DNA of 20,000 nucleotides from an uncultured virus (IMG/VR IMGVR_UViG_3300028372_000001) (Duplodnaviria; Heunggongvirae; Uroviricota; Caudoviricetes). Numbering within the stretch: position 1 is the first letter of the stretch; each line of letters starts with the position of its first letter. Made by a program: the position numbers and the translations under genes. Below, one piece after another: positions 1 through 20,000 of this stretch. A model generated the notes under the pieces. That model was not told the DNA's origin. It did not search any database and was given only the letters and a program-made list of their open reading frames with translations. The DNA is taken from the IMG/VR virus record IMGVR_UViG_3300028372_000001; one strand, given 5' to 3'.

Positions 1-214
1 ATAGAACAATGCAGGTTCTCCCCGGAAGCAATTGCTTTCCGGGCGTAAGCTTTCGGTGTTCTATAATACTTTCGCATGTATTGTATCCCATCACACACGT
101 ACTGTTCTTAGTTGTTTCTTTGAAGAACTTCAAATCTTCGGGATAATACCACGGAAGTTCTCCATTTTTACCAATTCCAAGTTCTCGATCACATGCTAGT
201 ATTAGACTTATCAT
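1..214 (-). CDS. folA: Dihydrofolate reductase, N-terminal part (runs off the window start)
   Basis: Manual translation (not in ORF track): MISLILACDRELGIGKNGELPWYYPEDLKFFKETTKNSTCVMGYNTCESI...LLPGRTCIVL. Contains the DHFR motifs IG-x-x-G-x-LPW, DLxxFK, MG and LPGR. Alternative in-frame ATGs at 220 and 223. Overlaps the end of the upstream ORF. Confidence 0.93.
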   Translation of the reverse strand, partial: MISLILACDRELGIGKNGELPWYYPEDLKFFKETTKNSTCVMGYNTCESIIEHRKLTPGKQLLPGRTCIVL

Positions 215-515
215 CCTCATCATCAATTAGAATATCTCGGACCATATGAAGCTCTTTCAGATTTACCCATTTCACCCCGAACGCTACACCAACATTAGGC
301 ATAGCGCTATTACTCCGTGGGGCTGGCTTTATTTCAACTACAACGTCAGGCTTAGGTGCAGGTCTGGTTGTTCTAGTTGCTCTACGACCAGCACGCCTAG
401 ATGAAGGTGGGATGGGTTCTTCATTTGGTTTTTCCGCGACTCGACCAGTCAAGATGTACTCGTTTCCGTCATAGATATAAGTCTTTGACATATCAAGGTT
501 TAGATCATCTTCCAT
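189..515 (-). CDS. Hypothetical protein, 108 aa, with Arg/Pro-rich middle
   Basis: ATG preceded by GGAG; GATAAATA box about 43 nt upstream; co-oriented with and overlapping DHFR. Confidence 0.75.
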   Translation of the reverse strand: MEDDLNLDMSKTYIYDGNEYILTGRVAEKPNEEPIPPSSRRAGRRATRTTRPAPKPDVVVEIKPAPRSNSAMPNVGVAFGVKWVNLKELHMVRDILIDDEDDKSNTSM

Positions 516-533
516 TTATAAACTCCAGCTTAG

Positions 534-541
534 TATAAATA
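534..541 (+). promoter_or_regulatory. T4-type late promoter box TATAAATA, facing phoH
   Basis: Exact match to the T4 gp55 late consensus in an intergenic region, but about 230 nt upstream of the phoH ATG. Confidence 0.45.
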
Positions 542-557
542 ATTATGTCTACTGGAT

Positions 558-565
558 TATTTATC
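558..565 (-). promoter_or_regulatory. Late promoter-like box GATAAATA
   Basis: Same (N)ATAAATA motif seen ahead of several other genes; lies upstream of ORF 189-515. Confidence 0.5.
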
Positions 566-768
566 GGTAGGCTAGTCGAGTGAATAGAGACACATTCAGC
601 AATTCTATCTTAGACTAGATGATTTGTCAATGTTAGATCAGCCTAGTTCTCTAAAGCTCTGACAATAGTACATATCTGCTTTAAAGGGGGTAAAACTTTC
701 GTATGATGTATAAGTTATGAGGGAAAGTACACGCGGCCAACACACCCACTAAAAAACGGAGAAGTAAA

Positions 769-1554
769 ATGTCACGAAGAAAGTCAGTGGCTAAGGCAAT
801 TAGCCCCAAAGACAAAAAAATTAGAGACCTAGAAGTAGGACTCATCAACAATGGATTTGCAATGGCAGAAAACACCCGAAAAAGAAAGAACTGGACCATC
901 CATGACCTTAAGACAATCAAACCCCTCAATGAACCTCAACGCGCTATGTTTGAGGCGTATTTTCAAGACTTTCACATCATAGCAAACGGCTCTGCCGGTA
1001 CAGGCAAGACACTTGCCTCGCTGTTTCTAGCGCTCAATGACGTACTATCAAAAGACCGCCCACAACAACGTGTAATCATCGTGCGTAGCGCTGTTGCAAC
1101 TCGTGACCTTGGCTTCCTACCGGGTAATATTGATGAGAAGCTAGAACCATTCGAGACACCCTATCGTGATATCTTGGGCTTTTTAACAGGGAATGCAAAT
1201 GCTTATGACAGCATGAAAGAAAACGGATTGATTGCATTCATGCCGACTTCTTTCGTCCGTGGTCTCAATTGGGACGATGCAGTTGTAGTTGTCGATGAAG
1301 TGCAAAATTTGAACTTTTGGGAACTGAATAGTGTGATTACACGAGTTGGCGATAATTCGCGTATACTTATTGTAGGTGATCAAATTCAAACGGATTTATA
1401 TAAGTCTAGTAATGATAAAAGTGGTATGGACAAGTTTTTGAAAATTGCTCGCACCCTGCCTGACGAATTCTCGGAGATTATTTTCCAGAAGGAAGATATT
1501 GTGCGAAGCAGGTTTGTCAAATCTTGGATTTGTGCCCTAGAAGAAGCTAGTTGA
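769..1554 (+). CDS. phoH: PhoH-family ATPase
   Basis: Motifs P-x-N-x-x-Q, Walker A GSAGTGKT, LGFLPG, RG-x-x-W...DEVQN, TRVG, GDQIQTD and DIVRS. GGAG Shine-Dalgarno. Confidence 0.95.
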   Translation: MSRRKSVAKAISPKDKKIRDLEVGLINNGFAMAENTRKRKNWTIHDLKTIKPLNEPQRAMFEAYFQDFHIIANGSAGTGKTLASLFLALNDVLSKDRPQQRVIIVRSAVATRDLGFLPGNIDEKLEPFETPYRDILGFLTGNANAYDSMKENGLIAFMPTSFVRGLNWDDAVVVVDEVQNLNFWELNSVITRVGDNSRILIVGDQIQTDLYKSSNDKSGMDKFLKIARTLPDEFSEIIFQKEDIVRSRFVKSWICALEEAS

Positions 1555-1562
1555 CAAAGGCT

Positions 1563-1586
1563 TGCCCCTCCCACATGGGAGGGGCA
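1563..1586. terminator. GC-rich hairpin between the convergent phoH and rhodanese genes
   Basis: tgcccctccc-acat-gggaggggca, 10-bp stem. No clean U tract on either strand. Confidence 0.6.
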
Positions 1587-1605
1587 CGGCTCCGTCTATG
1601 TAAAG

Positions 1606-1917
1606 TTAATCTTCCCTGAGTGTTCTGAAATCAGTCACATAGATGTTTTCAAAACCTAGCTGCTCGGCGTATGTTGCGCCTGCTTTCGCTTCGGCGTCAT
1701 CCAGATCGTGCCCAAAGATAATAATAGGACGCTTTTTCTCTTTCGAGAGTCGATGAAGCTCATTCACGAATTTGCGCGTGGGGTACAGATTAACTGCCCC
1801 AGATATAGTTCCATTACGAAAATATTCTGGAGTTCGTACATCTGCAACCAACACTTCTTTACGACCACGAATTTGTGCCAGTCGTTCTTTTGTGATGTTC
1901 CTGAAACTTGCTTGCAT
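1606..1917 (-). CDS. Rhodanese-like domain protein lacking the catalytic Cys
   Basis: DVRTPEYFRNGTISGAVNL matches DVRxxxE(Y/F)xxGHIxGAxN. IIIFG sits at the usual IVVYC position; LGFENIY at the C-terminus. Confidence 0.8.
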   Translation of the reverse strand: MQASFRNITKERLAQIRGRKEVLVADVRTPEYFRNGTISGAVNLYPTRKFVNELHRLSKEKKRPIIIFGHDLDDAEAKAGATYAEQLGFENIYVTDFRTLRED

Positions 1918-1928
1918 GATACTACTCC

Positions 1929-2513
1929 TTATTCAATACCAAGGTGTTTATAGGCTTGATATAAACTATGTAGCCTAATGAACCTCATGCAACTTTTGTT
2001 GAACGGGAGAGCATGTAAGAACACATGATTAACTTTCCCAGATTCTTCAAGATCAATACAGTTTTGCACTTGGTCATCAATGGCAAACTCTATTGTATCA
2101 AATTTCTTTAGAAAGTCAACTTTATTCGCACCATGGTCACTGATAATCAGGTCATCGTATTCCAAACCAAACTTACGCAAATAACGATCAGTCTCATGGT
2201 GTGGGTTAGGAACAAACCCCTCTCGTGCAGTCAATATGACAACATAGAATCCACGTGCCATTAAATCCTTTAGAAAAAATTCCGAATGAGGATGAGGTTC
2301 AATATTCTCGAACACTCTATCCTCAACCGTATATTGAATTAGATCATCAACTTTAACGTTTGTATTATCCTCAAACTTAAAGTCAGTCCAATCGGACCAA
2401 TGTCTAATTGCATCTTTCCCATGACGCTGCTTAACACACTGATACATTGCTTCCCGTGTGTTAATCAGCGTATCGTCTAGATCAAGAACCGCTACTGGTC
2501 GCTTTATACTCAT
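1929..2513 (-). CDS. HAD-superfamily phosphatase, 5'(3')-deoxyribonucleotidase-like
   Basis: Motif I DLDDTL, motif II ILTAR, motif III K and motif IV IDD. Confidence 0.85.
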   Translation of the reverse strand: MSIKRPVAVLDLDDTLINTREAMYQCVKQRHGKDAIRHWSDWTDFKFEDNTNVKVDDLIQYTVEDRVFENIEPHPHSEFFLKDLMARGFYVVILTAREGFVPNPHHETDRYLRKFGLEYDDLIISDHGANKVDFLKKFDTIEFAIDDQVQNCIDLEESGKVNHVFLHALPFNKSCMRFIRLHSLYQAYKHLGIE

Positions 2514-3111
2514 TTACACTCTCGATGATTGCATCTACTAGAATCTTTCGCTCAGCTTCCAAATCACGCTCTTTTGCTTCCTCTTCGGTGAAAATATTTC
2601 CGGCGAACCTGATTTCAAGTTTCTTGATAATCATCGCCTGAACACTCTCCCAGTCGATACCCGTGGCTTCATAGAACAACGCCTTGTACCAATCGGAGTC
2701 ACCGAGTTCTTCACATACATTTACCACATCAAGCTCACCAGTTGCTAGTGCCTGAAGCATGGCCGTGGCGATTTCACCATGTTCCGTGATAGAACCTAGA
2801 AGAGCATGGAACACTCTCGGGTCAAGATCAAGGCTTACCGTTTCTCCGGGGGAGGAACCTTGAAGAGTATACAAGTCGTTTCGCATTGCAATAACCTGAT
2901 CGTTTACTGCACCTACATACTTCTCAATGTCACCAAGGTCTAAATCCTTTCCATAGAAAGCATGCTTCTTGAAGCGATCTAGGATTTCAGCAGAATTTTC
3001 AAATGCCTGAAGTGCACCAACAAAAATATTGTACCTATGCCCCTCAAGTTCAATCTTATCTACAACTGATTCAGTCCTCACTGCTAGTTTCTGAAATTCC
3101 GTCCGATCCAT
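2482..3111 (-). CDS. MazG-like nucleoside triphosphate pyrophosphohydrolase
   Basis: HALLGSITEHGEI...EELGDSDWY gives the ExxE...EExxD metal site; also KKHAFYGK and C-terminal KL-x-x-RF...RDL-x-x-ER. Confidence 0.8.
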   Translation of the reverse strand: MDRTEFQKLAVRTESVVDKIELEGHRYNIFVGALQAFENSAEILDRFKKHAFYGKDLDLGDIEKYVGAVNDQVIAMRNDLYTLQGSSPGETVSLDLDPRVFHALLGSITEHGEIATAMLQALATGELDVVNVCEELGDSDWYKALFYEATGIDWESVQAMIIKKLEIRFAGNIFTEEEAKERDLEAERKILVDAIIESVNEYKATSSGS

Positions 3112-3928
3112 CCTGTTCCTCCTTATTATTGTTTTCTGTTACAGGGATTTCTTTACTCAACATAGCCAGTGACATCTTTTCAGCGAACTTGTTCACCGGG
3201 ACTGCCTGTGTTGCAATAGTTCTTTTTTCTTCTGCACGGTTGAAAATGTCTTTAAGATTTTGCTGAGTATCCGCACCATCTTTAGCGCCACTTGCAAGCT
3301 CTTCTTTAGCAAGAGCAAACGAAACATTACGGATGACTGATTTCCTGCGTTCTTCCAACGAAGGAATGGCGGCTTCCATGTGTTTGTCTTCGGGCATGAT
3401 ATATCTGTTGCTCATAATTCTCTGAACAAACATAGCTTCACTGGGAAAGCTCGAACGTGTGTTATGGTCAAACATTCTATTCCAAAGGTCTTTGCGGAGT
3501 GACCATTCTTGCTCTGTTACATTTTCATCAGGATCAGCGTTATTCCAATATCCAAAGTACTGGACCTGTGGGTGATCTAGGAATATTTTCTCCGAAGTGC
3601 GATCATCGAAGAAGAACATTGCAAGGGTATAACCATCTACGATTCCAATGGCGACACTGTAATCACTGGCTTCATCTGGTGGGAGCCTAACATGCCGCTT
3701 AGATGCTACGAGAAGGGGTATACGCTGGTCCTCATCGGGATTAAAATAATCCTGACCCATAACATGGTACATGTCATAAATTAGAGTAGAGGTGGCCAGA
3801 ATCTCTCTGGCGCGATCCATATAGACCGCTTCTTTAACAGGACCTCGAATGGAGTCCACGAAATCATACATATCTTGAATTGTGTAAACGCCGTTAAGCA
3901 TTACACCGTTGAATATTTTTGTTGACAT
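3071..3928 (-). CDS. Hypothetical phage protein
   Basis: Long ORF; likely start is the ATG at 3928 (MSTKIFNG) after GGGG rather than 3958. Contains a YWNNxDP...EW..R...W segment. No function recognised. Confidence 0.75.
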   Translation of the reverse strand: MSTKIFNGVMLNGVYTIQDMYDFVDSIRGPVKEAVYMDRAREILATSTLIYDMYHVMGQDYFNPDEDQRIPLLVASKRHVRLPPDEASDYSVAIGIVDGYTLAMFFFDDRTSEKIFLDHPQVQYFGYWNNADPDENVTEQEWSLRKDLWNRMFDHNTRSSFPSEAMFVQRIMSNRYIMPEDKHMEAAIPSLEERRKSVIRNVSFALAKEELASGAKDGADTQQNLKDIFNRAEEKRTIATQAVPVNKFAEKMSLAMLSKEIPVTENNNKEEQDGSDGISETSSED

Positions 3929-3942
3929 TTTTACCCCATATG

Positions 3943-3976
3943 TGAAAAGAGCGTGCATTGTAGCACGCTCTTTTCA
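3943..3976 (-). terminator. Intrinsic terminator, possibly bidirectional, after the HNH gene
   Basis: 14-bp inverted repeat tgaaaagagcgtgc-attgta-gcacgctcttttca with T runs on both strands. Confidence 0.75.
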
Positions 3977-3981
3977 TGAGG

Positions 3982-4635
3982 TCAAGCCTCGTGGCCAAAT
4001 ACTGGCAATGGATCGCTATGTAGTCTGCTCTCCCGAGGAACACCCTTCATCAACCACTCCATCTGATCCGCAAGAATTCTACGGTTCTTCAAAATTAGAG
4101 CCTCGTGGTACGATGGGACATACGGAACGTAAGTCAACTGCATGTTCGCCTGTTCCGGTGTGCGGTCGTCTTTACGCTGATTGCAAGAACGACAAGCAGT
4201 TACTACATTCTGCCACACGTCTGGCCCACCCTTCGACTTCGGATGTACGTGATCGCGCGTTAGCTTACCGTTTGCGTACTTCGTTGCACAATATGCGCAA
4301 ACGTTTCGGTCACGGGTGAACAACTCGCGATTGTTAAGAGCCGGTGCCGTTCTACGATACTTGGTCGGGCTAGTACCGTTATCGAGGGCTACGATAGTGT
4401 CCAGAATCAGCGTAGACTGCTTACCAGTCTTTACGTTGATACCACCACGTAGAAGAACCTCGTACTGACCAACACTCCATAGGATTTTACCCTTAGCCGA
4501 GTAAAACGCGGAATCTTGATAGGTAATCCAATGAAGGGCTTCGCCTCCCGAATTCAAGGCCAAAATCAACGGTAGCGAATCAACACCATCAATTACCGGA
4601 GCACTGCCCCCTACTTCTTTATTGGTCAACATCAT
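3982..4635 (-). CDS. HNH endonuclease (McrA/HNH_5-like, Zn-binding)
   Basis: LFTRDRNVCAYC...TRDHVHPKSKGG...W-x-NVVTACRSCNQRK. Confidence 0.92.
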   Translation of the reverse strand: MMLTNKEVGGSAPVIDGVDSLPLILALNSGGEALHWITYQDSAFYSAKGKILWSVGQYEVLLRGGINVKTGKQSTLILDTIVALDNGTSPTKYRRTAPALNNRELFTRDRNVCAYCATKYANGKLTRDHVHPKSKGGPDVWQNVVTACRSCNQRKDDRTPEQANMQLTYVPYVPSYHEALILKNRRILADQMEWLMKGVPRESRLHSDPLPVFGHEA

Positions 4636-4646
4636 TTTCCCTTCTC

Positions 4647-5159
4647 CTATACAAAGATTACTTCGTCAAAACCCTCCTGCTTAGTCGGCGGGATATAGCT
4701 CTTGGCCATATCTCCCATGACTTTCGCTGGAATGTGCTTTCCCGTTTCACGCTCACGCTTTGCCAAACGGTCTTCCAGTTCCTGATCGTCTACCTCGAAC
4801 GATACTGCAATCTTATAGTAATCGTCAGGAACTTTCCGAAGGATACCCCTTCGCTTCTTGGGAGTCAAGTTAGTCTGGTCCCAAATAATGCTCTTACCAT
4901 TATTTACTTCTTCGCGAAACTTTTGCTTCATGATATGGGTAGCCTGCCCTACATGCTTGCCAAAGCCGGAAGTATAGTCCATTCCATCAGCTTCCGACAG
5001 ACGCTCGATTTCGTCATCGCTTGAAACAATGACATAATCAATATCAGTCTGCGCGAGCATACGATCACGCCAAGTTGACTTACCGGAACCCGGCAGGCCA
5101 ATCATCACAATGATTTCGGGACGCTGGGCGTCTCTTTCTCGCAACATCTTGGGATTCAT
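4647..5159 (-). CDS. P-loop kinase (AAA_33 / polynucleotide-kinase-like)
   Basis: Walker A GLPGSGKST, SSDD, IIWDQTN, R-x-x-R lid and C-terminal P-x-x-x-EGF. Confidence 0.87.
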   Translation of the reverse strand: MNPKMLRERDAQRPEIIVMIGLPGSGKSTWRDRMLAQTDIDYVIVSSDDEIERLSEADGMDYTSGFGKHVGQATHIMKQKFREEVNNGKSIIWDQTNLTPKKRRGILRKVPDDYYKIAVSFEVDDQELEDRLAKRERETGKHIPAKVMGDMAKSYIPPTKQEGFDEVIFV

Positions 5160-5185
5160 GTTCTTATTCCTTAAAAGTTACAGCT

Positions 5186-5214
5186 ACTTTATACTATCTA
5201 TTCGGTAATGTCAA
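5186..5214 (-). promoter_or_regulatory. Putative sigma70-type promoter for the kinase/HNH genes
   Basis: TTGACA-17 nt-TAAAGT on the minus strand, just upstream of AAGGA and the ATG at 5159. Confidence 0.55.
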
Positions 5215-5680
5215 CTACTGTAACTACCTTAATTTCGGCCTCGTCTAGCATGATATGGTTTACGCCACATGCATCATAATGTGTGCCCTTCCCCTTACCG
5301 GGAAATTTGATATTGGGACCTATGACTTCAACGATACCAGCTTGAATGATAGCACGAGTACAATCGGAACAACACTCTACCTGATAATTCATGTACATTT
5401 TACAACCCCGCGTCGAAACCCCAACGCGGGCTGCGTTAAAAATTGCGTTCCGCTCACCGTGTTCAGTCCATTCATACTTCTGTGGGCGCTCCCATCTATC
5501 TTCGATATCTTCGTTGACGTTTCGTGGAAATCCATTAAAGCCTGTACTGACTACTTCATTATCTGGCCCTACGATTATTGCACCACATTTGGTACTCTGA
5601 TCCTTGGACTTGCTCGCAGCTAATTGAGCCATTTTCACAAAATATTCATCCCAACTGCTTGCTCTTCGTTCACTTCTCAT
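5198..5680 (-). CDS. dCMP deaminase
   Basis: WDEYF, SKD..TKCGA, GFNGFP, HGE (HAE-type) and CCSDC (PCxxC-type) zinc motifs, IIQAGI. Confidence 0.92.
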   Translation of the reverse strand: MRSERRASSWDEYFVKMAQLAASKSKDQSTKCGAIIVGPDNEVVSTGFNGFPRNVNEDIEDRWERPQKYEWTEHGERNAIFNAARVGVSTRGCKMYMNYQVECCSDCTRAIIQAGIVEVIGPNIKFPGKGKGTHYDACGVNHIMLDEAEIKVVTVVDITE

Positions 5681-5952
5681 TTATTATCCTTTAAAATTTT
5701 TTCAATTTGATTTGTTCTCTGTTTGCCGTAGCAAGACTCACAGGGTACATTGCCTCGACGTACCGCATTTTCTACTACTGGATCAAAGTCCATCATTTCG
5801 GCATGAAGGAGATTCATTGTCATATGAGTTGTAAGCCAAATTGGCAAGCGATCAATGATTCGGCCTTGAGTTGCAATAGGATAACGCTGGGCATCCCAGT
5901 ACATCTTATGCATAAGCTCGGGCATCCACTCTATATCTTCTTGATGTACCAT
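5677..5952 (-). CDS. Hypothetical protein, 91 aa, with one CxxC
   Basis: ATG with GGAG Shine-Dalgarno; ATGA overlap with the dCMP deaminase. Confidence 0.7.
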   Translation of the reverse strand: MVHQEDIEWMPELMHKMYWDAQRYPIATQGRIIDRLPIWLTTHMTMNLLHAEMMDFDPVVENAVRRGNVPCESCYGKQRTNQIEKILKDNK

Positions 5953-5964
5953 ATATTCTCCAAT

Positions 5965-5986
5965 AAAAAAGGGGGCCGAAGCCCCC
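5965..5986 (-). terminator. Intrinsic terminator of the NAD operon, with cUUCGg tetraloop
   Basis: Minus strand reads gggggc-ttcg-gccccc-tttttt. Confidence 0.88.
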
Positions 5987-6047
5987 CCCCCATCGAATCC
6001 CCATCAGTGTATAGTGCTCACTTTTGGGGTAACTTAAACTGCTTCGC

Positions 6048-7484
6048 TTACTTGCCGGGAAAATCCCGTAGGGCTGCGAGTTCGCGAACTTCATCAAACG
6101 TTTGCTTCCTAAGAATCTTACCATTCTGGAAAACCGTGTCCATTGCAACTACTTCGGTGTTCTTCATAGTGTCGTGCTGGTTAATCGTCCTGTACTCTTT
6201 CGTCTCAGTATCTTGAACGAGAGTCAAAATTCCAGCCTTCGACGCCTTGGTAGGATCAGTGATCGGAACCTTCTGAATATCACGAGCATCACCATCAACA
6301 ACGATGTGAGAGCCCTTGATTGCAAACCGCAGTGTATCACGATCCAGCTTCCGAAGCAAGCCTCCACCACTACCAAAGTTGATGTTATCTGCCGAGTAGC
6401 CCAGAGATTCAAAGTTGCCAAGGATATCTTTGACCGCTTGCAAATCAACACCATCACCTTGAATGATTCGAACGCAATCGTTCAATACCTTGAAGCCCTT
6501 GTCGTTGACATAGGAGCCAAACAACTCGTCCAACTTCGTGACAACAAGCTCGGTCATTTCAACAGGCACGCCACTATCGGGGCGAATAACGATCACACCG
6601 TTGCTTTCGATTTCTTCTCGAAGCTCACCAAACATTTCGATGGCTGCAACAAGATCGTAGGTGTCACATACTACAGAGCAGATGCCGGTCTTAGGCAGCA
6701 CGGTACGGACGATGTTGGCGAAGAAATCAAACTCACGAAGTTTACCCCATCCAATAGTAACAGTGTGTTCCGTAGCAGGAATTGAGAATCCGGCCATGCC
6801 ACTGGCTGTACCGTAGTAGTCTTCTGCCATGCAAATGCCAATCATGTTATCAGTGGAAGTACCCGAGGTCAGGTGAGCAGCGCCACCAACCATGGCTTCT
6901 TCCTTGGTGCTAACACCACGACTACCAAAGTCCACAAGCTTCGTGTTTGCAAGTTCCGGCGAACCCGTGCGTTCAAGAGAATTCTTAAACACTTTGAGGA
7001 ACTCACGAGAGTGGGTTGCAACCGTAATGGGGTACCAAGAGCGCATGTAAATGTTTTCGAAGTACGAAGCACACCAAGACACATTAAATCGAGGATCAGT
7101 CGTCTCGATAGTCATTAGTGCATTGTTTACCGGAACAACAGCACCTTCCTTAACAGCCCTGACCTTAATGGGAATAAATCCATTGTGATCATTAACAACA
7201 GCTTCCCAACCTTTACGGTTGAATGCGGCTGTAGTACCTATGTGCTTTTCAATGAACTCTTCGGCCTGATCAACCATTTCCATGGTTACAGGTTCCATCA
7301 TTTCATGCTCAAGAATGTACTGAAGGCCGAAGAAAACGGTCTCATCGTACAACGCACCCGCTCGCGCCTCAAGATATACTTGAGAGAAGCTAGTGCCATT
7401 CTCCATGAACATCCAGTGCCCAACTTTATAAGTGTCGGTGTTCAAGATAACATTATCAGTAAGTTTAAGTTCTTGGTTTTTCAT
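6048..7484 (-). CDS. nadV: Nicotinamide phosphoribosyltransferase (NAMPT)
   Basis: TDTYKVGH, DFGSRG, TDN, SIPATEH (phospho-His), SVVCDTYD, VIRPDSG, IIQGDG, FGSGGGLL and RDT..FA.K are all intact. Confidence 0.95.
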   Translation of the reverse strand: MKNQELKLTDNVILNTDTYKVGHWMFMENGTSFSQVYLEARAGALYDETVFFGLQYILEHEMMEPVTMEMVDQAEEFIEKHIGTTAAFNRKGWEAVVNDHNGFIPIKVRAVKEGAVVPVNNALMTIETTDPRFNVSWCASYFENIYMRSWYPITVATHSREFLKVFKNSLERTGSPELANTKLVDFGSRGVSTKEEAMVGGAAHLTSGTSTDNMIGICMAEDYYGTASGMAGFSIPATEHTVTIGWGKLREFDFFANIVRTVLPKTGICSVVCDTYDLVAAIEMFGELREEIESNGVIVIRPDSGVPVEMTELVVTKLDELFGSYVNDKGFKVLNDCVRIIQGDGVDLQAVKDILGNFESLGYSADNINFGSGGGLLRKLDRDTLRFAIKGSHIVVDGDARDIQKVPITDPTKASKAGILTLVQDTETKEYRTINQHDTMKNTEVVAMDTVFQNGKILRKQTFDEVRELAALRDFPGK

Positions 7485-7506
7485 TTGCCATATCTCCTAT
7501 GTGCAA
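7485..7506 (-). promoter_or_regulatory. RBS-containing hairpin, copy 2, directly before the NAMPT ATG
   Basis: Minus strand TTGC-A-CATA-GGAGA-TATG-GCAA then ATG. The 18-nt core is identical to 8637-8654. Confidence 0.7.
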
Positions 7507-7549
7507 GTTTAGTTTTACGAGATTACGCTCAATGCTGTTTACTATAACA

Positions 7550-8635
7550 TCACCCGATGAAATAGTCAAGTATATCAGCATGGTCTTCGAAAAGTTGATC
7601 CCGCATTCTATGGACTTCAGCGAATGGGAACCACCATGCTTTCAAGATTCCGGGACCTGCCCGTAAGCCCTTCACAGGGAGTGGACGAGAAGAATCAAGT
7701 TCGTAGTAGAAGGCCGTTGTAAGCGTTCTATTTCGGTCTGTCGTAAGCCTAGCACGCAATGAGCGATTAGGATTGTCAAATTCGTGTTTATCAGTCAATG
7801 AACCTTTGAATGCTTTTACTGGCACATCAAGATTAGTCTCACTTAGCACCGCACGAATAGAAGCGTCTTCAAGCGTTTCATTCGGTCCAAGGTGAACCCC
7901 CGGCAATGCCCATTGTCCATAGCCCATGGGGTTTCCACGCTGCACCAATAGCACGTGTCCAGACTGTGCCACAACCGAATCAACCGTCTGGAATGTAATG
8001 CCGTATGGTAGAGCCTCATATAACTTTTCTTCACTCCTAATATATTCATATTCTTCACGAAGAATCTTGAATTCATCACTTAGAATGAAGTCTTGCATCC
8101 AGTTGTAAACATAGGGAGTAACATTACTTTCAATGTAACCGAGGTGCCCCTCAAATATAAGTTCACGGATTTTGGTAGAGGACACAACCTTACCAGCGTT
8201 TCCTTTGACGTATGGCCCAGTTTCAACAAACGACCAGTTAGGGAAGTTCTCACGAAGGTAATAACTACTTGAATCCTTTTCGTGTCCAATAATTCCGATA
8301 CGCGGATTGGTCTTGCCAGTCGTATAACGAGCAATATCAGCTACAGAACCTTGAATAAAAGTAATCCATTTAGATTCTTTGTAGCGATGATCTTCCGCAT
8401 GTATGAATGTAAGTTTAGAAAAATCAATACCATCTGCAAGGGCAGAGTTGCTAAGCATATCTTGCCGCTCTGCGGCGGTCCATGGATTTTTTGGTGTGCG
8501 GGCGGCGTTGGATGAACCAATTATGATAATAACTTGATCTGCCGCGTTGGCTGCCTGTCGCAGCGTAGACATATGTCCATCATCGGAAGGTTCGAACCTT
8601 CCGATGTAAACAATTGCATCGTATTCTTTACTCAT
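7550..8635 (-). CDS. nadM: NMN adenylyltransferase-Nudix fusion (NadM-Nudix/NatV-like) with degenerate catalytic motifs
   Basis: YIGRFEP..GH, IIGSSN..RTPKNPW, IGHEKDSSSYYL..FP.W, SSTKIRE, TVDSVV.QSGHVLL, WALPG, RSLR.R..T and FEDH. Start placed at the second ATG (8635) from SD spacing; the ORF track uses 8641. Confidence 0.92.
   Translation of the reverse strand: MSKEYDAIVYIGRFEPSDDGHMSTLRQAANAADQVIIIIGSSNAARTPKNPWTAAERQDMLSNSALADGIDFSKLTFIHAEDHRYKESKWITFIQGSVADIARYTTGKTNPRIGIIGHEKDSSSYYLRENFPNWSFVETGPYVKGNAGKVVSSTKIRELIFEGHLGYIESNVTPYVYNWMQDFILSDEFKILREEYEYIRSEEKLYEALPYGITFQTVDSVVAQSGHVLLVQRGNPMGYGQWALPGVHLGPNETLEDASIRAVLSETNLDVPVKAFKGSLTDKHEFDNPNRSLRARLTTDRNRTLTTAFYYELDSSRPLPVKGLRAGPGILKAWWFPFAEVHRMRDQLFEDHADILDYFIG
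8581..8606. repeat. Perfect 26-bp palindrome inside the NMNAT signature codons
   Basis: catcggaaggttc|gaaccttccgatg is its own reverse complement. Confidence 0.95.
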
Positions 8636-8655
8636 AGCCATATCTCCTATGTGCT
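8636..8655 (-). promoter_or_regulatory. RBS-containing hairpin, copy 1, directly before the NMNAT-Nudix ATG
   Basis: Minus strand AGC-A-CATA-GGAGA-TATG-GCT then ATG. Confidence 0.7.
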
Positions 8656-8671
8656 GAGTGATATACTGTGT

Positions 8672-8700
8672 ATTATATAACTATTTATCTAACTTGTCAA
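8672..8700 (-). promoter_or_regulatory. Consensus sigma70 promoter of the NAD operon, with a GATAAATA box (8682-8689) in the spacer
   Basis: Minus strand TTGACA-agttagataaatagtta (17 nt)-TATAAT. Confidence 0.9.
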
Positions 8701-8710
8701 GTGGTATAAT

Positions 8711-8738
8711 AAGAAAGGGGCCAGATGGCCCCCTTCTT
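8711..8738 (-). terminator. Intrinsic terminator after the structural gene 8755-9999
   Basis: Minus strand ggggcca-tc-tggcccc-tttctt. Confidence 0.8.
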
Positions 8739-8754
8739 AAGCATTATATAGGGA

Positions 8755-9999
8755 TTAAATCTCTACGTCAATGCGTGTTGCGTTTACAGTTGTGGTATCC
8801 GTAGATGTAATCTGCAGACCCATCGTCTGAGCAGCGCCTGTACCCGATAGTACCACATCGAACTTTAGACCTAAAATAGCGCCATTCAAGCGAAGCTTGG
8901 AACTGACGCTCCAATCAACCTCGGTAGCATCGGCCCCGGCTGTCCCATCATGCGTTGCATAAACTTCAACAGATTCTTTCTGCGTCGGATCACCTTCATC
9001 AAACACAGTGACAAACCATTTTGAGGTCTGAATATCATCAATTAACACAGTATCCACTGTCGTTGCTGTCGTAACGCCCGTAGAAACAGACGTGTTTGGC
9101 GCAACATCAGCGATAGCAATGTCAAGAGCGTCAATAGATGCTGTAATGGTCTGACCATCTGTTACGAAATTATCTTCAGTGTAAGTTCGGTTACCAATAG
9201 CGATATCAAGAGCATCCAAAGATGCGGTTACAGTCTCGGCATCCGTTACAATGTTTTGTTCAGTGTATGTGCGATCACCAATTGCGGTATCAAGTTCACC
9301 AATTGCAGCCTCAAGTGTACCACCTTGAGTAACAACTACTGCGGAGGAATAAGTTGGCGTTTCGGAGCCAGCAGCCGTCTTACCAATGAAGGCACGAATA
9401 AATGCTAGTTCCGCGTTATTTGTAGTAGAAGCGATTTGCTGCCATACTGTACTGTCATACACCCATTGTGACTCAGCATACGTACCATCTTGAACAAGTA
9501 ATGCGTCGCCGTCGGTTGCTGTGTTTACGTCTTCCGTGAATGTCCAGTTCCCTGTTGAACCAGAAACAATATAAACGTTCTCGTTACCAGTTGTCAAATC
9601 CGTAAAGAGAACGCGATCATCTGCGGCAATTGTAACACCATCAACCGTATCACCTACGTTTGCCGCTGTTTCTGCTGCGGTAATATCAGCGTATGTGGTA
9701 TCATCAAGTACGAGGATGGGCTCTCTCCATGAGAGACCGTTGATTAGGTTATCAACGTAAGACTTGGACGCAGACTGTACCCAGTCTGCAGCTGCATTTG
9801 TGTCAGTAATTTTCTGATAAACTACAGAAATTGATGCCGATGCGTCCGTTCGCAAATAAATGGAACCAACGGGGGCATCATCTTGGTAACTGGTATCGCC
9901 ACCGGGTACGCCAGAACCAGATAGGACGCTACCCGCACGGGTACCGTCTTCTTCATCAATTGAAAGTCCAAGTGCAACTCTGAATAGATCTAATGCCAT
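8755..9999 (-). CDS. Putative virion structural (fibre/decoration-type) protein
   Basis: Acidic and Thr/Asp/Ala-rich. Has KSYVD...GLSW and VDGVTI...DRVL....EN.VY segments typical of phage fibre proteins, 28-aa internal repeats and a C-terminal beta-rich domain. Late box CATAAATA and AAGGA SD upstream. Confidence 0.7.
   Translation of the reverse strand: MALDLFRVALGLSIDEEDGTRAGSVLSGSGVPGGDTSYQDDAPVGSIYLRTDASASISVVYQKITDTNAAADWVQSASKSYVDNLINGLSWREPILVLDDTTYADITAAETAANVGDTVDGVTIAADDRVLFTDLTTGNENVYIVSGSTGNWTFTEDVNTATDGDALLVQDGTYAESQWVYDSTVWQQIASTTNNAELAFIRAFIGKTAAGSETPTYSSAVVVTQGGTLEAAIGELDTAIGDRTYTEQNIVTDAETVTASLDALDIAIGNRTYTEDNFVTDGQTITASIDALDIAIADVAPNTSVSTGVTTATTVDTVLIDDIQTSKWFVTVFDEGDPTQKESVEVYATHDGTAGADATEVDWSVSSKLRLNGAILGLKFDVVLSGTGAAQTMGLQITSTDTTTVNATRIDVEI
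9113..9320 (-). repeat. About 84-nt (28-aa) degenerate tandem repeat, about 2.5 copies
   Basis: LDTAIGDRTYTEQNIVTDAETVTASLDA / LDIAIGNRTYTEDNFVTDGQTITASIDA / LDIAIAD. Boundaries approximate. Confidence 0.85.
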
Positions 10000-10020
10000 G
10001 AGTATTTTTCCTTACTATTA

Positions 10021-10028
10021 TATTTATG
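10021..10028 (-). promoter_or_regulatory. Late promoter box CATAAATA
   Basis: About 22 nt upstream of the ATG at 9999. A second copy, CTAAATA, is at 10098-10104. Confidence 0.7.
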
Positions 10029-10044
10029 AAAGTGTTTAACATAA

Positions 10045-10077
10045 TTACACTTTTACGGCACATATATCTAATGCCAT
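10045..10077 (-). other. Chimeric mini-ORF MALDICAVKV*
   Basis: ATG GCA TTA GAT ATA TGT GCC GTA AAA GTG TAA, preceded by the duplicated AAGGA SD and TAAATA box. Translation is unproven. Confidence 0.55.
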
Positions 10078-10129
10078 GAGTATTTTCCTTACTATTATAT
10101 TTAGTTTAGTTTGAATATTATATTCATAA

Positions 10130-10501
10130 TTACACTTTTACGGCACATATATCTAAAGGATGAGCTTCATTATTTGTCAAGGAGAATACAATGTTCGTGT
10201 TAGGCACTCCAGTTGCTACAATAACGTCAACTTCTGTGTTAGTATCATCACCAAGCTTTGATGATAGATTCCAATGCACATTACCTTCGTAGTCATGTAC
10301 CGTGGTGAGAACAAAATATTGTGTGCTTTGAATTAGGGAAGTTCTATCAGACACCGAAATTTGCCACCGTACAAAAGGGCACCCTGAACCGTCAAATGTT
10401 TCGACTATTTCAGTATCGCCCGGTGAAACGGTTAGCTCGATTGGTAAAGTATTGCCGCCTGTCCCACCAACAATTCGCCTTGTTAATATAATTCCTTCCA
10501 T
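10130..10501 (-). CDS. Small beta-rich putative virion protein resembling the C-terminal domain of 8755-9999
   Basis: VETFD...VRWQISVSD...VHD...SSKL pattern parallels VDTV...SKWFVTVFD...THD...SSKL. CATAAATA upstream. Confidence 0.7.
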   Translation of the reverse strand: MEGIILTRRIVGGTGGNTLPIELTVSPGDTEIVETFDGSGCPFVRWQISVSDRTSLIQSTQYFVLTTVHDYEGNVHWNLSSKLGDDTNTEVDVIVATGVPNTNIVFSLTNNEAHPLDICAVKV

Positions 10502-10539
10502 TAATCACCACCAGTTAGGTACATTATCACCCTAAAACT

Positions 10540-10565
10540 CTAAATATCACTATATGCTATTTATG
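10540..10565. promoter_or_regulatory. Pair of opposed late boxes: CTAAATA (+, 10540-10546) and CATAAATA (-, 10558-10565)
   Basis: Located in the short spacer between divergent genes; each box points at the gene on the far side of the other. Confidence 0.6.
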
Positions 10566-10583
10566 TCTTGAGAAGGGACCGCA

Positions 10584-11117
10584 ATGAGTAAAATTATTTC
10601 TTCCTTTTTTACTAATGCTGGGAGCCCTGCCGTTGGCTTGTCTCCTACCATTAGAATTTGGGAAGTAACAACAATTGGTGATACCCTAGTCGTCAACAGT
10701 GACGCAATGACAGAAGTGGGTGATGGCTTTTACAAATACGAGTTTGTTACGTATGATCCGACAACTCAATATTTAATTCGCACCGATGGTGGTGCTACTT
10801 TGCCCACTACTGAAAGATACCAAGAGGGAAGTAACCAAAACTCAGCGAACGAGGTCTGGAATCAACAGACCACGGACTTCAATGATCTTGGTACCTTTGG
10901 TGAACAATCTAACGATATCGACAGCAATGCAACGGCTGCTCTTGCAGTTCTTGACGTTCTTCTCAAATACGAATCCAACAGAACTCGCGTTGACCCTATA
11001 GCAAATACCCTTACAATATTTGACGATGACGGAACAACTATCTTACAAGTCTTTGATCTTAAGGATGAGAATAGCGATCCGTCCTCTACATGTATTTACG
11101 AGAGAGACCCACAATAA
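10584..11117 (+). CDS. Hypothetical acidic protein, probably virion-associated
   Basis: ATG after AAGGGA. EVGDGFYKYEF...DGG and LTIFDDDGTT segments; late-gene context. Confidence 0.75.
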   Translation: MSKIISSFFTNAGSPAVGLSPTIRIWEVTTIGDTLVVNSDAMTEVGDGFYKYEFVTYDPTTQYLIRTDGGATLPTTERYQEGSNQNSANEVWNQQTTDFNDLGTFGEQSNDIDSNATAALAVLDVLLKYESNRTRVDPIANTLTIFDDDGTTILQVFDLKDENSDPSSTCIYERDPQ

Positions 11118-11563
11118 TGCCTACAACAGGAAATTGCAGTGGTCCGTGCTTTGGGTGTGCTGGGAACGTCATACTCAAAGGTATGGCGGGAGACGGCAAG
11201 CGACTAGTTGTTGGATTCTTTTATCACCAGATCAGAGTAGAGGTTGATGATGTAAGACCGGGTGGTGCTGGTGGGCCTATACCGCCGCCGCCTGATCCCG
11301 GTATGCAGTATCATCCAGAGAGGGATACCACAGACCATAATAAGGTCGAAGTTACTGTTACAGTCAAGTGGCCATTCATGAATGAACCTAAGAGAATGCT
11401 CTTCATAATGGAGCGTCGGTGGGCAAACGTTGTAGTGAACCGAATCAATCAAATAAATACCTTTAACGAGAAGTTTAATGTGCGAATCGGTGAGCTAAAA
11501 GACGACTTTAAAGTCAAGTACACCGATTTCAAAGATAAATTTGGTGTCAAATGGAAGAAATGA
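11117..11563 (+). CDS. Hypothetical protein with N-terminal CxxxCxxC and Gly/Pro linker
   Basis: TAATG overlap with the upstream stop suggests a start at 11117 rather than 11090. Confidence 0.7.
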   Translation: MPTTGNCSGPCFGCAGNVILKGMAGDGKRLVVGFFYHQIRVEVDDVRPGGAGGPIPPPPDPGMQYHPERDTTDHNKVEVTVTVKWPFMNEPKRMLFIMERRWANVVVNRINQINTFNEKFNVRIGELKDDFKVKYTDFKDKFGVKWKK

Positions 11564-12345
11564 ATCTAGTCATAGCCGTGAACGTCCCTTATGAAGTGGA
11601 GATAACAGCCACCGGTATACCCTTGCATGAAGCAAAGGTAGAATTTTGTGTACATAAAAATGACGTAAGCTACAACTTTCCAGCAAAGATGGTTGATGAC
11701 AAGAAATTCATTTTTACTATTACCGAAGCATTAACTGGTATGTCAAATAAAACACACGAGTACCGACTATACGTATATTACGGTAACGCTCGGTTTGAAG
11801 CAGATACTGGTTCCTTCAACTTAGTTGACAAGAAAGCTTTTGATGTTAAGATGACTGGGGCGAAAGAAGAAAAGAAAGAGTCGTTACGTGATAGGCTTCT
11901 AGATAAAACAACCAAAAAGCCTGCCAAGAAAGTTGAAGTCACGCCCACACCAGAGCCTGCCGAAGAAGAAAAGGTTAAGGTAGAAAAGAAAGTTACAGCT
12001 ACTAAACCTACTCCAACACCAACAATAGAACCTACGACTACACTTGATCAAGCTAAAGATGCGCTCAAGAAGTCGAAGAAGATTACTGTTGAAGCTGTGA
12101 ATGAAGATGATTCAGCAGAAGATGCTAATGCGAAGGTCCGTAAAATTCTATCGTCTATTGATAAGAGAGCAGTGCCAACAGAATCAATGTCACCTACGCC
12201 AACCGTCGCACTTGAGCCAACAGAAACGCAGCAGCCGGGTCAGTTCTTTGCTGAAATTGAGCGTATGCGTGAAATTAACGAGAGTCGTCGCAGAAATAAA
12301 GTAGTCAAGGACGCTATTCGTAAGACTACGAAGAAAAACGATTAA
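11551..12345 (+). CDS. Hypothetical protein: beta-rich N-terminal domain plus charged Pro/Thr-rich tail
   Basis: 264-aa ORF; start may be 11560 (ATGA overlap). AATAAATA at 11452-11459 upstream. Confidence 0.75.
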   Translation: MEEMNLVIAVNVPYEVEITATGIPLHEAKVEFCVHKNDVSYNFPAKMVDDKKFIFTITEALTGMSNKTHEYRLYVYYGNARFEADTGSFNLVDKKAFDVKMTGAKEEKKESLRDRLLDKTTKKPAKKVEVTPTPEPAEEEKVKVEKKVTATKPTPTPTIEPTTTLDQAKDALKKSKKITVEAVNEDDSAEDANAKVRKILSSIDKRAVPTESMSPTPTVALEPTETQQPGQFFAEIERMREINESRRRNKVVKDAIRKTTKKND

Positions 12346-12529
12346 GCATAGCTATACGAGCTTCGCCTAATATTTCCTCTACCTTCTCCCTACAAGTCTG
12401 ACAACCGGAACAGACACCTGTGGTATAAGCTAAATCTTGAACGGTGTCAATATCAGGATCATTCATGATTTCTTCCATTATTTGAGATTCTGTCATATCA
12501 GCGCATAAGCAAACGTACATATCGTTCAA
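12326..12529 (-). CDS. bfd: BFD-like [2Fe-2S] ferredoxin
   Basis: MYVCLC...GVCSGCQTC fits C-x-C...C-x2-C. GGAGG SD; start is TTG 12529 or ATG 12520. Confidence 0.85.
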   Translation of the reverse strand: MNDMYVCLCADMTESQIMEEIMNDPDIDTVQDLAYTTGVCSGCQTCREKVEEILGEARIAMLNRFSS

Positions 12530-12541
12530 ATCAACCTCCAG

Positions 12542-12569
12542 AAAAAGAAAGGGGGCCAGTTGGCCCCCT
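12542..12569 (-). terminator. Intrinsic terminator after the 743-aa gene
   Basis: Minus strand agggggcca-ac-tggccccct-ttcttttt; stem similar to 8711-8738. Confidence 0.85.
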
Positions 12570-12595
12570 GAATCTATACCTAATGAATGTATAGC

Positions 12596-14827
12596 TTACT
12601 TGGAATCGTCTCCAGTTGCAAGATAATTCACAAGCTGACCGGGGAACATGTCCCAAATCGGGCTCATAAGAGTACCAAAGAAGATTTGAGCTTCCATAAA
12701 GCCTTCGTGATCACCACGACCCAAGTTCTTCTTGATTTGCTCTAAGCACTCAATTGCGTTGTGCTTAACGCTCTTCTCATTATACCCGTTGTTGTCGTAA
12801 CGTTCAACAGATTTCTTGAGTTCAGTGATACGCTTGTCAATTGACGACATAACTTCACGAGGAACCTTAACTTTGGTGCCAACACGGTCAGCACGTCCAG
12901 TACGCTCATCTTTCTGCTGCTGATCATCTACTGCATCATATGGCTGATCACCACCGAAAACAGTTGCATCAACTGCCGCTTCACCCAAGGACCCGGATTT
13001 AACCTTACTGACTGGTACTTTGATTGATTCTTCTTCCCCTACGTCAACAACACAAAAATCACTCTCAGGTCCCGTTGTATCCGTTCGAACAACCTTACCG
13101 GAGACCATCTTACCTTTATGTGGTACTTTTACCGTGTCGCCTTTTTTATATGATTCATCAACGCGACCAGATTCACCGTCCCACTCACCGACGCCTACAC
13201 GCTTACCGTCTTTTTTAACAAAAGCTTGAGCAATATCTTTATCACCTTCAAACTCTACGGCACCATGCTTCTTCTTGAGTGCAGCCTTCCAAGCAGAATA
13301 TGTCTGCTGACCTTCCATGGTTGTTCCTTCATTCAGACCTTTGAGCTTATCCTTAAGAGCATCAATTTTAGCATTGATATCATCTCGGCGCTTATGACCA
13401 TTAGTCTGTACACGCTTAGCAATTAGCTCATCGATTTCCTTTTCAATTTTTCTTTTATCTTCAGCTTCAGTTACACTGCCTTCATTCAGACCTTTGAGCT
13501 TATCCTTAAGAGCATCAATTTTAGCATTGATATCATCTCGGCGCTTATGACCATTAGTCTGTACACGCTTAGCAATTAGCTCAGCGATTTCCTTTTCAAT
13601 TTTTCTTTTATCTTCAGCTTCAGTTACACTGCCTTCATTTTTAGGAACACAGTTAGGAACTTCTTTGCCGTTCTTCTTCTTTGTTCCAACCATTTCATGA
13701 CTGTCCCAGCATGGGTCTTCACCATCCATTTTCTTCTTAGCTTCAGTAACTTCTTTCTTATCGTTAAGAAGCTTCTTGACTGTGGATGCTTTAACCATAT
13801 CGACCTTGCCATCTTTGGTTGCAGAAATACCAACCATGCTAGCTGGCCCATCAGGGACAACAACAAACATCTCCTTACCACCACAAGTTACTTTGTCACC
13901 TTTCGAGAACACTTTACTCGTATCTTTGGCTTTCATATCATCAGAATTATCAGATTCAGTCATACGGGCGTTGCCCTTGCCAAGCTTGCGGGAAGCCTTA
14001 GATGCTGCACGCTTCTGCTCTTTGGAACCCGGACGACCGTATGAGCCAGCAGCCTTTCGACCGGTAGCTTTGTCTTCCTTTCCTTCCATATCAATGGTGC
14101 CGCCACCAAGATTTACAGGCTTACTGTAAATGTCTGTGCCCATATCACTCATATCGCCCATTTCACCATCGGCGCTATCTGGGTCTTCTGGAGACTCACT
14201 GTCGAGGTAATCGGTAGCGGTGTCAAGATACTCGGCTGCAATTGTAACCTTTGATTGAACCCATGCTGGAAGCTCAGAACCATCATCGATCATAGTGCAT
14301 AGACGCTCGATGTTGTCCTTCATGTTATCCATTTGACGACGAGCCATTTCACCATCTGGGTGCTCATCTCCCATATCATCCATATCATCCATATCGTCCA
14401 TGTCGTCCACAGGCATACGGTCGCCGCCTTTGCTTACTTCCATATCACTATAGCCGTTATTGCGAAGGACAGAAGCCATTGGGCGCATTTCCATCATACC
14501 CTCTAAGCGTAAATCAAGCTTTTCAGCCCCACGCCGAGCATGCAATATAACGGAAGGAACATATTCCTTACTTTCCGTCATTGATCCCGCTTCTTTGTCG
14601 GATAGATACATATCAGTGCGGCGATCATAGTACTTGCCCTCTTTCTTATCGTAGTACACAACTCGGCCATTTTTCATTTTGAATGGACCCTCTAGGCCCT
14701 TTACTGGTCCCTGATGATCCAATGAATCGTCTTCCTCGATTTCATATTTTTCATAAAGACTAGTGATGAAGCCACTTTTTTCAGCGACACCAGATAGTTC
14801 TAGGAGTCTACGTAGGTCTTTGTTCAT
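12596..14827 (-). CDS. Large modular, highly charged protein; putative capsid-internal protein processed by the prohead protease
   Basis: N-terminal LRRLLELSGV; many hydrophobic-x-E-[S/A/G] sites between short modules; late box AATAAATA and GAGG SD upstream. Confidence 0.65.
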   Translation of the reverse strand: MNKDLRRLLELSGVAEKSGFITSLYEKYEIEEDDSLDHQGPVKGLEGPFKMKNGRVVYYDKKEGKYYDRRTDMYLSDKEAGSMTESKEYVPSVILHARRGAEKLDLRLEGMMEMRPMASVLRNNGYSDMEVSKGGDRMPVDDMDDMDDMDDMGDEHPDGEMARRQMDNMKDNIERLCTMIDDGSELPAWVQSKVTIAAEYLDTATDYLDSESPEDPDSADGEMGDMSDMGTDIYSKPVNLGGGTIDMEGKEDKATGRKAAGSYGRPGSKEQKRAASKASRKLGKGNARMTESDNSDDMKAKDTSKVFSKGDKVTCGGKEMFVVVPDGPASMVGISATKDGKVDMVKASTVKKLLNDKKEVTEAKKKMDGEDPCWDSHEMVGTKKKNGKEVPNCVPKNEGSVTEAEDKRKIEKEIAELIAKRVQTNGHKRRDDINAKIDALKDKLKGLNEGSVTEAEDKRKIEKEIDELIAKRVQTNGHKRRDDINAKIDALKDKLKGLNEGTTMEGQQTYSAWKAALKKKHGAVEFEGDKDIAQAFVKKDGKRVGVGEWDGESGRVDESYKKGDTVKVPHKGKMVSGKVVRTDTTGPESDFCVVDVGEEESIKVPVSKVKSGSLGEAAVDATVFGGDQPYDAVDDQQQKDERTGRADRVGTKVKVPREVMSSIDKRITELKKSVERYDNNGYNEKSVKHNAIECLEQIKKNLGRGDHEGFMEAQIFFGTLMSPIWDMFPGQLVNYLATGDDSK
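13326..13639. repeat. 153-bp (51-aa) tandem duplication, two copies
   Basis: Period 153 (ccttcattcagacc at 13326 and 13479). One visible difference: EIAE versus EIDE. Confidence 0.95.
14371..14409. repeat. 9-nt minisatellite encoding (DDM)n
   Basis: ccatatcat ccatatcat ccatatcgt ccatgtcgt cca. Confidence 0.85.
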
Positions 14828-14848
14828 AGCAAAAAATTCCTCTTTATT

Positions 14849-15178
14849 CTATTTATTGGTTGTGCGCCACGGTCCCTGTAAACCGCGAGCTTCATATAGG
14901 TCTTTGACTGCCACCGCAATCAAACCATTGTATTGTTCCCACCGTTCCTTGGTCGAAGGTACTGGCTTAGGAACATTTAATTCACGAAACGCATGATCTA
15001 CAAGCTCTAGCGCGTTTTCCCATTCTGTTTCTAAATCCTTGGCACCAGTATTGATTTCACGCTTCAATGCACTCATTGTATCTTTCGGAAAAGGAGCATC
15101 AGGATCATACTCTTTAAATACGTCCTTATGTTCATCTTCTTTTTTGTTTTCCCGAATAATATCTAGAATTTTACGCAT
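14849..15178 (-). CDS. Hypothetical protein, 109 aa (MRKILDIIRE...)
   Basis: TGATG overlap with the upstream gene puts the start at 15178 rather than 15214. Confidence 0.75.
   Translation of the reverse strand: MRKILDIIRENKKEDEHKDVFKEYDPDAPFPKDTMSALKREINTGAKDLETEWENALELVDHAFRELNVPKPVPSTKERWEQYNGLIAVAVKDLYEARGLQGPWRTTNK
14850..14857 (-). promoter_or_regulatory. Late promoter box AATAAATA
   Basis: About 23 nt upstream of the ATG at 14827, overlapping the upstream stop codon. Confidence 0.65.
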
Positions 15179-15579
15179 CAAAATGTACCCTTGCGCTTTA
15201 GCTCCCAAAGCCAACCACCCTTGACACGCTTACCGTTCTTCATGATGGTATACTTACCTGTTCTTTCAAGCTCTTTAGCCATATCGGCATACATTTTCTT
15301 TTCGAAAGTATTCTGTGCAAATAATCGTGTAGTGGTACGCTTTGTTGATTTGTAACTGTCAAGTGCGGATAGGCCAGCTGATACCGCTATACCTGTAAAG
15401 AACGGGTTGCGCTTTAGAAAATCTTTAAAGTGGCGAACAGGGCTATTACCTTTAGCAGCAAACGAGACAGTTTTCGTTGCTTCATCTAGCAAGAATACAT
15501 ACTTGTCGCCCCAATCATCTTTGATTTCTTTTAGTACCACGTATTCTTCGTCACCGTGGTATTCACTTAGAAAGTTCAT
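15178..15579 (-). CDS. Hypothetical protein, 133 aa
   Basis: ATGA overlap with the o-spanin gene; AAGGA SD; acidic N-terminus and basic C-terminus. Confidence 0.75.
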   Translation of the reverse strand: MNFLSEYHGDEEYVVLKEIKDDWGDKYVFLLDEATKTVSFAAKGNSPVRHFKDFLKRNPFFTGIAVSAGLSALDSYKSTKRTTTRLFAQNTFEKKMYADMAKELERTGKYTIMKNGKRVKGGWLWELKRKGTF

Positions 15580-16088
15580 TCTATATCATAATCCTTTCTT
15601 TTAAGACTTTCGAATTCGGCTTCAAAATTACCAAACTCTTCTTCTCTTTTTTCTTGGAGGCGAATTTCGGCACCATCCAGTTCAACTATAGTAGGAGCAT
15701 TAATCACAATCTTGTTAGCGTTGTCGGCTGTAGGCCCTGCGGAACTTGCCGGTGCAGCCATAGCTTGCCTTTCAAGATCATCGACCTTACGTCGATCTTC
15801 TGCTGCCATTTCTCTATATTTATCAATAACCATCTGTCTTAGGTCAGAACAGTCAGTTGACTGCTCAATAGCAATGCGATAAGCTTTTGCAACTTCCCCG
15901 TCACTCATGGCTGAAATATCGTCTACGGTTACAGTACGAAGCGGCGGGCAATCAGTATTTGGGGGCATTGGTACGTTAGAAACTGGTACCTTTACTTCTT
16001 GATAGAGTGTTTCAGTACGGACTTTACCCGGCCCAAACGAACATCCAGTCACCATCAAAAACATTACCAATATAATTATACGTATCAT
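15576..16088 (-). CDS. Outer-membrane spanin (o-spanin, Rz1-like lipoprotein)
   Basis: Lipoprotein signal MIRIIILVMFLMVTG|C, Pro-rich segment and two further Cys; coupled to the upstream membrane-anchored coiled-coil gene. Confidence 0.75.
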   Translation of the reverse strand: MIRIIILVMFLMVTGCSFGPGKVRTETLYQEVKVPVSNVPMPPNTDCPPLRTVTVDDISAMSDGEVAKAYRIAIEQSTDCSDLRQMVIDKYREMAAEDRRKVDDLERQAMAAPASSAGPTADNANKIVINAPTIVELDGAEIRLQEKREEEFGNFEAEFESLKRKDYDIE

Positions 16089-16501
16089 TTTCTTTCTCCT
16101 AAGCCATCACGGAGCAATTGCATTGCATCTTCACAATTTTTTGGAGTTGGAAGTTTGTCAAGATCAGCAATTCGTCCGCTAGTGGATTCTCGAATCAGGT
16201 CCACATTATCCTGAAGCAAATCAAACATTCGTTCTCGATTATCACGATCTTCCCGAAGGTCTTCGATTCGCATATTGGTTTGCTCAACGGTAGCCTTGCA
16301 TGCCTTGACTTCACCTTGCTCAAATGCAACATCAACCTTTAATGCGGCCTTCTCATTTTCAAGTCTAGCAACGTCATTCTCAAGCCCCCATATTTCAAAC
16401 TTGAGAATGCCTATGTAACCACCAATACCTAGTACCACTGCTAGCGCTATACCAGCAGCCATACTGCTCCCACCAAACAATTTAGCAAGAAATGCAATCA
16501 T
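16085..16501 (-). CDS. Inner-membrane spanin (i-spanin, Rz-like)
   Basis: Single N-terminal hydrophobic helix followed by a long coiled coil with Cys; adjacent to the lipoprotein gene. Confidence 0.75.
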   Translation of the reverse strand: MIAFLAKLFGGSSMAAGIALAVVLGIGGYIGILKFEIWGLENDVARLENEKAALKVDVAFEQGEVKACKATVEQTNMRIEDLREDRDNRERMFDLLQDNVDLIRESTSGRIADLDKLPTPKNCEDAMQLLRDGLGERK

Positions 16502-16710
16502 AATCTACTACTCCTGAGCAATGTTTTCAAACTTTCAATATTATGCTTAGCATTTGACAGCTGAGTTCGTGTGAATGACAGGCGCTTAGTAACGTGGGCT
16601 AGTTTAGTAGATATTTTATTGACAAGGGAAGTAGTAGCCTTTAGGTCTTTCCTAAGCTGCGTGACTTCTTTCTTGAGGGAATCTATTTCCCGTTTAACAT
16701 CTGGTTCCAT
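16498..16710 (-). CDS. Small basic coiled-coil protein
   Basis: Clear heptad Leu/Ile/Val pattern; ATGA overlap with the i-spanin gene. Confidence 0.65.
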   Translation of the reverse strand: MEPDVKREIDSLKKEVTQLRKDLKATTSLVNKISTKLAHVTKRLSFTRTQLSNAKHNIESLKTLLRSSRL

Positions 16711-17297
16711 GCTTTGTTTACCTTTCTATATACGCCTAATGCATATTTAGCATCATCTAGCGCGTTGTGTGCATCACGAGCCTTGTATCCTAATCGCTCA
16801 AACAAGGTATTTGAATCGTATTCTTTAACTGTTCCCATCGAAAGGGCAAATGTATCAAAGTAACGGTGCCCAATCTTGATGTTCTTAAGTCCATACCTAT
16901 GGAGCAAATCCTTAAAGAAAGGAACGTCGAACGACATGATATTATGTCCAAGGAAGTACAACGGCTTCTTAACGTCTATGTGCTTAATGATGAACTCTAG
17001 GATCAAGACAACAGCTTCTTCTTCCTCAACTCCATTTTCTTCCAAATATTCTTTGGTCAACCCATGGACAGCCTGCGCTTTTGCATCCCACTTGGAGTAA
17101 CCATTCCACTTTACTTCGATATACATTTCGTCAATTATCTCGAATGTATCAGCGTCTGCGATTACCAACCCCCATGAAACTGCCTGATAGTTCTTCGCAA
17201 CACTTTCATTACACTGGCTGCGGTTGGCCTCAAAATTAATGCCACTTGTTTCACAATCGATGGCAATAACCTTATCTATTTTTATCCCTGATGCCAT
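16683..17297 (-). CDS. DEDDh 3'-5' exonuclease (DnaQ-like)
   Basis: ExoI IDCETSG, ExoII GHNIMSFD, ExoIII HNALDDA; also VHGLT. Confidence 0.92.
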   Translation of the reverse strand: MASGIKIDKVIAIDCETSGINFEANRSQCNESVAKNYQAVSWGLVIADADTFEIIDEMYIEVKWNGYSKWDAKAQAVHGLTKEYLEENGVEEEEAVVLILEFIIKHIDVKKPLYFLGHNIMSFDVPFFKDLLHRYGLKNIKIGHRYFDTFALSMGTVKEYDSNTLFERLGYKARDAHNALDDAKYALGVYRKVNKAWNQMLNGK

Positions 17298-17875
17298 AAA
17301 CCATCTCCTAGTTCTCTTAAACTTTCATTGAGTACATTCACACGGGCAGTTAAATGTGGGTTGCTGATAGTTACCACCCGAGCAGAAAATTCTTTACTGT
17401 ACCGGTAAATGCACATGTCTGCCAAATTAGCAAAGTGTGGATTGGTAGAACGCACTCCGTCACTCTCAGGAGTGTAAACCCTTCCATTAAGGTAAATCAC
17501 TCGATCAAAGTATTCCAATTGAGCTTCTTTGCATTGGTTGTAATAATCACTTAACCATTCAGAATATTCATTGAATGGGCCGACACTAAGAACGGCATAA
17601 GTAAAGATATCGGCAAATGTTCGCTCCACTAAATGAATGCCGCTACTTTGATTGATTAATCTTAGTGTGCGAATATGATCTTCAATCAATTGATCTTGGA
17701 ATTTGATTTTAAGGGGCATGTAAGCATTTACTTCACCCAAGGTTATATCCCAACGCTTTAACAAATTCCGTGAAGTTTGAACATCATGAGCACTGAAACG
17801 TCTATTATTTTCAGTTGCGGCTTTAATCAGCGTGGACTTACCTTGACCTTGTGATCCAGAAATACCTATAATCAT
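17282..17875 (-). CDS. P-loop nucleotide kinase/ATPase (AAA_28 / dNMP-kinase-like)
   Basis: IGISGSQGQGKST, ERTFAD and DGVR. Confidence 0.8.
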   Translation of the reverse strand: MIIGISGSQGQGKSTLIKAATENNRRFSAHDVQTSRNLLKRWDITLGEVNAYMPLKIKFQDQLIEDHIRTLRLINQSSGIHLVERTFADIFTYAVLSVGPFNEYSEWLSDYYNQCKEAQLEYFDRVIYLNGRVYTPESDGVRSTNPHFANLADMCIYRYSKEFSARVVTISNPHLTARVNVLNESLRELGDGLWHQG

Positions 17876-18219
17876 TCAGTATCTCCTGTATCAAAGTCTT
17901 TAATTTGATCTTCAGCTGACGCTACGGGTTCTTTTTCAACTTCCTTAACATCCACTCCGTTGGTCTTAAGGATATGTTCTAATTGCACCAGACGCTTTAG
18001 TTCATCTTGAAATTTGACTTTGGTCTTGTCAAATTTATTTTTATACAAATTACGCTTTGGTGTAGTTGTTGCCGTATTGAGCTTGTTCTGATGACCATTT
18101 GCCTCCTTGACAAGGATTGCCATGGAGTTTAGAGTAAGCCTATAGGCTCGTTTGAATTGTACTAGGTCTTCTTCTGGAACGGAACCCTGCTTGGATTCTT
18201 CTAATTCATTTTCTGACAT
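17872..18219 (-). CDS. Hypothetical helical protein, 115 aa
   Basis: GGAG SD, sigma70 promoter upstream, ATGA overlap with the kinase gene. Confidence 0.75.
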   Translation of the reverse strand: MSENELEESKQGSVPEEDLVQFKRAYRLTLNSMAILVKEANGHQNKLNTATTTPKRNLYKNKFDKTKVKFQDELKRLVQLEHILKTNGVDVKEVEKEPVASAEDQIKDFDTGDTE

Positions 18220-18246
18220 ATATTACTCCGCTAAATGTAATTGAGG

Positions 18247-18275
18247 ATTATAGCAGAGTATTATGATGAAATCAA
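18247..18275 (-). promoter_or_regulatory. sigma70 promoter with extended -10
   Basis: Minus strand TTGATT-17 nt ending TGC-TATAAT. Confidence 0.8.
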
Positions 18276-18276
18276 G

Positions 18277-19089
18277 TCAGTCAGGTAAACCTGTTACTGT
18301 AATGTACTGAACATTTCCGATGCTATCTATTACCGCTTCTTGATCACCATCTTCGGAAAAATTCTTAGTAGGATCAATATCAGTGCCTGCCAGAATAGAC
18401 TTGCGAATCTCTGCTTCGCTCTTGTAGTCCTTACCTGTATTATATACCCATACTTCAGTGTATGTGTCGTCGGGCTGTTGTTTTTTAGAAACCAAATATG
18501 CACCCTTCACGGCTCGTACAACACCATCATATCGACTTGACCCTGCTCCTGAATCGGGATCAATTTCTTCACCATCATCCAGATCAGACATCTCATCGTC
18601 ATCTTCATCATCAAACATATCATCGTCGTCTTCGCCAAGGCTACGCATAAATTCCCAATCAGCATCACCATCAATGTCGTCGATGTCATCTTCTTGATTA
18701 AATTCACGTTTTCTGTAGCTTCTATCGTTTGTTGACAAATATAGATCGTCATCATCGTCATCAAATTGGCGAGGGTCTAAGAAAGTATCACCATCACTGT
18801 GAGAGCCGCGTGGAATATCATGCGTGTATGGATCAAGGTCTTCTACATCACGAACGATTTTATCAAAAGTGCTACCACTGACACCAGAGTTAGAGCCAGT
18901 TTTTGTACGGGCCGTTTTATCCAGACCCTGTGAAGGCCCACGCTGCCGAACAACGGTATCCATTCCATTTCGGCGTGCGGTGAATGGGTTTGGTTCAGCA
19001 TTGGACTCGAACTCATCATCTGATAGCTCAAATCTCTTATTTTTCAGTAGATCGAATAGTCGTGGTCGTCTCATGTAATTTAATCTCAT
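18277..19089 (-). CDS. Hypothetical late protein with very acidic middle and folded C-terminal domain
   Basis: Poly-Asp tracts; C-terminal GVVRAVKGAYLV...ILAGTDI...GLP; exact TATAAATA upstream. Confidence 0.8.
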   Translation of the reverse strand: MRLNYMRRPRLFDLLKNKRFELSDDEFESNAEPNPFTARRNGMDTVVRQRGPSQGLDKTARTKTGSNSGVSGSTFDKIVRDVEDLDPYTHDIPRGSHSDGDTFLDPRQFDDDDDDLYLSTNDRSYRKREFNQEDDIDDIDGDADWEFMRSLGEDDDDMFDDEDDDEMSDLDDGEEIDPDSGAGSSRYDGVVRAVKGAYLVSKKQQPDDTYTEVWVYNTGKDYKSEAEIRKSILAGTDIDPTKNFSEDGDQEAVIDSIGNVQYITVTGLPD

Positions 19090-19100
19090 GTTCTAACAAG

Positions 19101-19127
19101 TATTTATAACCCCCACGAACATAAATA
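19101..19127. promoter_or_regulatory. Back-to-back late promoters: TATAAATA (-, 19101-19108) and CATAAATA (+, 19120-19127)
   Basis: Both lie in the 63-nt spacer between divergent genes, each facing its gene. Confidence 0.75.
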
Positions 19128-19152
19128 CTCATAATCATTTAAGGGTATTTTA

Positions 19153-20000
19153 ATGAGTAGGATTGTCCCGGTTTACATCGACCTCACTACCGGCAAGTAT
19201 GCCGTGCGCGATACTGAGATTGGAGATGACTTCAGAGCATATGAAGTTATAGTAGACACCGCCTCGGCAGTGTGGTCTATTGCGCATGACAGAAATACCA
19301 AAAGTCTTGTGGTACAGGTATTCCAGAATGGTAAAGAAATTGAAGCCAATAGTATTGATGTTACAAGCCCTAACGTTGTAGAAATTTCGTTCTCAGAACC
19401 AATTACGGGTGTTGCCTATCTATTTGTTTACAATTTAGACAGTTTTGTTCCATCGCCAACACCTACGATCACACCTACGATCACACCAACTCTTACTCAG
19501 ACACCAACGACTACCATCACCCCGAGTGTTACAGGGACACCGGCTGTTACGCCAACACCAACACTTTCGGCTGGTGTTACGCCAACTGTTACACCAACAT
19601 CTACCGTAACAGTGACACCAACGTTGACACCAACGGTTACTGCTAATGCTACTGTGACACCAACGGTTACTGCTACTGTGACACCTACTGTGACACCAAC
19701 GGTTACTGCTACTGTGACGCCAACAGCTACAGCAACAGCAACAGTTACACCAACGGTTACTGCTACAGTGACACCGACAGTGACCGTGACACCGACAGTC
19801 ACAGCGACGCCAGCGACAACAGTTACACCAACGACGACAATTACACCTACTGTGACACCTACTGTGACACCACCGGTTACTGCTACTGTGACGCCAACAG
19901 CTACAGCAACAGCAACAGTTACACCAACGGTTACTGCTACAGTGACACCGACAGTGACCGTGACACCGACAGTCACAGCGACGCCAGCGACAACAGTTAC
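19153..20000 (+). CDS. Putative virion appendage protein: about 95-aa beta domain then a long Thr/Pro/Val/Ala repeat (runs off the window end)
   Basis: Manual translation (not in ORF track): MSRIVPVYIDLTTGKY...WSIAHDRNTKSLVVQVF...VEISFSEPITGVAYL...PSPTPTITPTITPT...TVTPTVTATVTPTATATATVTP..., open to 20000. Confidence 0.88.
   Translation, partial: MSRIVPVYIDLTTGKYAVRDTEIGDDFRAYEVIVDTASAVWSIAHDRNTKSLVVQVFQNGKEIEANSIDVTSPNVVEISFSEPITGVAYLFVYNLDSFVPSPTPTITPTITPTLTQTPTTTITPSVTGTPAVTPTPTLSAGVTPTVTPTSTVTVTPTLTPTVTANATVTPTVTATVTPTVTPTVTATVTPTATATATVTPTVTATVTPTVTVTPTVTATPATTVTPTTTITPTVTPTVTPPVTATVTPTATATATVTPTVTATVTPTVTVTPTVTATPATTV
19673..20000 (+). repeat. 174-bp (58-aa) near-perfect tandem repeat within the Thr-rich tract
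   Basis: Copies start at 19673 and 19847; one visible mismatch (caacggt versus caccggt); second copy cut by the window end. Confidence 0.9.

Follow-up and report, generated by a model that had tools for sequence, protein, structure and literature searches.

Two NAD salvage genes in the DNA of an uncultured phage are preceded by the same short hairpin, each copy holding the Shine-Dalgarno (SD) sequence in its loop and ending at the start codon. The question this locus raises is whether the hairpin is an operator through which translation of the two genes is controlled together. The window analysed here is a stretch of 20,000 nucleotides. The genes, nadV and natV, form the phage NARP2 pathway, which according to PMC13464706 rebuilds NAD+ and counters NAD-depleting bacterial immunity; the literature searched contains no description of how NARP2 is controlled. 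An RNA element shared by both gene starts is a handle on when the NAD salvage enzymes are made.

Genes and signals of the natV-nadV unit

The natV-like gene (7550..8635, minus strand, ATG at 8635) encodes a 361-residue fusion of NMN adenylyltransferase and Nudix domains (PF01467, PF00293). This product had been described as degenerate in the first-pass annotation, and its motifs bear this out: DDGH stands in place of HxGH and the Nudix box has become RAVLSET, the clade of the window having RA[VIL]xxET as against RELxEET. Upstream of the gene lies a sigma-70-like promoter sequence (TTGACA-17-TATAAT, 8672..8700, minus strand) that agrees with the consensus at 12 of 12 positions and predicts a natV leader of about 30 nt.

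The nadV gene (6048..7484, minus strand, ATG at 7484) encodes a nicotinamide phosphoribosyltransferase of 478 residues (PF18127, PF04095). A second promoter-like site (TTGACT-17-TATAGT, 7541..7569, minus strand; 10 of 12 positions, with TG before the -10 element) lies over the end of natV and could give nadV its own transcript. Judged by its sequence, a hairpin with a T run at 5968..5991 on the minus strand resembles an intrinsic terminator and would close the natV-nadV unit. No near-identical phage records were found for the window, and the best named relatives of its NadV are less than 45% identical.

A duplicated hairpin at two start codons

The 18-mer GCACATAGGAGATATGGC occurs exactly twice in the whole window, on the minus strand at 8654-8637 and 7504-7487, and its copies end 1-2 nt upstream of the natV-like and nadV start codons. 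The number of copies expected by chance is 0 (no matches in 200 dinucleotide-preserving shuffles), and no third copy is found in the window when up to three mismatches are allowed. A candidate third repeat at 4699-4719 was rejected; it lies inside a coding frame (MGDMAK) and shares only GGAGATATGGCC.

Both the exact duplication and the fold claimed for it in the first-pass annotation are upheld. The 18-mer forms the pairs G-C and C-G, then a bulged A, then C-G, A-U, U-A and A-U around the pentaloop GGAGA, and RNAfold returns this bulged-A fold as the minimum free energy and centroid structure of both copies. Both belong to the hairpin type that we call P2. The first spans 8636..8655 (minus strand), the 18-mer being extended by the pair A8655-U8636; its bulged A is at 8652 and its pentaloop, which is the SD sequence, at 8647-8643. 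The second spans 7485..7506 (minus strand), with the added pairs U7505-A7486 and U7506-A7485, the bulged A at 7502 and the pentaloop at 7497-7493. The flanks differ and yet pair, as had been noted, and with them both stems reach the base directly 5' of the ATG (8635 and 7484). The predicted energy is -6.4 kcal/mol for the nadV copy (z -3.5), -8.2 kcal/mol for the natV copy with its outer pairs (z -2.4) and -2.9 kcal/mol for the bare 18-mer.

The 18-mer contains an ATG of its own (8641-8639 and 7491-7489), 2 nt past the GGAG, and the automatic ORF call places the natV start there. In relatives this internal ATG is in frame, out of frame or directly followed by a stop; because its frame varies or meets a stop, we take 8635 and 7484 to be the real starts. 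A covariance model of the element matches the window at two sites only, the natV and nadV leaders, in keeping with the earlier statement that no other gene of the window is preceded by it. Both copies lie on the gene strand and have the SD pentaloop, with the start codon just past the 3' arm.

Conservation and covariation among relatives

Relatives of the window among viral contigs were found through protein alignments, a single NadV query giving no matches. The exact 18-mer precedes both natV and nadV in an 84-kb contig whose NatV and NadV are 75% and 71% identical to those of the window and in which an endonuclease gene is inserted between the two; it also precedes natV of a relative that is 54% identical. 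The bulged A and the stem are kept base for base across relatives with NatV 49-75% identical. Of the six pairs in the 18-mer, three show compensatory changes among relatives, and there is one wobble change as well: two pairs are changed in the nadV leader of L043 (ATAC..GAT), the closing pair in the nadV leader of L045 (CATT..AATG) and C-G to G-C in the natV leader of L095 (CAGATA..TATCG), the natV leader of L045 (GTAC) having the G.U wobble. Among 19 sequences the outermost pair is GC in 11, AU in four, UA in three and CG in one.

Covariation was scored on these 19 sequences for a structure of eight pairs, the six of the 18-mer and two flanking, which gives 152 cells. Paired cells amount to 92.1%, against 75.9% in shuffles, in a set where positions 3-6, 8-11 and 14-16 and the A of the bulge are fixed by the search pattern. 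Outside this set one copy has G in the bulge and others have no bulge. The check on related leaders proposed in the first-pass annotation comes out positive: the covariation score is 0.395 against 0.098 for shuffled alignments, none of 500 shuffles reaches it, and slid controls give at most 0.129. This covariation supports the view that the hairpin is a selected RNA structure.

In the 84-kb contig the element model matches the natV and nadV leaders only, and in a 118-kb contig it gives one strong match and one weak match at E 0.35. The element is not a generic ribosome binding site, being tied to natV and nadV leaders in the window and in relative contigs. Among more distant phages with NadV, L009 and L011-L013 are without the 18-mer and L014-L018 have other P2 stems.

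A two-hairpin leader motif in phages and bacteria

P2 is found before natV, nadV and sometimes pnuC in many divergent phages and bacteria, the latter including Burkholderia, Ralstonia, Lysobacter, Xanthomonas, Thiothrix and others. Its pentaloop is the SD sequence, GGAGN or GGAUU, and its 3' arm extends to the start codon, whose first base is at -4 to +7 nt relative to the 3' stem end. The bulged A is absent from most of this wider family. A second hairpin, P1, usually lies upstream, with a near-invariant loop, G-AYAGA-C, and a G-poor linker that sets it 6-16 nt from P2. Hairpin energies have a median of -2.3 kcal/mol in phages and of -3.4 kcal/mol in bacteria. Each gene has its own copy of the motif, even inside one operon.

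Sites with GGAG 4-11 nt before a start codon were examined for a GGAGN pentaloop closed by 4 bp or more without interruption. Of 162 such sites before natV or nadV, 88 have this stem-loop, as do 9 of the 156 that belong to other genes of these loci (Fisher p 7e-23). Under a slightly different rule there are 12 other-gene hairpins, which include two before PnuC genes and four before small ORFs adjoining natV; PnuC genes carry the motif in two phage loci. Non-redundant phage leaders have the hairpin in 58 of 89 cases for natV and 38 of 63 for nadV; at least 14 natV and at least 13 nadV phage leaders score as having none, some of these being start-site misplacements. For bacterial leaders the strict rule gives 36 of 76 for natV and 33 of 63 for nadV.

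The bacterial loci were collected with a 30-sequence NatV alignment as query, a three-sequence alignment having matched nothing. No conserved neighbouring regulator gene was found in them, and their neighbours vary (hisI-like, TauE, response regulator, IS605 transposase, hydrolases, DEAD helicase and NADAR genes). The natV and nadV stems can differ within one genome, as in Burkholderia (TGAG..CTCA vs CTAGA..TCTAG). In Psychrobacter the natV leaders fall in the class without a hairpin and the nadV leaders of the same loci carry one.

In the complete genome of coliphage RB43 the hairpin AACGT-GGAGY-ACGTT occurs only before natV and nadV, which are 71 kb apart; a third pattern match was rejected, as it is inside a coding sequence and has no GGAG. 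RB43 has this P2-only arrangement together with canonical HxGH and Nudix motifs. KVP40 has only a variant before nadV, ATGG-GAG-CCAT.

We defined R2, a model of the NAD salvage leader motif that contains both P1 and P2. In five whole genomes of 1.8-7.7 Mb it finds the natV and nadV leaders and one extra weak match; this match, which comes from a Campylobacterales genome, was rejected as a leader because it falls within an argC-like coding sequence. A further 150 genomes of the class give no match at E<=0.05, and there is no match in the Deinococcus loci. The 91 matches in 80 bacterial loci are all on the gene strand and all at natV or nadV leader positions. Phage loci give 78 matches, 77 of them on the gene strand; by gene, these are natV (36), nadV (30), neighbouring ORFs including PnuC (eight) and stretches without an ORF of at least 50 residues (two), a classification that covers 76 of the 77 and leaves out L061:1-49.

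Paired positions make up 94.0% of the R2 phage alignment and 93.5% of the bacterial one, percentages that are inflated because the alignments are fitted to the model and the seeds were picked for pairing. The covariation score is 0.880 for phages (shuffles 0.198) and 0.688 for bacteria (shuffles 0.193), and in neither case do any of 500 shuffles reach the observed score; such shuffle counts, here and for the 19 sequences above, are not probabilities because the sequences are related by descent. The top ten column pairs by mutual information are exactly the ten modelled base pairs, and a search by mutual information for a pseudoknot or switch helix gives nothing beyond the two modelled helices and their extensions. 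An excess of G.U over A.C in stems marks sense-strand RNA; it is clear in phages (46 vs 12) and weak in bacteria (32 vs 23). The P1 loop is conserved at A 95%, Y 88%, A 97%, G 100% and A 99%; in the P2 loop G (98%), G (99%) and A (96%) are the most conserved, and the fourth base is G or U.

The window has P2 without P1: R2 gives no match there at E<=1, and its natV leader is too short for P1. L019 and L043 also have no R2 match; these two and L045 have, instead of the canonical P1, an upstream hairpin with the loop GGAGU or GGAGC, 34-55 nt away. The CATA-GGAGN-TATG stem of the window coexists with a canonical P1 in L106, L094 and L114. We read the window element as a P2-only, bulged-A local form of the wider two-hairpin leader motif.

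Rfam 15 has no matching family for the motif. At the gathering score no Rfam model matches in the window, in L001-L003 or in 20 further loci, and none matches at E<=1 in 10 loci; the NAD+-I (nadA) and NAD+-II (pnuC) models match none of the leaders searched. The literature searched, main-text passages of PMC8632094, PMC11109978 and PMC5737381 included, describes no RNA motif before nadV or nadM.

A probable shared translational operator and its rivals

The element has a conserved structure, is restricted to natV and nadV genes and is placed at the SD sequence and the AUG. We think it probable that the 18-mer is the translation-initiation hairpin P2 of a conserved NAD salvage leader, serving in this clade as a shared translational operator. 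The leader motif probably sets the amount of NAD-recycling enzymes that is made. P2 would show the GGAG bases as a five-base loop and pair the spacer between SD and AUG with the bases just upstream, so that the foot of the helix adjoins or takes in the start codon, and the ribosome would start only when this weak helix is open. Anything that stabilises or opens the helix would therefore determine jointly how much is made from the two genes. Where the full motif is present, P1 would be the likely sensor or docking partner. The window phage and its near relatives appear to have lost the canonical P1 and to have kept a sequence-frozen, bulged-A P2, identical before both genes; in this clade P2 may be a shared operator for a single factor that recognises its sequence and is most likely a protein.

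The co-control at translation put forward in the first-pass annotation gains support from the conserved structure, the gene restriction and the position at the start site. This position also supports the view that the hairpin must affect translation initiation; weak hairpins alone would slow initiation only mildly. From position and conservation we infer regulation by the hairpin rather than mere tuning, and which way control runs and what kind of effector exerts it are matters of inference too. A phage-only factor, such as one of the RegA/RegB type, is unlikely as the general partner, because the motif is also present in bacteria. If P1 is the sensor the window copy may be unregulated, because the window is without P1.

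Because the motif is so portable, a sensor of metabolites has to be weighed seriously against a protein operator. P1, linker and P2 together would bind an NAD-related metabolite (NAD+, NMN, nicotinamide, ADP-ribose or PRPP) and alter the availability of P2 and its SD loop; the window P2 would be what is left of the sensor, either still able to dock the ligand or by now constitutive. This reading fits a motif that accompanies its genes in phages and in several groups of bacteria without a regulator gene conserved nearby, that is provided once per gene even within one operon, and that has its conserved bases in unpaired loops (88-100% in P1) while the stems vary freely. The genes natV, nadV and pnuC also belong to a single pathway, and only two NAD+ riboswitch classes are known, both taxonomically narrow, a scarcity that the authors of the NAD+-II paper stress (PMC7749635). 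However, few conserved bases remain for a binding pocket once those of the SD are discounted, covariation reveals no pseudoknot or switch helix, and the window and RB43 clades keep P2 without P1, a poor fit if both hairpins are needed. We consider the sensor unlikely as the explanation of the hairpin. We give tentative, minority weight to a combined form, in which P1-linker-P2 is a third, widespread NAD-related riboswitch class or self-contained RNA sensor that has been replaced in the window lineage by a dedicated protein operator. The ligand would then be NAD+ or a breakdown product, ADP-ribose or nicotinamide, and phages would translate the enzymes that rebuild NAD+ when the NAD+ pool collapses, for example under an NAD-depleting anti-phage defence.

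The hairpin may instead be a ligand-free structural ribosome binding site, which pre-organises or insulates the SD sequence and gives a fixed, modest rate, the copies being alike through duplication or gene conversion. Mobile auxiliary genes would gain from such a context-independent start site, the hairpins are weak, their SD bases are in the loop and not buried in the stem, and P2-only forms exist. Left unexplained are the near-invariant P1 loop and the G-poor linker at a fixed distance, the rarity of the hairpin before other genes with the same SD (9 of 156), and the identity of bulged A and stem where NatV is only 49-75% identical. On balance we find this account improbable, to about the same degree as the sensor.

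Autoregulation would have the NMNAT-Nudix protein, or NadV, bind the hairpin and repress both mRNAs, with NAD-related ligands as modulators. The element always travels with natV and nadV genes, and P2-only phages have two identical copies of it per genome, hardly changed from one relative to the next, as expected if there is one sequence-specific binder. The degenerate Nudix box and DDGH recall the inactive Nudix effector domain of NrtR described in PMC2330246. Hairpin type and degeneracy are uncoupled, however, RB43 being P2-only while its HxGH and Nudix motifs are canonical. Pfam shows no RNA-binding domain in NatV, only the cytidylyltransferase-like and NUDIX domains. The differing natV and nadV stems of single genomes in the wider family (Burkholderia) and the Psychrobacter natV leaders without the hairpin of their nadV neighbours also speak against it, and we regard autoregulation as quite unlikely.

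CsrA has as its textbook target a hairpin that overlies a ribosome binding site and shows GGA in its loop, and host CsrA or RsmA could bind the loop and block the ribosome. P2 has this form, G, G and A are its most conserved loop bases, and CsrA is encoded in four of the five motif-bearing genomes searched. CsrA, which had been named as a possible binder in the first-pass annotation, is not borne out as the general partner: a search of the 7.7-Mb Burkholderia genome, which carries both motif copies, gave no csrA gene. P1 has no GGA. The CsrA dimer uses a second nearby GGA site, and inspection by eye shows none upstream of the natV hairpin of the window, where the short leader runs for roughly 17 nt from the predicted transcription start. 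CsrA has a broad target set, whereas the hairpin marks one pathway, and this reading is very unlikely.

A DNA-level operator, the inverted repeat being the site of a dimeric transcription factor such as NrtR, is barely credible: the elements are indeed short inverted repeats near promoters and NrtR controls nadV and nadM operons, but its site is a 21-bp palindrome with a GT-N7-AC core (PMC2330246) that neither the 18-mer nor P1 and P2 match, and the element has freely varying arms around a fixed asymmetric centre, the G.U excess in phage stems given above (46 vs 12), and a constant place on the gene strand between promoter and start codon.

The motif is common to phages and bacteria without a linked regulator gene in the loci examined. 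If the full two-hairpin form does sense a metabolite, it would be a broadly distributed riboswitch class of the NAD pathway. Even as a protein site or a fixed structure it would be a compact, portable translation-control module, and the motif is a useful annotation marker for NAD salvage cassettes in phage genomes.

Comparison with known systems

The guanidine-II riboswitch (mini-ykkC), which controls translation, is placed directly at the ribosome binding site, as the leader motif is. Both are built from two small hairpins whose loops are conserved and whose stems and linker vary. In guanidine-II an ACGR tetraloop is present twice and the two copies pair, whereas the loops of the motif differ (AYAGA and GGAGN), the second loop is the SD itself and the gene set is NAD salvage.

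The MS2 operator is a short bulged-A hairpin over a translation start, with the four-base loop ANYA, and is the site of the coat-protein repressor. The hairpin of the window is likewise short and at a translation start, its bulged A being four pairs below the loop. The bulged purine agrees with the comparison with MS2 made in the first-pass annotation; the loop differs, the pentaloop being GGAGN (GGAGA, GGAGU or GGAGC) and not ANYA. The bulge is missing in most of the wider family and the element is found in dsDNA phages and bacteria with no coat-protein partner, so the likeness is an analogy only.

Like the hairpins bound by CsrA and RsmA, P2 has GGA in a short loop overlapping the SD sequence; unlike them, the motif is confined to one pathway and P1, the partner hairpin, is without GGA.

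Control by NrtR, NadR and NiaR concerns the same target genes, nadM-nadV and prs-nadV being NrtR targets (PMC2330246). These regulators act as proteins at DNA operators, whereas the motif behaves as an RNA structure of the mRNA strand and needs no linked regulator gene.

The NAD+-II riboswitch is found in Streptococcus only, with P1, P1a, a pseudoknot and an internal bulge (PMC7749635). It has in common with the motif its NAD salvage and transport genes, the involvement of the ribosome binding site and an expected translational action (PMC7749635, PMC8632094). The NAD+-I riboswitch, found before nadA in Acidobacteria, has bulged stem-loops with the bulge ACANCCCC. Like the leader motif it consists of two stem-loop domains in tandem upstream of an NAD gene, and the ribosome binding site is in the second domain (PMC7297122, PMC7708056).

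A repeated hairpin in the natV–nadV unit

The two NAD-salvage genes of the window lie on the minus strand. A perfect sigma-70-like promoter (8700–8672, consensus match) precedes a natV-like gene (ATG 8635, stop at 7550), which encodes a 361-aa fusion of NMN-adenylyltransferase-like and Nudix domains. A second promoter-like site (7569–7541, consensus match) lies over the end of natV, and nadV (ATG 7484 to 6048), encoding a 478-aa nicotinamide phosphoribosyltransferase, is followed by a terminator-like hairpin (5991–5968). NadV is less than 45% identical to that of every named phage, none being close to the window. The first-pass annotation called the natV product degenerate, and its motifs bear this out. 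GRFEPSDDGH replaces GRFQPFHxGH, the first His of HxGH becoming Asp, and the Nudix box has RAVLSET in place of RELxEET. The His is lost in the window NatV alone; the degenerate Nudix box is common to the five closest relatives.

The 18-mer GCACATAGGAGATATGGC occurs at 8654–8637 and 7504–7487 on the minus strand; the window has no further copy even when three mismatches are allowed, nor did any arise in 200 shuffles. It folds into two G-C pairs, a bulged A and four pairs (CAUA/UAUG) with the loop GGAGA, which is both the best and the centroid structure in RNAfold. With its flanking pairs (A-U before natV, two U-A before nadV) the stem ends at the base preceding the ATG. A covariance model of the element (R1) matches only these two sites in the window. 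The first-pass annotation was thus correct about the exact repeat, the bulged-A fold, the stems ending at the start ATG and the lack of this element before other genes of the window. A further ATG lies inside the 18-mer, two bases past GGAG; in relatives it is in frame, out of frame or directly followed by a stop codon, so it is not the start.

Upstream of an RNase T-like exonuclease gene (ORF 16686–17297), GAACTA-GGAGA-TGGTTT (17298–17320, minus strand) could form a loop hairpin that includes two G.U pairs, though this may be due to chance. Three related terminator-like GC hairpins (AAAGGGGGCC-loop-GGCCCCC; 5962–5987, 8708–8733 and 12543–12568) apparently form one terminator family of the phage. 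Other repeats include a 153-nt tandem duplication in perfect register and 99% identical (13326–13631), within a 743-aa ORF (12596–14827, minus strand). Tandem duplicates at 9984–10156, one a 32-nt exact repeat with its copies 85 nt apart and one a 25-nt repeat with a 78-nt spacing, occupy the start of a 414-aa ORF (8755–9999, minus strand) and the sequence immediately upstream. From 19447 to the window end at 20000, end-open ORFs contain a long array of repeats with 12- and 18-nt periods, which by eye would encode a Thr/Pro/Val-rich repeat.

Conservation and specificity of the 18-mer

The exact 18-mer is found in two uncultured viral contigs. In one, of 84 kb, it precedes both natV (protein 75% identical) and nadV (71%); an inserted endonuclease-like gene separates the two genes, yet the 18-mer is kept before each. 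In the other, of 18.9 kb, it precedes natV (54%), which has a GTG start. Between natV and nadV of the IMG/VR contig locus L019, an inserted 245-aa ORF (4136–4873), by eye resembling a free-standing homing endonuclease, has its own Shine-Dalgarno-in-loop hairpin (GCAGTAG-AAGGAG-CTATTGC), with intact 18-mers on either side.

More relatives were gathered by scans with protein alignments. The nadV leader of locus L043 has ATACATAGGAGATATGAT, in which two pairs are altered on both sides with pairing kept, and that of L045 has GCACATTGGAGAAATGGC, in which the closing pair is flipped and still pairs. Upstream of L045 natV, GTAC gives a G.U pair, and in ACAGATAGGAGTTATCGT, before L095 natV, C-G becomes G-C. 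The outer pairs across relatives are G-C, A-U, U-A and C-G. Over 19 distinct sequences and eight pairs (six of the 18-mer and two flanking), 92.1% of 152 cells are paired and five of the eight pairs change on both sides. Covariation scores 0.395, compared with 0.098 for shuffles (0 of 500 reaching the observed value; slid partners at most 0.129), the unbiased test being limited to three free 18-mer pairs and the two flanking pairs because the search pattern fixed positions 3–6, 8–11 and 14–16. The last base of the pentaloop varies (A, C or U), and leader sequence outside the 18-mer is not alignable among these relatives. The first-pass annotation had proposed covariation in homologous leaders as a test of its translational operator, and the hairpin passes.

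Across the whole 84-kb contig R1 matches nothing but the natV and nadV leaders; in a 118-kb contig it gives one strong match and one weak one (E 0.35). A third copy of the element, in which the bulged base is G, lies before a 115-aa ORF downstream of natV in L068 and L095. The element is no generic ribosome binding site, a reading that the first-pass annotation had named as fatal to its own.

Shine-Dalgarno pentaloop hairpins in divergent phages

All fetched loci were scanned for any GGAGN pentaloop with at least four uninterrupted flanking pairs. Many divergent phages have such hairpins (P2), with very different stems, ahead of natV and nadV, for example TTTAGA-GGAGT-TCTAAA, TGATAA-GGAGT-TTATCA, ACAC-GGAGA-GTGT and TATAG-GGAGA-CTATA. 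Among GGAG sites 4–11 nt ahead of a start codon, the hairpin is present at 88 of 162 for natV or nadV, where internal in-frame sites swell the denominator, and at 9 of 156 for other genes of the same loci (p 7e-23). Per leader, in a non-redundant phage set, it is present in 58 of 89 natV and 38 of 63 nadV. In the cultured coliphage RB43, natV and nadV are 71 kb apart and each is preceded by AACGT-GGAGY-ACGTT, which occurs at no other gene start of the complete 180.5-kb genome. An unannotated frame of about 30 codons, hydrophobic-looking by eye, lies upstream of RB43 natV (L125 1378–1476); it ends about 25 nt ahead of the natV start, with the hairpin in between.

A slightly different rule gives 12 other-gene hairpins, including two at PnuC transporters (PF04973) and four at small unassigned ORFs adjoining natV. 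Seven small ORFs of 74–122 aa directly adjoin natV: L106 1205–1531, L059 2781–3005, L109 1282–1503, L021 2654–3004, L031 846–1211, L068 4097–4441 and L095 4100–4444. Six match no Pfam family at E≤0.01 or below, and that of L021 has only a sub-threshold match to Pox_A_type_inc (18.2 bits, cut-off 21.4). Since all carry the leader motif, they may be part of the phage NAD-salvage set. The viral contig of L021 also holds a permuted tmRNA (Rfam RF04321, 101 bits; 1557–1925) about 1 kb upstream of the natV cluster.

A two-hairpin leader motif in bacteria and phages

P2 is also found in bacteria (80 loci with NadM-Nudix homologues). Burkholderia and Ralstonia have TGAG-GGAGC-CTCA, with CTAGA-GGAGC-TCTAG before nadV. 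Thiothrix has TCAGTAA-GGAGC-TTACTGA, Psychrobacter nadV has GCAGA-GGAGT-TCTGT, and in Lysobacter and Xanthomonas (CCGTGAG-GGAUU-CUCAUGG) the ATG lies within the 3' arm. The bacterial loci revealed a second, upstream hairpin (P1) that is common to many phage leaders. P1 has a variable stem of 3–11 bp and an AYAGA loop closed by a G-C pair; the linker after it is poor in G and in most cases 6–16 nt long. It is present in 107 of 194 P2-bearing leaders, with the loops ATAGA (47), ACAGA (38), AAAGA (9), AGAGA (7) and others (6).

R2, a model that combines the two hairpins, gives 91 matches across the 80 bacterial loci; every one is on the gene strand and positioned at a natV or nadV leader. Phage loci give 78, of which 77 are on the gene strand; the 76 classified (L061:1–49 was left out) lie before natV (36), nadV (30), neighbouring ORFs including PnuC (8) or no ORF of at least 50 aa (2). 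Five whole genomes (1.8–7.7 Mb) gave the natV and nadV leaders and one extra weak match, rejected as lying within coding sequence; 150 other genomes of the class gave none at E≤0.05.

The phage alignment is 94.0% paired and the bacterial one 93.5%, values biased high since the alignments are model-fitted and the seeds were picked for pairing; the informative part is the variety of pair types. All ten pairs change on both sides in phages, and covariation scores are 0.880 against 0.198 (phages) and 0.688 against 0.193 (bacteria). The ten best column pairs by mutual information are exactly the ten modelled. G.U outnumbers A.C by 46 to 12 in phage stems and 32 to 23 in bacterial stems. Both unpaired loops are conserved, that of P1 at A 95%, Y 88%, A 97%, G 100%, A 99% and that of P2 at G 98%, G 99%, A 96%, then G or U, Y 91%. 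This two-hairpin NAD-salvage leader motif, common to bacteria and phages, is the larger result of the analysis and is absent from Rfam 15, where no family matches the leaders at gathering score or at E≤1. In a Campylobacterales genome (L172 3920–4465) a NADAR-domain gene (PF08719) immediately follows nadV.

R2 has no match in the window or its nearest relatives, and the window natV leader, at a predicted length of about 30 nt, is without P1. In L019, L043 and L045 the place of P1 is taken by another upstream hairpin, whose loop is GGAGU or GGAGC and whose 4-bp stem covaries. What ties the window element to the family is its P2 stem, since CATA-GGAGN-TATG co-occurs with canonical P1 in L106, L094 and L114; the window thus has a bulged-A derivative in which P2 stands alone. 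In the window and RB43 clades the two copies per genome are identical and near-frozen across relatives, whereas natV and nadV stems of the full motif are often unlike within one genome.

Possible mode of action and partner

The Shine-Dalgarno bases form the P2 loop, the spacer to the AUG forms the 3' arm, and the first base of the start codon lies −4 to +7 nt from the stem end. These helices have little stability: median energies are −2.3 kcal/mol (phages) and −3.4 (bacteria), and the bare 18-mer comes to −2.9. The P2 helix would have to open before the 30S subunit could place the start codon, so an agent that stabilises or opens it would set the output of natV and nadV together. Covariation and restriction to natV and nadV suggest that the 18-mer is probably a shared translational control element, and this much of the co-control proposed by the first-pass annotation stands.

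A P1 loop that hardly varies and keeps a fixed short distance would imply a specific partner. Given this loop, and since no conserved regulator gene was seen beside the bacterial loci, the partner may be a small molecule, as in a riboswitch, one of the two enzymes (NatV or NadV), or a component that all cells have. For the window, where P2 stands alone and its sequence is frozen, we favour a putative sequence-specific factor, which is close to the first-pass idea; neither binder named there gains support. Against NatV, RB43 has the same P2-only arrangement with intact HxGH and Nudix motifs. CsrA would not be universal among motif carriers, as its gene was not found in a Burkholderia genome with the motif.

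Comparison with known systems

The two known NAD+ riboswitch classes are confined to Acidobacteria and Streptococcus (PMC7749635, PMC8632094), and their architecture is unlike that of the P1–P2 leader. NrtR operators are DNA palindromes of 21 bp whose core is GT-N7-AC (PMC2330246). Full-text literature searches and passages from three large motif surveys turned up no RNA element upstream of nadV or nadM. The guanidine-II riboswitch consists of two small hairpins with conserved loops beside the ribosome binding site. It is the closest known layout to the P1–P2 leader, a likeness that we take as analogy and not as membership.

What the first reader, a model, noticed from the sequence alone, without database searches (positions are those of the whole stretch)
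7550..8635. NMNAT-Nudix fusion with both catalytic signatures degenerate, next to an intact NAMPT: pseudoenzyme or sensor?
Seen: the nucleotidyltransferase motif reads GRFEPSDDGH instead of GRF(Q/E)PxHxGH, with the first His replaced by Asp. The Nudix box (about 7829-7900) reads V-HLGPN-E-TLEDASI-RAVLSETNL against G-x5-E-x7-REUxEExGU, losing both Gly and two Glu. The DDA usually found before the last Trp of NadM-Nudix is replaced by GPGI. The ORF is nevertheless full length and keeps SSTKIRE, RSLR and FEDH. Known: NrtR regulators use inactive Nudix domains to sense ADP-ribose. Inference: the protein may be an ADP-ribose/NAD-binding regulator or sponge, or an NMNAT that has shed its hydrolase activity. 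Together with the paired RBS hairpins this could be an undescribed metabolite-responsive autoregulatory loop.
Basis: partly seen in the sequence, partly recalled or inferred. Interest (0 to 1): 0.78.

Follow-up and report, generated by a model that had tools for sequence, protein, structure and literature searches.

The report
Phage NAD-salvage enzyme with dead-looking motifs
A lake phage's NAD-rebuilding enzyme carries an anciently remodelled, still conserved Nudix domain, plus a recent mutation in its other active site that only some copies of the phage carry.

Summary
The ORF (minus strand, 7550-8641/8635) is a full-length NadM-Nudix/NatV homologue. It reads GRFEPSDDGH, has the Nudix box V-x5-E-x7-RAVLSE, and has GPGI where relatives have DDA. 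An intact NAMPT lies next to it.

The two defects have different histories.

1. The Nudix changes (G249V, E264A, D331G, A332I; E267 and D330 freed) are shared by a well-supported clade of 34 uncultured-phage NatV proteins. The domain stays under strong purifying selection. It is a conserved non-canonical Nudix domain, not decay. It has most likely lost ADP-ribose hydrolysis and serves ligand binding or structure.

2. H20D is private to this phage population. All 118 listed relatives that cover the motif have His, including a 99.8%-identical sister contig. Both alleles occur in lake metagenomes from 2017 to 2020. The same change (H28D) abolishes activity in a related adenylyltransferase. H20D therefore looks like a segregating loss-of-function allele, not an evolved sensor.

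The genes form a discrete NARP2-type operon: consensus promoter, natV, nampt, terminator. A conserved hairpin with the Shine-Dalgarno sequence in its loop, supported by covariation, precedes both genes and occurs nowhere else. It also occurs in a relative with a canonical NatV. Autoregulation by NatV is untested.

Verdict: a new variant of a known kind, of moderate interest.

The parts
8711..8738 (-). G+C-rich hairpin followed by a T-run, after the upstream structural gene. Likely a terminator that insulates the operon.
   Evidence: Read directly (aagaagggggcc-atct-ggcccctttctt). The consensus scan did not list it.
8672..8700 (-). Sigma-70 consensus promoter: TTGACA, 17 nt spacer, TATAAT (12 of 12 positions).
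   Evidence: The sequence is shown.
8636..8655 (-). Hairpin 1 (stem 7 bp with one bulged A, loop GGAGA), with the Shine-Dalgarno sequence in the loop, just 5' of the natV start.
   Evidence: In the alignment, 96.4% of cells are paired, 3 of 7 pairs show compensatory changes, and 0 of 500 shuffles reach the observed values.
7550..8641 (-). natV: NMNAT-Nudix fusion, 363 aa from the first ATG. The likely start is the ATG at 8635.
8573..8602 (-). Nucleotidyltransferase motif GRFEPSDDGH. Codon 20 is GAT (Asp) where relatives have His. The polymorphic bases are 8584 and 8585.
8162..8182 (-). Second NMNAT motif SSTKIRE (the ISxTxxR type), intact.
7829..7897 (-). Remodelled Nudix box V249-x5-E255-x7-R263-A264-V-L-S267-E268-T-N-L.
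7646..7657 (-). Loop G329-P-G-I332, replacing the canonical D-D-A.
7486..7505 (-). Hairpin 2 with the Shine-Dalgarno sequence in the loop. It contains the same 18-mer as hairpin 1 and lies just 5' of the nampt start.
6048..7484 (-). nampt (NadV-type nicotinamide phosphoribosyltransferase), 478 aa, full length.
5968..5991 (-). Intrinsic terminator-like hairpin with a T-run, closing the two-gene operon.

Best explanation
This is the natV gene of a NARP2-type NAD+ reconstitution operon (natV plus nampt) of an uncultured lake phage. Two events of very different age produced the 'doubly degenerate' look.

(1) Ancient and clade-wide. In the ancestor of a clade of at least 34 phage NatV proteins, the metal-binding and catalytic residues of the Nudix domain were replaced by small or hydrophobic residues (G249V, E264A, D331G, A332I). 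Two further acidic positions (E267, D330) were released from constraint. The rest of the domain stayed invariant, including E255, R263, E268, the FDxPxRSLRxR stretch, R305, W337 and FEDH. I infer that this domain no longer hydrolyses ADP-ribose by the canonical Nudix mechanism. I infer that it is kept for a non-hydrolytic role: binding ADP-ribose or a similar nucleotide, and/or holding the enzyme's quaternary structure. The NMNAT domain of clade members remains the working enzyme.

(2) Recent and private. In this phage population, a two-base change (TCA CAT to TCC GAT) turned the first His of the (H/T)xGH motif into Asp. By analogy with the identical H28D mutant of a related adenylyltransferase, I infer that this allele has little or no NMN adenylyltransferase activity. 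It is a standing loss-of-function or hypomorphic polymorphism in an accessory anti-defence gene, not an evolved sensor.

Shown here: the motifs, the clade, the constraint, the polymorphism, and the operon with its hairpins. Inferred: loss of both activities, ligand binding, and tolerance of the allele because NARP2 is dispensable or costly on hosts without NAD-depleting defences.
For: Identity
- Pfam finds both domains. The match to 2qjo is E 3.5e-67.
- The AF2 model has pLDDT 91.3 and pTM 0.87. Foldseek gives TM 0.85/0.92 to 2qjo_B.
- natV and nampt are adjacent in the window and in L002, L003, L004 and L005.
- The pair is bounded by a 12/12 promoter and a terminator.
- NARP2 is defined as Nampt plus Nmnat of phage KVP40 (bioRxiv 10.1101/2024.02.11.579819, passages read).

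Nudix remodelling
- 35 of the 120 listed homologues carry PG[VT]H...R[AVS]xx-x-E together with G-x-G-[IV] in place of DDA. The other 84 full-length proteins are canonical. P0032 is intermediate.
- On a tree of 119 sequences, the 34 full-length degenerate proteins form one clade (support 0.998). P0032 is its sister (support 0.981).
- The new residues are conserved at 0.94-0.97.
- The Nudix/NMNAT p-distance ratio is 0.71 in the clade and 0.73 in canonical relatives.
- Window versus L002, Nudix domain: pN 0.096, pS 0.66.
- Perturbed Nudix signatures go with loss of ADPR hydrolysis but retained ADPR binding in NrtR (PMC2330246) and in TRPM2 NUDT9H (PMC4974056).

H20D
- All 118 listed relatives with the motif have His.
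- Of 149 cluster representatives with the motif, 146 have His, 3 have Thr and none has Asp.
- Cluster members with Asp are on record for 8 and 4 contigs. Those with His are on record for 1, 1 and 1 contigs.
- L012 is 99.8% identical over 9.09 kb and has TCA CAT.
- Contigs of runs X4 and X5 carry His. Those of X6 and X10 carry Asp.
- In CaFADS, H28D lowers kcat from 17 to below 0.1 per min while the fold is retained (PMC3509593, Table 1, seen).
Against: - No activity or binding was measured.
- The same two Glu positions are replaced (RLx2AE) in GDP-mannose mannosyl hydrolases, which are active enzymes with altered chemistry (PMC5389931). A missing canonical box therefore does not prove an inert domain.
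- The catalytic role of the DD loop is inferred from co-loss only. The NadM-Nudix structure paper could not be read.
- The Asp allele is the more often assembled one (12 contig records against 3) and persists from 2017 to 2020. That is unexpected for a costly null and could mean Asp is tolerated.
- Thr is a natural alternative at this motif position, so the position is not absolutely His.
- The microdiversity gives no gene-specific signal. Across the 9.09 kb, 7 of 10 substitutions are nonsynonymous.
- The window lineage is not an outlier in the clade for deviations at conserved sites (rank 12 of 34).
Confidence: 0.6

Rival explanations
1. The clade's Nudix domain is a neofunctionalised enzyme. 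It is still catalytic but uses different chemistry or a different substrate. The precedent is GDP-mannose mannosyl hydrolase, which replaced the same two glutamates and uses one metal and a different base.
For: - GDPMH/NudD enzymes have the box GX5EX7RLX2AEXGU, with the same two Glu positions substituted, and are active (PMC5389931).
- phmmer gives weak matches of residues 219-288 to GDPMH chains 1rya and 2gt4 (E 0.0021) and 2i8t (E 0.0024).
- The replaced positions are tightly conserved in their new state.
- Several positions are constrained only in the clade: S222, V233, S261, L299, P320, G329, W336, D359 and the C-terminal FIG.
- E255, R263, E268, H250 and H354 remain invariant.
Against: - The first Gly of the box and the DD loop are also lost, and the replacements are non-polar (V, A, G, I). 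No new polar or catalytic residue appears at a switch site.
- In ADP-ribose the phosphate is not on an anomeric carbon, so GDPMH-type chemistry does not transfer directly. This point is inference from established chemistry.
- No candidate substrate is suggested by the gene context.
Confidence: 0.15
2. NatV is an ADP-ribose/NAD-binding regulator or sponge. It binds the two Shine-Dalgarno hairpins and so closes a metabolite-responsive autoregulatory loop on the natV-nampt operon.
For: - The hairpins are real. The 14-mer ACATAGGAGNTATG occurs only before natV and nampt in the window and in four related phage records, about 190 kb in all.
- The stem has compensatory changes: 3 of 7 pairs, 96.4% of cells paired against at most 43% in slid controls.
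- A ligand-binding, non-hydrolysing Nudix domain is plausible (see the best explanation).
Against: - The same hairpins flank the canonical-Nudix NatV of L004. They predate the remodelling and do not depend on it.
- NatV has no recognisable nucleic-acid-binding domain. Pfam finds only the two enzyme domains, and the protein ends with the Nudix domain.
- All relatives keep intact NMNAT motifs, so the clade is an enzyme, not a dedicated regulator.
- The folding energies of the single hairpins are unremarkable (z -2.2 and -1.3).
- No binding was tested.
Confidence: 0.05
3. Asp20 is tolerated or adaptive. The NMNAT stays active, for example with Asp contacting Mg-ATP, and the allele is neutral or changes kinetics or specificity rather than killing the enzyme.
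For: - The Asp allele is the one most often assembled (8+4 contig records against 1+1+1).
- It is found in runs of 2019 and 2020 as well as in the 2017 runs that hold the window.
- The motif position naturally accepts Thr in 3 of 149 representatives.
- CaFADS H28D keeps its fold and still binds ATP, 4-7-fold more weakly.
Against: - Asp is seen in none of 267 other family members with the motif (118, 149).
- The identical substitution abolishes adenylyltransferase activity in CaFADS, with kcat below 0.1 against 17 per min.
- The same population also carries Y198S at an otherwise invariant site and a frameshift at codon 282. This fits relaxed constraint better than adaptation.
Confidence: 0.2

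Closest known systems
[quoted passage not shown]
   Same: The two-domain architecture, length and fold are the same (E 3.5e-67, TM 0.85/0.92). The second NMNAT motif, RSLR and FEDH are kept. The gene is paired with nadV/nampt.
   Different: The canonical Nudix box and DD loop are replaced in the whole clade. The KVP40-type protein (phi-pp2) and the Xoo-sp13 protein are canonical at all these sites. The window allele additionally has Asp for the first His of HxGH.
NARP2 (phage NAD+ reconstitution pathway 2: Nampt plus Nmnat)
   Same: Both genes lie together in a phage, here as a discrete promoter-to-terminator cassette. The definition comes from passages of the bioRxiv preprint read.
   Different: The Nmnat partner here carries a non-canonical Nudix domain. 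In this allele it probably also has a crippled adenylyltransferase. Anti-defence activity was not tested.
NrtR (Nudix-related transcriptional regulators)
   Same: It has a Nudix domain related to the NadM ADPRase with a perturbed signature. It shows no ADPR hydrolysis and binds ADPR as an effector (PMC2330246).
   Different: [quoted passage not shown] Here the replacements are uniform and conserved, and there is no DNA-binding domain.
TRPM2 NUDT9-homology domain
   Same: It is a Nudix domain with substitutions in the box that binds ADPR but does not hydrolyse it (PMC4974056). From recall, the substituted positions are the same two glutamates.
   Different: It is a eukaryotic ion-channel gating module from a different Nudix subfamily. 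It is not fused to an enzyme.
GDP-mannose mannosyl hydrolase (NudD/Gmm)
   Same: Its Nudix box is RLx2AE, with the same two Glu positions replaced by non-acidic residues (PMC5389931).
   Different: It is an active glycosyl hydrolase that keeps the first Gly. Its similarity to the window protein is weak (E about 0.002).
CaFADS H28D (FMN adenylyltransferase, HxGH superfamily)
   Same: It has the identical substitution of the first His of HxGH by Asp. The fold is retained and activity is lost.
   Different: It is an engineered mutant of a different family member. The effect on an NMNAT was not measured.

Membership tests
NadM-Nudix / NatV | N-terminal nucleotidyltransferase domain fused to a C-terminal Nudix domain, about 340-370 aa | tested here: met
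   Pfam PF01467 at 11-160 and PF00293 at 223-360. Full-length alignment to 2qjo and 2qjt. Foldseek TM 0.85/0.92.
NadM-Nudix / NatV | (H/T)xGH ATP-binding motif | tested here: not met
   The window reads D-D-G-H. The sister allele (P0001, L012, L013) reads H-D-G-H.
NadM-Nudix / NatV | Second NMNAT motif (SxTxxR) | tested here: met
   SSTKIRE at residues 154-160.
NadM-Nudix / NatV | Canonical Nudix box GX5EX7REUXEEXGU | tested here: not met
   The box reads V249...R263-A-V-L-S-E268. Only E255, R263 and E268 are kept.
NadM-Nudix / NatV | D-D-A loop before the C-terminal Trp (conserved at 0.89/0.99/0.95 in 84 canonical relatives) | tested here: not met
   G-P-G-I. The catalytic role of the loop is inferred, not read from a paper.
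NadM-Nudix / NatV | NMNAT and ADPR pyrophosphatase activities | not testable with these tools
   Needs enzyme assays.
NARP2 | Phage-encoded Nampt together with Nmnat | tested here: met
   nampt lies directly downstream of natV in one promoter-terminator unit. The pairing is kept in L002-L005.
NARP2 | Rebuilds NAD+ and overcomes NAD-depleting defence | not testable with these tools
   Needs infection or co-expression assays.
NrtR | C-terminal winged-helix DNA-binding domain | tested here: not met
   No domain lies beyond the Nudix domain, and the protein ends at FEDHADILDYFIG.
NrtR | Nudix-like domain with a perturbed signature that binds ADPR | tested here: inconclusive
   The signature is perturbed. 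Binding was not tested.
GDP-mannose mannosyl hydrolase type Nudix | RLx2AE box with the first Gly kept, and sequence kinship | tested here: not met
   The same two Glu positions are replaced, but the Gly is lost. Only weak matches were found: E 0.0021 for 1rya and 2gt4, 0.0024 for 2i8t. The box definition is from PMC5389931.

The most novel reading that the evidence does not exclude
In this clade of lake-phage NARP2 systems, the Nudix domain has become a receptor for ADP-ribose or for an NAD-derived immune signal such as a cyclic ADPR isomer. Binding either switches the attached NMNAT on when a host NADase fires, or sequesters the signal. The two gene-specific Shine-Dalgarno hairpins give the operon its own translational control. 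Together they would form a sense-and-respond anti-defence module rather than a constitutive salvage pathway.
Probability: 0.12. Interest if true: 0.8.

Novelty: new variant of a known kind. Interest (0 to 1): 0.5.

Why it matters
NARP2 (Nampt plus NatV) is one of the few known ways in which phages undo NAD+ depletion by bacterial immunity. The role of the Nudix half of NatV in that contest is unsettled. A whole clade keeps the domain under strong constraint after discarding its catalytic residues. That argues the domain does something other than hydrolyse ADP-ribose, and it gives a natural separation-of-function set for testing what.

The segregating H20D allele, the Y198S change and the frameshift allele suggest that NARP2 can be dispensable or costly in nature. 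This fits the metabolic cost noted for NARP2.

The Shine-Dalgarno hairpin is specific to the two genes and supported by covariation. It points to dedicated post-transcriptional control of an anti-defence operon.

Tried and rejected
- Megablast of window 5000-10000 against 50,697 phage records gave no match. By tblastn the best cultured-phage relative is only 41% identical. No isolate in that collection is as similar as the clade members are (50% or more). Only Xoo-sp13 and phi-pp2 were inspected, and both are canonical.
- No whole genome is held for the window. Whether the phage has a second NMNAT or Nudix gene therefore could not be checked. In the 84.5-kb record of the 74% relative (estimated 25% complete), natV is the only PF00293 match and the only PF01467 match.
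- Pairwise dN/dS is limited because synonymous sites are saturated (pS 0.66-0.92). Only window-L002 and a few other pairs gave finite values, which should be read as upper-bound-type estimates.
- The profile search of 1.84 billion representatives returned no member of the degenerate clade among its best 150, so it did not enlarge the clade. It did show a second, independent degenerate lineage and natural T-x-x-H and H-x-G-Q variants.
- An Rfam scan of 5900-8800 at E up to 1 gave only a chance-level snoRNA match.
- The look-up of sequencing runs listed no RNA holder, so nothing can be said about expression.
- All laid runs are contigs, not reads, so allele frequencies within a sample could not be measured.
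- Earlier findings of the scan returned nothing.
- Four paper look-ups failed because the papers are not held: the NadM-Nudix structure paper (twice, by DOI and by PMC id), the KVP40 paper and the NrtR structure paper. Residue roles in NadM-Nudix and the measured activities of KVP40 NatV are therefore taken from citing papers or from recall.
- Literature searches listed no title or abstract describing a NatV clade with a degenerate Nudix box. Passages searched in PMC9503650 held no 'inactive Nudix'. Subscription papers and bioRxiv supplements were not visible.
- General decay of natV in this lineage was considered and not supported. The window has 7 deviations from the clade's 90% consensus (rank 12 of 34) and a mid-range root-to-tip distance.
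Full report
WHAT IS THERE

The finding's coordinates hold an ORF on the minus strand, 7550..8641 (363 aa). It lies 8 nt after GGAG and is the more likely start.

Pfam finds a cytidylyltransferase-like domain at residues 11-160 and a NUDIX domain at 223-360. [quoted passage not shown] The Francisella enzyme 2qjt follows. An AlphaFold2 model built on 33 clade sequences is confident (mean pLDDT 91.3, pTM 0.87). It superposes on 2qjo_B with TM 0.85/0.92.

Directly downstream lies a full-length NAMPT (6048..7484, minus strand). The window is phage DNA. It carries PhoH, MazG, HNH, dCMP deaminase, a head-decoration-like protein and a DNA polymerase exonuclease subunit. It has no near relative among 50,697 deposited phages. 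Near-identical DNA is held by lake and salt-lake metagenome runs.

Residues 14-23 read GRFEPSDDGH, against GRFQPFHLGH in 2qjo. The Nudix box reads V249-HLGPN-E255-TLEDASI-R263-A-V-L-S267-E268-T-N-L, against GX5EX7REUXEEXGU. G329-P-G-I332 stands where canonical relatives have D-D-A. SSTKIRE, RSLR and FEDH are kept.

THE TWO DEFECTS HAVE DIFFERENT HISTORIES

Nudix domain. A word-seeded search of 5.8 billion proteins gave 760 homologues at E 1e-10 or better. I tabulated the best 120.
- 35 of the 120 (all at 50% identity or more to the window) carry PG[VT]H...R[AVS]xx-x-E together with G-x-G-[IV].
- One protein, P0032, is intermediate: PGGH, RILREE, GEGI.
- The other 84 full-length proteins are canonical: PGG[HF]...RELxEE and DDA.

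I built a FastTree LG+gamma tree of 119 sequences, leaving out the two N-terminally truncated hits P0037 and P0047. The 34 full-length degenerate proteins, window included, form one clade with support 0.998. P0032 is its sister with support 0.981.

Comparing 33 clade members with 84 canonical proteins site by site gave the following.
- Exactly four positions in the Nudix domain switch from one conserved residue to another: G249V, E264A, D331G and A332I.
- Three positions lose constraint: E267 and D330, which are acidic in canonical relatives, and V326.
- The other invariant residues stay invariant in both groups: Q226, R235, E255, R263, E268, F288, P291, R293, S294, R305, W337, E352, D353 and H354.

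The domain is not decaying.
- Mean p-distance is 0.316 for Nudix and 0.444 for NMNAT inside the clade, a ratio of 0.71.
- In canonical proteins the values are 0.421 and 0.579, a ratio of 0.73.
- Between the window and the 74%-identical L002 gene, the Nudix domain has pN 0.096 against pS 0.66. The NMNAT domain has pN 0.205 against a saturated pS.

The KVP40-type NatV (phage phi-pp2) and the closest cultured-phage protein (Xoo-sp13) are canonical at every one of these sites. A profile search of 1.84 billion cluster representatives showed a second, independent degenerate lineage (P0223 and P0227, 44% identical to each other). It has LKILKKE / INILRKK boxes, and its loop is also altered (GFDS / ADNS). 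Loss of the box and loss of the DD loop therefore go together at least twice.

NMNAT motif. All 118 listed homologues that cover the motif have His at the first position. Of 149 representatives with the motif, 146 have His, 3 have Thr and none has Asp. Three others have H-x-G-Q.

The cluster representative P0001 differs from the window protein at two residues only, D20H and Y198S. The 90% cluster holds five sequences.
- Asp20 forms are on record for 8 and 4 contigs.
- His20 forms are on record for 1, 1 and 1 contigs.

A 59-kb metagenome contig (L012) is 99.8% identical to window 3549-12640, with 10 substitutions and 3 indels. It reads TCA CAT where the window reads TCC GAT, an adjacent two-base difference at 8585/8584. 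The short contig L013 reads the same as L012.

I laid the contigs of four further runs on the window. Runs X4 (2017) and X5 (2019) carry the His allele. Runs X6 (2019) and X10 (2020) carry the Asp allele. These are contigs, so they show the majority form in each assembly, not frequencies. Runs of one habitat may belong to one campaign.

The allele is therefore real, young and segregating. The same population also holds Y198S, at a residue invariant in all 33 clade sequences aligned, in L012 and X4. It also holds a one-base deletion at 7796 that frameshifts natV at codon 282. That deletion is in L013/P0124, and in X5 it appears as a bubble with about half the depth.

The background is itself rich in nonsynonymous changes: 7 of 10 substitutions over 9.09 kb. 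The window lineage is not an outlier for deviations at conserved sites. The data therefore do not single out natV statistically.

HOW IT MOST LIKELY WORKS

Perturbed Nudix signatures go with loss of ADP-ribose hydrolysis and retained ADP-ribose binding in two systems.
- NrtR: Slr1690 has kcat about 1.4e-4 per s, raised 600-fold by restoring the signature. ADPR releases the protein from DNA (PMC2330246, passages).
- The NUDT9-homology domain of TRPM2 (PMC4974056, passages).

The box residues bind the metal ions that orient the diphosphate (PMC5389931). I therefore infer that the clade's Nudix domain no longer hydrolyses ADP-ribose in the canonical way. I also infer that it is kept for binding and/or for quaternary structure, while the NMNAT half remains an enzyme in the clade.

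For H20D there is a direct precedent. In the FMN adenylyltransferase module of C. ammoniagenes FAD synthetase, which carries the same HxGH motif, H28D lowers kcat from 17 to below 0.1 per min. The fold and stability stay like wild type, and ATP binding is 4-7-fold weaker (PMC3509593, Tables 1 and 3, seen). I infer that the window allele is a null or strong hypomorph.

Persistence of the allele would be understandable if NARP2 is dispensable on hosts without NAD-depleting defences. The NARP2 preprint notes its metabolic cost and its toxicity on cloning. This last step is speculation.

THE OPERON AND ITS HAIRPINS

After the upstream structural gene come these elements, in order:
- a G+C hairpin with a T-run (8711-8738);
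- a 12/12 sigma-70 consensus promoter (8700-8672);
- natV and then nampt;
- a terminator-like hairpin (5991-5968).

An identical 18-mer, GCACATAGGAGATATGGC, precedes both starts. No shuffle of the window gives a match.

Its core, ACATAGGAGNTATG, occurs exactly before natV and before nampt and nowhere else. This holds in the window and in the whole held records of four related phages of 84.5, 18.9, 39.2 and 47.3 kb, which have 2, 2, 2 and 1 copies. The last record is cut inside natV.

The nine copies fold as a 7-bp stem with one bulged A and a GGAGN loop.
- 96.4% of cells are paired, against at most 43% when the partner is slid.
- 3 of 7 pairs carry compensatory double changes: GC/GC, AU/AU, GU../..AC.
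- 0 of 500 shuffles reach the observed values.

The sample is only eight distinct, related rows. The element is conserved while synonymous sites of the genes are saturated. It is present around the canonical NatV of L004, so it is independent of the Nudix remodelling. It matches no Rfam family.

It probably sets or controls translation of the two genes together. Possible mechanisms are a repressor site, Shine-Dalgarno presentation, or a GGAG-directed nuclease target, as recalled for T4 RegB. That NatV itself is the ligand-sensing repressor is possible but has no support here.

COMPARISON AND VERDICT

By architecture, fold and context the protein is a NatV/NadM-Nudix orthologue in a NARP2-type operon. 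It fails three sequence criteria of the bifunctional enzyme: the HxGH first His (this allele only), the Nudix box and the DD loop.

In its Nudix half it most resembles NrtR and TRPM2-NUDT9H in logic. It lacks NrtR's DNA-binding domain.

GDP-mannose mannosyl hydrolases replace the same two glutamates yet are active. This keeps a neofunctionalised-enzyme rival alive.

None of the titles and abstracts listed by three literature searches describes such a NatV clade. I read passages only in the papers cited above. The primary NadM-Nudix and KVP40 papers were not readable here.

The finding is a new variant of a known kind. It is of moderate interest for the conserved dead-box clade and the gene-specific hairpins, and ordinary for the private H20D allele.

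Noticed in passing
window 8636-8655 and 7486-7505 (minus strand); L002 4990-5003 and 6908-6921; L003 3674-3687 and 4781-4794; L004 4626-4639 and 5718-5731; L005 590-603: A conserved hairpin with the Shine-Dalgarno sequence in its loop (core ACATAGGAGNTATG) lies exactly before natV and before nampt. It occurs nowhere else in the window or in about 190 kb of four related phage records. The outer stem shows compensatory changes. It is also present with a canonical NatV. No Rfam family matches.
   Followed up: yes
window 8049 (codon 198 of natV): Y198S is a second nonsynonymous polymorphism, at a residue invariant in all 33 clade sequences aligned. It is seen in L012, P0001, P0123 and run X4, always on the His20 background.
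   Followed up: partly
window 7796 (codon 282 of natV); L013; run X5: A one-base deletion, not in a homopolymer, frameshifts the Nudix domain. It is seen in a 1,155-nt contig (product P0124, 320 aa). In run X5 it appears as an assembly bubble at about half the depth. It is a possible third damaging natV allele in the same population.
   Followed up: partly
window 6063 (3' end of nampt) and 5989-5991 (terminator G-run): Relative to the window, L012 lacks one T of a T4 run five codons before the nampt stop. This replaces the last residues and extends the frame to 524 aa. L012 also has G7 instead of G10 in the terminator stem. Both are homopolymer-length differences and may be assembly errors.
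   Followed up: partly
proteins P0223 and P0227 (cluster representatives): A second, independent NadM-Nudix lineage also has a degenerate Nudix box (LKILKKE / INILRKK) and an altered DD loop (GFDS / ADNS). P0227 also has LRA in place of GRF.
   Followed up: partly
proteins P0186, P0209, P0257 and P0136, P0138, P0168: There are natural variants of the NMNAT motif in the family. Three of 149 representatives read T-x-A-H, as recalled for human NMNAT and PPAT. Three of 149 read H-x-G-Q.
   Followed up: no
window 8743-8771 (minus strand): A second near-consensus promoter (TTGACG, 17 nt, TATAAT; 11/12) overlaps the end of the upstream structural gene. It lies just before the hairpin at 8711-8738, giving the order promoter, hairpin, promoter.
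   Followed up: no
L002 record (G001, 84.5 kb): CheckV-type completeness of 25% for an 84.5-kb fragment suggests that the related phages have very large genomes, of the order of 300 kb.
   Followed up: no
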